A stretch of 64,000 nt of DNA, taken from NCBI GenBank assembly GCA_022729235.1, contig JALDAJ010000001.1, positions 736,001 to 800,000 of the forward strand, read 5' to 3'. Source of the stretch: Candidatus Nanohalarchaeota archaeon. Its GTDB lineage: Archaea > Nanohalarchaeota > Nanosalinia > Nanosalinales > Nanosalinaceae. The notes under the pieces are model-generated. The model did not search any database. It was not told the origin of the DNA and saw nothing but the letters and a program-made list of their open reading frames with translations. Below, piece by piece: positions 1-64,000 of the stretch (positions are counted from its first letter, which is position 1; every line of letters starts with the position of its first letter). Position numbers and translations under genes: made by a program.

Positions 1-198
1 GAGTTCGTTCTGGATGTACTTGGAAACGTGCTTCTGCTCCCGTCCGAATGCTTCCACAATCTCCTTGAAGTTCTCGATAACAGTATTTGAACCGGACTTC
101 TTCGTCTCCGCGACAGGAACCTCAAAACGCTCGCCCTGCTCCTCTACCTCCGGTACCTCTTCCATACCTTTTTCCAGCAAATCTTCGTAGTCAGTCAT
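1..198 (-). CDS. eif2b: Translation initiation factor aIF-2 beta subunit (N-terminal part; runs off the window)
   Basis: Manual translation from ATG at 198: MTDYEDLLEKGMEEVPEVEEQGERFEVPVAETKKSGSNTVIENFKEIVEAFGREQKHVSKYIQNEL, matching the archaeal aIF-2beta N-terminus (YExLL...RFEvP...T.I.NF..I...L.R...H..KY...EL). Not in the ORF track. Confidence 0.88.
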   Translation of the reverse strand, partial: MTDYEDLLEKGMEEVPEVEEQGERFEVPVAETKKSGSNTVIENFKEIVEAFGREQKHVSKYIQNEL

Positions 199-260
199 AT
201 CCCTGTCTTGTAAGCGAAGTTTCTTAACTGCTTTTCCAGTCGGGTATCTGTTTTTATACA

Positions 261-737
261 TTGGGCTTGCGATGCAGGCAGGCGATAAACGTGACTTACG
301 ACGAACTTTTCCACGGTACTAGAAGAGATGAACGGGATGAAAAACAGTATATCAAGAGCCGAACCGAATACGTGTTGCCCTGGCAGGATTCTCTGGAAGA
401 CTTTGTGCAGGATGCTATAGATGAGGGTGCTACTGATTTCGAGGTGTTTCTTGAGCCTGAAGACTGCATAGATGGCGGAGGAGGTTATGAATCCCCGGAT
501 ACGTGGCTGTTCAACGTAGGTGTGAGAACGGAGACCGAGGATGCGAATATGGAGTACATCCACTCACGGAGTGAGAGGTCTGATTTCGCGAACTTCCACG
601 AGGTCCATAATGAGGCTGAACAGGTGTTCGGAGGGGACCTGAAATATCTTAGAGGTGAAGTTGCCAAGAAAGCCTGTACCTATGCAGATGAGAGTGAAGA
701 GGTCGGGGTTACAGTGAAAGGTCTGGCTTACAAGTAA
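261..737 (+). CDS. Hypothetical acidic protein (true start may be slightly downstream)
   Basis: 158-aa ORF with the acidic composition typical of this genome; no recognised motif. Confidence 0.6.
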   Translation: MGLRCRQAINVTYDELFHGTRRDERDEKQYIKSRTEYVLPWQDSLEDFVQDAIDEGATDFEVFLEPEDCIDGGGGYESPDTWLFNVGVRTETEDANMEYIHSRSERSDFANFHEVHNEAEQVFGGDLKYLRGEVAKKACTYADESEEVGVTVKGLAYK

Positions 738-745
738 ACCGGTTT

Positions 746-1489
746 CTAAAGCTTCTTAATCTTCCCTGGGTTGGGTTCGTAGAACGTCCCTTCGCTAAGT
801 AGGGAGTTGATTGTGTCTTCAAGCTGGTCTTCATCCGTGTCGATTTCATCCGCGATGTCGCTGTAATCCGCTCCGTCACCCTCGTCGAGTCTTTCCACGG
901 CGTCGATGACTTTGCGTTCTAGGTTCTCCCGGTTTTCGTTGTTCCCTGTGTCGAACTGTTCTCCAAACGATTGCAGTAGTGCATCGACTTCATCTTCTTC
1001 AAGTTTACCTGCCATCTCTTTCTCGATTTCGTCCTGGCTTTTTCCTGACTCCTTGAGCTGTTTCACGGTACTTCTTATCTGCTGCCACTCCTCCCTTGTT
1101 TTCCTTTTCCTTAACTGGTGGAGTAGCTCGTGCTCTACATCCTGTTTTACAAGTATCTCTGCGTTCATGTAGACCTGACCCTGGTACTCCCGTACCTTGC
1201 CGACTGCTTCAACTATGTCGCCTACTTCGAAGTCTTCCATCGGTTCGAGTTCGTTGAAGAATTTAAGCTGTGTGGTATCGGTTCCATCATCCACTGTTAT
1301 CGCGCCGTAGGTCTCATCTTCGTTGATGAATGTGTCGACAACAGTCCCGACTATCCTTGCTCTTGAAAGTCTCTTACCTCCGGGTGTTAGAAGGTAGTTG
1401 GGTGTGAAACCTTCTTTCTGGAAATATTTTCCGGAGTTAAGTTCTTCCGCATCTGTCAGCTTCGCTGTCTGTCTCTTCTGCTGTGGCAT
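746..1489 (-). CDS. Replication protein A RPA32-like subunit (OB fold plus C-terminal winged helix)
   Basis: RARIVGTVV...ITVDDGT...VEAVGKVREYQG OB-fold signature; C-terminal wHTH (IxSLLSEGTFYEPNPGKIKKL). Confidence 0.8.
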   Translation of the reverse strand: MPQQKRQTAKLTDAEELNSGKYFQKEGFTPNYLLTPGGKRLSRARIVGTVVDTFINEDETYGAITVDDGTDTTQLKFFNELEPMEDFEVGDIVEAVGKVREYQGQVYMNAEILVKQDVEHELLHQLRKRKTREEWQQIRSTVKQLKESGKSQDEIEKEMAGKLEEDEVDALLQSFGEQFDTGNNENRENLERKVIDAVERLDEGDGADYSDIADEIDTDEDQLEDTINSLLSEGTFYEPNPGKIKKL

Positions 1490-1583
1490 ACTTTTCTTCT
1501 TGGACTAAAATGTTAAGAATCCAATGTATGTAGCGAATATCTGGCTCGAGTTATTTAACATTTTGATCTCTAAGAGCTGACTA

Positions 1584-1967
1584 ATGAGACTTTGGAGGGA
1601 TGAAGAGGTTCCTGAGGGATTAGAGACTCTTTTAGAGGAAACAAGGGGGTCTGATCCTGTAGCTGACCATCGTAACGAAGTACATAACGCTTTGCAGGAA
1701 AATTCGAGATATGTTCTCTATGTCGATTCTCATGATAGAGAAAGGGTTTCTATAGGAACTGTTGAGGATGGAGAGTTTGATGTAGAACTTGCTTTCTACA
1801 GAGGACGTGACTACGGGGATAAAGAGGTTTACAGTCGTCTTCCTAGAGGGATTATCTCTGAGCTGAGTTACTCTCTTGAAGAACTGTCTGATGGTCAGGA
1901 AGGAAGTCATCCGCTGGGAAGTTTCAAATCCTATAAATTCGTTGAGATGCCTGATTTGGAGAAGTAA
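1584..1967 (+). CDS. Hypothetical protein
   Basis: 127-aa acidic ORF with a TATA-like TTTAA about 30 nt upstream; no recognised motif. Confidence 0.6.
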   Translation: MRLWRDEEVPEGLETLLEETRGSDPVADHRNEVHNALQENSRYVLYVDSHDRERVSIGTVEDGEFDVELAFYRGRDYGDKEVYSRLPRGIISELSYSLEELSDGQEGSHPLGSFKSYKFVEMPDLEK

Positions 1968-1970
1968 TGA

Positions 1971-3959
1971 TCAGACCTGCTGGATGTGTCCGGGTTGTGG
2001 TTCCCAGAGGTCACCCTCTCGTTTGAGTCGGTTTATGATTTCTTCTGCAGTGTCCTGGTCAAGACCCTGTTCTTTTGCGGTTTCGATGATTTCTTCGACT
2101 TCTACTGGGCTGTCGTCTCCTCCTTGGCTGCGGATGATTTGTTTCACTGTCTGTAGCCTGTTGCGCTGTGAGCTTGAGACACCGCTTTCTATCATGTCGA
2201 TGTCGTAGTCACCTGTCTCAGGGTCGACTCCTATCTGTTGCAGGCAGTAAGTCAGTATGTCGATGGCGCGTTGAGCATCTTTCTCGATAACTTCTTCCCG
2301 TAGTTCTGTTCTTGCGGAGGCTTCTGCGACACGCACGAGCGCCTCTAACTGGCGGGCGGTGATTGGTACGCTGTCGCCTTCTTCCTGTCCGCTTTCACGC
2401 ATATTTACGTAGAACTCCTGTATCTGGTCCGCTGCCTCCTGGGTCAGGTCGGGGCGCAGGTTCTTTGCGTGAGCCACGTATTTTCTCAGTATCTCGGCAT
2501 CGATTTCCGCGTCAGTTTCCTCCGGATCCATATGGTTCTGGAGTACTTTGCGCGAGAGCTCCTTGTCTTTTTCCTGGTCGGGTTCGTCTTTCACGGGAAA
2601 TATGAAGTCGAACCTGGAGAGCAGTGTGTCGCCCAGATCTATCTGCTGTGGTATAGGCTCGTAAGGATCGAACCGCCCGAGCTTGGGGTTACCTGCCGCG
2701 AGGATGGAGGTCTGTGCGTTAAGTGTTGCCTGGATGTTTGCCTTTGCAACAGATATCTGCTGCTGTTCCATCGCCTCGTGGAGTGAGCTCCTATCTTCGG
2801 TTCCCATCTTGTCGATTTCGTCGATGGATGCTAAACCTTTGTGCGCGAGGACAACTGCTCCCGCCTCAAGTTCGAATTCGCCTGTCTGCTCGTTCCTTAC
2901 CGCCGCGGCGGTTAGACCGGCTCCGGTTGATGACTTACCGACCACGTATCTTCCTTTCGGTGCGAGTTCTCCCGTGAACTTGAGTATCTGTGACTTACCT
3001 GTTCCCGGCTCTCCGATGAGTAGTATGTGTAGGTCGCCCCTGGACACGACTCCGTCTTCCCGCGTCTTCTGGACGCCGCCAAATAGCTGGAGTGCGACTG
3101 CTTCCTTGACCTTTTCGTGACCGTAGATGCTTGGTGCGATGGAGTCGGCTATCCTCTGGAATATCTTCGGGTCGTCGCCAAGTTCTTCTATCTCTTCGAT
3201 TTCCTCTTCGCTCAGTTCAAGTTCCTCGAATTCCTGTTCGGTGGGGTCGAGGTAGTTCGCGTCCATGTAGATGTCGTATTTCTTTGAGTTCTTCTGGAAG
3301 GGTTGTTCTCTGAGAATCCCGGTGATGTGGGCGACGTTACCCGGCACCACTTTTTTCTGGAAATCCGGGTCGACCAGGTCACCCTCCAATCGCACATTTA
3401 TGGTCGCGGGCTGTTCCGAGCCCTCTCTCGATTCCGGGTTTTCTTCTAGTACAATGTTCTGCGTGTCGGTCATGACCTTTTCCACGACCTCGAACTTTCG
3501 GGAGCCGCACTCGCACTTGTAAGGCGACTTTAACTCGCTCGAATCCTGTTCCTTCTCGTACTGGTCTCCGCATTGGGTGCACTCGAAGATACCCATCTTG
3601 ATCTCCGGTTTGACCTGCGAGGCGCGTTTTATCATTCCTTCCAGTGGGACGAACTTCCCGATGTGCTCGGAGCGCAGGTTCTTTAGCTTGACAAAGTCCT
3701 CCTCCGGCATGTTCTCGAACCGGACCTGGAGTTCCTCATCCGATATTATGTCAACTCCTTTCACTCCTTCTTCCGCCGCATCCACGGCGCTGTCAGGGTT
3801 TTCTCTCAGGTAGTCCGAGAGCCGGGGTTCAAATATGTCGAGTTCCTGGAAGTCTACAACAACGGAGTCTTCTCCGTCTTGGACAGCTTCAGCTACCTGT
3901 CTGTACCATTTCTGTGAGAAGAATTCTTCGAACTCTCTCACCGCCTCCCCGTAATCCAT
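1971..3959 (-). CDS. mcm: Replicative helicase MCM
   Basis: Zn finger CTQC...CEC, Walker A GEPGTGKS, Walker B IDEIDKM, arginine finger SRFD, ITARQLE, C-terminal wHTH; no intein. Confidence 0.98.
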   Translation of the reverse strand: MDYGEAVREFEEFFSQKWYRQVAEAVQDGEDSVVVDFQELDIFEPRLSDYLRENPDSAVDAAEEGVKGVDIISDEELQVRFENMPEEDFVKLKNLRSEHIGKFVPLEGMIKRASQVKPEIKMGIFECTQCGDQYEKEQDSSELKSPYKCECGSRKFEVVEKVMTDTQNIVLEENPESREGSEQPATINVRLEGDLVDPDFQKKVVPGNVAHITGILREQPFQKNSKKYDIYMDANYLDPTEQEFEELELSEEEIEEIEELGDDPKIFQRIADSIAPSIYGHEKVKEAVALQLFGGVQKTREDGVVSRGDLHILLIGEPGTGKSQILKFTGELAPKGRYVVGKSSTGAGLTAAAVRNEQTGEFELEAGAVVLAHKGLASIDEIDKMGTEDRSSLHEAMEQQQISVAKANIQATLNAQTSILAAGNPKLGRFDPYEPIPQQIDLGDTLLSRFDFIFPVKDEPDQEKDKELSRKVLQNHMDPEETDAEIDAEILRKYVAHAKNLRPDLTQEAADQIQEFYVNMRESGQEEGDSVPITARQLEALVRVAEASARTELREEVIEKDAQRAIDILTYCLQQIGVDPETGDYDIDMIESGVSSSQRNRLQTVKQIIRSQGGDDSPVEVEEIIETAKEQGLDQDTAEEIINRLKREGDLWEPQPGHIQQV

Positions 3960-3977
3960 AGCATTACAGTGTTGGGT

Positions 3978-3993
3978 GGAAAGAGTGAAAAAC
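3978..3993 (+). promoter_or_regulatory. Upstream motif GGAAAGAGTGAAAAAC shared by both PCD paralogues (copy 1)
   Basis: 15/16 identical to 4335-4350 and at nearly the same distance from the ATG. Confidence 0.5.
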
Positions 3994-4013
3994 CTTCAAG
4001 CACTCTAGTAACT

Positions 4014-4319
4014 ATGGCAGAAGACAAGGTGCTTTCCGAGGAAGAGATACAGGAACAACTGGAAGATATGAGTATATGGGGTTTGCAGTTTGAAAGACTT
4101 ACAACTAGAGTTGAGTTCGAGAACTACAAAGAGGCAGTTTTCTTCGCAAACACAGTGTTCTCACTTGCAGAAGAGGCGTTCCACCATCCAGAGGTCAAGG
4201 TGGAGTACGGTGCCGTCGAGATCGATCTCTTCACGCACGAGGTCGAAGGTGTTACCGAGGCAGACATAGAGATGGCGAGGAAGATAGAGGAAAAGGCTCA
4301 CGAGATAGACTGGGAGTAA
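4014..4319 (+). CDS. Pterin-4-alpha-carbinolamine dehydratase (PCD/DCoH family), catalytic motif intact
   Basis: E-x3-HHP-x5-Y-x9-H-x8-D motif (AEEAFHHPEVKVEYGAVEIDLFTHEVEGVTEAD); ATG at 4014. Confidence 0.9.
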   Translation: MAEDKVLSEEEIQEQLEDMSIWGLQFERLTTRVEFENYKEAVFFANTVFSLAEEAFHHPEVKVEYGAVEIDLFTHEVEGVTEADIEMARKIEEKAHEIDWE

Positions 4320-4334
4320 TATTCGGTGTTTCTA

Positions 4335-4350
4335 GGAAAGAGTCAAAAAC
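4335..4350 (+). promoter_or_regulatory. Upstream motif GGAAAGAGTCAAAAAC (copy 2)
   Basis: Near-identical to 3978-3993; precedes the second PCD paralogue. Confidence 0.5.
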
Positions 4351-4371
4351 GTGCTTTCTAAAGGACTATCT

Positions 4372-4668
4372 ATGACGGAGAAACTCTCTGAGGAAGAGGT
4401 ATCGGAAGCTGTAGACGGACTGAGCATATGGGGTTTTGAGTCAGGCAGGTTTGCTACACGTGTAGAGTTCGAGAATTATGACGAAGTCGTCCTTTTCGCG
4501 AACACAGTGTTCAACATCGCCGATGAAGAAGGTAAGTATCCCGAGGTGCAGGCGAATGAGGATGCAGTCCTTATCGATTTATGGACTCCTGACGTAGGGA
4601 TTACGAAAGCAGATGTTGAACTAGCGCGTAAGATCGAGGAGAAGCTGAGGAGTATGGACTGGGAATGA
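4372..4668 (+). CDS. PCD-like paralogue lacking the catalytic histidines
   Basis: Tandem paralogue of 4014-4319 (shared SIWG, TRVEFENY, FANTVF, ARKIEEK, DWE), but HHP becomes KYP and TH becomes TP. Confidence 0.85.
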   Translation: MTEKLSEEEVSEAVDGLSIWGFESGRFATRVEFENYDEVVLFANTVFNIADEEGKYPEVQANEDAVLIDLWTPDVGITKADVELARKIEEKLRSMDWE

Positions 4669-4703
4669 ATGTTTTTTTAAGGTGGAGACCTCTATAGTTT
4701 CCT

Positions 4704-5108
4704 ATGGCTGCGTCTACACAAGAAAGACAGTTATTTGAGAGGCTTGAGAGCTTTGACCCTGACGCCATGATTGAAAACGCTCTGATAGCCAAGGAGGGGC
4801 TGGAAAGACTGGAAGAGATCATAACCGTCGAGGTTCAGGAAATCGAAGTCATTCAGAATGAGATAAGGGATTTATCTAGTAAGGCGATGAACGGAGGCCT
4901 TGAACCCGAAGAGCTTCAGGAATTAAAGGACTTGATGAGTCACGAGGAGAAGTTCAAGTACGTCATGGAGAGTATCGAAGACTTTGCGGATTCTGAACAA
5001 GGCCAGGCTCTACGGGATTTACTGAATAATGCGGATAAGATGGAGGAGCGCATGGACCGGTTAGAACGCGTGACTGCAGAGATAAGAGAGATGGAAACAC
5101 AGGGTTAA
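4704..5108 (+). CDS. Hypothetical helical/coiled-coil protein
   Basis: 134-aa E-rich ORF with heptad-like character. Confidence 0.65.
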   Translation: MAASTQERQLFERLESFDPDAMIENALIAKEGLERLEEIITVEVQEIEVIQNEIRDLSSKAMNGGLEPEELQELKDLMSHEEKFKYVMESIEDFADSEQGQALRDLLNNADKMEERMDRLERVTAEIREMETQG

Positions 5109-5563
5109 TCTAGAAGTTTGAGCTGGTTCCAGAGTAAGTCAAGAGAGTAACTCTCTCCTTCTTGATACTTTTCTAAGACCTTTTTTCTATTTTCATGTCT
5201 TAAATCGAGTTCCGGAATTTTCTCCTTCGGTATGAATTTAACATCCAGTATCTCTCCTTTCCCAGGAGGTTCTTCAAATTTTTTCTCTACAGGTTCTGCA
5301 GTGAATCTAAAAGAAATGTTCTCAGTTCCGTCTCTCTGATTAAGCTCCTTGTAAACTCCAAGGAATCCTGTGATTTCGATTTTATAGCCGGTTTCTTCCA
5401 GTACCTCTCTTTTTACGCACTCAATAATTGACTCTCTATCCTCCCATCCTCCACCTGGAAAGTCCCATGTCTCGTGAACATGGTCTTTCCCTTCTTGAAC
5501 CATCAGAATCTCTCCTTTATCGTTTTCAACAATTGCTCCTGCACTGGCGTAGAAAGATGACAT
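5105..5563 (-). CDS. NUDIX hydrolase
   Basis: Nudix box PGGGWEDRESIIECVKREVLEETG. Confidence 0.92.
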   Translation of the reverse strand: MSSFYASAGAIVENDKGEILMVQEGKDHVHETWDFPGGGWEDRESIIECVKREVLEETGYKIEITGFLGVYKELNQRDGTENISFRFTAEPVEKKFEEPPGKGEILDVKFIPKEKIPELDLRHENRKKVLEKYQEGESYSLDLLWNQLKLLD

Positions 5564-5974
5564 TTATTTCTCCTTGATTATGTGTTTCCGCGCTAGTTTT
5601 ATGATTTCTTCTGCTCTTTCTTTTTGGGTTGTTTCGCCTCTGTATCTTATATCGTTCCTAAGTTTTCTGAATTGGTTTATTTTGTTAGCTTCTGCTTCTG
5701 TCAGTATGTTGTTTTCTTTTGCGTATGCGATTATTGCTTCGTGGTTGTATGGTTTGTAGCCTTGCTCTGCCATGAACGATTGTAGGCGCTGTCTCAGGGC
5801 TTCGTAGGCGTCTTCAAACTTGAATGTTGCGTTTTCTTCTGTTAGTTCTGACTTTCCTATCTGTTGTTTGAACCGGTTTTCGGCCTGTTTCTTCAGTGAT
5901 TTTGCCTCTGATTTTGATGACGATCCGGTTCTTACCTTTCCTTCTTTTAGGTATTCTTCGAAGCTTTTCATCAT
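5564..5974 (-). CDS. HEPN-domain protein (toxin of an MNT-HEPN pair)
   Basis: All-helical 136 aa with AYEA...GY...H...RKLRNDIRY (Rx4H-like motif ending in Y); overlaps the upstream MNT gene by 4 nt. Confidence 0.8.
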   Translation of the reverse strand: MMKSFEEYLKEGKVRTGSSSKSEAKSLKKQAENRFKQQIGKSELTEENATFKFEDAYEALRQRLQSFMAEQGYKPYNHEAIIAYAKENNILTEAEANKINQFRKLRNDIRYRGETTQKERAEEIIKLARKHIIKEK

Positions 5975-6492
5975 TCCATTTCCAGATAGCCATACAGTGT
6001 TATTCCATTGGCAAGTGTTTCGAGCATGTTCCTTGGTATTTCTTCTTTTTTGAACTCTGTTACTGATACTTCTCTATCCATTATCTCCTCTTCTGTGTCT
6101 GCAGTTTCTGTGGTTATGACTGCTATGTCTATATCGCTATCCTCCACATCCTCTCCCTTTGCGAAGCTCCCGAAAAGCACAATTGCTTCAGGATATGAGT
6201 ATTTTTCTACTATTTGATCTATTAAAGAGCTTTGATAAAGTTTTTCCAGATTTATAACTTGTTTTAGTCTTAAAGCGTCTATATTATCTCTTTTAAAGGT
6301 TGTTAGTCTCTGATTTCCTCTCTTTCTTGTCTTGACTATGCCTTCTTCTTCGAACTTCCTGATTTTCTCCGAGATCCAGGGCTTTGACAGTCCGGTCTCT
6401 CTTGCGACCTCAGATATACTGAATTCTGTAGTTGGATGAGTACAGAAGAATTTCAGCAGCTCGGTTTCAGCATCGTTAATTAAACTTAACAT
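5971..6492 (-). CDS. wHTH plus minimal nucleotidyltransferase (MNT) antitoxin
   Basis: N-terminal HTH (FSISEVARETGLSKPWIS) and LFGSFAKGEDVEDSDIDIAVI MNT motif. Confidence 0.9.
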   Translation of the reverse strand: MLSLINDAETELLKFFCTHPTTEFSISEVARETGLSKPWISEKIRKFEEEGIVKTRKRGNQRLTTFKRDNIDALRLKQVINLEKLYQSSLIDQIVEKYSYPEAIVLFGSFAKGEDVEDSDIDIAVITTETADTEEEIMDREVSVTEFKKEEIPRNMLETLANGITLYGYLEME

Positions 6493-6520
6493 ATGTTAAC
6501 TAATATTAATGAATGTTAAT
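6486..6520. promoter_or_regulatory. Putative autoregulatory operator of the MNT-HEPN operon
   Basis: Perfect 14-bp palindrome TTAACATATGTTAA (6486-6499) over the MNT start codon, plus a related copy TTAATGAATGTTAA (6506-6519). Confidence 0.6.
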
Positions 6521-6662
6521 AAAAGTTTAGACGTGGATGGTAGAGAGGAGCATTTGTGAATTCAGATAATTATACTGGCTTTTCCTCTAGAACGCTTTTG
6601 GTTGTATCTCAGGATCTGTCAGCCAACATCTTTGTCTTAAGAAAAGAAAGGATGTAAAAAAC

Positions 6663-7232
6663 TTACTCGAGAGCCCCGATTTCCTGGAGGTTCTCTTTCA
6701 GTCTTGAGATTCCTTCCTGTACGTCGTCGTAGGTTCTGCCTCCTGTGCAGACTATGCGTCCTGAGGAGAACAGCAGGAACACTACTTTAGGATCGTCGAG
6801 CCTGTATACGAGTCCTGGGAACTGTTCCGGTTCGTACTCTGTACCGACGAGTTCGAAAGCTATCCTGTTCAGGTTAAGAGTCTGCCCTAGTTCCGACGAA
6901 GCTACCATGTTCTGGACAGTTATGTCCGGCTTGGTCTCGATATCTACTTCTGCTTCCCGCAGTTCGTCGATGATCTTGTGTACTGCGTCCTTTGCCATCT
7001 CCGGGCTCTGTGTTCCGGTACAGACGACCTTTCCGGAGCCGAAAATCAGTGCTGCGGCTTTCGGTTCTTTCAGTCTGTATACGAGTCCTGGGAACTGCTC
7101 TGGTTCGTATTCTGTGTTTTCGAGGTAGATTGCGATTCTGTCGAGAGGCATCCTCCGGTCGAGTGTTGTGGAGGCAACGACGTTCTCAATTTTGATGTTT
7201 TCATCTTTTTTGATCTCGTGTTCTTGGGCCAT
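6663..7232 (-). CDS. tbp: TATA-box binding protein
   Basis: Two TBP repeats (NVVAS/NMVAS, YEPEQFPGLVYR, IFGSGKVVCTG/LFSSGRIVCTG); GGTGA SD 6 nt before the ATG. Confidence 0.98.
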   Translation of the reverse strand: MAQEHEIKKDENIKIENVVASTTLDRRMPLDRIAIYLENTEYEPEQFPGLVYRLKEPKAAALIFGSGKVVCTGTQSPEMAKDAVHKIIDELREAEVDIETKPDITVQNMVASSELGQTLNLNRIAFELVGTEYEPEQFPGLVYRLDDPKVVFLLFSSGRIVCTGGRTYDDVQEGISRLKENLQEIGALE

Positions 7233-7441
7233 TGATAATCACCTGGGAATCCGGGAGAAAGACTTCCCGCTTTTATATAGTTTATAACCTGTTTAAAAAG
7301 GAACTCTTTTAAAAAGGAGGGTGTTTTCAGAATACGGGTTACTTCAAAACGTTTTATGCAGGAAGACCTATTCGTTTGATTTACTAGCGTTCTAAGACGT
7401 GAAAGGTTTGTTTCAAAAGCGTGGAGTGACACTTTGAATCT

Positions 7442-7663
7442 ATGGAGACATATCAAAGACAGCTGGTACTTCTTATAGGGTTCATGTCGCTGTTGGCGGC
7501 GGTAGTGCTTTTTCTGTTCGTCTATGCGCCTGAACCTCTTGATGTTCCATCGGTCAGTGTTGCCCTGCCCGAACCTGTTTATGAAGGGTTAAATGCGAGT
7601 CTAGAGGGGTGGAGGTCGCTCATGTCTGATGTTGGAACGGGTGTCAACGCTACTACTTCCTGA
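7442..7663 (+). CDS. Small membrane-anchored hypothetical protein
   Basis: One N-terminal hydrophobic helix. Confidence 0.55.
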   Translation: METYQRQLVLLIGFMSLLAAVVLFLFVYAPEPLDVPSVSVALPEPVYEGLNASLEGWRSLMSDVGTGVNATTS

Positions 7664-7665
7664 TT

Positions 7666-7995
7666 TTACTCTTCAAGAGACGTGATAGTGCCCGAGACCT
7701 TTTTTACCTCAAGAAAGCCTTTTTCTCCTCCTAACTCATTAATCAGCGCCAGGGCTGCCCGGAGGTCGCTTTCCCGGGCGGTGTTAACTCTCATTACTCC
7801 TTTCTGGGTATCTTCATCGAACTTGTTTCCGATTATCCAGAAATCTGCCTCACTGCATCCTTTTGAACCGAGGAAACCGAGTGCTGAATCCCAGACAGCG
7901 TTTACTACGTCGCCGAGTTCTACCGGTGTCTCCGAGTGTATTTTGAAGCATAGGTAACGCTGTTTTTCCCTGAGAGAGGGAGGTAACCTATTCAT
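7666..7995 (-). CDS. rnp2: RNase P protein component Pop5 (Rnp2)
   Basis: LPPSLREKQRYL...VSGTI signature; adjacent to Rpp30 and L15e as in the conserved archaeal cluster. Confidence 0.93.
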   Translation of the reverse strand: MNRLPPSLREKQRYLCFKIHSETPVELGDVVNAVWDSALGFLGSKGCSEADFWIIGNKFDEDTQKGVMRVNTARESDLRAALALINELGGEKGFLEVKKVSGTITSLEE

Positions 7996-8609
7996 CCTTC
8001 TTCAACCTCCACGCCTGGTCGGACGACGCCACCGTCCTTAGCTTTCTTGGCTCGCTCCAGTATGTTTTTTGGGTGTTTGGAGACTGCTTTGCTGCCTTTG
8101 TGTCCGAGAGAGTCGATAATCGATTTCAGGTCGCGTGGCGCCCTCAGCTCGTACCTGTCGCTGGCTCCAGTTGTTATTACGTAGGGCGTACCGTACTTTT
8201 CGCACAGCTTCAGGTTGCGGCGCCAGTGTTTCAGGATATGTGATTTTTGCTTGCTCCCTGTCACTAACTGCTGGAGGTCGAAACCTATCGCAACCTTGTT
8301 TTCAGCAGCTTCCTCCGCGACTACATGGTCGATTCCTGAATCTTTTCTTCCATGTTCCGGGTGCAGGAGAATATCTACTCTTGTATCTGAGACAGCCTTC
8401 CTGTTAAGTTCTTCATCCCCGCCCTTGAATACCAGGACGTCAGCGTCTTCGCGCTTGTCGCCTATCTTCCGCTTCAACTCGCCCCAGTCATCTGCCTCCA
8501 GGAAAACGGTTGTGAACTCGCAGTTAGTCTTGCTCCATCCCAGTTCTTCCGCGAACTCCTTCATCTTGTCAGAAGTGTTGCGGAGACAGAGGTCGTAGAA
8601 GTTGGTCAT
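7992..8609 (-). CDS. rnp3: RNase P protein component Rpp30 (Rnp3)
   Basis: LNRKAV...VDILLHP...GIDHVVA...LRAPRDL; PHP-like Rpp30 pattern and gene order. Confidence 0.92.
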   Translation of the reverse strand: MTNFYDLCLRNTSDKMKEFAEELGWSKTNCEFTTVFLEADDWGELKRKIGDKREDADVLVFKGGDEELNRKAVSDTRVDILLHPEHGRKDSGIDHVVAEEAAENKVAIGFDLQQLVTGSKQKSHILKHWRRNLKLCEKYGTPYVITTGASDRYELRAPRDLKSIIDSLGHKGSKAVSKHPKNILERAKKAKDGGVVRPGVEVEEG

Positions 8610-8653
8610 GGGAAAATATTGTATTAAATAGTTAAGAATCGGAGGGAAAGATT

Positions 8654-9229
8654 CTACTTCCCGCGTCCTTCGTTAGATGCCTGGCTTGGTCTTACCTTTT
8701 CGGCGCCCTTACCTTTGTTCCCTAGTCCGCGGCTTTCCTTCGAGGCAGGAGTCTTGCCCCGCTCAACGCGGTCGCGCTGTTCACAGATCCAGTTCACGTC
8801 ATCGTCGCTTTCGATCTGCGGGTGATCGGGGTCGACCATGATAATTTCGTACCATTTGTAGTTACCGTCTTCTGCAACCCAGTAAGAGTTGAGCACTTCC
8901 AGGTTGTCGTACCTGTCAGATGCACGCTGCTCCGCGATGACACGTTTCGACTTCTTCGGTGAGAAACGGGTCTGTCCTGTCCTCTTAGGTCTCCTGCCTG
9001 CGGTCAGTCTTTCTCTCTTGCTGTGTCCCTTGGTAACTCTTGAACGTACTACTGTGAATCCTTCCTTTGCTTTGTACCCGAGCTGTCGCGCCTTCGGGAT
9101 GCGAGTTGGATTATCGACTTTTACTATTGCATCCTGGTCTCTCCATTCCACGAGACGTTCCTGCCAGAGTTCGTCTAGGTTCTCCTTCGGTTGCTCGTAC
9201 TGTTCACGGGCGTATTTGTAGTAGCTCAT
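8654..9229 (-). CDS. rpl15e: 50S ribosomal protein L15e
   Basis: PTR..KAR.LGYKAK.G, LEVLNSYWVAEDG.YKWYEIIMVDP, KVRPS motifs. Confidence 0.98.
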   Translation of the reverse strand: MSYYKYAREQYEQPKENLDELWQERLVEWRDQDAIVKVDNPTRIPKARQLGYKAKEGFTVVRSRVTKGHSKRERLTAGRRPKRTGQTRFSPKKSKRVIAEQRASDRYDNLEVLNSYWVAEDGNYKWYEIIMVDPDHPQIESDDDVNWICEQRDRVERGKTPASKESRGLGNKGKGAEKVRPSQASNEGRGK

Positions 9230-9350
9230 ACCTTGGAAAGAGTAGGAAAATATTATAAACCTCTTGCCAAGTGTTGTGATTTGGAGATTCTAGCCTAGCT
9301 GACGGCGAAACCTATAAAACACATGTATGTTATCATTCTCGTGTGATACT

Positions 9351-9695
9351 ATGCATCCGGCATTAAAGATTCTGATCGGAGCGCTGATGGTGGTCGTAGG
9401 AGTTTACTCCTCAGTCACTTTCTGGGACGAACTCCTGATTGCGTTTAAGGCAGGGATCGGTCCACTGCTAGTTCTCATCGGCGCATTCATCGTATGGCTT
9501 GAAAGCGATGAGTGGAAGATGAGGCGTGAGCAGAGAGATACAGGGATTCAGCAGAGATTTGAGACAGAGACTGAAGAGGAGGCTGACGAAGAAGCTGTTG
9601 AGGAAGAAGAGGAAGGCTTCACCTGCGGAGAATGTGGAAAGACTTTCGACACACAGAGAGGGCGCAGCATCCACCAGGCGCAGAAGCACGAGTAA
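9351..9695 (+). CDS. Membrane protein with C-terminal C2H2 zinc finger
   Basis: Two N-terminal hydrophobic helices, acidic linker, CGECGKTFDTQRGRSIHQAQKH; TATA-like CCTATAAAA at about 9311. Confidence 0.8.
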   Translation: MHPALKILIGALMVVVGVYSSVTFWDELLIAFKAGIGPLLVLIGAFIVWLESDEWKMRREQRDTGIQQRFETETEEEADEEAVEEEEEGFTCGECGKTFDTQRGRSIHQAQKHE

Positions 9696-9698
9696 GAA

Positions 9699-9737
9699 GC
9701 CGCGGAAAGCGGTCTACTTCATTTCTTATCTTTATTC
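9699..9737 (+). terminator. Possible terminator (short GC hairpin plus T-rich tract)
   Basis: GCCGC-GGAAA-GCGGT immediately after the stop, followed by TTTCTTATCTTTATT, between convergent genes. Confidence 0.35.
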
Positions 9738-9757
9738 CGTCGAGTGTAATGATATGG

Positions 9758-11425
9758 TTACTGCTGCTTGTAAAGGTTCTCGACTTTCTCTACTGAGTCG
9801 GCTTCTTCTTTGTCTTCACGGAACTGTTTCATTCTTGGGAAGCGGAGGGCGTATCCTGAGGTATAGGTGGGTGATTCCTGTATCTCCTCGTACTCGACCT
9901 CTACTATAACTTCGGGCTGGACTTCTATGTCGCGGCCCTCTTCCTTTACGATTAGCGGCTCCAGTTTTTCGGTTATCTCTTCGAGCTGTTCATCAGTCAG
10001 TCCGGTAGCCATCTTTCCAACTTCCTTGTACCTGTCTGTTTCCGGGTCGTAGGTTCCAAGTTTCAGGCTTCCTATCCATCCTGAGCGCCGACCTTCTCCC
10101 CATTCCCCGCCTATTATCGCGAGGTCAAGTGTCTCCATCACAGGTTTCAGCTTGACCATGTATCCTACGCGGGAACCGGGTTTGTACTTTGCTTCCAGCG
10201 CTTTCATTATGATGCCTTCTTGCCCGTCCGCAAGGGCGCGTTGCTGCATCTCCTGCGCAACCTCCGCCTCTCCGGTCTCTATGTGGTCAACCAGTCTCAG
10301 TTCTCGCTCCTTTTCATCCACGATTTCTTCAAGTTTCTCCCAGCGATCTCTGTACTTCTCTTCTATCATTGATTCTCCGAGGTATATCAGGTCGAAAGGC
10401 CTGACTTCTACGGGTATCTGTTTCTTCAGTTTCTGGATGTCGTACTTTCTCTTGATGCGTTTGGACAGCTGCTGGAACGGTATCATCGAGTGGTCGTCAG
10501 GGTCGTAAGCCACTATCTCGGTGTCTATTATGGCTTCTTCCGCGCTGAGGTTCTGCTTAACTGCTTTCGCGACATCCGGGAACTGCTTTGTGACATCTTC
10601 GAGTCGACGGGTGAACACCTTAACCTCGCCGTCTTTCACGTGTACCTGGGCACGCATCCCGTCGTACTTGTAATCTATGGCTGCGGGTCTACCGACTGTT
10701 TCGAACCCTTCTTCGATTGTATCGACCTTCCTGGCGAGCATCGAATTGACTGGCTGGAGTATTTCCATGTCGAGAGATCTTACCTCTTCTATACTCTCTC
10801 TGCACGCTTCCGCTACCTGCGTGAAATCGTTTGTGAAATTGTACGCGCGCTGGATGTCTTCGGCGTGTTCTCCGTTGAAGAACGCCTCGGACAGCGCATC
10901 TCTTACTATACCCTCTCCGACACCTAGTCTCATGTTCTGGAGGAACGTCCTCGTGACGTACCGTGCTTCTTCCGGTTCCGCGGAGGAGATCATGTCCGCA
11001 ACTTCTTTTCTCTTGGTGTCCATACTGACTGATTCTCCGTCACCCTCTCCCATCAGGGCGACTTTCTCCAGTTTGTCCATTATCATTTCCGCGGTCAGTT
11101 TCTTTTCCATGAGTCTTTGCTGGGTCTTCTCCTCGACCATCTCTTCCGCTACCTCTCCAAGATCTCCTTTTTCTCTCCAGAGATCTTCGACCTCACTTCC
11201 ACTTATACCTGTCGCCTCCGAGATGATGTCTACCATCGTCTTACTTGAGATGCCGAGGTCGAGGTCTTTCCATGAAGGGAATGGTCGCCCCATTGATAGA
11301 AGTACTACCTGCGGGAGATCATCTTCTGCTTCCTTGAAAAGTCCTGCCAGTATGGATGTTTTCTCCAGTGTTGACTGTGTTGACTCCAGTTCTTGATAGG
11401 TCTCTACGAGTCGGGAGTATTCCAT
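9758..11425 (-). CDS. lig: ATP-dependent DNA ligase
   Basis: YKYDGMR (KxDG), EGIIMK, MVKLKP, LRFPR motifs. Confidence 0.98.
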   Translation of the reverse strand: MEYSRLVETYQELESTQSTLEKTSILAGLFKEAEDDLPQVVLLSMGRPFPSWKDLDLGISSKTMVDIISEATGISGSEVEDLWREKGDLGEVAEEMVEEKTQQRLMEKKLTAEMIMDKLEKVALMGEGDGESVSMDTKRKEVADMISSAEPEEARYVTRTFLQNMRLGVGEGIVRDALSEAFFNGEHAEDIQRAYNFTNDFTQVAEACRESIEEVRSLDMEILQPVNSMLARKVDTIEEGFETVGRPAAIDYKYDGMRAQVHVKDGEVKVFTRRLEDVTKQFPDVAKAVKQNLSAEEAIIDTEIVAYDPDDHSMIPFQQLSKRIKRKYDIQKLKKQIPVEVRPFDLIYLGESMIEEKYRDRWEKLEEIVDEKERELRLVDHIETGEAEVAQEMQQRALADGQEGIIMKALEAKYKPGSRVGYMVKLKPVMETLDLAIIGGEWGEGRRSGWIGSLKLGTYDPETDRYKEVGKMATGLTDEQLEEITEKLEPLIVKEEGRDIEVQPEVIVEVEYEEIQESPTYTSGYALRFPRMKQFREDKEEADSVEKVENLYKQQ

Positions 11426-11482
11426 ATTACATAGATTTTTCCTGAAAGGTTTAAAATTGGCTTTTAACCAGTTTAAATAGAG

Positions 11483-12124
11483 ATGTCCGCTTTCGAAGAT
11501 ATACGGGAACTACCTTCATTCCGCAGGGCGAGAGAAGAGGTTATACCGCGCGAAGTGATGGGAAAGATACTCGAGGCGGGTAGACACGCTCCTTCTCCTG
11601 GAAACGTACAGAGCCTGGAGTTCATAGTAGTTGAGGATGACACCAAGAAAGAGAAGCTCTACCGCGCTACGGATGACGAGAGGGTGGAGCAGGCTCCTAC
11701 AGCGGTTATAGTAGTTTCCGATATTGAGAGGCTGGGACGGCGACTGGGTGAGGGTGCCGAGAGACAGGCTTACTCTGAGTCAGCAACTGCTGTCCAGAAT
11801 ATGAGAGTGGTCGCTGCAGAGGAGGAGGTGGCTTCTGTGTGGATAGGAGGTTTTGATGAAAACGTGGTTAATGAACAGTTCTCTGTTCCGAACGGCAAGA
11901 AGTCGTTATCAATCGTTTTATTTGCCTATACTGACGATCCTGTTTACGTGGAACAGAGGTTTGGTATGAATGAGGTTTGCTTCTATGATGAGTATAGCAA
12001 CCAGATAAACAGTTTCTGGGATGAGCCCGGCTGGCGGGGTGTTAGGGAGGAGTCTCGTATCCAGAAGAAAAGAGCCCGGAGCGTCATGGGTTTATTCAGG
12101 AGGAAACTGAAACAGCTTTTATAA
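11483..12124 (+). CDS. Nitroreductase family protein
   Basis: ILEAGRHAPSPGNVQ, AVQNM...VWIGGF. Confidence 0.88.
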   Translation: MSAFEDIRELPSFRRAREEVIPREVMGKILEAGRHAPSPGNVQSLEFIVVEDDTKKEKLYRATDDERVEQAPTAVIVVSDIERLGRRLGEGAERQAYSESATAVQNMRVVAAEEEVASVWIGGFDENVVNEQFSVPNGKKSLSIVLFAYTDDPVYVEQRFGMNEVCFYDEYSNQINSFWDEPGWRGVREESRIQKKRARSVMGLFRRKLKQLL

Positions 12125-12242
12125 ATATCAGGGGATAATGATTGTTTACCGGGCGATGATAAAAATTTCCTAGAGGTGTAGAAAAGCTCTGGAAAAAGGT
12201 TTATAACTGCCCGGACGATACAAATTCATAGAGTGGTTGCAA

Positions 12243-13061
12243 ATGGTAGCTAGCCAAGAAACACTGGATAAACTCGAGGACATCGGACTAAACATGTATG
12301 AAAGGAAAATTTACGCTGCTCTACTGGGCAGAGGTACTTCTACTGCCGGTGAACTGTCCGAAATGACTAATGTTCCTCGCTCCCGGGCTTACGATGTCCT
12401 GGAATCTCTGGCTGAAAAAGGATTTTCTGTAATAAAGTCTTCTCAACCGATGGAGTACGTTGCAATCCCGCCTGAACAGGCTATCGAGAATATTAAGAAA
12501 CAGCACCAGAAAGATCTCCAGGAGAAACTTGATAGACTTGAATCGTTCAAGGATTCTGAAGCTGTAGGCGAGCTTGAAGGTCTCTACGACCAAGGCGTTG
12601 AACTGGTCGATCCTGCAGAGATGTCAGGGTCACTGCAGGGACGCCACCAGATCCACCAGCACATGGGTACGATGTTCCAGCAGGCACAGAAGAGTATTAA
12701 GGTAGCTACCTCGGAACAGGGGCTAAATGATATCTACGAGAATCACTCTGACCTTCTTGAGGAAGCTAGAGAACAGGGAGTTAACGTGAGGATTCTAGCT
12801 CCGGTAACTGATAACAACCGTAACGCATACGAGAACCTCAGCAATGTAGCCGAGGTCAGACACCTGGACGAAGGAAACGAGTTCGACATGCCTAATGGGC
12901 GTTTCGCGATAGTTGATAACGACGGTCTAACGGTTTCCATGACTGGTGAAGATGTTCACTCGACCCAGGACACGGCGTTCTGGACGAGGAGCGATCACCT
13001 CGCCGAGTCGACTATGGAGCCTGTCTTTGACATGCTCTGGCATCACTCTGAGGAGCCTTAA
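12243..13061 (+). CDS. TrmB family transcriptional regulator
   Basis: GLNMYERKIY...VPRSRAYDVLESLAEKG TrmB HTH with PLD-like effector domain; AAAAGGTTTATAA BRE-TATA upstream. Confidence 0.93.
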   Translation: MVASQETLDKLEDIGLNMYERKIYAALLGRGTSTAGELSEMTNVPRSRAYDVLESLAEKGFSVIKSSQPMEYVAIPPEQAIENIKKQHQKDLQEKLDRLESFKDSEAVGELEGLYDQGVELVDPAEMSGSLQGRHQIHQHMGTMFQQAQKSIKVATSEQGLNDIYENHSDLLEEAREQGVNVRILAPVTDNNRNAYENLSNVAEVRHLDEGNEFDMPNGRFAIVDNDGLTVSMTGEDVHSTQDTAFWTRSDHLAESTMEPVFDMLWHHSEEP

Positions 13062-13108
13062 GACGACCTACTCTTTTTGATACCTTGCTTATTTCAGGTA
13101 TTCTTCGA

Positions 13109-13987
13109 TTACAGGACTGACCTGAGAGGTGCGTTTATTGAGTTAATGTTTAGAATGTCGGGGAGAGATACGCTGGGGAAGAAGAGTTCCAGTAGACCAA
13201 ACTCCGGTCTGTCCTCTACCCTGAAGACCCTGAGTTCCTTGTCAGTCATGTTCTCGGCAACTTTTACAGATGTCTCGCGACCACCGAGCTCGTCGACAAG
13301 TCCCAGCTCCTCTGCTTCTTCACCGAGGAATATCCGTCCTGTGGTAGCTTCTTCAAGCTCTTCGTCTGTAAGATTGCGGTTATCATCGACCAGTTCGATA
13401 AAATCTTCGTGAACCGTGTCAGTCATCTGTTGCAGTATCTCAAGCTCCTCTTCAGTTGCCTCGTCGAAAGGCGAACCGAGTTCTTTGTACTCTCCCGAGG
13501 TGATGTTCACGTACTCTATTCCCAGTTCATCCATAAGTTCCGAGAACTCGGGATAAGATGCAGTAACTCCTATACTACCGGTCACAGAAACTTCATCCAC
13601 CACTATCTGATCACATCCCAGGGAAGCCAGGTAAGCTCCTGAGGCACCTACATCTCTGACCCGGCAAACGGTAGGTACATCGGCTGCATCTATAGCTCTC
13701 ATGACTTCTTTCGAGGCGACTACTGCTCCTCCGCCAGAATTGATTTCGTAGATTATGGCGTCTGCACCTTCATTTTTTGCCTGTCCTGTGAGAGACCTGA
13801 CCTGTTCTGGTGTTATGTCTCCCGAGGTGAAAGACTGAGATGATGGAACTATGTTACCGGAGAGATCGATTACCGCGGCATCGCCTCTTTCATCGAATAA
13901 ATCTGTCCAGAAAGCTGACCCGGATACGCTCATTAAAACAAATAGTGCTGTAACAAAAAGAGTCTTTGTCTTGAGTTGCATACACAT
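13109..13987 (-). CDS. sppA: Signal peptide peptidase SppA (S49 family)
   Basis: INSGGG, ASGAYLAS, GSIGV, SGEYKE, TGRIFLG...GLVDELG; N-terminal signal/anchor. Confidence 0.93.
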   Translation of the reverse strand: MCMQLKTKTLFVTALFVLMSVSGSAFWTDLFDERGDAAVIDLSGNIVPSSQSFTSGDITPEQVRSLTGQAKNEGADAIIYEINSGGGAVVASKEVMRAIDAADVPTVCRVRDVGASGAYLASLGCDQIVVDEVSVTGSIGVTASYPEFSELMDELGIEYVNITSGEYKELGSPFDEATEEELEILQQMTDTVHEDFIELVDDNRNLTDEELEEATTGRIFLGEEAEELGLVDELGGRETSVKVAENMTDKELRVFRVEDRPEFGLLELFFPSVSLPDILNINSINAPLRSVL

Positions 13988-14133
13988 TGCACTGAATTTG
14001 TTTCTTTTTAACTTTTCATATATCGAGATTATGGTATCGCTAGAGGAGGAGATTATTGCCGGCTACTTGAAATCACCGGAAGGTTTGATGTATACGCTGC
14101 TTATTTAACTTTAATCAGGGTCAAGTCCAGTAG

Positions 14134-14469
14134 TTGACGAGTATGGGCATTGAATACAACGAGCAAGATGCTGAGATCCTTGTAGAATCCTGTTCTCAGG
14201 TAGGAGAGGTTTTCCGTAGTTACGAGCTTAGAATGGCAATGACCGCGAAATCTCCTGATGGCGGTTATTCAACCGAAGAGGTCAATTATGCTTTGGAAAT
14301 GTTAGAAGACCGAGAGAGGGTAGATGTTGAGGGAGTCAAAAGAGATGCGCTTGGTAATCATACTTGGGTCAGAAATGAAGATCTGGACGAAGAACACGTG
14401 AAGGAGTTGCTAGTTGAACCTGAATCTGAGATAGAGGAAGGGGGTTCGTTTCTGGATGCTCTTGTTTGA
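14134..14469 (+). CDS. Hypothetical protein (possible wHTH)
   Basis: Acidic 111-aa ORF; no firm motif. Confidence 0.55.
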   Translation: MTSMGIEYNEQDAEILVESCSQVGEVFRSYELRMAMTAKSPDGGYSTEEVNYALEMLEDRERVDVEGVKRDALGNHTWVRNEDLDEEHVKELLVEPESEIEEGGSFLDALV

Positions 14470-14524
14470 TTCCGGATAGCTTGGCTGAAGGAGTTTTTAA
14501 CTTTTCATCTTGAGTATTGGACAT

Positions 14525-16099
14525 ATGACTCTCAAACAGCTTTCACGTGAAATAATAGAAGAAATCGAGTCCGGTGAGATTGAGTCCAAGGACGAGATAG
14601 AGTCCCGGAAGAAACGGTTGTGCAGCGAGCTTGAATTTGAAGGACTGCCGAAGAACTCTGACATACTGGAGTTCGTTGAGGATGAGGAAGAACGGGCACA
14701 GAAGTTGCTGAAGACAAAACCGATGCGAACAATCTCAGGTATCGCGAATATCGCTATCATGGCACGACCCGCTCCATGTGGGGGTGGGTGCATATACTGC
14801 CCGAAAGGAGAGAACGCCCCGCAGAGCTATACCGGTAAGGAGCCTGCCACGCGTAGAGCGATAAGAAACCAATACGACCCGTTTGATCAGGTGCATGACC
14901 GTCTGGGACAGTACGAGAAGAACGGTCACGCCATCGACAAGTCCAAACTGATTGTTATGGGCGGGACATTCCCGTTCCAGGACCCGGAGTACCAGGAAGA
15001 ATTCATGCTCGGCGCATGGAACGGTTTCAACACTTACACAGGAAACGAGGAGAAGGTTGACAACCTGGAAGACGCGGTGGAGATCAATGAGACTGCGGAT
15101 GTCCGGTGTGTCGGAGTTACTTTCGAGACCCGCCCTGATATCTGTGAGACCGCGCACATCGACCGTATCCTCGAGTTCGGCGGGACACGTACTGAGATGG
15201 GTGTCCAGACCGTCTTTGATGAGACACATGAACTGACAAACCGAGGTCACGGCATGGATAAAGTGATAGAAGCTACCCGCAGGTTAAAGAACGCGGGTTT
15301 CAAGGTTTGCTACCACCTGATGCTTGGTCTCCCCGGTGAGGACTACGAGGATGATATAAGGAAGTTCAAGGAGGTTTTCTCCAACCAGGACTACCAGCCG
15401 GACGAAGTCAAAATTTACCCGTGCGAGGTCATCCAGGGCACCGAGCTCTACAGGCGGTACGAGGAAGGCGACTTCGAACCCATCACCAGCGAGGAGGCCA
15501 AGGAGAGGTTGAAGGAGATACAGAAAGAAGTGATTCCTCCGCGCGTCCGAATCAAGAGGGTGATGCGTGATATACCTTCAACAGAAGTCGATGCAGGACC
15601 GCAGCTCACCAACATGCGCCAGATGGCTCTCCAGGAACTTGACAAGGAGGGAGAACGGTGCCGCTGTATAAGGTGCAGGGAGGCCGGTCACGTCCGGCAG
15701 AAACGCGGTGAAGAGCCGGAAGATGTGGAGTTCTTGGAACGCGTATACGATGCTTCAGGCGGTAAGGAGTTCTTCCTCAGCTACGAGGATGTGGACAAGG
15801 ATATTATCCTCGGCTTTCTCAGGGCGAGGGCGCCGCCGGAAAGCTTCCGGCCGGAAATTGACGACGATACCCTTATAGTCAGGCAGCTCAAGGTCCTCGG
15901 CTCCTCGACAGAGATCGGTGAAGAAGAGGGAGAGGTACAGCACCGCGGGTTCGGAAAGCGACTGATGGAGAAGGCCGAGGAGAAAGCCCGTGAACTCGGC
16001 CGTGACAGGGTCGCGGTGATCTCGGGAGTCGGCGTCCGAGAATACTATAGAAAGCTCGGCTACGAGAAAGAAGGAGTTTACATGGTTAAAGAGCTTTGA
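14525..16099 (+). CDS. elp3: Elp3 tRNA uridine(34) acetyltransferase (radical SAM plus GNAT)
   Basis: KP.RTISG, CGGGCIYCP, QSYTGKEPA, ETRPD, QHRGFG, VISGVGVREYYRKLGY. Confidence 0.97.
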   Translation: MTLKQLSREIIEEIESGEIESKDEIESRKKRLCSELEFEGLPKNSDILEFVEDEEERAQKLLKTKPMRTISGIANIAIMARPAPCGGGCIYCPKGENAPQSYTGKEPATRRAIRNQYDPFDQVHDRLGQYEKNGHAIDKSKLIVMGGTFPFQDPEYQEEFMLGAWNGFNTYTGNEEKVDNLEDAVEINETADVRCVGVTFETRPDICETAHIDRILEFGGTRTEMGVQTVFDETHELTNRGHGMDKVIEATRRLKNAGFKVCYHLMLGLPGEDYEDDIRKFKEVFSNQDYQPDEVKIYPCEVIQGTELYRRYEEGDFEPITSEEAKERLKEIQKEVIPPRVRIKRVMRDIPSTEVDAGPQLTNMRQMALQELDKEGERCRCIRCREAGHVRQKRGEEPEDVEFLERVYDASGGKEFFLSYEDVDKDIILGFLRARAPPESFRPEIDDDTLIVRQLKVLGSSTEIGEEEGEVQHRGFGKRLMEKAEEKARELGRDRVAVISGVGVREYYRKLGYEKEGVYMVKEL

Positions 16100-16158
16100 G
16101 TATCTTCTCTTGATTTAACGTAATTTTTATCAATTTTAGGCTTGGAATAGAGTTTATA

Positions 16159-16590
16159 ATGGCTGAGAATGTTTTTGTGGATTCCTCGGTTTTTCTTTCT
16201 CACGTATTGAATGATAGAGACTCTGAGTGGTCTAGAAAGAAGCTGGCTAGGATTAAGAATGATTCTAGAGGTAATTTTGAGCCTTTCACTAGTCATGTTG
16301 TTTTGGGAGAGGTTAAGATCTCGATAGTAGAGGCTTCTGAGAATAGGTATGTCCAGGATCTTTATGAGAGGTTTCTCACTTATTTTGATGTCGATAAGTA
16401 TTACCTTACAACTGTGGGGAAAGAGGATTACATTGATATGTTGGAAGAAGTTCGGAGTATTGATGAAAGGATTTCTTACAATGATTGCAGAATAGTTGCG
16501 GAGGCATTAGCAGAGAATTGTAACAAGCTCTACACCACTGATAGGGATTGGAGCAAGAGATTTGGTATAGAAGTAGTTGGTCCTGAATAA
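16159..16590 (+). CDS. PIN domain (VapC-like) ribonuclease
   Basis: VFVDSSVF, VLGE, ISYNDC.IVA, LYTTDRD acidic PIN residues; AT-richer than flanking genes. Confidence 0.88.
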   Translation: MAENVFVDSSVFLSHVLNDRDSEWSRKKLARIKNDSRGNFEPFTSHVVLGEVKISIVEASENRYVQDLYERFLTYFDVDKYYLTTVGKEDYIDMLEEVRSIDERISYNDCRIVAEALAENCNKLYTTDRDWSKRFGIEVVGPE

Positions 16591-16591
16591 G

Positions 16592-16693
16592 CTATTTCTC
16601 GTGTTTCTTGTTTACTTCTTCGATTACTTCTGCCGCCGACTTATCCCTGTACTCTGGCTTTATCATCTTCTTTACATTTTTCCCGTTGCTCAT
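16592..16693 (-). CDS. 33-aa peptide convergent on the PIN gene
   Basis: MSNGKNVKKMIKPEYRDKSAAEVIEEVNKKHEK; GGGGAGG SD upstream; stop lies 1 nt from the PIN stop. Confidence 0.5.
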   Translation of the reverse strand: MSNGKNVKKMIKPEYRDKSAAEVIEEVNKKHEK

Positions 16694-16795
16694 AGTATTT
16701 CCTCCCCGCTCTAATCTTAAATAATCTTTTGCACTCGAGTTGCGAATCAGAAAATAAAAACGGTGTTCCCCTCCCCAGAGGCTCACCGATCGGGT

Positions 16796-17077
16796 TCAGT
16801 TGGAGTGCGTGTTTTTGAGTGTCTGCCACTGGTCCGCGAACTCGTCTTTCATGTGTTCAAGTGCTATCCTTTCCTCGTCGCTCAGTTCTTTTGATTCGAC
16901 TATGTTCCTGTAAATCTTGTACGGATGTGTCGGTACTTCTTCGTCCATGTTGTTCCTGAACTTGTCTTCAAACTTGTCGCGGTGTTTCTCCACTTTTTCC
17001 TCGAGGACTCCTTTTTCCTCCCATTGATCGGCGAGCTTTTCTTTGGAACTTTTTCCGATATCCCACATGCTCGCCAT
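16796..17077 (-). CDS. Hypothetical helical protein
   Basis: 93-aa charged ORF with core-like codon usage and an upstream TTAATAA. Confidence 0.7.
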   Translation of the reverse strand: MASMWDIGKSSKEKLADQWEEKGVLEEKVEKHRDKFEDKFRNNMDEEVPTHPYKIYRNIVESKELSDEERIALEHMKDEFADQWQTLKNTHSN

Positions 17078-17263
17078 ACCGAATATTATTGCAGGGAGCC
17101 TTATTAACCTTGTCCTTGTCTTAGAACGTCGCTAGCGCACTAGATAGTGATTTCTGTATCCGATAAGTGATGACAATATCTTAAACCTTTTCACAGGATC
17201 ATAACTTTCTTTATATAGAGACGGGACCAGATTTAACAGTCTGGTCAAGTATCTTGAGAAGTA

Positions 17264-17971
17264 ATGACGAGTATTATCAATGTTTTGGCGGAGAGTTTCC
17301 AGCTTTTGATGGATAGACCGGTGCTTTTCGTCCCCAAGATAGTCTCTGCGCTGATAGGTGCCTTCTGGATTGTTGGACTTGTTGAATTCTTTTTCTCAGG
17401 TCAGGGCTCGCTCTACTTTTACGCGGTTACAGCCCCGTTTATATCGGTTTCAGGGCTCTTTGCAGCGGTGATGCTGGCTGTTATGGTTAAGAAGGAAGAT
17501 TCGGGGAATATACTGAAGGAAGGATTTCTTGGAGCCCTGTCAAAGTGGAAAGGTATAGCCGTCTCTACAGCTTTCCTGGTGCTTATGAGCTTCCTGGTTT
17601 TCATCCCTGTGTCTATCGGACTGGCATATTTCTTGCTGGTTGGTTCGATATCGTGGCTTGTTGCAGGGTTTTTCCTGACTATGGCTCTGCTGGTGATAAT
17701 GACGTTTCTAGTCTATTTCTTTCCTATCAGCTTAGTGGAGAAGGAATCAGTTATCAGGGGATTCCGGGATTCGGCGCAGACTTCTGTGGGTAACTCAAAG
17801 GAGGTTATGGCGCTCACATTCTTTTCCTTTGTTGTTCTTATCCTCGCATCTCTAGCGAGCAACCAGGAGTTCAGGGCTCTAGGGTTCGCGAGTTTTATCA
17901 TTATGCGAGTTATATCCGGTATTATCACGACTTACGTCTTCGTTGTGAGTCCGAAATATTACTTATCGTAA
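17264..17971 (+). CDS. Multi-pass membrane protein
   Basis: About 6 hydrophobic segments. Confidence 0.8.
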   Translation: MTSIINVLAESFQLLMDRPVLFVPKIVSALIGAFWIVGLVEFFFSGQGSLYFYAVTAPFISVSGLFAAVMLAVMVKKEDSGNILKEGFLGALSKWKGIAVSTAFLVLMSFLVFIPVSIGLAYFLLVGSISWLVAGFFLTMALLVIMTFLVYFFPISLVEKESVIRGFRDSAQTSVGNSKEVMALTFFSFVVLILASLASNQEFRALGFASFIIMRVISGIITTYVFVVSPKYYLS

Positions 17972-17978
17972 TCTAGAA

Positions 17979-18548
17979 CTAACCTCTCAGCGTTTCAACA
18001 AGCTTCTTTGCTGCTTCTTGGGCATGTCCTTCCCTGTTCTCGATGACCTTGAGGTACGCCCCGGTCAGGACCGCGTCTGTTGACGCCATCTCTCTCGCGA
18101 CTTTTTGGTACTGCCTGATGTCAGCTGGCGAGTCGTGCTCCCTGTCCCGGTCCTCGTCTCCCTGAGTCCGTGACCAGATCGCCTCTGCGTCTGCATGTAG
18201 AAGTATTATCTTCGACGGGTCTAGGTTCTCGACAGTCCACTTTGGAAGGCCAGGCAAGTATCCGTAAGGTGTTTTTATCGCGGCGTGTGTATCGACTATG
18301 ATATCGTTTTCTCGGGAGTCTTCAACTATCGACTTCGCCGCTTCCTTCTGCACCTTCTTGCTGGTCTCGGTGTCGAGCTCTTTCAGTTCGTCTCTGCTAT
18401 CTACCAGTCCTTCTTCCCGTGCTGTTTCCAGCATCCGGTCGCCGTAGTTGATGACCTCGTAGTCTCTGTCCGATAGAAGCATCGCTTCCTCAAGAACTGT
18501 AGATTTTCCGACTCCTGAAAGTCCGACAAGTATATTGACTTCTCCCAT
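17979..18548 (-). CDS. adkA: Archaeal adenylate kinase
   Basis: GLSGVGKST, INYGD.M, RDEL, VDTH.IKTP.GYLPGLP. Confidence 0.95.
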   Translation of the reverse strand: MGEVNILVGLSGVGKSTVLEEAMLLSDRDYEVINYGDRMLETAREEGLVDSRDELKELDTETSKKVQKEAAKSIVEDSRENDIIVDTHAAIKTPYGYLPGLPKWTVENLDPSKIILLHADAEAIWSRTQGDEDRDREHDSPADIRQYQKVAREMASTDAVLTGAYLKVIENREGHAQEAAKKLVETLRG

Positions 18549-18550
18549 AG

Positions 18551-19897
18551 TTAGTTACCTACCTGTAGTTTCCGGGCAAGATAATTTAACCATTTCTCCT
18601 CGGATTCCAGCGGATCCGCAAAACCGAAGTCGACTATTTTCTCTGCGACGTTGCCCGGTATTCCTTTCTGTTCGAGCTCTCCTGAAAGAAAGTCCTTGAG
18701 GAAGTCTTTCGCGTCTGTGTACTCACGTCCGGTCTTCGCGTAAAGCCTGTCTCCTTTCACGTAAGCGTTTTCGTACTTCGACGTGAACTGTTCCAGGTGG
18801 TCGTGACCGTGGAAAACTTTCGGACCTTTCTGCTCCTGTATCTCTGGTAGTTCGCGCTTCAGCTCGAAGAAGATACGCGTCTTTTCATCTCCGGCGTGGA
18901 AACCAGATTCAAAGATTCTGAAGTCGTGTTTCTCAAGTTCGTCCTCAAGCCTCCGGAGGGTTTTCCTCATCTGCGGGTAGACCACGTCCTCCACGTCCTC
19001 CGGCGTCTCAAACCTTATGACGAGGAAGTCACCCCGTTTCTCCATCTCCTGTTTCAACTCGAACTCGGTATAGTCAGGCTCCTGCTTCTCGAAGAAGTTG
19101 ATGCCTGGGTTTTCGAGAAACTGCCAGCACCTGTAGATGAACTCCGAGTAATTTTTCATGGAAAGTACCGAGGCGACGTTTCTCTCCGGGTCAACAGGAT
19201 CGATAACCACTAGTCTGTCGCTCTCGAATTTTTCCTCCAGCTCTTCCGGCAGTTCCCCGCCGTGGTGGTCTTCCGGGTCGATAACTTCCCGCTCACCCCA
19301 CTGCGAGACGCTTTCCACAAGTTCCTCGAAGCTTCCGTAGTGGTTGACCAGTACCTCGCATAGGTAGCCGGAGAAACCTCTGACCTTTAATGAGGAGCCG
19401 TAGAGACATCCTGACCGCAGGAAGACTTTCAGCACGACGACGTCTTTCCTCTGTTCCTCCGTCAGGTTCTCCTTCAGCCACCGCGAGTGGTGAGGAGTCC
19501 TGTCAACGGCGCTCTTGATATCGTCAGGTGAGACGTCGTGGCACGGCACTATCTCGACCTCGTGACCGTTGATTTCGCCTTTCGTGTACGGGTGCTCCGC
19601 ATATTCTATCTCAAAATCACCTGAGAACTCGTTAAAAACTGCTTTCCCGACGTCCAGTCCGCGGTCTTCCAGTTCTGTTCTTTTGATGTTCTCCGGGAAT
19701 AGGACGAAAATGTCGATGTCGCGGTCGCCCTTCATCGCGGTGCCTCTTGCGCTGGAGCCGGCGAAATGCGTCTCAAGCCCGAACTCTTCCTCGATAAAAT
19801 CCGCGATTTCCTGGTACTTCTCCTGTGTCTCTTCCAGCTCTTCTTCCTCAGGGTAATGCTGTTCCAGCACTTTCTCTCTCAGGCGTTCTATGTTCAT
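18551..19897 (-). CDS. cca: Class I CCA-adding enzyme
   Basis: GSSARGT...DIDIF, YAEHPY, SAVDRTP.H, GFSGYLCE, DPVDPERNVA. Confidence 0.97.
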   Translation of the reverse strand: MNIERLREKVLEQHYPEEEELEETQEKYQEIADFIEEEFGLETHFAGSSARGTAMKGDRDIDIFVLFPENIKRTELEDRGLDVGKAVFNEFSGDFEIEYAEHPYTKGEINGHEVEIVPCHDVSPDDIKSAVDRTPHHSRWLKENLTEEQRKDVVVLKVFLRSGCLYGSSLKVRGFSGYLCEVLVNHYGSFEELVESVSQWGEREVIDPEDHHGGELPEELEEKFESDRLVVIDPVDPERNVASVLSMKNYSEFIYRCWQFLENPGINFFEKQEPDYTEFELKQEMEKRGDFLVIRFETPEDVEDVVYPQMRKTLRRLEDELEKHDFRIFESGFHAGDEKTRIFFELKRELPEIQEQKGPKVFHGHDHLEQFTSKYENAYVKGDRLYAKTGREYTDAKDFLKDFLSGELEQKGIPGNVAEKIVDFGFADPLESEEKWLNYLARKLQVGN

Positions 19898-19938
19898 ATA
19901 GAAGGAGTTACCGATCAACAGGTTTTAATCTTTCCAAG

Positions 19939-20697
19939 TTACCTATCTCGACTGATTGTCGCCTTGACGGGTAGGTGGTCGGATACCTGGCTTGAGATAG
20001 TTTTACTGCTCCGGTATTCTAAGTCTCCGGAGATGAAGAGGTTATCCAGCCGATATTCCAGTTCATCTACGCTCCAGCCCCTGTAATCGAAAGGTTTGAC
20101 TGTCCAGGTCGGTTTATCGCTTCCCACGCGTTCCAGCTTCTCTTCCACCATCTGGAGCTCCTCGTTTTCCAGGGGTGCGTTGAAGTCTCCCGCGAGAACC
20201 ACCGGTTCTTCAAAACTGTCAACTACTGAGAGCAGATTCTGGACCTCCGCCGTCCGTATCTCGGTGGTATTGAACCTGTGAGAGTACTGTAGGTGGGTGG
20301 TCAGGAATCGTATAGAGGCACCTTCTACGTCGATTTCGGTGTTAATCAGTATCCGCGGTTCTTTCTCCGGTGTTCCATCATACGAAATGTTCTCGGGGTT
20401 AAGCGAATGAGGTTCGCTGTCTTTAATCGGGTAGCGTGAGATAACTGCGTTCCCCATCTCGTGCTGTCTGTCTGAGTCGTACTTCCGGAAGTCAAGTGCA
20501 GGATAGAAAACGTAATTATACCCGAGTTCTTCCGCCACGTCTTCGATGATGTTCAGAGGAGAGTCTTCATCGTAGTAAATTGCGGCCTCCTGGATGCCGA
20601 TGACATCTATATCGTTTTCACGGATGACCTTCGCTATTCCCTCTACGTCTCTGTCACCGAAAACCCAGATGTTCCACGAGGCAACGGTTATCTCCAT
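19939..20697 (-). CDS. Endonuclease/exonuclease/phosphatase family protein
   Basis: SWNI, IGIQE, GNAVISRYP, THL, AGDFN, LD.LF, SDHLPV. Confidence 0.93.
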   Translation of the reverse strand: MEITVASWNIWVFGDRDVEGIAKVIRENDIDVIGIQEAAIYYDEDSPLNIIEDVAEELGYNYVFYPALDFRKYDSDRQHEMGNAVISRYPIKDSEPHSLNPENISYDGTPEKEPRILINTEIDVEGASIRFLTTHLQYSHRFNTTEIRTAEVQNLLSVVDSFEEPVVLAGDFNAPLENEELQMVEEKLERVGSDKPTWTVKPFDYRGWSVDELEYRLDNLFISGDLEYRSSKTISSQVSDHLPVKATISRDR

Positions 20698-20713
20698 GGT
20701 GAGAAATATAGCT

Positions 20714-21097
20714 CTAGTCTTTCAGTCCTTTAACGAGTTTCCGGTCTTCGATGACCCAGTATTTAATCTCGTCGCCTTCTCCTGCGTCGAGGTCGTCTGG
20801 TAGTTCCATTTCCTCTGTCTCGTAGGTGTCCATGTCCATGACCTGTGCGATGTTTCCGTCGCGTGAGACGACTTGACCGACTTTCTTGTCGATGTCGGGC
20901 GACATCATCATAGTGTCACCGGGCTTAGTTATGTGCCTGTCCTTGTCGTCGAAGACTCCGCGTGCCTTAATCTTGACTTTTGCACTTCCGTGTTTTCCTG
21001 GACTGGATTTAGAGGTTCCTCTTACTTCGCACGGTTCGTCGTCGATGATTACGTACCGTCCGCGTTTTAGACTTGATGCTTCTACCTGTTTTGCCAT
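20714..21097 (-). CDS. eif5a: Translation factor aIF-5A
   Basis: SSPGKHGSAK hypusination loop. Confidence 0.97.
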   Translation of the reverse strand: MAKQVEASSLKRGRYVIIDDEPCEVRGTSKSSPGKHGSAKVKIKARGVFDDKDRHITKPGDTMMMSPDIDKKVGQVVSRDGNIAQVMDMDTYETEEMELPDDLDAGEGDEIKYWVIEDRKLVKGLKD

Positions 21098-21104
21098 TAT
21101 TCTT

Positions 21105-21302
21105 TCACTGTGTCGCCATTTCTACATCTTCTTTTTTAACTGTGTTCCTCTCTGCGTGGTCAGCCATCCTGATCGCTTCCTGTGCGATGTCCTGTCCTGC
21201 GTCTTCCACTGCTTTTCGGAGTTCTTCTACGGCGTCTTCAGAAACGCGGTCGGCACCAGCCTGCCGGATGATTCTTTCGATTGGAGCTTTTGGGAGGCTC
21301 AT
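21105..21302 (-). CDS. Archaeal histone (singlet HMf type)
   Basis: LPKAPIERIIRQAGADRVS...HAERNTVKKEDV histone-fold signature. Confidence 0.95.
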   Translation of the reverse strand: MSLPKAPIERIIRQAGADRVSEDAVEELRKAVEDAGQDIAQEAIRMADHAERNTVKKEDVEMATQ

Positions 21303-21389
21303 GGATATCACAAGAAAATTGCTTCGGACAGACTTTAATATGAAACGGTTGTCATCAGTCTTATAGAGTTTGAAACGTGTTCTTTTACT

Positions 21390-21839
21390 ATGAATGCGGT
21401 AGTTGACTCGAATGTTTTTATGAGGGGTAGAGCGAATCTAGAATTTGAACGGTTTTACACAGTTCCCTCGGTGATGGATGAGCTGGAGAGCCCGGGTGCG
21501 AGGCTGAGTTTTGACGCTGCCGATGTTAGGGTGGAGGAGCCTTCCGATGAGAGTCTTGAGAAGGTTCGCCAGAAGTCTGATGAAATCAATTCACCGACTT
21601 CCGGGGTTGATGAGGAGTTATTGGCGCTCGCTCTCGATATGGGTGAGGTCCTCGTGACGGATGATCTGGCTCTACAGAATCTTGCTTCACACACCGGTGT
21701 TAGGTTCCGGGCGTATATGGGTGATGAGATAGAGGAGGAGCGTATATGGGTGCGTGTCTGCGGTAACTGCGGTGAAGAAGTTGAAGGTGAGAGATGTCCG
21801 CGTTGCGGACAGAGAGACATCAAGAGGAAACCAGGTTAG
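21390..21839 (+). CDS. nob1: Nob1 rRNA-processing endonuclease (PIN plus Zn ribbon)
   Basis: VVDSN, S.VD.ELLALA, VTDDLALQN, C-terminal CGNC...CPRCG. Confidence 0.92.
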   Translation: MNAVVDSNVFMRGRANLEFERFYTVPSVMDELESPGARLSFDAADVRVEEPSDESLEKVRQKSDEINSPTSGVDEELLALALDMGEVLVTDDLALQNLASHTGVRFRAYMGDEIEEERIWVRVCGNCGEEVEGERCPRCGQRDIKRKPG

Positions 21840-22848
21840 TGTAGTTCAGGATAAACTCCTTGGTTAGTATCAGGAGTAGCGGTCCAAGTATTATGCCCTT
21901 CAGTCCGAGTGTAAGCGGTCCTGCAAGGAAGCCTATGAAGATTATCAGCGGATGTTCATTCATCTTTTTCGCGCCGATATAGGGTCTGAAGAAGATTTCT
22001 GGCAGGATATTGATCACTACTACGCCGAATCCGATGATAAGCGAGCCTTTGAGGGGTTCGCCGGCGAATAGGTAGTAAGCGCCCAGTGGCGCGTACAGCA
22101 TGAACCCTGCTACTATAGGTAGTAGTGCCGCTACCGCGATAATCACTGCCCAGAGAGGTATCAATGGGATGGAGGAGGTGATGTTTGCTATCACGTAGAA
22201 CCCTAGCGCGGTGAGAACACCTATAACTGCCGCGACCAGGAGCTGTGTGATGAAGACTCCTCTAAAGATAGAGTCTATAGATCTTATCAGTGAACGGATG
22301 ATTTTTTCCTCATTTTCTGGTAAGTTATCTATTATGTCGAAGATTTTTTCCTTAATCCGGTCCCCGTCCTTGTAGAGATAGATAAGGGTGACGAGGTAGA
22401 TGCCGAGGTCTATCATTATCCGCGGTATAGAGGCTAGCGTAGATCTCAGGTAATTCTCAAGACCTATGAGTAGGGTGTTGGTGAATTCGACGACCTGTGC
22501 CCGGAACTCTTCGGGCAGGTTCAGGAAGTCTATTACGGCGTTGATGTTCCTCTGGAGATCTAGCGCGAATACCTGTAAAGATATGAGGATGTCGTGGAAG
22601 TTATTGATGAAAAAGAACAACCCCAGGCTTATCGCTCCTATAACGGATGAGATGACTATTATTGAGGACAGGAAATCATTTTCCAGTCGCTGGTTCAGTC
22701 CGCGATGGGCGAATCTTAAAAGATAAGCTGTCGCTGCCGCCAGTATCAGTGCGTCAAGGAAGGGATACAAAACAAATATGCTTCCCAGGGCTAGCAGTAC
22801 CGCCGCCCCGAGTATCTCTCTCTTGAAACGGGTATTATCTGGCGACAT
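21820..22848 (-). CDS. AI-2E (PerM) family transporter
   Basis: Multi-TM protein with YLYKDG, RPY...HPLIIFIG..AG...G..GIILGP signature. Confidence 0.9.
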   Translation of the reverse strand: MSPDNTRFKREILGAAVLLALGSIFVLYPFLDALILAAATAYLLRFAHRGLNQRLENDFLSSIIVISSVIGAISLGLFFFINNFHDILISLQVFALDLQRNINAVIDFLNLPEEFRAQVVEFTNTLLIGLENYLRSTLASIPRIMIDLGIYLVTLIYLYKDGDRIKEKIFDIIDNLPENEEKIIRSLIRSIDSIFRGVFITQLLVAAVIGVLTALGFYVIANITSSIPLIPLWAVIIAVAALLPIVAGFMLYAPLGAYYLFAGEPLKGSLIIGFGVVVINILPEIFFRPYIGAKKMNEHPLIIFIGFLAGPLTLGLKGIILGPLLLILTKEFILNYTNLVSS

Positions 22849-22988
22849 TAGACTATATTGGGTATATCTACGTTTTATTATCTGTGACAGTGAACATGTT
22901 GTCACCGAAGAGTCAGGCAACCTTTGGAAAGATATTTAAATGTGGGGGGTAAACTTGTAGGATATTGCAGGGGGAGGGACAAGTTTCT

Positions 22989-24110
22989 ATGTCCAAAAAT
23001 GATACTATGTCAGAACAGGAGCACGTACCGCGTCGCGATTTCGACTCATACCAGGTTCCCGAAGACTGGGAAACTGAAGAAGATGAAGACGAAAACCTAG
23101 AGGAAGAAGCAGCACCAGAGGCTGAAGAGTCTGGAGAAGAGAAAACTGTCGCTGAAGGCGAAGGATATACTGTAGTCCAGGAAGAAGCCGAAGAAGGCGA
23201 CATGGTTCTAACATGTCCCGAATGTGAATCACAGAGATTCGAGGAAGATTCCGCAGAAGGACAGCTTGTCTGTGTAGATTGTGGGGTAGTTGTCGATGAG
23301 AACCGGATCGATGAATCCGCAGAGTGGAGGGCGTTCAACGAGGAAGAGCGTGAGAAGAAGGCTCGCGCCGGACAGCCTCTTACATACACGAAACACGACA
23401 TGGGAGTATCGACCGAGATCGGTAAAGGTTCTGGAGAGCTTTACAAGGTTTCTGGTAATAAAAGAGCCCAGTACTACAGGCTGAGGAAATGGCACAAGCG
23501 CCTGACAAAGTCCAAGGACCGCAACCTCGGGTTCGCTCTATCCGAACTCAACTCGATGGTGTCCAACCTCAACCTTCCCGAATCAGTCCACGAAGAAGTC
23601 GCCCGACTATACGAGAAAGCGGTCGACAAGGGACTGGTGAGAGGACGTTCCATGGAGTCCATCATCTCCGCGCTACTCTACATCGTCGCGAGAAAACAGG
23701 GGACTCCAAGGACTCTTGACGAGATCTCCGAGGCTTCAGGCATCGAGAAGAGAGAGATCGGTAGAGCATACCGTTACGTTGCGCGTGAACTCGGACTCAG
23801 AATCCTACCGGCGAAGCCGCAGGACTACGTACCGCGTTTCGCTGGAAAACTCCAGCTATCAGGAGAAGTCCAGGCAAGAGCGCGTCAAATTCTCAAGGAA
23901 GCAAGAGAAAAAGACCTTCTGTCCGGTAAAGGACCGACAGGTCTCGCAGCCGCCGCGCTCTACATCGCCGCAGTACTCGAAGGCGAGAAGAGAACGCAGA
24001 GAGAAGTAGCAGACGTAGTCGGAGTCACCGAGGTCACGATCAGGAACCGCTACAAAGAACTTGCGGAGAAACTCGGCCTCGAAGAAGAGCTGGAAGAGAA
24101 GTCGAATTGA
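22989..24110 (+). CDS. tfb: Transcription initiation factor TFB with acidic N-terminal extension
   Basis: Zn ribbon CPEC...CVDCG, B-reader EWRAF, two cyclin repeats, C-terminal HTH VTEVTIRNRYKE; start at 22989 or 23007. Confidence 0.98.
   Translation: MSKNDTMSEQEHVPRRDFDSYQVPEDWETEEDEDENLEEEAAPEAEESGEEKTVAEGEGYTVVQEEAEEGDMVLTCPECESQRFEEDSAEGQLVCVDCGVVVDENRIDESAEWRAFNEEEREKKARAGQPLTYTKHDMGVSTEIGKGSGELYKVSGNKRAQYYRLRKWHKRLTKSKDRNLGFALSELNSMVSNLNLPESVHEEVARLYEKAVDKGLVRGRSMESIISALLYIVARKQGTPRTLDEISEASGIEKREIGRAYRYVARELGLRILPAKPQDYVPRFAGKLQLSGEVQARARQILKEAREKDLLSGKGPTGLAAAALYIAAVLEGEKRTQREVADVVGVTEVTIRNRYKELAEKLGLEEELEEKSN
24030..24110 (+). repeat. Direct repeat, copy 1 (last 27 codons of tfb; att-like)
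   Basis: 81 bp, 76/81 identical to 25676-25756, with a perfect 62-bp core at 24039-24100. Confidence 0.97.
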
Positions 24111-24449
24111 TCGGCTTTTCATATTTCCTTCTATTTATTTTTCTTCTACCTTCAGATTTTGACGTCAAGCAAGTTTTTTGACCGGTGATTAAAGCCGGTA
24201 AACGGTTACAGTTTAGCGACTTAGATTGGCAGGCGTAATCAGGAAGTCTGGCGTTCGTGAAGAAGACGTAAACGCTGGAGCAGAGTTCTATGAAAGACTC
24301 GTGAAAGGGTACAGGAGCTGTTTGCAGAGATGTAGAAAGAGCTGAAGGCAACGGACGAAAGACAGCGATGTTTATGTCTTAAACGTCTCTCGCTTTGACT
24401 GGCAGTTTTCCCAATTTATTTCTTTTCTTTTTCTATTCTCTCAAGAGTC

Positions 24450-25619
24450 CTATGTCAATTGCGATAGGCGCCATAATTGAGCTAAAATGATTAAAATACT
24501 TGATATGATGAATAATGCCTTTAAAGACTTGATGACAAAGTTTTTCGACCTTATAATTTTATCCTCGGAGCTTGGTAGTTCTATCTTGTATTTTGGATAG
24601 ACTTCTTCCGATCCAGAAAGTTTGAAGTTGTAAGATGGATTCACTTTTTCTCCGTTAACGATTATGGCTGAATTCTGTAATTTGTATATTTTTGGCCATT
24701 TTTGGGCTCTATTGATATAGCTTATTCTATCTTTTGTCTTATCACTTATTCTAAAGTCCTCATCTAAGCAGTCTAAGGCCTCTATCAGTGCGGTTTCTTC
24801 TATTCTACACAAATGACTCTCTTCATCAAGCTCAATTATTAATTTTTTAGGCTTTTCTTCAGAAAGGTCGCTAGCTTTGTTGGGATATACTCTGTCAGGA
24901 TAAAGATGTTCATGTCCTCTGAAGTAGGGTGCGGAGTCTTCGTACCCACAGTTTTCGCAGGTAAAATCCCATCCTTTTGTGATTATTTCGTTGCTGTTGC
25001 ATACTGGACAGGTGTATTCTTCATCAGGATTGTCTTCAGGGTTGTACAGATTCTCATAATCAATCTCCTGCGAGGGTTTTTTATCAAACATTTTAAAATC
25101 GTGTTTGTGGTAAAAGTATGCGGGTAAATACGAGTAACCCTGATATGGTGATCTCAATTCCTCCAGATTATCAGATGAGAAAAGATGCGGTCTCTTTATT
25201 TCCTCATCTTTACTCCAGAAAAATAGATTAGAACGTTCTTCGTCCACTTTATCAAGTCCTGTTTCCGTTATATTGTACAGTCTGGCGCTTACAGATTCGT
25301 CGCTCCGGCTTACTTCTAAAAGTCTAGAAGCGGCATCTGCGAGTATTGAGAAGTCTTTAGGATTTTTCTGAGGGCAGGGCATCTTTTCTACATATTTATT
25401 TCCAATGAATACTCTGTTGTCGCCGATAAACTCGCCTACAAGCTTATCTTTATCTACTTCTATATCGTCCTCTTGGACATCAAAAAGTTTAGCTACTCTT
25501 TCCAGACGTTTATCTTCTTTTTCTTGGTTTTCATCTCTTAAAATGATAATTTCTTTGTTTATTTGTTTCAGGGCAGCTTCTGGATTTTCTGATTCGATAA
25601 GGTAATACTCTATTGCCAC
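24450..25619 (-). CDS. Hypothetical protein with Zn ribbon and C-terminal TM helix
   Basis: CPVCNS...FTCENCG; hydrophobic C-terminus; AT-rich codon usage; GTG start. Confidence 0.75.
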   Translation of the reverse strand: MAIEYYLIESENPEAALKQINKEIIILRDENQEKEDKRLERVAKLFDVQEDDIEVDKDKLVGEFIGDNRVFIGNKYVEKMPCPQKNPKDFSILADAASRLLEVSRSDESVSARLYNITETGLDKVDEERSNLFFWSKDEEIKRPHLFSSDNLEELRSPYQGYSYLPAYFYHKHDFKMFDKKPSQEIDYENLYNPEDNPDEEYTCPVCNSNEIITKGWDFTCENCGYEDSAPYFRGHEHLYPDRVYPNKASDLSEEKPKKLIIELDEESHLCRIEETALIEALDCLDEDFRISDKTKDRISYINRAQKWPKIYKLQNSAIIVNGEKVNPSYNFKLSGSEEVYPKYKIELPSSEDKIIRSKNFVIKSLKALFIISSILIILAQLWRLSQLT

Positions 25620-25675
25620 AATAGCAATTTGAAGGTGCTTAAATGTTAAATTTATTCAGCGTTTATAGCTGAGGA

Positions 25676-25756
25676 GAGGTCACAATCAGGAACCGCTACA
25701 AAGAACTTGCGGAGAAACTCGGCCTCGAAGAAGAGCTGGAAGAGAAATCCAACTAA
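25676..25756 (+). repeat. Direct repeat, copy 2 (detached tfb 3' fragment, EVTIRNRYKELAEKLGLEEELEEKSN*)
   Basis: Encodes the same peptide as the tfb C-terminus; differences ACG/ACA, AAG/AAA, TCG/TCC, AAT/AAC, TGA/TAA. Confidence 0.97.
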
Positions 25757-25843
25757 CGCGTGGTTACGCTCGAGCGGGACGCAAGAAGCCATTCAACTGA
25801 ATGGCTTTCGCCGCTAACGCGGCGCACTTATTTCTCTATTTTT
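25753..25843 (+). terminator. Palindrome cluster and T-tract after the detached tfb 3' copy
   Basis: CGCTCGAGCG (25767-25776), AAGCCATTCA-AC-TGAATGGCTT (25786-25807), CGCCGC-TAAC-GCGGCG (25809-25824), then TTATTTCTCTATTTTT. Confidence 0.55.
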
Positions 25844-25999
25844 ATATTGTTTATCTGAGAATGTCTCTAGATTTCGGTTCAAAGCTCGAGTCCTGCCGAT
25901 TTTATGTTTCCACATTTCTAAGGAGTTTGGGAGATGCCAAAGAAGTGCGAATTATTCTTTACCAGAGCGTAATAAAATTTTATTTTTAGATTTGACTCT

Positions 26000-27097
26000 A
26001 TGGGTTCGGCAAAAACAGAATCACAAAAAGAAATTTCGGCTGAAGAAATAGCCGATATAGACAGTTTGGGAGATTTAAGAGATTTGACAAATGAAGAATG
26101 TATTGAGGCTGCTTATTCTAAAGCCAAAGAGGTTTGGTGGGAAGATAAATTTAGTCCTCCAGACACTGAAACTGAGAGTCTGCCAGGAGAATCTGTTGAG
26201 ATCGAGGGAACTAATTATGAAATACATCCTGTTGACCATGGTCTGAATGCGCCATTAATGAAGCCAGGAAGTGAAATTGTAGAATCGGTTCAAGGAGAAG
26301 TAGAGGATGTTCTGAGTGATAATGGCGAAGTATACATTGAACAAGACTTGAAGGGACAATTTGACTTGGAAAGCTTTGATGTCACAGAAATCGATGATAG
26401 GTCTTGGGCCGATAACCAGTTTGACGAATATAAGGAGATAGATGGGCTAATTGGGCAATCTAAAACGCTGGGTAAAGTGTGCTTAGCCGTACCTCTTATA
26501 GCAGGAATCAAAGGTTATGAGGCGCTAACAGGAAACCGAGTGTTTGATGAAGAAGGTTATAACGGCATCTATGCCAGAGAAGATATTGGCGAACTGGAAG
26601 TTTTGAAAGCAGATATGGAGGCAAGATTCCTGCCAACTGATTTAGAAGAAGAATACCTTTGGGAAACAGACTCTGAGAAAGCTATTAACTTAATTGAACG
26701 CTCTAATAGAATGGCAGATTACATATTTAATGTATCGGACTCCGAAGAGGTACGTGCTATTGTAGGAGGAGCTCACTATCCCTTTGTCATGGATAGACTT
26801 CAGGAATACAAGGAGGGAGAAAGAAATCAAGAGATTGAGTTCGATATTTACACAGTGAATTTGGAGCCGGAAAGACCTGCAGCAATAAGCTTGGCTTCAG
26901 GCCTAATATCAGCTTACTTTTTATCACAGGGAGAGATGAGAGCTGCCAAGGCTTTTGGAGGAATTTCGGCTCTTTCAGGTACGATGGCCGGAGTCTCATA
27001 CTGGGCTTCCTCAACGCTGAAGACCGTGACAAATGATATGCAGAACTCTCAAGTACCGGATTCACATTTATACGCCGAAGGTTATATCGAGGAGTAA
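26000..27097 (+). CDS. TraB/GumN (TIKI)-like protein with C-terminal hydrophobic segments
   Basis: HPVDHG...YIE...ERSNRMADYI...VRAIVGGAH resembles the TraB motif R(N/D)..MA...VGA.H; AT-rich. Confidence 0.6.
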   Translation: MGSAKTESQKEISAEEIADIDSLGDLRDLTNEECIEAAYSKAKEVWWEDKFSPPDTETESLPGESVEIEGTNYEIHPVDHGLNAPLMKPGSEIVESVQGEVEDVLSDNGEVYIEQDLKGQFDLESFDVTEIDDRSWADNQFDEYKEIDGLIGQSKTLGKVCLAVPLIAGIKGYEALTGNRVFDEEGYNGIYAREDIGELEVLKADMEARFLPTDLEEEYLWETDSEKAINLIERSNRMADYIFNVSDSEEVRAIVGGAHYPFVMDRLQEYKEGERNQEIEFDIYTVNLEPERPAAISLASGLISAYFLSQGEMRAAKAFGGISALSGTMAGVSYWASSTLKTVTNDMQNSQVPDSHLYAEGYIEE

Positions 27098-27156
27098 AAG
27101 GGATTCCGAAATATCTGATTGCGTATCTTTTGATTCTCAAATCTTGGCTCTGCAAC

Positions 27157-27465
27157 TCATTCTTCTCCGTGCAGCCTATGTTTCTGCGGGTCGTAGATGT
27201 AGTGTTCCCAGAGTTTCTGGAGCTGTGGTAGTGTCATGGTTGCGAGTACGAAGGCGACCGCGGGGACTACAGAGTTGATGAACGGGTCTGGTAGATCGGC
27301 GGCGAAGAAGTAGATTACGATCACAATGTATGTCAGGACTGTTATAGCTATTCTTCGTTCCCAGCTGATTTCCCATGCCTTGTCTTTCTCCGCTTTCTTG
27401 TTTCTGTCCTTTATCTGTTCTATTTCTTCTTCAAGTCCGTCAACGCGTTTTTCTAAATCGGCCAT
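27157..27465 (-). CDS. Small membrane protein (coiled coil plus 2 TM)
   Basis: RNKKAEKDKAWEISWERR followed by two hydrophobic helices. Confidence 0.75.
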   Translation of the reverse strand: MADLEKRVDGLEEEIEQIKDRNKKAEKDKAWEISWERRIAITVLTYIVIVIYFFAADLPDPFINSVVPAVAFVLATMTLPQLQKLWEHYIYDPQKHRLHGEE

Positions 27466-27525
27466 ATTAATTTCTGTTGAACTTCTCTCTAATAATATTT
27501 TTTAGTGGTTTGTCCTGTTACGGGG

Positions 27526-28044
27526 TCATTCTGTGTTTTTCGTGTATGTAGTGAAGCTGGTATCTTCGCGCAGGTAGAAGTCTATGGTTCTCTTGAGTTC
27601 GTGGTAGGAGATGTTTCTCTGTGAGACATATGTCTCGGTTCTGTCCTGGATCAGGTGGTTCTGTTTCAGGAAGTCCCAGTGGTCGATCCTGTCTGAGAGG
27701 TAGTTGTCTCCTATTTCTTCTAGTTTATCCTTGACTGGTCTCTCCAAGTATCTCTCTATAAGGTCAGGTTCTTCCTCGATATCGACTTCTATGAAAAGTC
27801 TTTGCTCGCAGTACGAACCGCCTACCTGGACAAGGTGTTTGATCCTGACTTCTTCCAGATTTTCGTATTCCGGGAGGTCTTGCAGATTGAATCGTCCCTC
27901 CAACCTTTCAAGAAGCTCTCTGTAATCTACGTCCTCTGCTTCATAGCTGCCAGGAAATACTTCCTCTAGGTCGGTCTCTAGATTTGCTGCCGGGTTACGT
28001 ATGTATATATCTGAGTCTTTGCGAAAACCTCGTGAATGCTTCAT
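27526..28044 (-). CDS. Hypothetical protein
   Basis: 172-aa acidic ORF. Confidence 0.6.
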   Translation of the reverse strand: MKHSRGFRKDSDIYIRNPAANLETDLEEVFPGSYEAEDVDYRELLERLEGRFNLQDLPEYENLEEVRIKHLVQVGGSYCEQRLFIEVDIEEEPDLIERYLERPVKDKLEEIGDNYLSDRIDHWDFLKQNHLIQDRTETYVSQRNISYHELKRTIDFYLREDTSFTTYTKNTE

Positions 28045-28104
28045 TTTGCCGGGTAAGAAGTTCTATCGCTTGGTTTCTATCCTGTCTGAACTGCCGCGTT
28101 ACCT

Positions 28105-28470
28105 TTAAATAGAGAAATTACGTAGGAGTGAATTCAGCCATGATGAATCATCCAGAGCGCTCTTAAGCTCATTGATTGTCTCTTCTTCGTAAGGACCGAG
28201 AGATATTGTTCCCGTGTATTCTCTATTCTGTCCGTTGTCCTGTACATGTAGTTTGTCGTGTCGATCAGGGTCATCGGTTTCTCTGACCTCTGCATAGAGC
28301 CAGCCATCTCTAGGTGAATAGTCGAGGAATAGAGAAGAAGGGATTTCGCCGGTCCGATCTGGGACTAGGATACTATGTAGTGTAGGGAAGTCTATAGTTC
28401 CTTCTGCTTCAGTTTTATAGGTTTCAGTTGTATGGTCTTGGGTATAGTCTTGGGATATTTCGATCTCCTT
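28105..28470 (-). pseudogene. 121-codon acidic reading frame lacking a canonical start codon
   Basis: Manual translation (K)EIEISQDYTQDHTTETYKTEAEGTIDFPTLHSILVPDRTGEIPSSLFLDYSPRDGWLYAEV...LLRNFSI*; purine-rich SD-like GGGAG before AAG at 28470. Confidence 0.55.
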
Positions 28471-28510
28471 TCTGCTCCCTCTCCCCTGGGAAAAAGTACT
28501 TTACATTTGT

Positions 28511-29602
28511 TTATGTATGTTTGCGTATAATCTCTTTCACATCTTCTATCGGTGCGTCAGTTCGGAAACCAGTCGGCGAGAAGTGAGTCCTAGACACAGG
28601 ATAGCCTTTCCCATCTATAGCTTCTATTACGAGGTCCCGTTTCGGCACTTCGATGTCCATGACTGAGGCGAGCTCGTGGAGGTCGTAGAACGGCGTGACT
28701 ATCTCCGCCTCGCTGTCAATATGCTCCAGGAGTTCCAGCGAGTCTTCCCAGTCCTCTGGCATCTCCTCCAGCATTCTGGAAGTGAAGCGCTGGTCTGCGA
28801 TTTTTCCCGTCCAGAGAGGTCCGGCGACCCGTGTTTCTGAGTCGCATTCAGGACAGTTTCCGGCACGCTCCAGTTTCCGCCACCTACATTTCGGGCAGAA
28901 TGAGAGATAACCGATTTTATCCAGCGCGTTATTGGTGCGCTGTTTCGACTCGGTGACCCGACCCATAACTCGGGAGTAGTGCTGTTCGTGCCAGCAAACT
29001 TTTGGGTCGAACTCCTTGTCGAACCGGGCGAAGTTTTCGAAGACGGCCTTGATGTATATCCTGAGACCTGTCTCGTGCATGAAACTGTTCTTCAATGGCA
29101 TGGAGGCGTACCGTCTCCTGCAAACCTTTGAGTATGTTCCGGCTGGCGCCGCGTTATCTGTCGCGGTCAAACCAACGAAGCTTGAATGGGATGCGGCTCT
29201 AGCGGTGGAGTCGAGGAAAGATGTGAACGGTCCGAAGGGGTCGATGTCTATTATGTGCAGATAGTTCCGGTGCTGTGACAGGAAGACATTCGCGTCCTCA
29301 TTGTAGACCTCTGCCTTGATACCGTTTACTTCGAGACCTTTCTCTATGCTTTCAATCGCTTCCGGGTTAGTGTCATTCAGGTATACGTTCCCGAGTTCCG
29401 AGTACCTGAAACCTCGTATTCCTGATGCTGCGAGGGCATCACATATCCTTGGCTCCTCTATATCGACTTCTTCAAGGAAAACCCTGGCGGCGATTATAGA
29501 CAGGTCGCGGTTGGTCTTCATGTCCTCGTTGTAGAAGACACTGGAAGACTTGTCGGGTTCGTCTTCTTCCGGGACGGATATCTCGTATCCTCTTTCTTCC
29601 AT
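28511..29602 (-). CDS. trm1: tRNA (guanine-26 N2)-dimethyltransferase Trm1
   Basis: VFYN.DM..NRDLS, DALAASGIRG.RY, IDIDPFG, TATD, HETGLR, GPLWTG, SRTHF. Confidence 0.96.
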   Translation of the reverse strand: MEERGYEISVPEEDEPDKSSSVFYNEDMKTNRDLSIIAARVFLEEVDIEEPRICDALAASGIRGFRYSELGNVYLNDTNPEAIESIEKGLEVNGIKAEVYNEDANVFLSQHRNYLHIIDIDPFGPFTSFLDSTARAASHSSFVGLTATDNAAPAGTYSKVCRRRYASMPLKNSFMHETGLRIYIKAVFENFARFDKEFDPKVCWHEQHYSRVMGRVTESKQRTNNALDKIGYLSFCPKCRWRKLERAGNCPECDSETRVAGPLWTGKIADQRFTSRMLEEMPEDWEDSLELLEHIDSEAEIVTPFYDLHELASVMDIEVPKRDLVIEAIDGKGYPVSRTHFSPTGFRTDAPIEDVKEIIRKHT

Positions 29603-29661
29603 GCAACTTTGTTGCGATACAAAAAGTTTTTAAACCAGAGCCAGTCTTCCGCATTTAGCAG

Positions 29662-29673
29662 GGTTTATAAACC
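29662..29673 (+). promoter_or_regulatory. Palindromic TATA element GGTTTATAAACC between divergent trm1 and the ATP synthase operon
   Basis: TTTATAAA core about 33 nt before the atpH ATG. Confidence 0.55.
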
Positions 29674-29703
29674 TATCTTCTAATCCTTATCTGGAGATTT
29701 TCC

Positions 29704-30021
29704 ATGTCAAATGTTGTCAGTCAAGTCAGGAAAGCCGAGAAAGACGCGGATTCTATCATCGAAGAGGCGGAGGAAGAAGCCGATAAAATTATAGAAGAAG
29801 CGAGGCAGGAAGCCCAGGAGATTATCTCTGGTGCGGAAAAGAAAGCATCGGAGATGAAGCGAGAAAGAATCGAGCGCTTCAGAGATAAGCTCGAAGAGAA
29901 AAAGGAAGAGATAACAGAGGATGGAGAAGATGAAGCTGATGAGCTCGCGGATAAAGCATCACAGAACAGAGAGGACGCGGTCGAGCTTCTTGTAGCGCAG
30001 TTTGAAGAAGAGTTTCTTTGA
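29704..30021 (+). CDS. atpH: A-type ATP synthase subunit H
   Basis: Charged helical stalk protein, first gene of the operon. Confidence 0.85.
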   Translation: MSNVVSQVRKAEKDADSIIEEAEEEADKIIEEARQEAQEIISGAEKKASEMKRERIERFRDKLEEKKEEITEDGEDEADELADKASQNREDAVELLVAQFEEEFL

Positions 30022-30034
30022 GGACTAGGTATAT

Positions 30035-31828
30035 ATGGTAAAACCAGCACAGATGACGAAGGTGTCAGTAACTGGGTCGAAAAACCAGTTACAGAAGGTT
30101 ATAGATACACTTTATGAACTGGAACTCCTGGATATTGAGGACTATGAGGGCGGAGAACTTGAGAAAGGTGAACCGTTTGAAGACGCCGAGGATATCTCAG
30201 AACTTCTAGTCGATGTCAGATCGATACTTTCCAAACTACCTGACAGCGAAGTAGTGGAGGAAAAATCTGTTTCTCTCGGAGATATACAGGAAAACCTTGG
30301 AGAGATAAAGAGCGAGGTCGACCGGCTTGAGGACAGGAGAGATGAGATAGAGAAGGAACGTTCCCGACTTGAGGACCAGGAAGAGTTTTTCTCCAGGCTA
30401 AGAGGCACAGATCTTACTTACGAGGATTTACAGGGGACAGATAGTCTTGAGGTCTTCATAGGACGCATGGATGTTGATAGGTTCAAGAAGGAAACAGGTT
30501 CAAGTCATGAAATCTTACAGGGTGAGGACTCAGAAATCGTGTTCTACAGGAGAGAAGATGCTGGTGAGGTAGAGAAAGTTTTGAGGGAGGTAAGTGATGA
30601 ACAGTATAGTCTTGTTGACACCGATTTCACAGGTACTATAGAAGAGATACTGCAGGCGATTGAGTACAGGAGAGAAGAACTGGAGGAAGAAATCGATGCG
30701 ATTGAAGAAGGATTCAAGAACCTTGCAAAAAAATGGGGTGGCAAACTCGAAAACGCCGAGAGCTTTTTGGCTGAAAAAGTTGAAAAGTCAGAGGCACCTA
30801 TCCGGTTCGCGACTACAAAGCGGACGTTCATCGCGGAGGGATGGGTTCCAACGGACAGTCTTGACCAGTTAAGAAAAAGGCTGAACGAGGAGAATGGAGA
30901 TAAAATCCATATCGAGACCGAGGAGGGTGAGAACCCGCCGGTAAAACAGGAGAATAATCAAGTTGTAGAACCCTTTGAAAGCCTCACAGATCTCGTAGAT
31001 GTTCCAAGGTATAATGAAGTAGATCCTTCTTTCCTGATCTTACTTACGTTCCCGCTGTTCTTCGGAATGATGATCGGTGACGCGGGATACGGCATATCGA
31101 GTGCTATAGTATTCTTTGCAGGTATGAAGATGTTCCCAAAGGCGTCAGAATTATTCAAGGCGTTGCTTTGGACTTCCGCAGCGACGCTTTTGTTCGGACT
31201 GCTTTACGGCGAAATGTTTGGGTTCCGGATTTACGAGTCGCCGTTCTACCGTGCCTACTACTGGACAGAAATCCTTTACCTGACGGTGCTGATAGGGCTG
31301 GCGCACGTTAACCTGGCGCTGCTTATAGGTGCTTATAACGAATACGTCAGGCACGGACTGCTCGCTGCTGTGTATGAAAAAATATCCTGGATACTGCTCC
31401 AGGCAGCCTTAGTTGCAGGATACCTTACAGGTGTACTGTACGGTTCAACGGCGGGCTGGGGAGTGTTGCTCGGTTTAGGAGTTCCCTCGCTGATGATGCT
31501 TTACAAGGGAGAGGGGATTGCAGGCATCGTTGAGATACCTGCCCTGATATCAAATATACTGTCCTACCTGAGGCTTTTCGGGGTCTGCATGGCGGCATAC
31601 ACGCTTGCAGGTACTGCAAACGCGATTGCAAGCCCTGCGTACGCGTCAGGGACTCTTATGGGTATAGTAGCAGGAACACTGATCCTGATGGTAGGGCACA
31701 CGATACTAACGTTCATCAAAATCATGGAAGGCTTCATACAGGGAATCCGTCTCCACTACGTGGAGATGTTCGGATGGTTCTTTGAAGGCGGTGGAAGAAA
31801 ATACGCGCCGTTTGGAGCCGATAGATAA
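30035..31828 (+). CDS. atpI: A-type ATP synthase subunit I
   Basis: PRYNEVDP, FFGMMIGDAGYG, LSYLRL, IRLHYVE.F..FFEGGG. Confidence 0.97.
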   Translation: MVKPAQMTKVSVTGSKNQLQKVIDTLYELELLDIEDYEGGELEKGEPFEDAEDISELLVDVRSILSKLPDSEVVEEKSVSLGDIQENLGEIKSEVDRLEDRRDEIEKERSRLEDQEEFFSRLRGTDLTYEDLQGTDSLEVFIGRMDVDRFKKETGSSHEILQGEDSEIVFYRREDAGEVEKVLREVSDEQYSLVDTDFTGTIEEILQAIEYRREELEEEIDAIEEGFKNLAKKWGGKLENAESFLAEKVEKSEAPIRFATTKRTFIAEGWVPTDSLDQLRKRLNEENGDKIHIETEEGENPPVKQENNQVVEPFESLTDLVDVPRYNEVDPSFLILLTFPLFFGMMIGDAGYGISSAIVFFAGMKMFPKASELFKALLWTSAATLLFGLLYGEMFGFRIYESPFYRAYYWTEILYLTVLIGLAHVNLALLIGAYNEYVRHGLLAAVYEKISWILLQAALVAGYLTGVLYGSTAGWGVLLGLGVPSLMMLYKGEGIAGIVEIPALISNILSYLRLFGVCMAAYTLAGTANAIASPAYASGTLMGIVAGTLILMVGHTILTFIKIMEGFIQGIRLHYVEMFGWFFEGGGRKYAPFGADR

Positions 31829-31856
31829 AAAATATTATCGAGGTGAAAAATCAACA

Positions 31857-32075
31857 ATGGCAGTAGAAGGACTAACCGCGATCGGTGCAGGACTAGCAAT
31901 CGGACTTACAGGATTAGCAACAGCATGGGCTCAGGCAAAGATCGGAAGCGCTGGAGTAGGTGCACTAGCTGAAGACGACAGTATCTTCGGTAAAGTGCTC
32001 GTACTGACAGCACTCCCGGAGACCATGATTATCCTGGGACTGGTTGTAGCACTGGTTGTGGCAGGATTCATATAG
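31857..32075 (+). CDS. atpK: A-type ATP synthase subunit K (c, proteolipid)
   Basis: Two-helix hairpin with LPET carboxylate; AGGTGA SD upstream. Confidence 0.95.
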   Translation: MAVEGLTAIGAGLAIGLTGLATAWAQAKIGSAGVGALAEDDSIFGKVLVLTALPETMIILGLVVALVVAGFI

Positions 32076-32086
32076 AAAACCCCAAA

Positions 32087-32104
32087 GCGGGCCGCAAGGC
32101 CCGT
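32087..32104 (+). other. GNRA-capped GC hairpin between atpK and atpE
   Basis: GCGGGCC-GCAA-GGCCCGT. Confidence 0.7.
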
Positions 32105-32153
32105 TCACACTTAATTTATACCACATAACAAGACACAAGGTGAAACAAATACT

Positions 32154-32684
32154 ATGGGACTCGAAGAAGTCACAGACGACATCCTGAACGAGGCAGAGCA
32201 AAAGTCGAACCAGCTCGTCAAGGAAGCGAGAGCTGAAGCCGAGAGCATCAGGGAAGAAGCTGAAGAAAAAGCAGAGAGAATCAAACAAGAGGCGGAAGAA
32301 GAAGTAGAAGAGAAAAAAGAATCCCTGGAGAAGAAAGCACTCTCAGGTGCACGGATGAAAGCCCGGGAGATAAAGCTCAGGGAGAAACAGAAACAGCTCG
32401 ACGAAGTGTTCGAGAACTTCCGTGAAGAACTGGAAGACCTCGATGCGAGTGAAAGAGAAGAATTCGTAGACAGGTGTATAGAGAAAGCCGGTTTCGATGT
32501 CGGAACTGTGAAAGGTTCAGCAGAATTCGAGGATGCAGTAGACATGGAGTTTGAAGAGAAAGAAATTGACGGGATTATACTTGAATCAGAAGACGGTGAG
32601 AGACGGATGGACTTCACATTCGATCGCATCGCCAGGAACTACCGTGAAAACCTGAGGAAAGACGTGGCAGAGGTGCTGTTTTAG
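32154..32684 (+). CDS. atpE: A-type ATP synthase subunit E
   Basis: MGLEEV..DIL.EA helical N-terminus; GIILESEDG...DFTFD. Confidence 0.93.
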   Translation: MGLEEVTDDILNEAEQKSNQLVKEARAEAESIREEAEEKAERIKQEAEEEVEEKKESLEKKALSGARMKAREIKLREKQKQLDEVFENFREELEDLDASEREEFVDRCIEKAGFDVGTVKGSAEFEDAVDMEFEEKEIDGIILESEDGERRMDFTFDRIARNYRENLRKDVAEVLF

Positions 32685-32689
32685 AGACA

Positions 32690-33688
32690 ATGAACATCAA
32701 ATTATCTTTCGCAGACTACACCTACACAAATGCGCGTGTAAGCGCGAAGCGCGCCAAACTCCTCGATAAAGGAGACTACGAGAATCTCCTCAAGATGCAG
32801 TCGAATGAGATCGCAAGAAACCTGGAAGAAGAGGACTATCGACAGGAGATTAACGAACTTGGGTCCCGGTATGAAGGCGTTGAACTTGTAGAGCTGGCGT
32901 TGAACAGGAACCTTTCAAGGACACTATCCCACCTGCTGGAGCTGGCGCCGGAAGAACTTGAAGAGGTTCTCAAGACCTACCTCAGAAGGTATGATATAAA
33001 GAGCCTGAAAAGACTGCTCCGGTGGAAGAAATCAGGACACGAGATAGATATCCAGGACATGATGGTGCCTGCAGGCGATCTGGACTACGAAGAACTGGAA
33101 GAACTCGCTGAGAAGGAGTTCCATGATATAATAGATGCTATACACTTCAAGGACTCCAGGGTTGACTACCAGAGTTACCTTGAAGGAAAAAAGGAGCTTC
33201 CCGAGATAGAAAAAGCTCTTGACCAGGCATACTTCGATGAACTGGAGATGCTGGCGTCAAGAGCAGGAAGCCGGCAGTTCAGGAAGTTCGTGGAGAAGGA
33301 GATGAAGCATGAGAACCTGAGAACAGTTCTGAGACTGAAGAAGTATGGTTTCGATTACGATGAGACCCGGGAATACCTGTTCTCTGACGGTGACAGAAGG
33401 GTCGAAGAAGTTGCGAGAGCAGGGAGTATGGAAGATGCGCTCAATATAGTACGGAAGGAGGAGAAAGTGGACGGAGACAACCTGGAAGAGATAGAGCACG
33501 CCCTGGAGACCCGTCGACTGGAGGAGGCGCTCAAGATGGCGCACGCTGAACCGCTCGGTATAACGCCTATACTCGGATACGTAATCGCAAAAATCGTCGA
33601 GGTAAGAAATCTCAGGGTGCTCATGCGTGCGAAAGAGACCGAGATCCAAAAAACAGAGGATATCAGGCAGAGTTTGGTGACAGCATAA
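32690..33688 (+). CDS. atpC: A-type ATP synthase subunit C
   Basis: YTNARVSA..AKLL, VELALNRNL, EVRNLR. Confidence 0.95.
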   Translation: MNIKLSFADYTYTNARVSAKRAKLLDKGDYENLLKMQSNEIARNLEEEDYRQEINELGSRYEGVELVELALNRNLSRTLSHLLELAPEELEEVLKTYLRRYDIKSLKRLLRWKKSGHEIDIQDMMVPAGDLDYEELEELAEKEFHDIIDAIHFKDSRVDYQSYLEGKKELPEIEKALDQAYFDELEMLASRAGSRQFRKFVEKEMKHENLRTVLRLKKYGFDYDETREYLFSDGDRRVEEVARAGSMEDALNIVRKEEKVDGDNLEEIEHALETRRLEEALKMAHAEPLGITPILGYVIAKIVEVRNLRVLMRAKETEIQKTEDIRQSLVTA

Positions 33689-33990
33689 TGGATGAAAAGA
33701 AAAGTATCGCGGTGATAGGTGACAGTGACTTCACAACCGGTTTCAGGCTGGCAGGAGTCCGGAAAATATTCGGCGACGAAGACTACGCAGAAACTATCCA
33801 GGAACTTGTTTCGAGAGATGACATAGGCATAATAGTCGCTGAGCAGGAAGATATCCGGGAACTACCAGAACGTATACAGAAACAGGTACAGGAATCAGTT
33901 GACCCGGTCGTAGTCGCGTTATCAGAATCAGGTACTACAGAGCAGATTAATGAAAAAATCCGGAAAGTTATCGGGGCAGACATAACGTAA
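33688..33990 (+). CDS. atpF: A-type ATP synthase subunit F
   Basis: IAVIGD.DFTTGFRLAG...IRKVIGADI. Confidence 0.95.
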   Translation: MDEKKSIAVIGDSDFTTGFRLAGVRKIFGDEDYAETIQELVSRDDIGIIVAEQEDIRELPERIQKQVQESVDPVVVALSESGTTEQINEKIRKVIGADIT

Positions 33991-34017
33991 TCTATACTAT
34001 CAAGGTGAACAACTAAA

Positions 34018-34107
34018 ATGACAGAACAGACCACAGCTCAGCAGCAAGACGCTGACGAAAAGCAAAGCTTTTCTAAGACAACAAGAACTCGCGGAGGCGA
34101 TTTCTGA
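34018..34107 (+). CDS. 29-aa peptide between atpF and atpA
   Basis: [29 protein letters not shown]; AGGTGA SD upstream; TGATG stop-start overlap with atpA. Confidence 0.45.
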
Positions 34108-35837
34108 TGTCGGGAGAAATCTATAAAGTTACAGGACCGGTCGTAGTAGCGACCGGTATGAGCCCACAGATGAACGATGTCGTCCGAGTAGGCGACGAAG
34201 GTCTGATGGGGGAAGTTATCCAAATCGAAGGAGAAAAAAGCTATATCCAGGTCTACGAGGACACGACCGGAGTCAAACCCGGTGAACCCGTGGAGAACAC
34301 AGAACAACCACTTTCCGTAGAACTTGGACCCGGACTGCTTGGCTCAATCTACGACGGGCTCCAGAGACCGCTTGAAATCCTACAGGAAAAGACTGGTGAC
34401 TTTATCGAGAGAGGAGAAGACGCACCCGGAATCGACCCGGAAGAAGAGTACGACTTCTCGCCAGTTGTAGAAGAAGGAGACGAAGTCGAACCAGGAGACG
34501 TCCTCGGAGAAGTAGAAGTCTCCTACGGAACACACAAAGTCATGCTACCGCCTCACAGGGAAGGTGGAGAAGTAGAAAACATCGAAGAAGGTGAATACAC
34601 TGTCGAAGAAACAGTAGTTGAAGTCGACGGACAGGAAGTATCGATGAGACAGGAATGGCCTATCAGGAAGGACCGGCCAGTAGAAGACGACCTCAAACCG
34701 GAAATCCCGCTGATAACAGGACAGAGAGTCCTCGACGGACTGTTCCCGATTGCAAAAGGAGGAACGGCAGCAATCCCAGGACCGTTCGGATCGGGAAAAA
34801 CGGTTACACAGCAGTCGCTCGCGAAGTTCTCCGACGCCGACATCATCGTCTACATCGGATGCGGAGAACGTGGAAACGAGATGACCGAGGTACTTGAAGA
34901 GTTTCCGGAACTTGAGGATCCGCAGACAGGAGACAAAATCATTAACAGGACTGTACTTATCGCGAACACATCGAATATGCCTGTAGCAGCGCGTGAAGCA
35001 TCAATCTATACAGGAATCACAATCGCGGAGTACTTCCGAGACATGGGACTCGACGTCGCGCTGATGGCAGACTCAACGTCGCGGTGGGCGGAAGCTATGC
35101 GTGAGATATCCGCAAGACTCGAGGAGATGCCTGGAGAACGTGGATACCCGGCATACCTCGCGTCCAAGCTCGCGGAGTTCTACGAACGCGCAGGACGGGC
35201 AGAGCCCCTGGGAGTTGAAGAACCGGGAAGCGTCTCGATTATCGGCGCGGTTTCACCTCCAGGAGGAGACTTCTCGGAACCGGTGACGCAGAACACCCTG
35301 AGGGTTGTGAAAAACTTCTGGGCGCTTGACTCAGATCTTGCGGAAAAAAGACACTTCCCCGCAATCAACTGGAACGATTCCTACTCTGGCTACGAAACCC
35401 TTCTCCACCAGTACTACGGAGAGGATGTTGACCCAGAGTGGCCGGAAAGAGTCCAGGAGATGAAAGACCTGCTGCAGAAAGACTCTGAACTACAGGAGAC
35501 AGTACAGCTCGTCGGAAAAGACGCACTACCTGATAGAGAAAGACTCACGCTGGAGATCGCAACCATGATTAAGCAGTTCTTCCTCCAGCAGAACGCGTTC
35601 CACGATGTGGATCAGTACTGCTCGCCTGAAAAAACCTTTGAAATCCTTGACCTCGTACTTGACTGGGGAGACGAAGCCTACGACGCACTGGAAGATGGCG
35701 CACTAGTATCAGACATCGTCTCCGTCAGCTCCCGTAACAGGATATCCGAAGTAGCGATATCTGATGACTGGGAGCCAGTAGTCGAAGAAATCAGGGAACA
35801 GATGAAGCAGGAACTGCAAGAAGTCGTGGAGGAGTAG
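34107..35837 (+). CDS. atpA: A-type ATP synthase subunit A
   Basis: [10 protein letters not shown]-loop, [23 protein letters not shown]; no intein. Confidence 0.98.
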
Positions 35838-35848
35838 AGGCAGATACT

Positions 35849-37228
35849 ATGCAACAAGAATACCAGACAATAAACGAAGTTTCAGGACCACTAGTATTTG
35901 TGGAGAAAACCGAGAACGTCGCTTACGGAGACATCGTTGAGATCGAGACTCCTGACGGCGTCAAGAAAGGGGAGGTGCTTGAGACCTCCAAGGACGTTGT
36001 AGTCGTACAGTGCTACGAAGAGACGCGGGGAATCGGTCAGGACGCGTCCGTCCGTTTCATGAACGAGAATGTCAAGATGCCTGTAACCGAGGACTTGCTC
36101 GGGCGTATACTTGACGGTACGGGAGAACCTCTTGACGACGGACCGGAGATAATCCCGGAGGAAGAGAGAGACATCGTCGGGGAAGCAATCAATCCTTCTT
36201 CAAGAGAACTTCCGGAGGACTTCATCCAGACCGGTGTTTCAACCATCGACGTCATGAACACGCTAGTACGTGGACAGAAACTGCCGATTTTCTCCGGTTC
36301 AGGACTACCGCACAACGAGCTGGCGATGCAAATCGCACGACAGGCAGATGTGAAAGGAGAGAACGAAGAGTTCGCAGTAGTCTTCGCAGGAATGGGTATT
36401 ACGGAGGAAGAATCCCGTGAGTTCATCGAAGAGTTCCGGGAAACTGGCGCACTTGAGCGCTCCGTGGTCTTCCTGAATAAGGCATCAGACCCGGCACCTG
36501 AAAGGATTATCACACCGAGACTCGCACTGACAACGGCGGAGTACCTGGCGTACGATAAGGGCTATGAGGTACTTGTTATCCTGACCGACATGACCAACTA
36601 CGCCAACGCACTGAGAGAAGTATCCGCGGCACGTGAAGAAGTACCGGGACGCAGAGGATATCCGGGATACATGTATACAGACCTTGCGAACATCTACGAA
36701 CGCGCAGGCATCATCGAAGGAGAGGACGGATCAGTTACCCAGATCCCTATCCTGACGATGCCTAACGACGACATCACACACCCGATCCCTGACCTCACAG
36801 GATACATCACAGAGGGACAGATTGTTGTCGACAGAGACCTTGATAACCAGGGAGTTAAACCACCAGTCAATGTACTTCCATCTCTATCGCGTCTCATGGA
36901 CAACGGGGTGGGAGAAGGGTTCACACGTGAAGACCACCCTGACGTCTCCGACCAGCTCTACGCGCTATACGCAGAGGGAGAGTCGCTCAGAGATCTCGTA
37001 GCTATCGTCGGTGAGGACGCACTCAGCGACAAGGACGAGAAAGTCCTGGAGTTCGCCCGTCAGTACGAGAAGGAGTTCGTCAACCAGGGAACAAGAGAGA
37101 ACAGAACCATCGAGGAATCGCTTTCCGTCGCATGGGACCTGCTTTCAATCCTGCCAGAAGACGAACTCATCAGAATCGACCCAGAAATCCGTGAGAAATA
37201 CCTAGAGAGTGAGGAGGGTAATGAGTAG
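35849..37228 (+). CDS. atpB: A-type ATP synthase subunit B
   Basis: [44 protein letters not shown]. Confidence 0.98.
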
Positions 37229-37535
37229 GGTCGGATTATCTGTGAAGGCTCTTGAAGGAGATCGCGAGTATGACTGCGTGGCGGTTTTAGACGAAAGAAA
37301 TGTTTGGGATAAAGATCGTGTGGTGAACGAGAGGCTCAGTGAGTTACTTCCTGGTTCGACGTATGATTACTTAACAAGACCTGACTCTGAAGGACCTTCT
37401 TGCGCTGAGATATACTTCAGTCCTACTCGAGGAGGTATGGACTTCAGGATAGAGGTTGATAACAGCGATACGGCATTTCTAGGGAGTATGTCTACAGAAA
37501 ACCATCTGTATGGGTATTTAAACAGAGGTCTTTGA
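37221..37535 (+). CDS. Orphan hypothetical protein inserted between atpB and atpD
   Basis: 104 aa from ATG at 37221, overlapping the atpB stop; its own stop abuts the atpD ATG. Confidence 0.6.
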
Positions 37536-38165
37536 ATGACACAGGACGTTAAACCCACGCGCTCGGAAGAGCTGAAGCTGAAGGAGAAGATCGAGCTTGC
37601 GGAGAACGGTCACAATATCCTTGAGAAGAAGCGTGACGGTCTTATCCACGAGTTCATGGAGATTGTTGACGAAGCGAAAGAGGTTGACGAGAACTTAGCG
37701 GAGGCGTACACCGAGGCGAAGGAGAAACTGGCGCTTGCAAAGACATATGACGGAGAGGATACTGTAAAGGCGAGTGCTCTCGCAAACGGCGACGAACCGA
37801 AGATTTCCTCCGAGACCCACAACATCATGGGTGTTCTGGTGCCTGAGATCTCCGCAGAGACTGATATCCAGACCAACATACTGAACAGGGAGTACGGTAT
37901 CACGTCCTCTACATCCCGTATTGACTCAACTGCGGACAAGTACGAAGTCCTGCTTGAACAGGTGATAGATGCCGCGGAGACCCAGACCAAGCTCCTCCGT
38001 CTACTCAACGAGATAAAGAAGACTAAGAGAAGAGTGAACGCGCTGGAGCACAAGGTCATCCCGGAGATGAAGGATGCGCTCGGCACTATTTCCCAGGCGC
38101 TGGAAGAAAGCGAGCGTGAGGAAACGTTTAGGATGAAGAAGGTTAAGGAGATGACCGAAGAGTAA
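37536..38165 (+). CDS. atpD: A-type ATP synthase subunit D
   Basis: KPTRSE, LEKKRDGL, TKRRVNALE, EREE.FR.K. Confidence 0.97.
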   Translation: MTQDVKPTRSEELKLKEKIELAENGHNILEKKRDGLIHEFMEIVDEAKEVDENLAEAYTEAKEKLALAKTYDGEDTVKASALANGDEPKISSETHNIMGVLVPEISAETDIQTNILNREYGITSSTSRIDSTADKYEVLLEQVIDAAETQTKLLRLLNEIKKTKRRVNALEHKVIPEMKDALGTISQALEESEREETFRMKKVKEMTEE

Positions 38166-38352
38166 TCCTGCTCTTACCCAGCACGAAACAATATTGTATA
38201 AACATGTTGATAAGAGTTGTCGCGGGTCAAGAGATAAAAGATTTTCTGTCTAATAGGCATGAAAATGAAAGAGTCTGTAGCCAGAGCTTCAAGTTTCTTG
38301 ACCGTTGCCCGTAAAACCGGCTACAAGAAAAGACAGGGCGTCGGCGGGGCCG

Positions 38353-38514
38353 ATGTCTGAGGGACCAGACCTCATAGATGTACTGTCAAATCTAACACAT
38401 CACGTTGCAGCTTTCCTGTTTGGTGCGATACTGCATAAATCTGTAGAGATTGGGAACTGGGAGATGGTTCTGGTGGCGTTTCTCTGCGGAAAAATTATCG
38501 ATATACTGCCCTGA
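38353..38514 (+). CDS. Small hydrophobic hypothetical protein
   Basis: 53 aa from ATG at 38353 with two short hydrophobic segments; overlapped by a 33-aa basic ORF at 38259-38360. Confidence 0.4.
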   Translation: MSEGPDLIDVLSNLTHHVAAFLFGAILHKSVEIGNWEMVLVAFLCGKIIDILP

Positions 38515-38558
38515 ATACAGGGTAAATTTCTAATCACGTAAGAGTTCCTGGCTCTCTA

Positions 38559-39821
38559 CTACTCCTCGACATCGTCTTCTTCCTCGTCTTCCATCTCTTC
38601 TTCTGCTTCGTGCTCCGCTTTCTTTTCGAGGTTAGGAACCATCTCTTCTGTGTCAGCTGCCTGCGCGATGGAGGATGTGTCCATGTCGGGCGCCATCTCC
38701 TCTGCCTGACCTTCTTTCATCTCCTGGAGGTCTTTCCCTACGCGGGATATGAAGTCGTGGGTGTCGTTCTTGAGCTCGTACAGCTCTTTCTCGTTGACTT
38801 CTTCTAGTTCTTTCTCCTTTATCTTTTCGACCACGTCTTCCCACCTGTCGAACATCTCGAGGTGGTTTTCGTCAACGTCAAGATTCTCCTCTACGACCTC
38901 CGGTAGATCGTCCTTGTCTTCCGGTGGTTCGACATCCTGTGCCCTTAGTGCTGCAACGTTTGCCTTGAGGAACTGCTTGTAATCATCTATTATTCCCTTG
39001 ACTTTTTTCTTCGCGCCGAGCTGTGACACAAGCTTGTGCATTCTCCGGACGAAGTCGTCCGCCTTTTCCAGGTGTTCTTCGACTTCTTCTCCTTTAACTT
39101 TTTGTGGGTTCTTTTCTCCCTTGTCTCCGAAGTCGTAGAGTTCCTGTGCGATTTCAACGTATTCTTCTTCCAGCATCTCCTGTTCGACGAACATCTCTTC
39201 AAGCGTCTCCGGGACTCTTTCCTTTGCAGGGGGCTGTTTACCGACTAGCATGATTGGTGCCTGTCCAGCGTTAGCCATCACCTGCTCAAGCTTGTGAGGG
39301 ATTGATGACTTGAAGTTCTTCTCCGCCTTCTTGTAGCCTGCAGCAGCCATCTTCAAACGTTTCTTCACTGATTCTCGTGTGGCAGATATCTTACCGCGTT
39401 CCAGCAGTCTTTTAGCTGGCATGAAAATCCCGACGTCGTAAACCGGTTCTCCGTTCCTGACTGCTTCGATTGCGAGTGGTTCGCCTTTTCTTAGAGAGTT
39501 CCAGAATTCTGTTAGGAATGGGAAGTACTGGATGGTTATCCTGTCGTCAGTCTCTTTTGCGAGTTCGGTGACCTTGGTCTGTATCTTGTTTCTCGCGTCC
39601 TGGGGTACATCGTTCTGTAGTTTGGTGTCGTCAAGTATTACCAGTGTGTCGATGTCGCTGTCGTATCCGTGTTCGCCCTGCGGGACCGAGCCCCAGACTG
39701 CGACGCATTTTACCTTGTCCCCGAGTTTATCTACTAGTTTGTCTGCGAATTCTTCTGCAGCTTCTATACGTCTCTCCTGCGATTTCTCTCGCATCTCCTT
39801 AACTTTGTCGGCACCACTCAT
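38559..39821 (-). CDS. Nucleotidyltransferase (Pol-beta/MNT) fused to degenerate HEPN-like helical domains
   Basis: VWGSVPQG...DSDIDTLVILDD NTase motif; following helical bundles lack Rx4-6H; acidic tail; own TATA (TTTATAAA at about 39855). Confidence 0.85.
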   Translation of the reverse strand: MSGADKVKEMREKSQERRIEAAEEFADKLVDKLGDKVKCVAVWGSVPQGEHGYDSDIDTLVILDDTKLQNDVPQDARNKIQTKVTELAKETDDRITIQYFPFLTEFWNSLRKGEPLAIEAVRNGEPVYDVGIFMPAKRLLERGKISATRESVKKRLKMAAAGYKKAEKNFKSSIPHKLEQVMANAGQAPIMLVGKQPPAKERVPETLEEMFVEQEMLEEEYVEIAQELYDFGDKGEKNPQKVKGEEVEEHLEKADDFVRRMHKLVSQLGAKKKVKGIIDDYKQFLKANVAALRAQDVEPPEDKDDLPEVVEENLDVDENHLEMFDRWEDVVEKIKEKELEEVNEKELYELKNDTHDFISRVGKDLQEMKEGQAEEMAPDMDTSSIAQAADTEEMVPNLEKKAEHEAEEEMEDEEEDDVEE

Positions 39822-39896
39822 AACAGAACCACATTTAGAGTCTTCTTTCATAAATTTATAAACCTTGCAGTGCAGTTGTCACTTCTAAGTACTTAC

Positions 39897-42353
39897 TTAT
39901 CGGTATTCTTCGCTCTTCCACTGTCCGCCTCTAGCCTGACCCTGTTCGATAGCTCCCTGACTGGAGAATGTATCATCGAAACTTCTAGCCTGTAAAAGGC
40001 CGTCAAGCGGGTCGAAGGCGTGCTCCTCGATCTTTGCCCATTCCCGGTGGTAGCTCCCTTTGTCCATGCCGAAGAACCGCGCGACCAGTTCCTGTTCGAC
40101 CGTCTCAAATTCTCCATCTGTCGGTATTTCTGCTAGTATTTCGTCGAGCTCGTCCGGTGCTATACCTCTCTTTATCATATCCATGGCGACCCGGGTGACG
40201 TACATCTCCTCCCTGTACTCGCCACCGACCTCGAATATTATACGTGCCTCGTCTTTCTCGTTGCGGGCAAAACCGTTCTTGACCATGTGGTAAAGCCAGT
40301 AGTAAAGTGTCTCGTCTCCCCTAGTGAAAGGTCCGTGCCGGTGACCCTGTTGCTGCTCCCATCCTGGCTTTGTTAGGTGGTATGTTTTGACTATCTTTGC
40401 CAGCGGTTTGTCAGGGTCGATATCTAATTCGGGGTAGTCCCTTGCGAGTTCCTTCTCGTTTCTGATAAGTTTCTCCATCTCCTGCCAAGGATCGACTCCG
40501 TAGGACGCGGTGTGCTCCATGTCGATGGTGAACTTGACAAGGTTATCTCTGTAATCCTCTCCTAGGTCATAGCGCGCCTGCCGGTTGATGGCGTGGCAGA
40601 CTATCGCGATATCTTTAGGGCGCCATACCCTGTTAAGCTCTCCTGGGCTGCCAAACATAGCCTCTATGTTTATCTTCAGGCCGAACTTGTTCATCCACTC
40701 TATCCACGTGTACGGATTTTCCAGGTCTGGTTCCTCGTAGTTTTCTGATTCTATCACGGTCTGTTCAAAAGCCTCTTCTTCGAATTTGTCTTCTGACTGG
40801 GTGAAGTGACCCCAGATGTAGCAGGCCCCGACCGCGGCGATTACGTCCAGCTCGTTCTCCCTTCTTTCGTCTAGGAATGCCTCGAAGTCTTCATGTTCTT
40901 CAAAGTATGGCTGGTCTCCTTCGACCTCGTCGCTCTCCTCAAAACTCTGTCTGAGCACGTTTTCCCAGATGAACTGTGGCACTTCGCCGTCTACCTCCGC
41001 GGTCTGCATCCAGGCCGGCATTATCTGGAAGAAGATGTTCGCCTCCTGGATTATCTCATCCCGGAACAGTCGCTGGACCAAGTTCTCCATGATAGGTTTA
41101 CGGATGTTTTCCCAGTCCTCGCTGGCGAACGCCAACTCCTTCGCCGCCTCCTTTAGTTCTGGTCGTTCTGCCGCCTTCTGGTAGATCTGGCTTTCAGTGA
41201 TTTCGTCGATTTTACTTACGATGGAGCGTGTCTTGGCGTTAACAGATATTATGCTATCGCCTCCATTTATACCCCAGAGTCTCTCCGTTATCACCTCATC
41301 GACAGCCTCTCTTACCTCTTCATAGTCGTAGTCTATGATTTCTTGAAGATCTATTCCTTGAACCTGTCCTTCTCGCAACTGATATAAGACGTCACCTAGA
41401 GGCCTTAACAGGTCTCTTGGGGTTTGCTGCTGAATACTGGCGACCGTTTGTATCAACTGCGCCAGATTATCTATATTATCTGCATCTTCTTCATCTCCTG
41501 CCATGTTATATGGCCCGATTCCATAGTTTTCTGCTTCTTCCCTGAATGTCCTGCTGACACCTCCCTGTATCTGGTTGGCTGTCTGGACCACATCTATCCT
41601 CTCTTCTGTATCCTGCGTCCTGTTTTCGAAATATCCGTCCACGATCTCCTCCTTTGCATCGTTCCATTCATCTCTGAATTCATCCGAAAAGTCGGAGAAT
41701 ATCCCCTCGTATATCTGTCCCGGCTGGTCGACGTTGGGTATGAAGAAGTAGTCGAAGAGTTTTTTCATGAACTCCCGGTTCCGGTAGATGTTGTAATCCT
41801 TGCCGTCATCACTGATGTCTCTCAGGCGTTCTCCGAACGGGTCGACTGATATGTCGCTTGCAAGTCTTTCTTCTCTCGGGGGTATGCTTTCGTTGGAGGC
41901 GTGCATGTTGACGTAGCCGACGTCGAAAAGTCCGTCTTCATCTCCTCGTTGTTCGGTCATCTCCCACCTGAAGCTTGCCATCTGCTCCAGGTAACGCTTG
42001 AAGTAGCGGTGGACGATGTTGTAGCCCTGGACTCCCTGTCCTCTGGTAGCGTATGCGCCGGTGAAGCCGATGTTCGGGTCGCCGTGGAGGGTGATGTCGT
42101 CGAACCCGAGCTGGTTGATGACGTTCATGAGTTCCGGGCGGTCGATCTGGAAGGTTGCAGGATTGGATATCTGTATCTCCATGATACCTCCTCCGATCTG
42201 TGCCATACGCCCGATACGCTGGTCGAGCGGAGACGGCACCTGTCCTACATCCAGTCCCGAGGTGTTTCCTACCTGGTAGTGTAAATCGGTTAACTCGCCT
42301 TCCGTATCTTCAGTCTTTAGTTTCTTCTTGATAGAGTCTATGAGGAAAGCCAT
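39897..42353 (-). CDS. Large endonuclease IV / xylose isomerase-like TIM-barrel metalloenzyme with a ~400-aa insertion
   Basis: Ordered motifs MEIQ, TLHG, NMHAS, [insert], NIEAM, TIDMEH, TYHL, GHRHGP, IFEVG. Confidence 0.75.
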   Translation of the reverse strand: MAFLIDSIKKKLKTEDTEGELTDLHYQVGNTSGLDVGQVPSPLDQRIGRMAQIGGGIMEIQISNPATFQIDRPELMNVINQLGFDDITLHGDPNIGFTGAYATRGQGVQGYNIVHRYFKRYLEQMASFRWEMTEQRGDEDGLFDVGYVNMHASNESIPPREERLASDISVDPFGERLRDISDDGKDYNIYRNREFMKKLFDYFFIPNVDQPGQIYEGIFSDFSDEFRDEWNDAKEEIVDGYFENRTQDTEERIDVVQTANQIQGGVSRTFREEAENYGIGPYNMAGDEEDADNIDNLAQLIQTVASIQQQTPRDLLRPLGDVLYQLREGQVQGIDLQEIIDYDYEEVREAVDEVITERLWGINGGDSIISVNAKTRSIVSKIDEITESQIYQKAAERPELKEAAKELAFASEDWENIRKPIMENLVQRLFRDEIIQEANIFFQIMPAWMQTAEVDGEVPQFIWENVLRQSFEESDEVEGDQPYFEEHEDFEAFLDERRENELDVIAAVGACYIWGHFTQSEDKFEEEAFEQTVIESENYEEPDLENPYTWIEWMNKFGLKINIEAMFGSPGELNRVWRPKDIAIVCHAINRQARYDLGEDYRDNLVKFTIDMEHTASYGVDPWQEMEKLIRNEKELARDYPELDIDPDKPLAKIVKTYHLTKPGWEQQQGHRHGPFTRGDETLYYWLYHMVKNGFARNEKDEARIIFEVGGEYREEMYVTRVAMDMIKRGIAPDELDEILAEIPTDGEFETVEQELVARFFGMDKGSYHREWAKIEEHAFDPLDGLLQARSFDDTFSSQGAIEQGQARGGQWKSEEYR

Positions 42354-42357
42354 GATA

Positions 42358-44037
42358 TCACTTCATCGTGTACAGACCAAGTCCGAGCTTGAAGTCGTAG
42401 TAGTAATTGAACTTCATTTCGTCCCGGAGCTCCTGCATCAGACCTGGTTCATCAGGGATTTTGAACTTGTCAGTCTGACCTGTTACCGACCTGACTTTCT
42501 TTTCCAGGTCGCCATACATCTCATCGTCTTCGTCATTGTCTTTCCTCAGTTCGGCGTCCAGTACTTCTTCCATTATCTCAAGCACATCTTCATCATCGCC
42601 ACTGTACCGCTCATTTATCTCGTCCAGACTGTCGATTCCGTCTTCGATACGTCTTATCGTAGCTGAGAACTCTACCGGTATATCTCCGTCCGCCTCATCA
42701 GCTACTTTCTGGCGTAGCTTCTCGATTGATATGCCATCGCCGTCATCCGCTTCTTTCCTTGCTTTTTTTAGTTTCTCTGCGTCTTCAGGAGTTAGGCTTT
42801 CACCTTTGTACTCCTTGACAACCTGTTCCAGCTGGTTCTGCTGTCTTTCTATCTTTTGTTTGAAGAAGTTTTCGAAAACGTGTTTGCAAGTTATTATAGG
42901 GTGCAACGAGATCTGTGCGACCGAGGGACCCTGTGCTGGTGTCTGTGGTTGATCCCAGCCCGCCAGGTTGATGTGTAGTGCGGTGATGTATATCACGCGG
43001 TAATGGGTGGGGTCCTCATCGCCCGCGATTTTCATGATGCCGTGGTCGTTTACCATTCCCTTATAGGCAATGAACTCCAGTCGCCTGAACTGGGTTGCAG
43101 TGCCTTTGAATGTGAAGTAGGTGTTCATCTCGCCCTTGAGATCTTCCAGTCCTCCTTCGTTAATCATTAGCATGTCGCGTACGTAGGGTGCTAACCAGTC
43201 CTTTGTCTCATTGATTGAACGCTCGATGCTGCGGAGTTGCTGTTTAAGATCTTTCAACTTTCTCTGTATCTCACTCCCGTAAAGATCCTTCCATTTTTCA
43301 TACATCGCCCACTTCTTCTTCAGTATCGCCTTCTCGTTGTTAGGGACCTCATTCAGTCTCGGTCTGTCATATTTTGATTTTTCAGGGTCTTTCAGGTCAT
43401 CATGACCTCTCATCTCCTGGAAGTCTGCAACGATTGAAGGATAAATATTGTTGTCTCTGTAGAACTTGAGTGATGCCTCATCTCCCCCCTGTCCGCCGGC
43501 TGCCCCGGCACCATCAACCAGCTCTATGAAGTCTCCCTTGATTATGTTCTCGTCACCTGATCTCATGTTTTCTGCACGCGTCCTCAGCTTGCGGATGTCG
43601 TGCTCCAGCATGTGTTTCTGCTGGGTGAGGTTTGAGATATTTCTCATCGTCTCTCTGACATTCTGCTCTGACTGGTTCTTCCTCTGCATGTATTCTCCAT
43701 GGAGCTGGCTCTGCGGTGAAACAAATATTTTTTCCTCGGTTTTCTTGACTGTGTAGTCAAGGTCTTCGTCCCATTTATCCGCTGCATCCAGCGCCGCTGC
43801 CCGTGGAAATCCCTGGCTATCTGACTGAACCTTTACAGTCTTCCAGGGCTCTCCGACTAGGGCGTCTATTCCTTTATTCTCATTTTTCAGTTCATTCAGG
43901 TCTCCTATAGTACCGTCAACTATTTTTTTGTGTACTTCCGGGTCTACCCCGCCCGCGGATACATCTCCCCTGTCTTCGTGTGTGTTAGTAAGGAGGACGT
44001 GCCCGAACTTGCATGTTTTGTCTCCGTCGTGGCTCAC
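42358..44037 (-). CDS. Uncharacterised coiled-coil protein with a possible XRE-like HTH near the C-terminus
   Basis: Heptad stretches (aa ~115-160 and ~255-285); KLKKARKEA...ISIEKL...TIRRIEDG; stop 4 nt from the next gene's start. Confidence 0.75.
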   Translation of the reverse strand: MSHDGDKTCKFGHVLLTNTHEDRGDVSAGGVDPEVHKKIVDGTIGDLNELKNENKGIDALVGEPWKTVKVQSDSQGFPRAAALDAADKWDEDLDYTVKKTEEKIFVSPQSQLHGEYMQRKNQSEQNVRETMRNISNLTQQKHMLEHDIRKLRTRAENMRSGDENIIKGDFIELVDGAGAAGGQGGDEASLKFYRDNNIYPSIVADFQEMRGHDDLKDPEKSKYDRPRLNEVPNNEKAILKKKWAMYEKWKDLYGSEIQRKLKDLKQQLRSIERSINETKDWLAPYVRDMLMINEGGLEDLKGEMNTYFTFKGTATQFRRLEFIAYKGMVNDHGIMKIAGDEDPTHYRVIYITALHINLAGWDQPQTPAQGPSVAQISLHPIITCKHVFENFFKQKIERQQNQLEQVVKEYKGESLTPEDAEKLKKARKEADDGDGISIEKLRQKVADEADGDIPVEFSATIRRIEDGIDSLDEINERYSGDDEDVLEIMEEVLDAELRKDNDEDDEMYGDLEKKVRSVTGQTDKFKIPDEPGLMQELRDEMKFNYYYDFKLGLGLYTMK

Positions 44038-44117
44038 GCCTGTTAATTAGTGGCGACTGTACTTAAAATCAAATCTTGGGGGAAACTTTAATCAACCGTC
44101 CTCGTATAAAACCTTTT

Positions 44118-44810
44118 ATGAGTGTTTTCGATAGTTTGAAGGACTCTTTACCGGGTTCAGGCTCATCCAGTTCATCAGGCTCCCGGTCAGGAGACAGTGA
44201 TTTTGATTCCGATTTCGGATCGGACTTTGACAGCCCTGATTTTGATGACTCCTTCCAGGATAACTCTCCGAGGTCAGGGCAGAATGATCTTGGTCTAGAC
44301 CAGGGAGATACCGGACAGACAGGGTTTGATGGTCCTGGTGGTCAGGGAGAGGGTCTTGACAGTCAGTCGCCTGTTACAGGTCAAGACGGTAGAGGAAGTC
44401 CTGGTGAGCAACAACGGAGTAATCCTCAGCAGAATACTCGTGGTCAGTCCCGGCGGGGTACGCCGTCACAGTCTCGAACTGGACAGCAGAGGGCTAAAGA
44501 TAATCCGTCTCAGACATCTCGTCCGCAGGAGAACCGGTCGCGTAACACACCTCATGACTCTCCTAATCCACAGACGGGAAGACCTCAGAGAGGTAGTGCG
44601 GAGCCACAGCTAAGCAGGCAAACCGAGAAGAAGATGGAGAACGCGGGACTGAAGGATTCGCAGGATCAGTCGGTGGCGGAGCGCAGTGATGAGTTCCAGG
44701 AGTTGAAGAGGCAGAACGAGCAGATAATAGAGCTCCTGAAGAGGATAAACGATAACCTGGAGATGTCCGGGACAGGTCAGTCGGGTGGACGCCACGGCGG
44801 ACGCAGATAA
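44118..44810 (+). CDS. Low-complexity disordered protein with C-terminal coiled coil
   Basis: S/G/D/F-rich N-terminus (DFDSDFGSDFDS), Q/R/S/P-rich middle, ELKRQNEQIIELLKRINDNL. Confidence 0.75.
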   Translation: MSVFDSLKDSLPGSGSSSSSGSRSGDSDFDSDFGSDFDSPDFDDSFQDNSPRSGQNDLGLDQGDTGQTGFDGPGGQGEGLDSQSPVTGQDGRGSPGEQQRSNPQQNTRGQSRRGTPSQSRTGQQRAKDNPSQTSRPQENRSRNTPHDSPNPQTGRPQRGSAEPQLSRQTEKKMENAGLKDSQDQSVAERSDEFQELKRQNEQIIELLKRINDNLEMSGTGQSGGRHGGRR

Positions 44811-44835
44811 AAAACTTGTACGGTGATTTTTACCT

Positions 44836-44997
44836 ATGGATGTAGAGGCAGAACTTCCAGATAATTTTGATAAACTGTCTTCACAGGAAAAAGTAAATGA
44901 ACTAGAATCATTGAGAGACAGGATAGACGACAGTGATGATGCCGGTGCTGTAAAGAAGCGTATAGTTGAAGAACTTATCAGAAACTATTCTCGCTAG
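44836..44997 (+). CDS. 53-aa acidic hypothetical protein (below ORF-track cutoff)
   Basis: MDVEAELPDNFDKLSSQEKVNELESLRDRIDDSDDAGAVKKRIVEELIRNYSR*; GGTGA SD at 44822. Confidence 0.7.
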   Translation: MDVEAELPDNFDKLSSQEKVNELESLRDRIDDSDDAGAVKKRIVEELIRNYSR

Positions 44998-45058
44998 CGG
45001 AATTACTGGAACACTCTTCGCTTGTTTATAAAGGAGGCGTTGAGAACTTTCTTTCGCG

Positions 45059-45190
45059 ATGGTATCAACAGAATATATTTCGCTCGAGGACTTTCAACAG
45101 GAGGAGACGCTCTGGAACGAACTGGGTGTACGCAGTCTTTCCTTGCAGGAGGACTGCTCTGAACAGGAATCAAAGCAGATTCCTGTGTAA
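45059..45190 (+). CDS. 43-aa acidic small protein (below ORF-track cutoff)
   Basis: MVSTEYISLEDFQQEETLWNELGVRSLSLQEDCSEQESKQIPV*; TTTATAAA at 45025-45032. Confidence 0.5.
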   Translation: MVSTEYISLEDFQQEETLWNELGVRSLSLQEDCSEQESKQIPV

Positions 45191-45196
45191 GAGAGG

Positions 45197-45514
45197 TTAG
45201 CCTTGCATAAAGCTCATCAGGGTAAATACTCCTTTCAGGAAGAGGGCTCCAGCTATCCATTCCTTATATCCTGCGAGTACAGGAGGGTTGCCGGTGAAGA
45301 GGATGGCGGCGGATAAGACATCCGCCGCTCCTCCTAACACGTATACAGGCAGAGGCATTCTGGGCGCAGGAAATATGTCGATTAGACCTTTGAAAATTAG
45401 GAACCCTGCATGTCCCTGCGCCATTATGGCAGGTATCGGGGCAATAGTAAACCACAGTAGTGCTCCGGATAGCAGGTCTAGAAGCCCTAGAGGGGAGGGA
45501 TTTATCTTAGCCAT
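45197..45514 (-). CDS. Small multi-pass membrane protein with an internal repeat
   Basis: Two similar halves (DLLSGALL...FKG / DVLSAAIL...LKG). Confidence 0.75.
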   Translation of the reverse strand: MAKINPSPLGLLDLLSGALLWFTIAPIPAIMAQGHAGFLIFKGLIDIFPAPRMPLPVYVLGGAADVLSAAILFTGNPPVLAGYKEWIAGALFLKGVFTLMSFMQG

Positions 45515-45518
45515 ATTC

Positions 45519-45983
45519 TCACTCTAGCTCTATTACCTGGTCAGCCGCGTTCTTAAGTGCGGTCGAGAAGCCGGGACTCATCCCGATTATTACTGTTTCC
45601 TTGCCGTGCTCCTTCGCTTTCTGGATGACAGGGAGGAAGTCCGTGTCCCGGGTCACGAGGACGATTATATCTATCGAGTCGTTGAAGACAGCTTCCATCG
45701 CGTTCACGGCCATGTACACATCGACATCACTGTCTTTGTCTTTTTCTCCACCTAGTCCGAGTGCGGCTTCGAAGCCCTGTGAGACTATCGCCTCGATGAG
45801 TTTTTCGGAGGCGTACTGGTTGAGGAAGACTTTGCCGACTTTGATGTTCCCGAGTTCGCCTATCTCCTCTCTCAGGTAGTCGAGGTCCAGGTCGAATTCT
45901 TTTCTTATGATATTTGGTCCATCGACGAAAACCGCGATGTTGGGTTCCCCACTGACTCTTTCCTTGAACTTTTCCAGTACCAT
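45519..45983 (-). CDS. NYN (PIN-like) domain protein, TIGR00288 type
   Basis: [35 protein letters not shown]. Confidence 0.92.
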
Positions 45984-46018
45984 GTAACAGGAATTATGCC
46001 GAAGCTATAAACAAGTAA

Positions 46019-46762
46019 TCATCTACCGAATAACTCCTTCGCGTTCCGGGTCGTGGCGTCCACCACTTCTTCTACACCTGTATTTTTGATCTCGGCAATT
46101 CTCTCCGCGCTTTCTATGACGTTTATAGGTTCGTTTCTCTCTCCCTGGTACAGGAAAGGAGAGTCGGTCTCAAGTAGCATGTCTTCTGTATTTATTGCCT
46201 CCACTATTTCTTGTACCTGGCTGGAATACAGGACCTGTGTTGTCACGCCGATTTTCATACCGTTCTCGACTGCGTCCCTTGCAAGCCTGGGAGAACCGTT
46301 GAAGCAGTGGAGCATCACCTGGGGGATGTCGTATTCCTTAAGAATATCGACTGCCTTTTCCTCCGCATCACGGGAATGCACGACTACTGGAAGCTCCAGT
46401 TCCTCTGCAAGCTCCAGCATCTCGCGGAAAATTTCTTCCTGTCTATCCCTCAGTTCGCTGTCGGTGACATGGTGGTAGTCCAGTCCTATCTCTCCTACTG
46501 CTGCCGGTTTATTCTCCCGGATTTGTTGTTTTACTTCTTCAAGCTGGTTGAAGCTGTCTGTGTATACAGGGTGTAGTCCGAGGTTGGATACCGCGATTTC
46601 AGGGTATTTCTTTTCAAGCTGTATAGCTGACTGGTTATGCTCGACGTTACTGCCGGCAGTTACTACGAATTCCAGCTTTTCCCGGCAATTTTCTATCACT
46701 TCGTCCCTGTCAGAATCGAACTGTTCAAAGTCAAGGTGGCAGTGGCTGTCAACGGGTTTCAT
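46019..46762 (-). CDS. tatD: TatD family hydrolase
   Basis: DSHCHL, GLHP, VGEIGLDY, VHSRDA, LHCF, LETDSP. Confidence 0.96.
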   Translation of the reverse strand: MKPVDSHCHLDFEQFDSDRDEVIENCREKLEFVVTAGSNVEHNQSAIQLEKKYPEIAVSNLGLHPVYTDSFNQLEEVKQQIRENKPAAVGEIGLDYHHVTDSELRDRQEEIFREMLELAEELELPVVVHSRDAEEKAVDILKEYDIPQVMLHCFNGSPRLARDAVENGMKIGVTTQVLYSSQVQEIVEAINTEDMLLETDSPFLYQGERNEPINVIESAERIAEIKNTGVEEVVDATTRNAKELFGR

Positions 46763-46799
46763 GGTTAGAAGGTGTAGAGGCATACCTTTAAAACTCGTA

Positions 46800-46852
46800 T
46801 GTATTACAAAATCTGTCTTATATTGTTTATATCAGATATTTGTATTACAAAA
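46800..46852. promoter_or_regulatory. Twin operator TGTATTACAAAA flanking a TATA box
   Basis: Identical 12-mers at 46800-46811 and 46841-46852 (palindromic core TGTA-T-TACA) around TTTATAT at 46826. Confidence 0.6.
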
Positions 46853-47063
46853 AATGGCGGAGCTCTCATTTTTTCTTTCATTTGGTCCAGGTGTAAGAGA
46901 TAAAACCTCTCCTGATATCCTGTTTTAATTACGTATAGAAGATGCATTCTTGCGTTTTAAGGTGTTTAGAAAGGTTTTCTCCCGTTTCAGGTAGGATGAA
47001 GCTCTAGCAGTTAGTTTTTTAGTAGAGTCTTCCAAAATGACCTGTAAAGGGGGTGAAGGAAAC

Positions 47064-47375
47064 ATGGTTCTAGGACTTGAACTGACTGCAGGACTAGTTG
47101 GCTTTGGAACTGCTATCACTCTGACAGGTCTCGCTGTACTGTGGAACTACAGCTCTCTGCCAGAAGTAAGGTGGTCAGAGATTACCGCAGGAGTGATGGC
47201 GTTCGTTGCCGGTGCAGGACTCGAAGTTCTTGCAGGCGGTGACGCGCTAGGAGTCTGGACGGCAGTAGTGGCGCTTGACCAGCTGGTAGCAGCGCTTTAC
47301 GTTGCTGGTGGACTGCTGGTTCTTGTAGGTGGTCTGGTCAACAGCTTCCAGCTCCTGCAGAGACAGTATGGTTAG
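47064..47375 (+). CDS. Small 3-TM membrane protein
   Basis: Hydrophobic segments; GGTGA SD upstream. Confidence 0.75.
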   Translation: MVLGLELTAGLVGFGTAITLTGLAVLWNYSSLPEVRWSEITAGVMAFVAGAGLEVLAGGDALGVWTAVVALDQLVAALYVAGGLLVLVGGLVNSFQLLQRQYG

Positions 47376-47413
47376 TGATTCTCCAATCTTCTTCTCTTTT
47401 CTTTTTCTCGTCC

Positions 47414-47608
47414 TTACACTAGGAGATTCTCAAGTTTTTCCTCGACTTGGTCAACATCTCCTCTGTTCAGCATCCGTTGCATCTGAGCCGCGTCTTTATC
47501 GCTCACGTGTTTGGAGCCGACAACCTGCTCATAGAAACCTTCTGTATCTCCTGAAGAACCATTTCTCAAGTAGTTTTCTCTCACGTACTCTAGATGTTCT
47601 TTGCTCAT
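47414..47608 (-). CDS. Hypothetical protein
   Basis: 64-aa ORF. Confidence 0.5.
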   Translation of the reverse strand: MSKEHLEYVRENYLRNGSSGDTEGFYEQVVGSKHVSDKDAAQMQRMLNRGDVDQVEEKLENLLV

Positions 47609-47666
47609 ATTATCCGGAAAAAGATTTAGAATAAAAAGTTAAATTAGTTGTACTTCAGCACAACAT

Positions 47667-48251
47667 CTACCGCTTCTCTTTATCCAGCCGTGACCCTGTG
47701 GCGCCGGTCTGACCCATGTACTTGGTGTCCTTCTTGGAGCCGTACGGCGTCTCAGCTTCCGAGGTCATGGTCTCGAACACTACCTGGCATACCCTGTCTT
47801 CCGGGTAAAGCTTCACGGGGGCGTTTCCGAGGTTCTGCATTTCGAGCGTTATATCACCCTCAAAACCAGGGTCGATGTATCCTGCGGTCGCGTGGACGAT
47901 GATTCCCAGTCTGCCGTAGGATGAGCGTCCTTCGACCCTCGCGACTAGGTTGTCAGGGACGTTAAGTGTTTCCAGTGTGCTTCCAAGCAGGAACTCTCCA
48001 GGGTGGATGACTACGCCTTCTTCTGCAGAGTGTCTCTCGCCGTTTATGAAGTCGCCGTATTTTTCCATGTTCTTGGTGTCTATCATCTCCAGTTTCCTGT
48101 TGTTCAGAACACCGAACTCATATCCCAGCCTTAAATCGAACGAGGAAGGTCCAAGCTGAAGTCCGAGGTCGATTTCAGGTCCTTTTTCGACATAGATAGC
48201 GTCTTTCTCCTGTACAAGTTCTTTCAGGTCCCTGTCGGACAGTATAGCCAT
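47667..48251 (-). CDS. dcd: dCTP deaminase
   Basis: ILSDRD, DLRLG, EGRSSYGRLG, TAGYIDPGFEG.ITLE, KYMGQ. Confidence 0.96.
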   Translation of the reverse strand: MAILSDRDLKELVQEKDAIYVEKGPEIDLGLQLGPSSFDLRLGYEFGVLNNRKLEMIDTKNMEKYGDFINGERHSAEEGVVIHPGEFLLGSTLETLNVPDNLVARVEGRSSYGRLGIIVHATAGYIDPGFEGDITLEMQNLGNAPVKLYPEDRVCQVVFETMTSEAETPYGSKKDTKYMGQTGATGSRLDKEKR

Positions 48252-48303
48252 AACTTTTTCTCGGGCTTGTAGTCTTTTATTCCTTCATGCTAAAACAAGG
48301 GTC

Positions 48304-49758
48304 ATGAGGAAGCTTCTGTTCCTGTTATCGCTCTTATTCCTTGCTACAGCTGTTTCGGGACAGGTACAGTACCAGGTCGATACTGATGAGGAAAAAATAC
48401 TGAAGAATACCACGGTCAAGCTGGACTGCTCGAATACCTGTCCCGGGCTGAGCTGGTCTCTGTCCTCTGGAGAGAAAGTCCTGCACGTGAGAGACGGTCA
48501 GGGAGAGATATCGGATTATGATGTCAACGGTGACGAGCTGGATATACCCGGAAGGCGTTTTGCAAGGCAGGAGGAACGTGTCTTGGAGATAAGGACTCGT
48601 ATAGACAGGGAGGCTGAGGAGATACATGAGGGACTGTATAAGAGAACAGTGCAGTTTTCGGGTTTCCCGGATGAGGAGACTTCCGGGATGATAAAGTCTC
48701 CGAAGTTGCTTTCTGGGAGGGTAGGTTTCGGATTCGACATGTCTTTTGAGGACAGAGAGATGAGGTTCCAGGGAGAAGGCCCGGTCAATGTCCGTTTAAA
48801 ATCTGGTGAGGGATATGATACCCGTTACTTCTCATTCTTCGGAGATAGACCTGGTGATACGGAAATGGCTTATGAGGTACCTGTAGGTACCACTGGTCTT
48901 GTCCAGGATTTCGAAAGGTTTCCGGTTGCAGTACACACTGACGAGAGCTATGATTTAAACATTAATGACTGGAGTTCGGGTGAGTACGTTGCGGGTTCCA
49001 TACAGATACGGGATCAAGAGAGTTTGGGAGGTAAGTTTCTTCCTGTTCTTGCACATGAGGTCGTCCACGGTCTCAATGATAGAGAGTTGACCTGGGATCA
49101 GACGAGTTCAAGTTATTTCGATGAAGGTACCGCAACCTATGTAGAGTTCCTCATGGAGAAAAAGCTTTACAGAGAAGGTGAAAGGGACCGGCCGCCTAGA
49201 GAGCTTTTCGGTGATGCAGTAAGGTACCGCGAGGGAAGACACGTTTACAGGGTACCGCCTAGAGGCGACAGTGACCAGCTCTGGAATTACTACCAGGACG
49301 AACAGGACTTTATGAAGTATTGGAACGCGCACGACAGTGAGGGAGACACTCGAAGTTTCGGATATGCTTACTCGCAGCTGATAATCAGGAACTACATATC
49401 CAGGATGAACGGCTCTCTCCAGGATTTTTATCGGGAGCTCGAAGTCGATCAAAAGGTCGAGGACCCTGAAGTAAAGTGGGAGATATATTCCGGGCACCTG
49501 GATATGACTCCGTGCGACTATGATTCGCGGGGAAAATTTGAAGGATGCCTGGAGGAGATCAACGATTACGACTACCCTGTTTACTCCGCGGAGCCTGACA
49601 GGGATACGAAGCAGTTGGAAATCGAGAGACTGGAGGTTCCGGAGCTTGAAAAACCTTCTGTATCACAGGTATCTGAGGGAGAGGTAACTTTGACGGAGTT
49701 TGTAAAAGGTTTCATAGACTATATAGTCATGGAACTAAGTTCTTTTTTCAAGCTCTAG
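48304..49758 (+). CDS. Secreted gluzincin metallopeptidase-like protein
   Basis: Signal peptide; LAHEVVH...YFDEGTATY (HExxH plus distal E). Confidence 0.8.
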   Translation: MRKLLFLLSLLFLATAVSGQVQYQVDTDEEKILKNTTVKLDCSNTCPGLSWSLSSGEKVLHVRDGQGEISDYDVNGDELDIPGRRFARQEERVLEIRTRIDREAEEIHEGLYKRTVQFSGFPDEETSGMIKSPKLLSGRVGFGFDMSFEDREMRFQGEGPVNVRLKSGEGYDTRYFSFFGDRPGDTEMAYEVPVGTTGLVQDFERFPVAVHTDESYDLNINDWSSGEYVAGSIQIRDQESLGGKFLPVLAHEVVHGLNDRELTWDQTSSSYFDEGTATYVEFLMEKKLYREGERDRPPRELFGDAVRYREGRHVYRVPPRGDSDQLWNYYQDEQDFMKYWNAHDSEGDTRSFGYAYSQLIIRNYISRMNGSLQDFYRELEVDQKVEDPEVKWEIYSGHLDMTPCDYDSRGKFEGCLEEINDYDYPVYSAEPDRDTKQLEIERLEVPELEKPSVSQVSEGEVTLTEFVKGFIDYIVMELSSFFKL

Positions 49759-50109
49759 CAGCTTCTGTTTAAGCCCCGGATATTGGTAACCGCCGATACC
49801 ATCGCTTGCAACTATTCTGTGGCAGGGAACTATAACCGGTACAGGGTTTCTGGAGCATGCGCTCCCGACCGCGATAGCAGAACTATCGATTTCCTCGGCG
49901 ATTTCTCCGTAAGTCCTGGTCTGGCTGTAAGGGATTTTCTGCATCTCTTTCATCACTTCGCCGGTGAAATTATCTGGAAAACTTACCTTGATATCAAGAC
50001 TTTTCTCCCCTTCCATGTAGCGGTCAAGACGTTCCCTGATTTCTGCCTCGCCCGCATCTACCAGCGACTCGTCTATCTCTACTGTTGTCCCATATATCTC
50101 GTATTTCAT
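49735..50109 (-). CDS. ogt: Methylated-DNA--protein-cysteine methyltransferase
   Basis: TYGEIA...AVG.AC..NP...VPCHRIV. Confidence 0.93.
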   Translation of the reverse strand: MKYEIYGTTVEIDESLVDAGEAEIRERLDRYMEGEKSLDIKVSFPDNFTGEVMKEMQKIPYSQTRTYGEIAEEIDSSAIAVGSACSRNPVPVIVPCHRIVASDGIGGYQYPGLKQKLLELEKRT

Positions 50110-50161
50110 GCTTTGGGCGGTCGCTGTAGTTTAATTAAGCTGACTGCGAAAAAGAACGTAG

Positions 50162-51112
50162 ATGGACTGGAAGCGATACGAGAAGTGGCTAATAGTATAC
50201 CTGAAGGGATTCGCGATGGGGTGTGCGGACGCCGTTCCCGGTGTTTCTGGCGGGACGATAGCCCTTATTGTCGGCATATATGAGAGACTTATCACTGCGA
50301 TAACTTCTATCGACATAGAAAAAATTGTTGCTGTTATGAAATGCGTTACCCCGTCCATGTTTCCTGAAGCCAAGGAGGCATTCCTCGACATGGACGGACC
50401 ATTCCTGCTGGTCCTGGGTCTGGGAATAATCACTGCGGTGGTGTCGATACTACGAATCATCTACTACCTGCTCTCGAATCATCCTGTACCAACTTACGGC
50501 TTCTTCTTCGGGCTCATCGCGGTTTCCGCGGTCATCCTTTACCGCGAGGTCGATCTGTCCACGTCTGGAAGAAAAGCTGCTGCGCTGGCCGGTTTCCTTA
50601 CAGCGTTCATAACCTCTGGATATGCTACCGCGGCGCTGGGACATGAACTGCCCGTCATATTCCTTGCAGGCATGGTAGCTGTAAGCGCGATGGTTCTGCC
50701 TGGTATCTCCGGCTCCCTGATCCTCATAATCCTGGGTCAGTACGAGTACATGTCAGGCGCACTATCCGAGTTCACGGACGCGATTGTCTCGGGTCTGGTC
50801 TCTGGAAACACTGTGCCTGTTATCGAAACAGGTCCGCCAGTAGTTGTGTTCATCACTGGAGCAGTTGTTGGGCTTTTCACAGTAGCCCATATAGTGCGTA
50901 GAGCGCTTGACACTTACCGGTACGCGACCATCGCTTTCCTGGTAAGCCTGGTCGCCGGTGCTCTCCGGGCGCCGGTAGAAGAGGTCAACAGGACACTTGT
51001 AGAACAGGGAGCAACATGGGCATCAGTTCTCCCCGAGTTCACGATAGCAGCACTTGCAGGCGGTCTTATGATATATCTGATTGATAGGAAGGCAGGAGTT
51101 ATAGAGTACTAG
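50162..51112 (+). CDS. DUF368 family membrane protein (polyprenyl-phosphate translocase-like)
   Basis: KGFAMGCADAVPGVSGGTIA and AMVLPGISGS repeats. Confidence 0.92.
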   Translation: MDWKRYEKWLIVYLKGFAMGCADAVPGVSGGTIALIVGIYERLITAITSIDIEKIVAVMKCVTPSMFPEAKEAFLDMDGPFLLVLGLGIITAVVSILRIIYYLLSNHPVPTYGFFFGLIAVSAVILYREVDLSTSGRKAAALAGFLTAFITSGYATAALGHELPVIFLAGMVAVSAMVLPGISGSLILIILGQYEYMSGALSEFTDAIVSGLVSGNTVPVIETGPPVVVFITGAVVGLFTVAHIVRRALDTYRYATIAFLVSLVAGALRAPVEEVNRTLVEQGATWASVLPEFTIAALAGGLMIYLIDRKAGVIEY

Positions 51113-51690
51113 TACTTTGATTCTCGCCTCCTTGCATTCTCCAGCGACTCCTGTATCTGCTCTTCCGCGTTCTTTTCCACGGCGTTATCGTGACCTGGAT
51201 AGAACGCGTCCACGCCCAGCTCTACTATCTTCTCTATCGACTCTATCAACAGGTCTCGGTCTCCTTCCTCAAGGTCCGTTCTGCCGAATGAGCCTGCAGG
51301 AAACAGCAGGTCGCCTGTGAAAAGTATCTTTTCTTCCGATGAGTACAGGCAGATAGAGTCGTCCTTGTGTCCGGGTGTGTGGATGACCTCGAACTCGATT
51401 CCTGCAATTTCCACAGTATTTTCCTCTGAAAGTTCTTCCGCATCGACAGGAAGGTTGTCAGGATTGTAGGCGTAAACCTTCGGACCGTATTTATCCACTA
51501 TCTTCGGCAGGTTATCGACATGGTCGTAGTGTGAATGTGTTATGACGACCTTGTCAACCGGTTCAAGTTTCCTGATTTCTTCCCAGGAGTCGCCTGTACC
51601 TGCATCGATCAAGACGGTCTCATCGTTCTCGATTAGCCAGACGTTGCCGGTGAATTCTTCGGCTTCTTCAGAAATGTTGGTGATTTCCAT
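51109..51690 (-). CDS. Metallo-beta-lactamase fold hydrolase (glyoxalase II-like)
   Basis: THSHYDH, HTPGH, FTGD, GRTDL, YPGH. Confidence 0.92.
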   Translation of the reverse strand: MEITNISEEAEEFTGNVWLIENDETVLIDAGTGDSWEEIRKLEPVDKVVITHSHYDHVDNLPKIVDKYGPKVYAYNPDNLPVDAEELSEENTVEIAGIEFEVIHTPGHKDDSICLYSSEEKILFTGDLLFPAGSFGRTDLEEGDRDLLIESIEKIVELGVDAFYPGHDNAVEKNAEEQIQESLENARRRESKY

Positions 51691-51731
51691 GTGTCAAGAT
51701 TGTGGTGGCTGGGTTTATGCGTTACGGATTT

Positions 51732-52964
51732 CTATCTTATCCGGTACCGGAGTATCGCTGCAACGCCTCCCATGTTGCTGAGTCGTCTGCCTTCTTCGTG
51801 GTCGGTGGATATGATTTCGAGCCCGGAGTTCATCTCCTCTGCTTTCTTACCGAACACGTCCACTATATCGCTGATGGTTTCCAGATCCATCTCATCGTTG
51901 CATTCATCGCATTCCATATCTTCCTCTATCTCTGGTTTCTCCTCGAATACTTCTTTCTCGTGCCCGTTCGGACACTCGTAGCGCGCGAGAAACAGGTCTA
52001 CATCCTCTGTTATCAGCAGCGTGTCAACCGCACCCATCCCTAGGGCTTTCTTCACCTGTTCGACGCCGTATTCGCTCTTACCGTTCTCCTCTCTCAGGTT
52101 GTCGAAGAACTCGTTGACCAGGTTCTTCTCCTTGACAACTTCTGCGTCCTGTATCGCGTCCTCCGCCTTGTTCACTAGCTCTTCCAGCGCTTCTTCACCG
52201 GAGTAGTTCAGATCCTCCGTCGCAACGACCTCGTCCCGCAGTTCCTGGTGCAGGTGGTCTTCCATGAACTTTTCCTTCGCGAATCCGGGACCTCCTACGA
52301 GTATCCCGAGGAGTTTGTCATCCCTTGCCTTCTGGAGGAGTGCGTTCTTTGCGTTTTCTGCCACGTCGCCCAGGAAGTTTTTCAGCATCTCTTTCCTGAT
52401 TCTGGCGAATCTTTGCGCGGATTGACCTCCTGCCCTCGTTTTTCCGGGTACTTCCGAGGACATTGTGTACTCTGTCTTGATATTCGAGCCCTGGAGGTAG
52501 CCTATGGCGGCGTCGTTCTTGTCTACTGCGATTAATCCGTAGACTTTGTCGGATACGACCATCTGTCTTAGAGGTTCCAGAACGAACTCCTTGTCGCAAC
52601 GGTAGTGCCGGGACTCGATTGGTTGTGGAGGAACAACCTCCCATACCTGTATATCCGGTCGTCCTTCCCGTTCCGACACATTTCCTGAGAAGAACGCGAC
52701 ACCGTTCTCAGGTGTTGTATGCTCTTCCTGCACCTTTCTACCGATCTTGTCAAGCGCTGCCTGAACATTCTTCCGGGTGTGCTTCGACTTGATGTTCTCC
52801 GCCTCTGATGCTTCCGATGTCACGAAGTCTGATATCTTCGACATGTCGTACCCTGCGGGGATGTACAGCGACACTAACTCGGTATTCCTGCCTCTGATAT
52901 CCTCCAGCTGGTTGATGAGCTTCTTCAACTGGTACTTGGTCATGGTCTGTGTTTCTTGAGTCAT
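51732..52964 (-). CDS. prf1: Peptide chain release factor aRF1
   Basis: TELVSLYIP, NIKS, YRCDKEF, GGQSAQRF. Confidence 0.97.
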   Translation of the reverse strand: MTQETQTMTKYQLKKLINQLEDIRGRNTELVSLYIPAGYDMSKISDFVTSEASEAENIKSKHTRKNVQAALDKIGRKVQEEHTTPENGVAFFSGNVSEREGRPDIQVWEVVPPQPIESRHYRCDKEFVLEPLRQMVVSDKVYGLIAVDKNDAAIGYLQGSNIKTEYTMSSEVPGKTRAGGQSAQRFARIRKEMLKNFLGDVAENAKNALLQKARDDKLLGILVGGPGFAKEKFMEDHLHQELRDEVVATEDLNYSGEEALEELVNKAEDAIQDAEVVKEKNLVNEFFDNLREENGKSEYGVEQVKKALGMGAVDTLLITEDVDLFLARYECPNGHEKEVFEEKPEIEEDMECDECNDEMDLETISDIVDVFGKKAEEMNSGLEIISTDHEEGRRLSNMGGVAAILRYRIR

Positions 52965-53000
52965 GGGGTTGGATGCGGGCAGAATACTTTTATTTACAGG

Positions 53001-53174
53001 TCAGAAATGCTGCAGGAATTTTTCTCTGGACACGGTGTGGTAGTCGTAGTCAGGAGAGAATATCTCGAATGTAGCGGTCTCCATCTCACCAATCCCGATT
53101 TCCGCGAAGTCGAATTCTTCCGGGACTTCTTCTACTAGTTCTGTCTTTGGTCCAAGAGAGATTCCGATCTTCAT
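53001..53174 (-). pseudogene. 57-aa ORF, apparent in-frame deletion remnant of a sugar-phosphate isomerase-like TIM barrel
   Basis: MKIGISLG...FDFAEIGIGEME (beta1-beta2-like) joined directly to TATFEIFSPDYDY...SREKF (beta8/last helix-like); TTTAAA promoter upstream. Confidence 0.5.
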
Positions 53175-53243
53175 TTTAACCTAAATATTGAGAATTATTG
53201 ATTTAAAGGCAATTTTCCCTCATTCTGACTATACAGGGATATC

Positions 53244-54116
53244 ATGGTGACGATTATAGAGCTCGGTGTCGTAGTTGCTCTTTTGGCATCTCTGGTCTCA
53301 GCTTTAAGAGATGCGTTCCAGAAGAAGCTTACTGATGGCTTTACTTCTGTAGAGATTGGTTTTATCGGACAGGTTTACGGTGTTGTATTGCTGGCTCCCC
53401 TGACTCTTTACGTTTACCTTACGAGTGAGGCTGTGATGACATCCACTGTTTTTCTTTCGATTCTCGTGGTTTCGACCTGCATAGTTCTCGCTTTTTACTT
53501 CTTCATCGAGGCGTTGAGAGACACGGATATATCGATCGTCTCGCCTTTGAGAAGGTCGACGCCTATAGTCGTCGCACTTCTGGAACCTCTAGTTCTGGGG
53601 GTAAGTTATCGTTCTGTTGTGTTGCTCGCCGGTGCTCTAGGGACTGTTGGTGCCTATGTATTGATGGCTGATGAAGGTTTCATGGAGCCTATACTGAATC
53701 TCAGGGAGAGAGGGGCTCAAATGGCTCTTGCCTCGACTTTTGTATTTGCTATATCTGCCATATCTCTGAGGTATGGAACCACTAATTACGATACTATTCT
53801 CTTCACTTATCTGGTCTACCTGCTAGGTCTAGTTGGTTTCTGGTTCTTGATGGTCGGAGGTTCCCATAGTGTTTCTAGACCTGACTACCTTGATTCCGAT
53901 ATGATATGGATGGGGTCTCTGAACACTGTGGCGGCGGTCATGACCTTTTACGCCTTCTCACTTATATCTGCCTCTGAGGTTACTATCGTAAAGCAAACCA
54001 CAGGGATATTCGGGATTCTCGTTGGAGGTGCGTACTTCAGGGAGTCAGAGTTGTTAAGAAAGCTCATCGGTACCCTGATAGTGATCGCCGGGGTTGTTCT
54101 GGTGGTCCTTTACTAG
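53244..54116 (+). CDS. EamA/DMT family transporter
   Basis: About 10 TM segments in two repeats; ISIVSPL, G..YFRE...KLIG. Confidence 0.9.
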   Translation: MVTIIELGVVVALLASLVSALRDAFQKKLTDGFTSVEIGFIGQVYGVVLLAPLTLYVYLTSEAVMTSTVFLSILVVSTCIVLAFYFFIEALRDTDISIVSPLRRSTPIVVALLEPLVLGVSYRSVVLLAGALGTVGAYVLMADEGFMEPILNLRERGAQMALASTFVFAISAISLRYGTTNYDTILFTYLVYLLGLVGFWFLMVGGSHSVSRPDYLDSDMIWMGSLNTVAAVMTFYAFSLISASEVTIVKQTTGIFGILVGGAYFRESELLRKLIGTLIVIAGVVLVVLY

Positions 54117-56707
54117 TTCTTCACTATCACGAACCCGTCTCCGGCTTCCAGCATCTCTCCTTCTCCCTTGTAGCGGTGTTCTTCTTCGACCTCGAACATC
54201 TCGGGTTTGAGTAGTTCGCCTGCAACTCTGAGTCTGCCGGCGTCAATCTTCCATTCGTTTTTCTCCAGAGCCTCTTCTATCTCGGAGACCTTGTTCCCGT
54301 ACTCTGGTCCTGCGACCTCGTAGTCAAGCTTGATTTCGATGACTTCCTGCTCGGTCTCCGGCTCTTCTTCGAGTACTTCCAGGGTGTCAACGTGCATAAC
54401 GTCTTTGATGGCTGCCTGGAAGCCTTCGATATCGCCGTATATCTGGACTTTTCTCAGGGTTTTGTTGAGAGGCATCTGCCTCTTCGACTTATACTTTCTC
54501 AGTGCGGAGATGACGTCCATCGCCTGTTCTCCCTTCTCCAGGTCTGCCCTGACTCCTTCTTTCTCGGGCCAGGAAGAGGTGTGGATGGAACCTTCCCCGT
54601 ATATCTCGTGCCAGATCTCCTCGGTTATGTGAGAGAGGAATGGCGCGAACATCTTCAGGAATGCGCGGTGTGACCGTCTGAGGGCGTGCTCGGCGGAACG
54701 GATGTCTTCTCCTTCCAGTCTCTGCTTTGATATCTCAAGGTAGTTGTCGCAGAAAGTTTCCCAGAAGACGTGTCTCAGGCGGTCGCGGGCTTTTGAGAAC
54801 TCGTAGTTCTCCATTTTCTCGGTAACGTACTCTATGGTTTCATCTAACTTGGCTAGCATCCACCTGTCGATTTCTTCCAGTTCCTCCTCCCGGACATCAG
54901 GGTCACGTGGTGCAAGCCTGTCAACAAGCTTTGAGGCGTTCCACAGTTTCCTGAGCAGTTTTTCACCTGCTTCAAGATCACCTTCGTTGAATGGGAGGTC
55001 GTCCCCGACCCTTGAACCTGCGCTCCAGTATCTTGCGGCGTCGACAGGGTACTCTTCCAGGACTTCCTGTGGAAGTACGACGTTTCCTTTTGATTTGGAC
55101 ATCTTTTCACGGTTCTCGTCAAGCACCATTCCGTTGATCATGACATCCTCGAATGGGACTTCTCCGGTGTGTTCAAGACATTTTACAACTGTGTGGAAAA
55201 GCCAGAAGGAGATGATGTCGTGTCCCTGTGGTCTGAGGTTCATAGGGTAAAGCCCTGGTCTCTGCATCATGTATTCTTCGCTCTCGGAGTCCCAGTCCCA
55301 GTCGGCGTTGATAAGCGGTGTTAGCGAGGAGGTTGCCCATGTGTCGAAGACATCCTCCTCCGGCTTAAAGTTCTGCGAGCTGCAGTCAGGGCATTCATCG
55401 ACTGGTGGCTCGTCCTGCAGCGGGTCGACTGGTAGCTGTTCTTTTTCCGCTATTATCTCCTGTCCGCAGTCTTTACAGTACCAGACCGGGAACGGGATAC
55501 CGGAATCCCGCTGTCTTGAGATACACCAGTCCCACTGTAGACCTTCGATCCAGTGCTTGTACCGCGTGAACATCTTTTCAGGGTACCAGTCCAGTTCTTT
55601 ACCTGCTTCCAGGTATTCTTCCCTCTTGTCAAGCAGCTTGACGTACCACTGTTCTGTTACCAGGAATTCTATCCCGGTTCCACAGCGTTCGTGGACCTGG
55701 ACAGTGTGAGTTATATCCTCCTGTTCGAGCAGGTTATTGGCTTCTTGGAGGTCTTTTATTATGGCCTTTCTGGCTTCATCAGTTGTCATACCTTCGTACT
55801 CTCCGGCGACATCAGTCATGATACCTGCCTCGTCTATTGCAACGCGCAGATCAAGATTGTGTGCTTGGTACCATTCGATGTCTGTCTGGTCTCCGAAGGT
55901 ACAGCACATGACTACGCCAGTACCCTTCTCCATTTCAACACGCTCGTCTTTGAGTATAGGGACCTCGTGACCGAAGATAGGGACGACTGCGTCTTCTCCT
56001 GCAAGGTGGCTGTTGGCGTCATCATCAGGGTGTACAAATATTGCGACACATGCCGGCAGGAGTTCTGGTCTTGTAGTTGATATGACTACTGAGCCTTCTC
56101 CCGCGGCAAGTTCGAACTCTATGTCGTTGAAGCTTGAATGTTTCTCCGCGTCCTCTGTCTCAACCTGGGATATAGCGGTCTCGCACTCAGGACACCAGAT
56201 AGCGGGTGCTTCCTCCCGGTATTCTCTGCCGTTCTCGTAGAGGTCGATGAAGGAGAGCTGTGATATTTTCTGGACACGGGGTTCTATGGTCTTGTATACA
56301 TTGCTCCAGTCCATCGAGAACGCGAACGTCTGCATGACCTCTTCGAATTCTTCCTCGTATTCTTCGCATATCTTCCGGGTTTTCTCCTGGAACTTTCTAC
56401 GCGTAAAGTTCTGGTGCTCTATACCGAGTTCTCTTTCTGTTAAACGTTCTGATGCGATCCCGTTGTCGTCGTGCCCGAATGGGAAGTAAACATTTTTTCC
56501 ACGCATCCGCTGGAACCGTGCCATAAAGTCTGTTAGTGTGTTTCCGTAGGTGTGTCCGAAGTGCAGGTTTCCTGATACAGTTGGTGGTGGCGTGTCGATT
56601 GAGAATACCTCTGCATCACTTTCCCTGTCGTAGAAATAGGTCTCGTTTTGAACCCATCTGTTACTCCATTTCTGTTCGGATTCTTCTGGATGGTAGTTTC
56701 CTTTCAT
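54113..56707 (-). CDS. valS: Valine--tRNA ligase
   Basis: IDTPPPTVSG.LH.GH, WCISRQR, DTWATSS, QGHDII.FW, KMSKS. Confidence 0.97.
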   Translation of the reverse strand: MKGNYHPEESEQKWSNRWVQNETYFYDRESDAEVFSIDTPPPTVSGNLHFGHTYGNTLTDFMARFQRMRGKNVYFPFGHDDNGIASERLTERELGIEHQNFTRRKFQEKTRKICEEYEEEFEEVMQTFAFSMDWSNVYKTIEPRVQKISQLSFIDLYENGREYREEAPAIWCPECETAISQVETEDAEKHSSFNDIEFELAAGEGSVVISTTRPELLPACVAIFVHPDDDANSHLAGEDAVVPIFGHEVPILKDERVEMEKGTGVVMCCTFGDQTDIEWYQAHNLDLRVAIDEAGIMTDVAGEYEGMTTDEARKAIIKDLQEANNLLEQEDITHTVQVHERCGTGIEFLVTEQWYVKLLDKREEYLEAGKELDWYPEKMFTRYKHWIEGLQWDWCISRQRDSGIPFPVWYCKDCGQEIIAEKEQLPVDPLQDEPPVDECPDCSSQNFKPEEDVFDTWATSSLTPLINADWDWDSESEEYMMQRPGLYPMNLRPQGHDIISFWLFHTVVKCLEHTGEVPFEDVMINGMVLDENREKMSKSKGNVVLPQEVLEEYPVDAARYWSAGSRVGDDLPFNEGDLEAGEKLLRKLWNASKLVDRLAPRDPDVREEELEEIDRWMLAKLDETIEYVTEKMENYEFSKARDRLRHVFWETFCDNYLEISKQRLEGEDIRSAEHALRRSHRAFLKMFAPFLSHITEEIWHEIYGEGSIHTSSWPEKEGVRADLEKGEQAMDVISALRKYKSKRQMPLNKTLRKVQIYGDIEGFQAAIKDVMHVDTLEVLEEEPETEQEVIEIKLDYEVAGPEYGNKVSEIEEALEKNEWKIDAGRLRVAGELLKPEMFEVEEEHRYKGEGEMLEAGDGFVIVKN

Positions 56708-56857
56708 ATTTCTCGGTCCTTAAAAGGAGTCGACTGTACGACTCTTAAATTCCTTTTCAGGTTTTGAGGAGTGGTAAAGCTGTGTCTGGTTGATGTCGAG
56801 TTTGTGCAAGTTAAGCCACCTTTGAAAATCAAGTTGGGTAAAAGGGCCGGAGCTTCT

Positions 56858-56926
56858 TCAGGGGTTGAGAACTGTTCCTGACCGTACAAAACGGCCACCC
56901 TTGGTTGGATGGGTTGATAGCTCCAT
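56858..56926 (-). other. Candidate upstream leader peptide of valS
   Basis: MELSTHPTKGGRFVRSGTVLNP*; ATG lies 30 nt downstream of the first T of the TATA box in GAAAG-TGAT-TTTATAAA. Confidence 0.4.
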
Positions 56927-57033
56927 AACAGGGTAAATGTACGCGAATTTTATAAAATCACTTTCTTTTGTACAGGGTTGTTCACTCAAAACGAAAAGCC
57001 ATATAAAGATTTTTTATCTTATAGTCACAACAT

Positions 57034-57420
57034 ATGAACAGCAATTTTGCCTCCGGAAATCTTCCGGAGAGACCTGAGATAGATATGCTTGATGGTCTAC
57101 GCTTAGAATATGTCTCCAGTGTTTTGAGGTTCTTTGCAGACGTCTCAGACCTTCGTTTCACTGGAGAATTCGTTGATTGCGAAGAGTACAGCAGGATAAT
57201 TGTTCTCGTAAACGGTGTTAAGAGGACAGAGGATATCGATGAGGCGATAGCCCAGCTTACAGATGAGAGTCCTGAGAAGATTCTCATAGAGGATGAAAGT
57301 AGTAAAGTAGCCTGTTACCAGTTCTCTATAGGAGAGGAGGGGCTAGAGACTAATTTTGTTCTCGTGTGCTCGGATGAACTGCCGGATACGTGTCCTGTTA
57401 CGGATTTTTACAGTATCTAG
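57034..57420 (+). CDS. Hypothetical protein
   Basis: 128-aa acidic ORF; BRE-TATA-like GAAAAGCCATATAAA about 30 nt upstream. Confidence 0.65.
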   Translation: MNSNFASGNLPERPEIDMLDGLRLEYVSSVLRFFADVSDLRFTGEFVDCEEYSRIIVLVNGVKRTEDIDEAIAQLTDESPEKILIEDESSKVACYQFSIGEEGLETNFVLVCSDELPDTCPVTDFYSI

Positions 57421-57463
57421 AATCACTGCCTCCCGTTACACTCGGTTTCTGTGAGAGCCTGTT

Positions 57464-58246
57464 CTAGGATGCAAAACGTGACAGCTTCGCATCTCCCGGA
57501 AACTCCATGCCGTCTTCCGCGAACACGACTTTCGCGCCGATTTCCTCATCCAGCCACTCTTTCTGCTCGTCTAGGTCGGTGTCAAGGAACTTGTACCCGA
57601 AATGCGTCACTATAACAGTGTTGATGTCTAGGTCTTCTACGATATCCGGTATCTCGTCCAGAGAGGTGTGGCTGGGTACACTTTCATTCCTCGGTCTTCC
57701 ACAGTAGACTACTACGATGTCGCAGTCCTGGTAGAATGCTGTCAGCTCTTCCGAGTACTCTGTGTCCGTCCAGAAACCGACTGATTTTTCCTCTGTCTCC
57801 AGTATGAAGCCCTGGGTCTTGGGGTCGCCGTGGAACATCTGCTGCGACCTTATAGCCAGGTCTTTGAACTCGTGCTCCGAGCCTTCTTCAAGCGTTTCTA
57901 CGCGCCCAATCTGGTTCTGGTGGTAGTCGGTTATACATTTCTCTATATCTCCGTAACCTCTTAACACGGATTCGTTCGCAAACACTGCGCCTTCTTTCTC
58001 GTTAACCTCGGTTATCATCTCTATAAGCGCGTTCGCATCGTTGACGTGGTCGAGGTGTCCGTGTGAAACGATGACTGCTTCTGTCTCCTCTGGTTCGTCC
58101 ATCTCGTGGCAGTGCACGAGCGCTCCGGGTCCAGGATCGACATGTACCTGCGTCTCATCCGTCTTGACCAGAATACCTCCGGTTTTCCGTCTCTGAGTTC
58201 CTGTAACGTAGCGCCCTCCGCCTGTCCCTAGAAAATGGAGTTTCAT
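57464..58246 (-). CDS. Archaeal MBL-fold metallohydrolase (RNase Z-like superfamily)
   Basis: FLGTGGGR, VDPGPG, SHGHLDH, TDT, VTHFG. Confidence 0.9.
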   Translation of the reverse strand: MKLHFLGTGGGRYVTGTQRRKTGGILVKTDETQVHVDPGPGALVHCHEMDEPEETEAVIVSHGHLDHVNDANALIEMITEVNEKEGAVFANESVLRGYGDIEKCITDYHQNQIGRVETLEEGSEHEFKDLAIRSQQMFHGDPKTQGFILETEEKSVGFWTDTEYSEELTAFYQDCDIVVVYCGRPRNESVPSHTSLDEIPDIVEDLDINTVIVTHFGYKFLDTDLDEQKEWLDEEIGAKVVFAEDGMEFPGDAKLSRFAS

Positions 58247-58344
58247 GAGGTTTCAAGTCCTTGCTAAGTCTAATAATGTTTTCCTGTAGTTGGTTGCGGA
58301 TCTGCCCATGATTTCTAATAAAAGCTTTTGTCTCCAGTTGTTTA

Positions 58345-58656
58345 ATGGAGCTTATGAGTTCTGCTGAATATATAGATACTGTAGAAACCTCAAAAGGATC
58401 TAAGGTCGCCTATGGAACTTTTCTGAATGATGAAGGAGAGAAATATTCTGTCTGGGTGAGAGAGGGTGGTGGTTGTATGGATATAACTTTGAATCATGCT
58501 TGGGGAGATTCCAAAACATATGTTGTCGATGTAAATCCTCTAGATTCGGAGAAAAATCCTTGGCTGCCTGGTGATGACGAAGAACTTGGTAAGTTTGCAG
58601 ACTGGGCACTAAAGAAGTCTGATCAATGGAAGAGGACTATCCAGAAACTCGCCTGA
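58345..58656 (+). CDS. Hypothetical protein
   Basis: 103-aa ORF. Confidence 0.55.
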   Translation: MELMSSAEYIDTVETSKGSKVAYGTFLNDEGEKYSVWVREGGGCMDITLNHAWGDSKTYVVDVNPLDSEKNPWLPGDDEELGKFADWALKKSDQWKRTIQKLA

Positions 58657-58707
58657 GTAACTTCTCTTACCAAAACCTTTAATAGTGTCACTGAGCAATA
58701 ACAACAT

Positions 58708-58824
58708 ATGCAAGTGGCTGAACAGGCGTATGACGATGTCGCCCAGAAAAACCTTGAAGAGCTCAGAGAGGAAGTCCCTGTAAGGGACGTAGAGCTCCAG
58801 AGAAGGGAGTTTTCAACTGGGTGA
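58708..58824 (+). CDS. 38-aa ORF in frame with the downstream ORF (possible split gene)
   Basis: MQVAEQAYDDVAQKNLEELREEVPVRDVELQRREFSTG*; AAAACCTTTAATA promoter about 30 nt upstream. Confidence 0.55.
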   Translation: MQVAEQAYDDVAQKNLEELREEVPVRDVELQRREFSTG

Positions 58825-58830
58825 TTCTTT

Positions 58831-59145
58831 ATGGATAGAGTAGATATCGTGGATGTTGATGGTAATCGTTACGTTGCTGTCCCAGAGGTAAGTAGCTTGT
58901 CAGGAAAGATGGAAATAACTGTAGTAGATTACTCTGACAGGCACTTCCTGGATAATTCCCGGGAGAATGTTGGAGACACCACGGTAGTGGACGAGCAGTC
59001 GTATATGTCAAATCGTTGGTCGACCTACAGAAAAGTTATTGAGTCTATGAACCAAGACAATGAAGACCCAGTCGAAGCTATTCTTGGAGAAAATGTCAGT
59101 GAGGAAGAGCTTACAGGTTCGCCTACGGCAGGAGCCTTCAGGTGA
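58831..59145 (+). CDS. Hypothetical protein
   Basis: 104-aa acidic ORF, same frame as 58708-58824. Confidence 0.6.
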   Translation: MDRVDIVDVDGNRYVAVPEVSSLSGKMEITVVDYSDRHFLDNSRENVGDTTVVDEQSYMSNRWSTYRKVIESMNQDNEDPVEAILGENVSEEELTGSPTAGAFR

Positions 59146-59204
59146 TATTATCTGGGAAAAATGCTGAGTTCAAAGAGGTATCTATCAATATTTGAGGTGA
59201 GATC

Positions 59205-59426
59205 ATGACACAAGACGAAACACCGGCACTTCCCGCTGGCGATGATAAGATCATTGTCGCAGGAGACGCTGACGGAGACTTTGAATCTGCTCTAGAATAT
59301 GACGTGCATAGAGTAGAGCAGGGTGAGGTAGAGGACGTTGGTCTGGGATACGATGCAGACGGCGATGTAAGAGGAGAGATTTTGGGAGTATCTCAGTACC
59401 ACGAAGATGTAGACGTGATTAGGTAG
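59205..59426 (+). CDS. Small highly acidic hypothetical protein
   Basis: GAGGTGA SD; D/E-rich. Confidence 0.65.
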   Translation: MTQDETPALPAGDDKIIVAGDADGDFESALEYDVHRVEQGEVEDVGLGYDADGDVRGEILGVSQYHEDVDVIR

Positions 59427-59430
59427 TTCT

Positions 59431-61536
59431 CTACTTAACCTCACTCCCTATTTCCATTTCTTCTTCTGTTCCTAGCAGTGCTACGTTGCCGTCTTCGTCT
59501 TCTGCAGCGAGCATCATGCACTCGCTCTTCTCTCCCCGCAGTTCGGATGCTTCGAGGTTGGCTAGTACCACTACCATGCGTCCTTCCAGCTCTTCTGGTT
59601 CGTAGTGGTTGACGAGTCCGGCACAGGTCTGTAATTGCTCGCTTCCAACATCTATCTGGACTTTGTACAACCTGTCCGCGTTTGGATGTTCCTCTACTTC
59701 AATTATTTTTCCTATCCTGATGTCTATTTCCTGGAATTCTTCGAATGAAATCTCGTCTGTCATTTTGACACCCTCTGTTTCTTCATCTTGTTCCTCTTCT
59801 TTTTTATCCTCTGCATCGACCTTTTCAAAGAGTACTTCTCGCTCGCCGAGCTCGTGACCGGATTCGATTCCGCCTAGAAGAGGGTCGATGAACTCGTCGT
59901 AGCCTTCCTCGGCGTGTATATCCGTGTCTAGCATATCCTCTATCTTCTCCGAGGCTTCTGGTGTGAATGGGTACAGTAACACGGCGAGTCCTCTAACAAT
60001 CTGTACTGCGACCTGTAGCACTGCTTCTCTCCTGTCTTCATTGTTCCACGGTTCTTCCTCGCTTAAGTATTGGTCGCCGAGTCTCGCAAGTTCTAGCGCC
60101 TTGTTTAGTCCTTCACGAAGATTATGGTCTTCAAACGCTTCCTGGTACTCATCTACTATCTTCTCGGCGCGGTGGATAGCTTCCTCGTCTGCCCTCTCCA
60201 GTTCCCCAACAGGTACTTCGTTGTCGAACCATTTCTCGGTTAATGCGAGCGTCCGGTTGACGAAGTTGCCGACCGTGTCGTTGAGGACGTTATTGATCTC
60301 GGATTCGAAGTCGTCCCAGGAGAACGTGGTGTCCTGTCCCTGCGGCAGGTTGCGTGATAGGTAGAACCTCCAGTAATCTGAGGGGTACATGTCCAGTGCT
60401 TCCTCAGTGGAAAGCCCTTTACCCCGCGACTTCGAGAACTTGGTGTCTTCCGCGAGCAGGAACTCCTGGATGAATTCGTAGTAAGGCATTGTGTACTGTT
60501 CTTCTTCTGTCGAGGCACCTATCAGCATCGATGGCCAGATAACGGTGTGGAATATGGTGTTGTCCTTGCCGATTGAGTAGTATACCTTGCTCTGGTAGTC
60601 TTTCCAGTACTTCTTCCATGTCGCATCGGCTTCGCCGCTGCTTTCGTGACCTTTTTCGGCAAAAAGCTCACGTGTGAATCCGATGTATCCTATCGGCGCG
60701 TCGAACCAGACATAAAGCACCTTGTTATCGTATCTCTCTGGGTCGAGCTTCTGGACGTCGAGTCCTTCGTTTTCTATTCTTTCGTTGACTCTTTCTGAGG
60801 GTATTTCGAAGCCCCAGTTGATGTCTCTCGTGATGCACCGTTGTTCTGTTCCCTCGATAGCGTTCCTGACCTCTTCTATCTTCGAGTCAGGTACTGGCTG
60901 TGTATCCGCCTCTTCCAGCCATTCGTTCAGCTTGTCCTTGAACTGTGGCAGATCGAGGAACAGGTGTGTGGTGTCCCTGAACTCTATGTCGCGCTCGCCG
61001 CAGATCTGGCACTCCGGCTCGATTATCTCTTCTGGTTCAACTAACTTTCCGCAGTCATCGCATTGGTCGCCCCGCGCTAAACCTCCACAGTGCGGGCATT
61101 CACCTTCGATGTACCGGTCAGGTAAGAAGCGCTCGTCGTTTAAACAGTACGGCAGGTTCTGCTCTTTCTCTTTTATGTAACCCGAGCAGTAAAGTTCTTC
61201 GAACATGTCATGTGTCTGTTTCCGGTTGTACTCGCTGTGCGTGTCCGAGTAGATGGAGAAGTCCATGTCCATACGTTCCAGGACTTTTTTCACTTTCTCG
61301 TGCTGCTCCTGTTTCAGTTCTTCCACCGGGATTCCGCGTTCAATAGCTTCCAGTTCCAGCGGTGTGCCGTGCACATCACTTCCGCAGACGTAGATGTTAT
61401 CCGTGCCTTTCAGGTCAAGGTAGCGGTGGAATATATCCGCGGGGAGAAGGCTTCCTACGATGTTTCCAAGGTGAGGTACTCCGTGGATGTACGGCAGTGC
61501 CGATGTAACAGTTACGCGTTCGTGTTCGAAGGTGAT
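59431..61536 (-). CDS. metG: Methionine--tRNA ligase with C-terminal tRNA-binding domain; start codon non-canonical or miscalled
   Basis: The frame extends 54 codons beyond the track ORF to include TSALPYIHGVPHLGN (HIGH motif); Zn knuckles, YVWFDA, IGKDN, KFSKS, HPNAD.L domain; bounded upstream by an in-frame TGA. Confidence 0.95.
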   Translation of the reverse strand: MTFEHERVTVTSALPYIHGVPHLGNIVGSLLPADIFHRYLDLKGTDNIYVCGSDVHGTPLELEAIERGIPVEELKQEQHEKVKKVLERMDMDFSIYSDTHSEYNRKQTHDMFEELYCSGYIKEKEQNLPYCLNDERFLPDRYIEGECPHCGGLARGDQCDDCGKLVEPEEIIEPECQICGERDIEFRDTTHLFLDLPQFKDKLNEWLEEADTQPVPDSKIEEVRNAIEGTEQRCITRDINWGFEIPSERVNERIENEGLDVQKLDPERYDNKVLYVWFDAPIGYIGFTRELFAEKGHESSGEADATWKKYWKDYQSKVYYSIGKDNTIFHTVIWPSMLIGASTEEEQYTMPYYEFIQEFLLAEDTKFSKSRGKGLSTEEALDMYPSDYWRFYLSRNLPQGQDTTFSWDDFESEINNVLNDTVGNFVNRTLALTEKWFDNEVPVGELERADEEAIHRAEKIVDEYQEAFEDHNLREGLNKALELARLGDQYLSEEEPWNNEDRREAVLQVAVQIVRGLAVLLYPFTPEASEKIEDMLDTDIHAEEGYDEFIDPLLGGIESGHELGEREVLFEKVDAEDKKEEEQDEETEGVKMTDEISFEEFQEIDIRIGKIIEVEEHPNADRLYKVQIDVGSEQLQTCAGLVNHYEPEELEGRMVVVLANLEASELRGEKSECMMLAAEDEDGNVALLGTEEEMEIGSEVK

Positions 61537-61594
61537 TCACCTAGGGAAGTCTATGAAGGCAATTCTTTAAACAGCTTTCTTGTGTGACCTTGTG

Positions 61595-62362
61595 CTAGAT
61601 AATCCGTCTCTGTAGTTTTGCAAGGTTGGAGATGCCGTAGTCCGGGATCTGCATCTCGTCCGCATTCTTGAGTGTTTCTGAGTCTATGTCGCCGGACATG
61701 ACGGCTGCGGTCTTCATTCCCAGGTGGTTCCCGGTTTCGATATCTGCTAATCGGTCACCGATGAATATGGAGCGGTCAGGGAAGTAGCTGAAGTGTTTCT
61801 TGAAGTATTTCCTGAATATCTTCCCGGGTTTACCCGCGTCTACGGGTTCGGCGAATTCCTGGAGAGCGAGATTGACAGGTCCCTGGTGAGGCTGTTCTCC
61901 GTGGGATGTGCGGAATGTTTTCTCATTAGAGCAGATGTAGAGCTCGCCGGAACGCGCTATCCTGACGGCGCGTTTGAGCTTTGCGTAGCTGAAGTTCCTG
62001 TCGAAACCTACGACGACGATATCCGCGTCCTCGGAAAGGTAGATGTCACGTTTCTCGAGTTCCTCGATAAGACCGGATTCTCCTATTATGTATGCCTGGT
62101 TAACGTCCCTGTCTTCCAGGTGTTTCGCGACTGTATATGCGGAGGTTATGATGTCTTCTTTTTCGGCAGGGATTCCCATCGATGTCAGTTTCTTGGCGTA
62201 ATCTTCCCGTGTAAGTAGTGTGTTATCGGTGTGGAAATGGATTTTCTTTCCAGCCTCCCTGAGCGAATCGATGGTGTCTTCTGCCCCGATTATGGTTTCG
62301 TCCCAGTTCCAGAGGGTTTTATCCAGGTCGAAGAAGAAGTTCCTGAATTCATCTAGGTCCAT
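61595..62362 (-). CDS. HAD-superfamily IIA (NagD-like) phosphatase
   Basis: FDLDKTL, TDN, AGKP, IGDRLADI. Confidence 0.9.
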   Translation of the reverse strand: MDLDEFRNFFFDLDKTLWNWDETIIGAEDTIDSLREAGKKIHFHTDNTLLTREDYAKKLTSMGIPAEKEDIITSAYTVAKHLEDRDVNQAYIIGESGLIEELEKRDIYLSEDADIVVVGFDRNFSYAKLKRAVRIARSGELYICSNEKTFRTSHGEQPHQGPVNLALQEFAEPVDAGKPGKIFRKYFKKHFSYFPDRSIFIGDRLADIETGNHLGMKTAAVMSGDIDSETLKNADEMQIPDYGISNLAKLQRRII

Positions 62363-62400
62363 GGTCAGGGTTTTAACGTTTAAAGCTCTTATACGTGTCT

Positions 62401-63360
62401 ATGCCGTCGATAAGAGAGGCTGCGGAGAAGCTTTCTAAGAGGGGTAGTAGGACTGAGAGACTGGAGGAAAAGTTCTCGGAGATCGACTCTATCGATACAG
62501 GTTCTACAGTTAAGGAAGGGTTTCTCTCAAAGAGAGTTAAGGAGAGGGAGGCTCCGACTGTGGCGGGTGTTGATGGAGGTCTCGTGAAGAAGCGGTACTC
62601 GTCAGGTGACGTTATCGCCACAAGAGCGGTTGCGGCGGTTTTCAACTACGGGAGTTCCCTGGGTGTCAACTATATTCCTTCAAGGAGTCCGGAGCCAGAG
62701 TTCCACGTTTTCGGCGCCGAGGACTCACGGAGCCTTGACCGGAACGCGGAGACAGAACGTGTGAGAGCGGAGATAGAGGCTGTTTCAGAGGCTCTGGACG
62801 ATGCTGACATGGTTCTTCTTGACGGCTCGATAGTACCGAGTTACCTGGAGAGCGAGGAGGTTATTGAGATGTATGGAGAGGTTTTCGATGGTGCTGGTGA
62901 AGGCAACTTTGTCGGTGTTGTAGAGGATTCCTACGGTCTCAAGCTTTCACGGATCCTGGAGGATAGGCTGGGACTGGAGATAGGTGATGTACGGGATACG
63001 GTTATCATGGATGCTATACTTGAAGAAGGAGAGAGGAGCTTTGCCCGCCGATATTCGGACTCCCCTGTGGAGCACCCGGTACTCCAGGAGCTTGAGGACC
63101 GGCACGTGAACAGGATTCACACGTTCTACGTCAAGCTCTCCGACGGCGACCTGCCTCTTAGAGTTGACTATTATGGTGGAGTCGAGGAGGCGGATAGGAT
63201 CGCAGGAGTACTCCAGTCTGTAAAGGTCTCGGACCGTTATACAGTTCCCTCGCCAATTATCGAGGCGGATAAGAGGGCAAAGATCCCTGGGAAGTATATC
63301 AAGAGGCTTGAGAAACGTTTTGACCCTGCTCTTAGAAGACGGGATAGAAGGGCTTACTGA
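62401..63360 (+). CDS. nurA: NurA-family 5'-3' nuclease
   Basis: AGVDGG, E-containing helix, LLDGSI, Y..P.PIIEAD..AKI. Confidence 0.88.
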   Translation: MPSIREAAEKLSKRGSRTERLEEKFSEIDSIDTGSTVKEGFLSKRVKEREAPTVAGVDGGLVKKRYSSGDVIATRAVAAVFNYGSSLGVNYIPSRSPEPEFHVFGAEDSRSLDRNAETERVRAEIEAVSEALDDADMVLLDGSIVPSYLESEEVIEMYGEVFDGAGEGNFVGVVEDSYGLKLSRILEDRLGLEIGDVRDTVIMDAILEEGERSFARRYSDSPVEHPVLQELEDRHVNRIHTFYVKLSDGDLPLRVDYYGGVEEADRIAGVLQSVKVSDRYTVPSPIIEADKRAKIPGKYIKRLEKRFDPALRRRDRRAY

Positions 63361-63418
63361 AGGGTATTTGACTGGTGACGGGTTTAACTTTATTTAAGAG
63401 CTAGTTACAACTTCTCTC

Positions 63419-64000
63419 ATGAAGAAATTAACTGTTCTGGTTTTTCTCCTGTTTTTTTCAGGTTCTGTTCTAGCCCAGCACACGCAGGAGACCGGTGTCC
63501 CCCTGGAGAGTATTGAGGAGGGAGAGACATTTGAAGCCAGGAGTGATGAACTGGGAACTATAGAAGCTGTGGAGCTGGAGGTCCGGCACGATGATGAGTC
63601 TCCGCCATGGGATTCCGCTATAGAGGTTATGGGACAGGATTTTGATGTCATCGATGAAGAAAGGGTCAACGAGGATGAAGCTGTAATCATCGCCGAGACT
63701 GATAGTCCTGTCGAGATTTTTGAGTCGGACGTAGAGTTATACGCCGAGGCTAATGAAGAACTCCTGGCTGAAAATATAGTCCTGAAAGGCTCCCAGAGAT
63801 TCCAGGGTGTCGAATACGCTGAAGAGGAGGGGACAGGTATAGCTGAAACCTTTGACCCGGAGCTAAGTCTTTCCGTAGACCACCCGGACGGTGAAGAAAT
63901 GGAGTACACGTTCTATGATATAGACGATGACTCAGAACTCGGAGAGACGTATACGTTCACTACCTGTGGAGAGGACGGTAGACTTGGACCTTCACAGAGT
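63419..64000 (+). CDS. Secreted/surface acidic protein (partial; runs off the window)
   Basis: MKKLTVLVFLLFFSGSVLA signal peptide followed by acidic beta-rich sequence. Confidence 0.8.
   Translation, partial: MKKLTVLVFLLFFSGSVLAQHTQETGVPLESIEEGETFEARSDELGTIEAVELEVRHDDESPPWDSAIEVMGQDFDVIDEERVNEDEAVIIAETDSPVEIFESDVELYAEANEELLAENIVLKGSQRFQGVEYAEEEGTGIAETFDPELSLSVDHPDGEEMEYTFYDIDDDSELGETYTFTTCGEDGRLGPSQS

Follow-up and report, generated by a model that had tools for sequence, protein, structure and literature searches.

A second tail of tfb behind the intact gene in a Candidatus Nanohalarchaeota genome, and its possible origin by recombination with a related lineage

Introduction

What process can place 1.65 kb of AT-rich DNA directly behind a general transcription factor gene, between two copies of the end of that gene, and leave the gene itself unbroken? 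The question is raised by the tfb locus of a Candidatus Nanohalarchaeota archaeon (GenBank assembly GCA_022729235.1), whose genome is a single contig of 1,027,595 bp with a completeness of 95% and a contamination of 0.04%. A first-pass annotation had read the locus as the product of cassette exchange, with tfb in place of a tRNA gene as a landing site. In this study, we analyzed the locus within a stretch of 64,000 nt (contig JALDAJ010000001.1, positions 736,001 to 800,000 of the forward strand; hereafter the window), compared it with 69 other genomes of the order as well as with viral and sample contigs, and weighed the possible origins of the repeat. Coordinates refer to the window unless the genome is named.

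Foreign DNA can enter a chromosome by a Campbell-type single crossover or by homology-facilitated illegitimate recombination, both described in the bacterial transformation literature. The repeat of a tRNA gene end at the bounds of a cassette is the classical footprint of site-specific integration. Protein genes are targets as well: the available text of a study on Thaumarchaeota places 14 of 68 integrated elements in the 3'-distal parts of protein genes and gives archaeal att sites of 29-69 bp (PMC6563490). Streptococcal CIMEs, according to the accessible part of another report, are integrase-less units of 1.2-13 kb whose bounding att sites lie within the 3' ends of the genes fda, rpsI and rpmG (PMC7563491). 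In addition, the archaeal pTN3 integrase shows a homologous-recombination-like activity on identical segments of at least 104 bp (PMC8371274, available text).

The tfb Gene and Its Second Tail

The gene at 22989-24110 (plus strand) encodes an intact transcription initiation factor B of 373 aa. The product matched the Pfam families of the TFIIB repeats (4.9e-47, 158.3 bits) and Zn_Ribbon_TF (2.8e-15, 56 bits), and it exceeded the curated cut-off of NCBIfam NF001658 (404.7 bits, cut-off 384); with its zinc ribbon and two cyclin-like repeats, the target gene is thus identified as TFB/TFIIB. Its syntenic orthologue in relatives shares 84-92% amino acid identity, two paralogues lie elsewhere in the same genome, and its GC content is 52.4% against 48.5% for the genome. 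The conserved convergent neighbor of tfb is trm1, encoding a tRNA N2,N2-dimethylguanosine methyltransferase (28511-29602, minus strand; Pfam TRM, 1.8e-91; synteny in relatives).

The live tail (copy 1, 24030-24110, plus strand) consists of the 27 final codons of tfb, with the TGA stop counted among them, and recurs 1646 bp downstream as a displaced, non-coding tail ending in TAA (copy 2, 25676-25756, plus strand). Five differences separate the two copies (ACG/ACA, AAG/AAA, TCG/TCC, AAT/AAC and TGA/TAA), the translations are identical, and a block of 62 bp is perfectly shared (24039-24100 and 25685-25746). When the region was searched by blastn against the complete genome (1.03 Mb), these two copies alone were returned (E 2.6e-29). 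The repeat is therefore exactly as the first-pass annotation had given it, and so is its statement that the insert left tfb intact, the 373-aa frame being complete. No open reading frame covers copy 2, and an in-frame TGA stands two codons upstream of it (25670-25672).

When five random substitutions were simulated 200,000 times, all five were silent in 0.035% of the runs (P ~3.5e-4), or in 0.068% with transition bias; an unchanged run of at least 20 codons, with 5 of the 27 codons changed, occurred in 0.14%. Together with the blastn E value, the probability that all five are silent excludes a chance origin of the repeat. Since all five differences are silent, the two tail alleles would have diverged while both were functional. 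The TGA stop of copy 1 is rare and is common to the only same-genus genome, which is a hint that the native end may be copy 1, contrary to the earlier assumption.

Two tfb-Type 3' Flanks

Copy 1 runs into a T-rich, terminator-like flank (flank 1, 24111-24150, plus strand; 36.2% GC), which aligned locally with the native tfb flanks of relatives G009, G024 and G008 (z 7.3, 6.8 and 5.7, each matched by none of 300 shuffles). Copy 2 is followed by a GC-rich segment of three hairpins (25757-25825, plus strand; MFE -32.9 kcal/mol) and by a second flank of tfb type, comprising a hairpin and a T-rich stretch (flank 2, 25810-25841, plus strand), whose local alignment with the native flank of G024 reached z 10.3, again matched by 0 of 300 shuffles. 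Between flank 1 and flank 2 the z value was only 2.3, that is, they are mutually diverged, and far more so than the coding tails. The three-hairpin segment resembles the introns of two tRNA genes of the same genome: by blastn-short, 30 nt matched at 90% the intron of the tRNA at 259729-259878, and the same intron family occurs in tRNA-Thr(GGT) at 863906-864053. In relatives, three of the four matching loci fetched were intron-bearing tRNA genes.

Because each tail carries its own flank of conserved type, what was duplicated resembles part of a tfb locus and not a minimal att site. Judged from the sequence, two tfb ends of different lineages appear to stand here in tandem, each tail with its own version of the flank. 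The silent-only differences and the two flanks bear out the earlier proposal that both tails were once functional tfb ends, and would assign them to separate lineages until the join.

The Insert and the Rest of the Island

The insert had been described as AT-rich with one orphan gene. The AT-richness holds, and so does the orphan gene, orf389 (36.9% GC against 48.5% for the genome), but the insert also contains a decayed pseudogene at 24226-24382 (plus strand). The repeats bound the insert as described, whereas AT-rich accessory DNA runs on past 25756 up to trm1 at 28511.

The pseudogene is a frameshifted copy of a small conserved chromosomal gene (55 aa), its halves matching in different frames. 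It shares ~70% nucleotide identity with the genes of relatives, which are mostly single-copy in those relatives that matched, and the native copy lies at 880894-881061 (minus strand) of the same genome. Among eight loci inspected in relatives, the match fell inside an open frame of 62-87 aa in six; in a seventh (L027) it lay on the opposite strand, with listed frames of 76 aa (minus) and 98 aa (plus), and in the eighth (L025) no frame of at least 60 aa covered it. The small gene had no Pfam match, and its weak match to an archaeal histone (E 9.7e-4, 19.5 bits) was below the cut-off of 50. DUF1931, considered as a candidate family, was unsupported, the Pfam search being without a match. A reading of 24227-24365 (~140 nt), which has matches in many relatives, as an RNA gene was also rejected, given the open frame in six of the eight relatives' loci and its frameshift here. 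Rfam gave no match in 22000-30000 or in four related loci, and ARAGORN found no tRNA in the whole window.

The only intact gene of the insert is orf389 (24450-25619, minus strand). In its product, an alpha/beta domain at the N-terminus is accompanied by a CxxC...CxxC zinc ribbon and a beta-grasp-like domain, and a hydrophobic helix lies at the C-terminus. No family was found for it in PHROG, PADLOC or NCBIfam, and Pfam returned only a sub-threshold zinc ribbon row. Its AF2 model (pLDDT 67.7) matched nothing in the PDB at E <= 1e-3 by Foldseek; the best match of a wide VIA search was the common beta-grasp fold (Z 6.4, residues 255-351), and the best ESM Atlas score, 0.76, was uninformative. Family searches and the structural matches listed gave no recombinase or nuclease signal, at the modest pLDDT of this model. 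For the insert as a whole, no mobile-element hallmark gene was detected with Pfam, PHROG, PADLOC, Foldseek or VIA, which, within the reach of sequence and fold searches, agrees with its first description as integrase-free. Nor does it resemble a transposon or insertion sequence: there was no transposase family, none of the six inverted pairs formed terminal inverted repeats at the ends of the insert, and the direct repeat measures 81 bp.

None of 40 relatives holds orf389, and 18 proteins matched it among 1.84e9 representatives. Searches of phage and plasmid records (tblastn) and, with its alignment profile, of genome and viral contigs returned nothing. Its relatives were found at six metagenome loci, on contigs of 35% GC and never with tfb nearby, and no gene-tail repeats surrounded the homologue in the four metagenome loci scanned. 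The insert is therefore itself a mosaic, for which a fragment of a close relative's chromosome would not be sufficient. Between orf389 and copy 2, an AT-rich spacer (25620-25675, minus strand; 30% GC) is probably the promoter of orf389. The spacer ends sharply at copy 2; across this junction (25675/25676) a few bases at most are shared, without clear microhomology.

Beyond flank 2, the remaining accessory island up to trm1 (25842-28510) is low in GC and had no Pfam, PHROG or PADLOC match, which includes orf102 (27157-27465, minus strand). Weak matches to orf365 (26000-27097, plus strand) occurred in 7 of the 69 other genomes and matches to orf172 (27526-28044, minus strand) in none. The island contains no duplicate of the trm1 end.

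Occurrence in Relatives and Viruses

An extra tfb tail was present in one of the 70 genomes of the order, namely this one, and the other 69 were all single-tailed; tail-only matches in G027 and G022 were rejected as extra copies, tfb being truncated at contig ends in both. The gap between tfb and trm1 varies in relatives from ~60 bp to 4.7 kb. Viewed in full, five of these gaps showed no second tail and no integrase recognizable by eye, and that of G015 holds, by reading of its sequence, ordinary housekeeping-like genes. The only same-genus genome has a different island of 3.6 kb at tfb. No relative showed an arrangement that could have served as donor, with tfb followed by flank 1, the small gene and orf389. 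A 38-nt piece of the core had no match in viral or genome contigs, and a degenerate pattern of the tail had none in viral contigs. Of the features that the first-pass annotation had suggested comparing downstream of tfb in relatives, variable content was observed, but extra tails were not; the core, which it had suggested searching for in viral contigs, was not found there. Taken together, one occurrence in 70 genomes, five gaps with no second tail and no integrase recognized by eye, and a core not found in viral and genome contigs lend no support to the earlier view that tfb regularly serves as a landing site at which cassettes are exchanged.

The same genome carries a second small AT-rich, integrase-free cassette (158796-159678 of the genome), which encodes an MNT-HEPN toxin-antitoxin pair and is bounded by a 41-nt partial tRNA-Pro repeat with one mismatch. 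Like the tfb insert, it has a direct repeat of a gene end and the intact gene at one side; unlike it, the MNT-HEPN cassette has a tRNA target, a shorter repeat and a recognizable cargo.

Sample Depth and Strain Variation

Sample data consisted of Logan contigs with k=31, and as the 62-bp core exceeds k, linkage across the repeat is not provable from them. In the probable source sample (X1), the depth of the core unitig was 27.1, compared with 14.5 for the left flank, 12.9 for the insert and 14.0 for the right flank. The core is thus at ~2x and the insert at ~0.9x the depth of the flanks, which supports two genomic copies of the core and an insert at about single-copy depth.

A second strain was represented in sample X2 by one contig of 229 nt (depth 2.7). 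Over the tfb 3' end it had six listed differences, all synonymous by codon check, and three further ones of its nine, near the contig ends, were not listed. Four of the six fall inside the core; the core is therefore not invariant in the population, which fits a local homogenization in this genome.

Discussion

Our best reading of the locus is a recent recombination scar of a single lineage, and not a dedicated mobile element that targets tfb. We tentatively favor, at a likelihood little short of even, homology-driven recombination with DNA of a related lineage, in which the perfect core is possibly a later gene-conversion tract. DNA of such a lineage, bringing its own tfb 3' end (coding tail and terminator flank), would have met the resident tfb locus and joined it through recombination on tfb-tail homology. 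This might have proceeded by a single (Campbell-type) crossover of a circularized fragment, or by an event with homology at one end and an illegitimate join at the other, for which the trm1 side could equally have been the anchor. Such an event would have kept tfb intact, added 1.65 kb of accessory DNA with the pseudogene and orf389, and left a dead tail behind at a displaced position. In this view, the five differences would be pre-existing silent differences of two functional alleles, and the core either the identity needed for homologous recombination or a later conversion tract between the copies. We infer the route, the direction, that is, which of the tails came in, and the conversion tract.

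Several observations favor this origin. First, the differences are silent only and each tail carries its own diverged flank. Second, the insert contains a chromosomal-type pseudogene, and no hallmark gene was found. Third, the arrangement is a one-off among 70 genomes, with a core unfound in viral and genome contigs. In addition, the core stands at twice the flank depth with the insert near single copy, and the strain in X2, as seen in one low-depth contig, differs inside the core. Against it, a perfect 62-bp block between mismatches is also typical of an att site, an integrase-free cassette bounded by tRNA-Pro sequence exists in the same genome, a repeat of 81 bp is short for homologous recombination to be efficient, and the donor arrangement was found nowhere. 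Compared with homology-facilitated recombination as known from bacteria, the likeness lies in a short homology in a conserved gene that anchors unrelated DNA, a crossover in the longest identical block and no need of att machinery; the tfb case differs in that its homology is only 81 bp and its non-homologous junction shows no clear microhomology.

A decayed or satellite site-specific element of CIME-like kind, the main rival, is a possible but more doubtful origin. Here an element with a tfb tail in its attP would have entered the tfb 3' end through a tyrosine recombinase and restored the gene; the integrase would later have been deleted, or would act in trans from another element. The direct repeats do bound the insert, with one of them inside the target gene and an exact core of 62 within 81 bp; tfb was restored precisely in frame, and the AT-rich foreign cargo has a predicted promoter region of its own. 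The genome encodes two tyrosine recombinases (PF00589 matches at 841 kb and 862 kb, away from the insert), and the second integrase-free cassette has its partial tRNA-Pro repeat. In the X2 contig, none of the listed differences falls in the final ~20 nt of the tail or in flank 1; a fixed crossover near 24090-24100 would fit this pattern, which is uncertain with three of the nine differences unlisted. Conversely, no integrase occurs in the insert and none was recognized in the five relatives' gaps; by blastn, no tail-like sequence lies near either recombinase gene or elsewhere in the genome beyond the two tfb copies, and none of the other 69 genomes has a second tail. The core and the degenerate tail are absent from viral contigs, orf389 matched no phage or plasmid record and its metagenome homologues lack such flanking repeats, and the insert holds a chromosomal-type pseudogene and a full terminator flank of tfb type.

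Precedents for such an element exist in both domains. Like the tfb insert, the Thaumarchaeota elements sit in the 3' end of a conserved protein gene between direct repeats, with frame and stop restored by the incoming copy; in the available text, they differ in carrying integrases or other hallmark genes and in their usually short att sites, whereas the tfb insert has neither kind of gene, an 81-bp repeat, a cargo of 1.65 kb and an occurrence of 1/70 genomes (PMC6563490). Among the targets named in that text, tfb does not appear. CIMEs are likewise small cargo-only units with att repeats at 3' ends of housekeeping genes and without their own recombination module, and att-like bounds without a recombination or transfer module, by which CIMEs are recognized, are also what we find at tfb. 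CIMEs, as described in the accessible part of PMC7563491, originate from ICEs or IMEs, with which they are found in tandem and whose integrase recognizes the sites, whereas no such partner is known for tfb, which moreover belongs to Archaea. A further proposal, in which the tfb 3' end serves as attachment site for nanohaloarchaeal integrative elements of a family not seen so far, with the 1.65-kb unit as their integrase-less satellite mobilized in trans, we consider unlikely.

Much less likely still is an assembly problem, in which the chromosome would run from tfb into flank 2 and the 1.65-kb segment would be a circle, or belong to another strain, threaded in through the core. In the k=31 contig graph, the left flank leads to the core, the core to the insert or the right flank, and the insert back to the core; integration and an empty site with a circle would both give this topology, and no listed record spans the repeat. 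The depth of the core, however, equals the sum of the depths of insert and flank. If the insert belonged to another strain, its depth should be clearly below that of the flanks, and a circle of 1.6 kb without a recognizable replication gene is unlikely to match the chromosomal copy number exactly. The genome is a single contig of high completeness and minimal contamination, and parts of the insert and of the two flanks were again present in a second sample, at low depths similar to one another. Finally, in-situ duplication of the tfb end by replication slippage or repair error, followed by foreign insertion and neutral drift of the spare copy, is hardly credible: staggered breaks or template switching can yield direct repeats around an insert, but five silent-only changes are improbable under neutral drift, the flanks are too different and each resembles native flanks of other species, and 81 bp far exceeds known target-site duplications.

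The pattern at tfb is one already known for other genes and organisms; what is new is the target gene, and the event was seen once, in a single genome. To our knowledge, there is no experimental system for these archaea. The locus offers a clean, datable example of how a highly reduced archaeal genome of ~1 Mb gains accessory genes beside a conserved transcription factor gene without breaking it, and the dead tail, which differs at silent sites only, naturally marks recombination between lineages that had diverged. If the attachment-site reading were true, the tfb insert and the MNT-HEPN cassette would together point to a general system in tiny symbiotic archaea, in which cargo units with gene-end repeats move without a recombinase of their own. 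With more strains, the locus could tell whether homology-anchored recombination or trans-acting recombinases are the main source of new DNA in such genomes.

Results

The genome under study is a single contig of 1,027,595 bp (GC 48.5%), whose positions 736001-800000 form the window. Its tfb gene (22989..24110, plus strand) encodes a TFB of full length, comprising a zinc ribbon and two cyclin repeats, and exceeds the NCBIfam cut-off; two further, more distant paralogues lie elsewhere in the genome. The last 81 bp of tfb (tail copy 1, 24030-24110, plus strand) recur 1646 bp downstream (tail copy 2, 25676-25756, plus strand), and a whole-genome search found these two copies and none besides. The tails differ at five positions, namely four third-codon positions and the stop (TGA/TAA), encode identical 26 residues plus stop, and have a perfect 62-bp core in common, exactly as the first-pass annotation had described. 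In simulations, five random substitutions were all silent in approximately 0.035-0.068% of trials, and a run of 20 unchanged codons with 5 of 27 changed arose in about 0.14%. Tail copy 2 is non-coding, with an in-frame stop two codons upstream and no covering ORF.

Both tails run into their own version of a short 3' flanking sequence, made up of a small hairpin plus a T-rich stretch and found behind tfb in other genera, which is newly recognized here. The flank of copy 1 aligned to those of three relatives (G009, G024 and G008) with z-scores of 5.7-7.3 and that of copy 2 to the G024 flank with 10.3, whereas the two flanks aligned to each other with only 2.3; these scores are rough, since they come from mononucleotide shuffles of T-rich sequence. 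Between copy 2 and its flank, directly 3' of the dead tail, lies a GC-rich three-hairpin segment (25757-25825) similar to the introns found in two of the genome's tRNA genes (259729-259878 and 863906-864053), both of one intron family, and matches in relatives fell within intron-bearing tRNA genes at three of the four loci fetched. The segment is intron-like, yet no tRNA gene surrounds it. Genome-wide, ARAGORN predicted 35 tRNA genes when introns were allowed and 15 when they were not; 20 of the 35 carry introns of 30-203 nt, and several anticodon calls for these look unreliable.

The enclosed DNA is low in GC (flank 36%, orf389 37%, spacer 30%). Its orphan gene, orf389 (24450..25619, minus strand), belongs to no family in Pfam (a sub-threshold zinc ribbon only), PHROGs, PADLOC or NCBIfam, and is absent from all 40 relatives searched; 1.84 billion representatives yielded 18 relatives of it, and six metagenome loci carrying it are brine contigs of about 35% GC without tfb nearby. 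Its AlphaFold model, built from an alignment of five sequences, is mediocre (pLDDT 67.7) and gave no Foldseek match at E <= 1e-3, the sole structural match being a common beta-grasp fold at residues 255-351 (Z 6.4). Neither family nor fold searches, the latter on this mediocre model, gave a recombinase or nuclease signal in orf389, and no mobile-element hallmark gene emerged from them, so that, within the reach of these searches, the insert is integrase-free as first proposed. We also recognized a frameshifted pseudogene (24226-24382) of a 55-aa gene, which is chromosomal and mostly single-copy among matching relatives and has its native copy near 880.9 kb (L042 1473-1640, minus strand). The 55-aa gene has no Pfam family and a weak, sub-threshold archaeal-histone match; it is conserved family-wide, and one genome (G021) has two copies in tandem.

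The order PIN-domain gene, AI-2E transporter, tfb and convergent trm1 is conserved in relatives. In the present genome the tfb-trm1 gap spans 4.4 kb and is GC-poor along its whole length, and the repeat-bounded 1.65 kb therefore makes up no more than the beginning of an accessory island. The remaining genes of the island are sporadic too: of 69 other genomes, 7 have weak matches to orf365 and none has a match to orf172. The first-pass annotation had suggested looking for variable cassettes and extra tfb tails in related genomes, and for the core on viral and plasmid contigs. The gap does vary, from about 60 bp to 4.7 kb, but a tail-only extra tfb copy was found in the present genome alone among 70 of the order; two more candidates were rejected as truncations at contig ends. 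The full gaps of five relatives, inspected by eye, held no recognizable integrase and no second tail, and the genes in one of them (G015) appeared to be ordinary housekeeping genes. The viral contig collection contained no copy of the core and no match to a degenerate tail pattern, and the core was likewise absent from the species-representative genome collection.

The assembly was checked on de Bruijn contigs (k=31) from three runs. In the sample that was probably the source, the contig of the left flank ended inside the core (depth 14.5), that of the right flank started inside it (14.0), a 62-nt contig equalled the core (27.1) and a 1644-nt contig the insert (12.9). The core is thus present twice, and the insert stands at about 0.9 of chromosomal depth. 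These depths fit an integrated form in most or all cells; an empty site plus an equal-depth circle gives the same graph, because the core is longer than k. A second sample contained pieces of insert and flanks at about 3x, and one 229-nt contig (23910-24138, depth 2.7) carried a variant tfb end running into the flank of copy 1. Six of its nine differences were listed and are all synonymous by our own codon check, four within the core; the other three lie near contig ends. In this co-occurring strain only the last ~170 nt of tfb are divergent, by about 4-5% and at synonymous sites, and neighbouring pieces are 99-100% identical.

Elsewhere in the genome, an AT-rich, integrase-free MNT-HEPN cassette (L068 1297-2179, genome positions 158796-159678) is bounded by tRNA-Pro(TGG) and a 41-nt partial copy 842 bp from the intact gene. 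Its nucleotidyltransferase-HEPN pair matched Pfam at 5.4e-13 and 7.3e-20, and a ParE-like toxin gene lies just outside. The architecture is that of the tfb insert, with a classical tRNA gene as target. At L055 1249-2825 (genome 862442-864018), a tyrosine recombinase of 461 aa, bearing a CxxC zinc ribbon at its C terminus, adjoins an intron-bearing tRNA-Thr(GGT) and a gene that, from sequence alone, we take to be RadC/JAB-like; the region is probably an integrated element. Three more intergenic direct-repeat pairs (58-61 nt, 85-93% identity; genome 5508-6383, 75221-76706 and 263248-268085) enclose 0.8-4.8 kb segments with small ORFs; they might mark the limits of cassettes or represent promoters or terminators that were duplicated. 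Outside the window, genome positions 823235-823939 form a tandem array of ~108-bp units, 74-81% identical between blocks, with exact stretches of up to 117 nt.

Discussion

From the silent-only differences and the distinct tfb-type flank behind each tail, it follows that two tfb 3' ends, functional in separate lineages, were recently placed in tandem, in agreement with the earlier proposal that both tails were once functional. Copy 1 has the rare TGA stop in common with the only same-genus genome (11 relatives inspected had one TGA, five TAA and five TAG), a weak hint that it is the native end. Homology-driven recombination with DNA of a related lineage is ranked first, at slightly less than even confidence, because the event is unique, mobile-element hallmark genes are absent, the insert contains a pseudogene of chromosomal type together with an entire tfb-type flank, and divergence is far greater in the flanks than in the coding tails. 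A circular fragment could have entered by Campbell-type crossover; alternatively, homology in tfb or trm1 could have anchored one end, with the other joined illegitimately. This difference in divergence, together with the variant allele of the second sample (a single contig of low depth), suggests that the perfect core may owe its identity to gene conversion instead of being a recognition site.

The main rival, a decayed or trans-mobilized site-specific element, is possible but more doubtful. At 62 bp, the block of identity falls among the lengths cited for archaeal att sites, the genome has two tyrosine recombinases elsewhere, and the MNT-HEPN cassette is a second integrase-free insert. Published work documents integration into 3'-distal parts of archaeal protein genes (14/68; PMC6563490) and integrase-less cis-mobilizable elements (CIMEs) at housekeeping-gene 3' ends in streptococci (PMC7563491). 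Integrative elements are defined in part by their own integrase, which the tfb insert lacks; it could be a CIME, though one for which no cognate element is known. It is rather unlikely that tfb serves as attachment site for an element family not yet seen, with satellites that would move without a recombinase of their own. Histories other than the four named here have a small share of the probability, and an assembly artefact, disfavoured by the contig depths, is very improbable. Duplication in situ followed by drift is scarcely credible in view of the silent-only statistic.

In form, the tfb insert is a known kind of arrangement, in which an insert at the 3' end of a conserved gene restores the gene end and displaces the old one. 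A narrow search of article text came upon no earlier account in which tfb is the target: the word 'tfb' has no occurrence in PMC8371274, the sole 'transcription factor' passage in the accessible text of PMC6563490 concerns TFIIB genes carried by elements, and 'Nanohaloarchaeota' appears in none of the papers listed. Within the population sampled here, recombination seems to be concentrated at the 3' end of tfb.

Follow-up and report, generated by a model that had tools for sequence, protein, structure and literature searches.

IF3 autoregulates infC. According to bioRxiv 10.1101/063800, the AUU codons of infC and pcnB are the sole non-canonical starts confirmed in E. coli, and codons that are not near-cognate initiate there at 0.01–1% of AUG, with an N-terminal Met. 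Among archaea, the aEF1A mRNA of P. abyssi is given as a case of Shine–Dalgarno (SD)-dependent initiation with a GGAGGUGA-type site, and aIF1 is said to discriminate against non-canonical starts (PMC6237735); the anti-SD UCACCUCC is listed for Nanohaloarchaea (PMC10783764). These are the nearest known counterparts of the metS gene (methionine–tRNA ligase, MetRS) of nanohaloarchaea. As in infC and pcnB, a strong SD at normal spacing appears to fix a codon with a third-base mismatch to AUG, the start codon is conserved across relatives and the gene belongs to the translation apparatus. As in the archaeal GGAGGUGA-type sites, the SD core is complementary to the 16S 3′ end found in the genome analysed here and the spacing is similar. 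Unlike infC and pcnB, nanohaloarchaeal metS is archaeal, with aIF1 and aIF2, several unrelated genes share its start type, and feedback would be hypothetical; the archaeal GGAGGUGA-type examples, in contrast, use AUG. The copy described here departs further from infC and pcnB, as its candidate start codon is UUC, with two mismatches. Our literature searches found no paper on AUU/AUC starts in nanohaloarchaea or other archaea, or on a metS with a non-AUG start.

The window, that is, the whole stretch of DNA analysed, comprises 64,000 nucleotides of a Candidatus Nanohalarchaeota archaeon (the source genome), and positions below refer to it unless stated otherwise. The metS coding region, counted from the proposed start, occupies 59431–61530 on the minus strand (699 codons plus TAA), and its 5′ intergenic space is limited by the TAG stop (61595–61597) of an upstream gene on the same strand, a 255-aa ORF at 61595–62362. 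A profile search identified the product as MetRS (NCBIfam NF001100, 643.5 bits against a cut-off of 587, E 4.4e-193), the match spanning residues 5–701, counted from ATC 61536, and profile positions 4–676. This full-length match to an equivalog profile, above its curated cut-off, marks the product as a methionine–tRNA ligase, a class I aminoacyl-tRNA synthetase. HIGH and KMSKS motifs are the defining signatures of class I enzymes, and the translation contained both, as HLGN (61462–61473, minus) and KFSKS (60427–60441, minus). This was the sole strong MetRS match in the source genome, and with no other defect along its 699 codons, the single-copy metS is probably a working gene.

In the metS frame, a TGA (61539–61537, minus) is followed by ATC ACC TTC GAA CAC GAA CGC GTA ACT GTT…, which reads ITFEHERVTVTSALPYIHGVPHLGN. 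The first in-frame canonical start, GTG at 61372–61374 (minus), lies behind the HIGH motif and is therefore unusable as the metS start; the longest canonical ORF here is 647 aa. No ATG, GTG or TTG precedes the conserved, essential N-terminal residues of MetRS, as is expected of a gene with a near-cognate start. What does precede them is the SD AGGTGA (61537–61542, minus), which is complementary to the 16S 3′ end …GGATCACCTCC located in the source genome and includes both the in-frame TGA and an out-of-frame GTG (61540–61538) that opens a 41-aa ORF. Six nucleotides (ATCACC) separate this SD from TTC at 61528–61530 (minus), the proposed non-canonical start, and as the NF001100 profile starts at residue 5 from ATC 61536, the expected N-terminus of MetRS falls within one codon of TTC. 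A TATA-like box, TTTAAAGA (61564–61571, minus), is located 30 nt upstream of GGTGA, measured to its first G, and the metS transcript is predicted to start at or just before the SD. An earlier reading made from the letters of the window (the sequence-only reading) had reported the lack of a canonical start before the HIGH motif, an SD with the same spacing as that of tbp (GGTGA, 6 nt, ATG; 7243–7230), an out-of-frame GTG at the usual leaderless distance from the TATA box and an inverted repeat, AGGTGA-A-TCACCT (61542–61537/61535–61530), all of which we found again. The repeat folds as a 5-bp hairpin. Because the 63-nt metS 5′ region was not more stable than its shuffles (z = +0.52) and the repeat was seen by eye again only in G024, we take it to have arisen by chance and reject it as a regulatory hairpin. 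A role of TGA as a sense codon was likewise rejected: the frame upstream of it (TAA AGA ATT GCC TTC ATA GAC TTC CCT AGG) lacks any canonical start, and the TATA-like box lies within it.

To see whether orthologues share this start, as the sequence-only reading had suggested checking, we read metS 5′ ends from the upstream stop up to the conserved strand in 44 genomes of the family, counting G008, where D replaces G in the motif, after reading it by eye. An order-level set comprised 61 genomes with a match, G009 (match at the contig end) and G038 (match split) being left out. A non-canonical start proved to be conserved: in-frame ATG, GTG and TTG were absent from the metS 5′ end in 31/44 family genomes, and at 5–9 nt behind the SD we found ATC in 20, ATT in 15, ATG in 3, TTC in 1 (the source genome) and GTC in 1; the remaining loci had ATG without an SD motif (3) or GTG next to the motif (1). 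The source TTC aligns with these ATC, ATT and ATG codons. ATC or ATT stood 5–8 nt behind GGTGA, GGTGG or GGTGT and 4–5 codons before VTVTSALPY in 35 of the 44, most often at 7 nt (18 genomes) or 6 nt (13) and less often at 5 nt (3) or 8 nt (one), and ATY at this position was present in 17/20 genera. This architecture is beyond chance, as it is repeated in 35/44 genomes. GGTG[AGT] was kept in 41/44 orthologues, and a TATA-like box lay 29–33 nt before GGTG in 33 of the 40 loci carrying the motif. Whereas ATC and ATT differ from ATG by one base, TTC differs by two, so that the metS codon at this spacing is near-cognate in the 35 relatives and not in the source genome. ATA was never found at the start position (0/35), compared with 266 of 870 Ile codons (31%) within the same genes, and within genera g2, g11, g17 and g20 the third position of ATY swapped between C and T, never to A. 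Among 25 further unique metagenome 5′ ends, 18 had ATY without a canonical start and one had GTC. GTC or TTT at the same SD+6 place, again without a canonical start, occurred in G005, G042, G026 and L134.

Public records contain the same arrangement. Four NCBI MetRS proteins, P0029 (Ca. Nanohalococcus occultus), P0031 (Ca. Nanosalina sp. VS9-1; both names as in the record), P0002 and P0035, have their M exactly at an ATT or ATC codon, as seen in L020, L010, L004 and L041. They represent the same gene as source metS with the same SD-N6/7-AUY architecture, although these starts are annotation choices, not experiments. An AUY start call of this kind is not available to source metS because its codon is TTC. 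About 25 MetRS gene calls among the 120 proteins listed begin behind SALPY/HLGN. P0001, the closest database relative among the matches listed, begins MVAFEHDR, with an in-frame start three codons before an F that aligns with the source TTC. As P0001 shares this F codon position, the TTC is probably inherited. In families f3 and f5, TTC, GTC or TTT occupies the fourth codon after a GTG of the metS frame and is therefore an ordinary residue there.

Other genes of the source genome carry similar starts. Its ATG genes behind GGTG[AG] are spaced at 5 nt (14 genes), 6 nt (26), 7 nt (12) or 8 nt (9), and the metS SD fits this pattern since 6 nt is the commonest spacing. At least six other, unrelated genes have GGTGA followed after 6 or 7 nt by ATT or ATC and then a coding-like stretch; in two of the six, encoding the RFC large subunit and a Pyr_redox_2 enzyme, Pfam domains begin before the first canonical codon. 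The RFC-large gene has ATC at SD+6 in G000, G004, G051 and G055 (4/30 loci read). SD-led starts in the source genome number at most 46 ATG, 14 GTG, 7 TTG, 5 ATT and 4 ATC, and judged by this sequence context AUC and AUU are a regular minor class of its SD-led start codons. No other source-genome gene with TTC, GTC or TTT at SD+6 plus a coding-like stretch was found. In the first 400 kb of G058 (of 915,886 bases), 22 SD-led ATG genes stood against two non-canonical candidates, of which one was strong (ATA at SD+6 ahead of a glycosyltransferase-like N-terminus) and the other, an ATC, weak; this suggests that the habit is rarer there than in the source genome. As far as the aligned genomes and gene starts can tell, metS without a canonical start is neither a one-gene nor a one-genome oddity. 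As a separate observation, the window contains an orphan ORF (28105–28500, minus) with no canonical codon at all, and 49 other family genomes searched held no relatives of it.

We consider it about an even bet (probability roughly 0.5) that the metS start is fixed by the SD AGGUGA rather than by a canonical codon, with UUC 61530 as the P-site codon. The family norm for metS would be AUC or AUU 6–7 nt behind GGUGA on a very short leader, with the TATA-like box ∼30 nt before the SD. A change of the first base of the AUY start codon in the source lineage would then have put UUC at the SD-fixed P site, where initiator Met-tRNA would start inefficiently to give (M)EHERVTVTSALPY…; the decoding of UUC by the initiator tRNA, the transcript start and the short leader are what we infer from this arrangement. 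The sequence-only reading had offered both ATC and TTC as non-canonical starts, and it is the SD-positioned TTC that gained support, aligning with ATC/ATT in 35/44 genomes and ATG in 3, whereas ATC 61536 is unconserved and has a spacing of 0 nt. Against a UUC start, two positions differ from AUG and all five non-AUY cases belong to the single frame class that a +1 shift from GTG rescues, three of them (G000, G026 and L134) with C-CUU-Y at the slip spot. Also against it count the presence of aIF1, the absence of a second source-genome gene with TTC, GTC or TTT at SD+6 before a coding-like stretch, and the in-frame starts that precede the corresponding codon in families f3 and f5 and in P0001. 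We know of no experiment showing a start at a UUC-type codon in archaea. For the source-genome copy, an SD-positioned UUC is the favoured start, and a leaderless GUG followed by a +1 slip is less probable.

A wider proposal, which we hold only tentatively and think rather more likely wrong than right, is that nanohaloarchaeal ribosomes accept D-U-Y besides D-U-G (AUC and AUU; more weakly GUC, UUC and UUU; not AUA) when the codon follows GGUGA by 6–7 nt at the very 5′ end of a short leader, and that metS starts at UUC in this way. Nanohaloarchaea/DPANN are described as carrying inserted sequence in the uS5 hairpin, which lies at the mRNA channel in a region tied to start-codon selection (10.64898/2026.06.17.729505), and we speculate that relaxed third-base reading is a lineage trait of the small subunit linked to it. 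Loss of aIF1 was rejected as a cause of relaxed starts, as the source genome encodes a SUI1-domain protein (76.3 bits; cut-off 25.5) whose gene has a normal ATG start. By eye, nothing unusual was seen in the tRNA-Met at C1 614996–615073 (anticodon CAT): its end is of the A1:U72 type, and three G:C pairs close its anticodon stem.

Programmed +1 frameshifts are known at CUU-N, in bacterial prfB (CUU-UGA, with an SD-like element 3 nt from CUU) and yeast Ty1 (CUU-AGG-C). A corresponding route for metS, which we regard as unlikely, would be a leaderless start (or one with a 1–2-nt leader) at GUG 61540 and a +1 slip at C-CUU-CGA (CTT CGA, 61526–61531, minus), where tRNA-Leu(GAG) would leave CUU for UUC with the rare codon CGA waiting in the A site, yielding MNHL-EHERVTV…. 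The GTG frame, GTG AAT CAC CTT CGA, does combine a slippery CUU with a rare A-site codon in the manner of prfB and Ty1; CGA is the rarest Arg codon (2.8 per 1000 codons). By the archaeal rule for the distance from TATA box to transcript start, the box 30 nt before GGTGA predicts a transcript start at or next to GTG. Both tRNA-Leu(GAG) and tRNA-Arg(UCG) are encoded in the source genome, and by base-pairing rules the former would pair with UUC as well as CUU. Further points for the slip are the GTG frame of G026 (GTG ATC AGC CTT TAG), from which a +1 slip lands in the metS frame, AGT CTT CAA at the same place in L134, and the requirement for exactly +1 in all five non-AUY cases. The resemblance to prfB and Ty1 extends to a P-site CUU with a slow codon next in line (CGA in the source genome, UAG in G026) and an SD-like element upstream. 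Unlike in prfB, however, that element is 5 nt from CUU, which counts against the slip, and unlike in both systems the site lies four codons into the frame, is unconserved in the family and varies in frame from genome to genome; orthologues showed neither a conserved slip site nor a conserved frame relation. Of the 35 ATY genomes, 18 carry the GTG of GGTG in frame +2 relative to metS, 13 in frame +1 and 4 in the metS frame itself, and the GTG frame ends after 2–5 codons in several (GTG AAT TAA in G007; GTG AAC TGA in G017). In G067 (GTG TCT TAG ATC) a TAG sits between GTG and ATC, directly before the latter, and in G008 a TAA is found two codons before ATC. The occurrence of GTG in all three frames and the TAG in G067 favour SD-led AUY initiation over frameshifting. 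The GTC cases G005 and G042 have AGU-C, a poor match for re-pairing, and a leaderless GUG would be a weak start. As a general mechanism, the frameshift from GTG put forward by the sequence-only reading is not supported by these frames and early stops; as a slip at C-CUU-CGA it keeps some probability in the source genome alone.

Initiation at the near-cognate AUC just past TGA (61534–61536, minus), giving M-TFEHERV…, appears quite improbable. AUC is used as a start elsewhere in the source genome, this is the first in-frame codon past the stop, and in Ca. Nanohalovita haloferacivicina the PGAP annotation starts at the equivalent ATA, the protein P0040 beginning MFIADEER and matching L018. Yet it lies 0 nt behind GGTGA, compared with 5–8 nt for ATG genes, and relatives have ACC, AGC, TTA, ATT or ATA in its place; to our knowledge, there is no route by which an AUC five bases from a transcript end would be recognized. 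Just as doubtful is the idea that a weak start was selected in metS as infC-like feedback, the supply of charged initiator tRNA setting the use of a non-AUG codon. AUY is kept in 17/20 genera for metS compared with only 4/30 RFC-large loci read for AUC, and the C/T interchange that excludes A fits such selection, but unrelated genes have the same start type, there is no conserved structure around the start (the hairpin is not conserved), and ATG has replaced ATY without visible harm in G010, G055, G051 and genus g21, so that selection against ATG is not evident. The six or more other genes with GGTGA, 6 or 7 nt and ATT or ATC make a metS-specific autoregulation unnecessary, and on these comparisons infC-like control special to metS is weakened. 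An error or damaged allele in the start region (a 1-nt insertion behind GTG, or A to T in ATC) that leaves metS poorly expressed or non-functional as written is very unlikely: the in-frame start of P0001 falls at the source TGA, implying a 1-nt length difference, and the region was compared at the level of contigs, but the Logan contig of run X1 (word depth 14; X2 and X3 were without coverage of 61374–61575) is identical over 61000–62000, although X1 probably stems from the same sample and so lends no independent support. Further against an error, the F codon position recurs in P0001, homopolymers within 61531–61540 do not exceed 2 bases, metS is an essential gene present once with its remaining frame intact, and a like out-of-frame GTG occurs in 31/35 ATY family genomes. 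The single-base error that the sequence-only reading had allowed for accordingly finds no support in X1 or P0001.

If SD-positioned initiation is true, gene callers limited to ATG, GTG and TTG would shorten MetRS in many nanohaloarchaeal records and at least six other genes of the source genome, and the proteomes of these symbionts would be systematically mis-started. AUC and AUU would make up about one-tenth of the SD-led starts of the source genome, far above the two confirmed AUU genes of E. coli, and the family would offer a natural system for studying how aIF1 and the initiator tRNA tolerate a third-base mismatch. The UUC, UUU and GUC starts of an essential metS in five independent sequences would, if confirmed, be a limit case of start-codon recognition; alternatively, these five non-AUY sequences would represent a new natural archaeal +1 frameshift site.

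The metS gene, on the minus strand of the window, encodes a full-length methionine--tRNA ligase (MetRS; NF001100, 643.5 bits, cut-off 587) in whose translation the KFSKS motif lies at 60441-60427. The match begins at profile position 4, on MetRS residue 5. No second strong match to MetRS occurs in the genome, a single contig of 1,027,595 bases with 48% G+C, and the nearest database MetRS proteins carry names given by their sources, such as Candidatus Nanohaloarchaea, Nanosalina and Nanohalobium. A TGA at 61539-61537 closes the frame upstream and is followed by ATC ACC TTC GAA CAC GAA CGC GTA ACT GTT ACA TCG GCA CTG CCG TAC..., translating as ITFEHERVTVTSALPYIHGVPHLGN. The first in-frame ATG, GTG or TTG is GTG 61374 (647 amino acids from there), downstream of HLGN (61473-61462), and metS indeed has no canonical start ahead of its HIGH motif. 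AGGTGA (61542-61537) lies 6 nt ahead of TTC 61530, the spacing found at tbp (GGTGA, 6 nt, ATG). As the 16S rRNA of this genome ends in ...GGATCACCTCC, AGGTGA is a six-base Shine-Dalgarno (SD) match; PMC10783764 tabulates the anti-SD of Nanohaloarchaea as UCACCUCC. The inverted repeat, the out-of-frame GTG (61540) and the TATA-like box TTTAAAGA (61571-61564) are likewise present on the minus strand, and everything the sequence-only reading stated about the sequence was correct.

To compare metS 5' ends, we searched the 70 genomes of the order and obtained matches (E <= 1e-20) in 61. The 5' ends of 59 were read, all but those of G009, whose match falls at a contig end, and G038, whose match is split. 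Within the family (44 genomes, this one included), 31 lack an in-frame ATG, GTG or TTG from the nearest upstream stop to the conserved strand, so a normal start is not shared by all orthologues. The in-frame codon 5-9 nt behind GGTGA, GGTGG or GGTGT is ATC in 20, ATT in 15, ATG in 3, GTC in one (G005) and TTC only in the genome studied here; in three genomes, all of genus g21, ATG occurs with no GGTG motif, and G013 has a GTG adjoining the motif. ATC or ATT (ATY) thus occupies the start place in 35 of 44 genomes and 17 of 20 genera, 7 nt (18), 6 nt (13), 5 nt (3) or 8 nt (1) behind the SD, a pattern that supports the proposed non-canonical, SD-led initiation. Two relatives leave no other choice than ATC: G067 reads CAG GTG TCT TAG ATC GAA GAA AGA AAA GTT, and G008 has TAA two codons ahead of ATC. 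Among 25 additional unique metagenome 5' ends, 18 have ATY and no canonical start; one, L134, has GTC.

The residues flanking the ATY codon vary (TIS, KIN, PIA, FIA, KIT, EIS) while the codon itself stays ATC or ATT, and in several relatives the aligned residue is M (MSDRKVTV, MAERKVTV, MEERKVTV). ATA makes up 266 of 870 Ile codons (31%) in these metS genes and 0 of 35 at the start position, which would support a start role as an indication rather than a test, the relatives being non-independent. Translation table 11 permits ATT, ATC and ATA as starts. NCBI records P0029, P0031, P0002 and P0035 place the initial M on the ATT or ATC of L020, L010, L004 and L041. About 25 of 120 proteins among the matches listed begin behind SALPY or HLGN, their callers being restricted to ATG, GTG and TTG. 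In archaeal promoters, the distance from the TATA box places the transcript start. As a TATA-like box starts 29-33 nt ahead of GGTG in 33 of 40 motif-bearing family loci (30 nt here), the metS transcript would start at or just ahead of the SD, with a leader of only ~11-14 nt. Frameshifting from the GTG within GGTG was also proposed, and as a general mechanism it was not borne out: in the 35 ATY genomes this GTG lies in the +2 frame 18 times, in the +1 frame 13 times and in the ATY frame 4 times, which is what an untranslated spacer of 5-8 nt from SD to ATY would give, and the GTG frame soon stops in several genomes (GTG AAT TAA in G007, GTG AAC TGA in G017).

We scanned 1151 ORFs of the genome, picked by codon log-odds score, for in-frame codons 5-8 nt behind GGTG[AG] that no canonical start precedes. 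As upper bounds, this gave 46 ATG, 14 GTG, 7 TTG, 5 ATT and 4 ATC starts. Only seven hits had a clearly coding-like stretch between the non-canonical codon and the first canonical one: ATT at contig positions 1002237, 173368 and 441299-442714, ATC at 983461, 177356-178546 and 549924, and the TTC of metS. Besides these six ATT/ATC genes (GGTGA, 6 or 7 nt), weaker cases of this type lie at 956759 and 320632; among the products of the set are the large subunit of RFC, a dihydrolipoamide-dehydrogenase-like enzyme (Pyr_redox_2), a membrane protein of T2SSF/FlaJ type and a zinc-finger/coiled-coil protein. Pfam confirmed two of the six, Pyr_redox_2 (domain from residue 12, first canonical codon 26) and RFC-large (Rad17/AAA from residue 2, first canonical codon 25). 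Across 30 family loci of RFC-large, an ATC 6 nt behind the SD immediately precedes WTEKYRP in this genome, G004, G051 and G055, and in most of the remaining loci an ATG or TTG stands three codons farther upstream, indicating that AUY starts come and go in the family. By genus, the forms are ATG-ATA-GAx-GTx-TGG, TTG-ATA-AGC-ATC-TGG and SD-led ATC-TGG; the RFC small-subunit gene (MWVEKYRP) is at most ~1.5 kb away in no fewer than 12 of the 30 loci and keeps ATG in these.

Non-canonical SD-led starts are rarer in the first 400 kb of G058, with one strong candidate (ATA) and one weak (ATC) against 22 SD-led ATG. The strong one, a glycosyltransferase-like gene (IDLTVVIPTYNEKENL...; contig positions 25024-26190, minus strand), has GGTGG, 6 nt and ATA, its first canonical start coming only after 74 codons, and may start on ATA, which was not observed at the start position of metS. 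In the genome studied here, two other frames lacked ordinary starts. A methylpurine-DNA glycosylase gene (contig positions 167109-167832, plus strand; Pur_DNA_glyco over residues 10-186, first canonical codon 57) is preceded by ATG CCC TAA TCA AAG..., with an in-frame TAA as third codon and neither SD nor ATY; this may reflect read-through of the stop, damage to the gene or a different kind of start. A 131-codon open frame at 28105-28500 of the window (minus strand), tightly between two same-strand genes, contains no ATG, GTG or TTG. Its coding score is modest (14), and a search of the 49 other family genomes found no relative.

Feedback special to metS is possible: AUY is kept much more widely there (17 of 20 genera) than in RFC-large (4 of 30 loci), and its third base varies between C and T but is never A. 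It is not needed, however, since ATG replaces ATY in several lineages (G010, G055, G051, genus g21), unrelated genes share this kind of start, the metS 5' end shows no conserved structure (shuffled versions of the 63-nt region fold at least as well, z = +0.52) and the gene for aIF1 is present, itself starting with ATG. Among the 5' ends read, the inverted-repeat hairpin recurs only in G024. ARAGORN predicted 15 tRNA genes in the whole genome without introns and 35 with introns allowed; long introns (40-203 nt) are frequent among the predictions, including one in an elongator-type tRNA-Met (92052-92328 of the contig).

In the genome studied here, the codon aligned with the relatives' ATY is TTC. 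A separate assembly (Logan) of run X1, probably the source sample (word depth 14), is identical over 61000-62000. P0001, the closest database relative among the matches listed (83% identical over 120 residues), has the N-terminus MVAFEHDRVTV, with F at the position of TTC; its in-frame start precedes this F by three codons and falls where TGA stands in this genome, implying a one-base difference in the spacer. As far as can be checked, the change is real. Four further sequences lack both a canonical and an AUY start, G005 (GTC), G042 (GTC), G026 (TTT) and L134 (GTC TTC), all with GGTG[AG] and 6 nt. Families f3 and f5 usually have GTG-xxx-xxx-TTC/GTC/TTT with GTG in frame, making G026 and G042 one-base-longer derivatives. 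In these two genomes, of another family of the order, the extra base sits directly behind the otherwise in-frame GTG, turning GGTGT or GGTGG into GGTGA and leaving TTT or GTC 6 nt behind the SD with no canonical start. The GTG frame of G026 reads CTT TAG, resembling a prfB-type +1 site.

For these five copies we favour, with a probability of about 0.5, SD-led initiation on a D-U-Y codon: the SD would fix the P site there and the initiator tRNA would start weakly, UUC relating to UUG and GUC to GUG as AUC does to AUG. This reading fits all five and the family rule. In E. coli, codons that are not near-cognate still initiate at 0.01-1% of the AUG level, and the proteins carry Met at the N-terminus (10.1101/063800). 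A leaderless GUG followed by a +1 slip is unlikely. On this reading, the GTG frame here is GUG AAU CAC CUU CGA, ending in the Arg codon that the genome uses least (2.8 per 1000); the tRNA-Leu(GAG) present suits UUC as well as CUU by pairing rules, and the same place reads CUU UAG in G026 and CUU CAA in L134. G005 and G042 lack such a site. A start at AUC 61536 is improbable because this codon follows the SD directly (0 nt) and its position is not conserved. The single-base error also proposed, or a damaged allele, is improbable as well, given the identical assembly and the F of P0001.

SD-led AUU starts are described for E. coli infC and pcnB in 10.1101/063800, and nanohaloarchaeal metS resembles these in its SD-led, non-canonical AUY-type start. 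Our literature search, limited to the text it returned, found no paper on AUY starts in Nanohaloarchaea or on non-AUG metS in prokaryotes. For nanohaloarchaeal MetRS, a start on ATT or ATC is already annotated in NCBI records; metS starts on UUC, GUC and UUU are what would be new, if confirmed.
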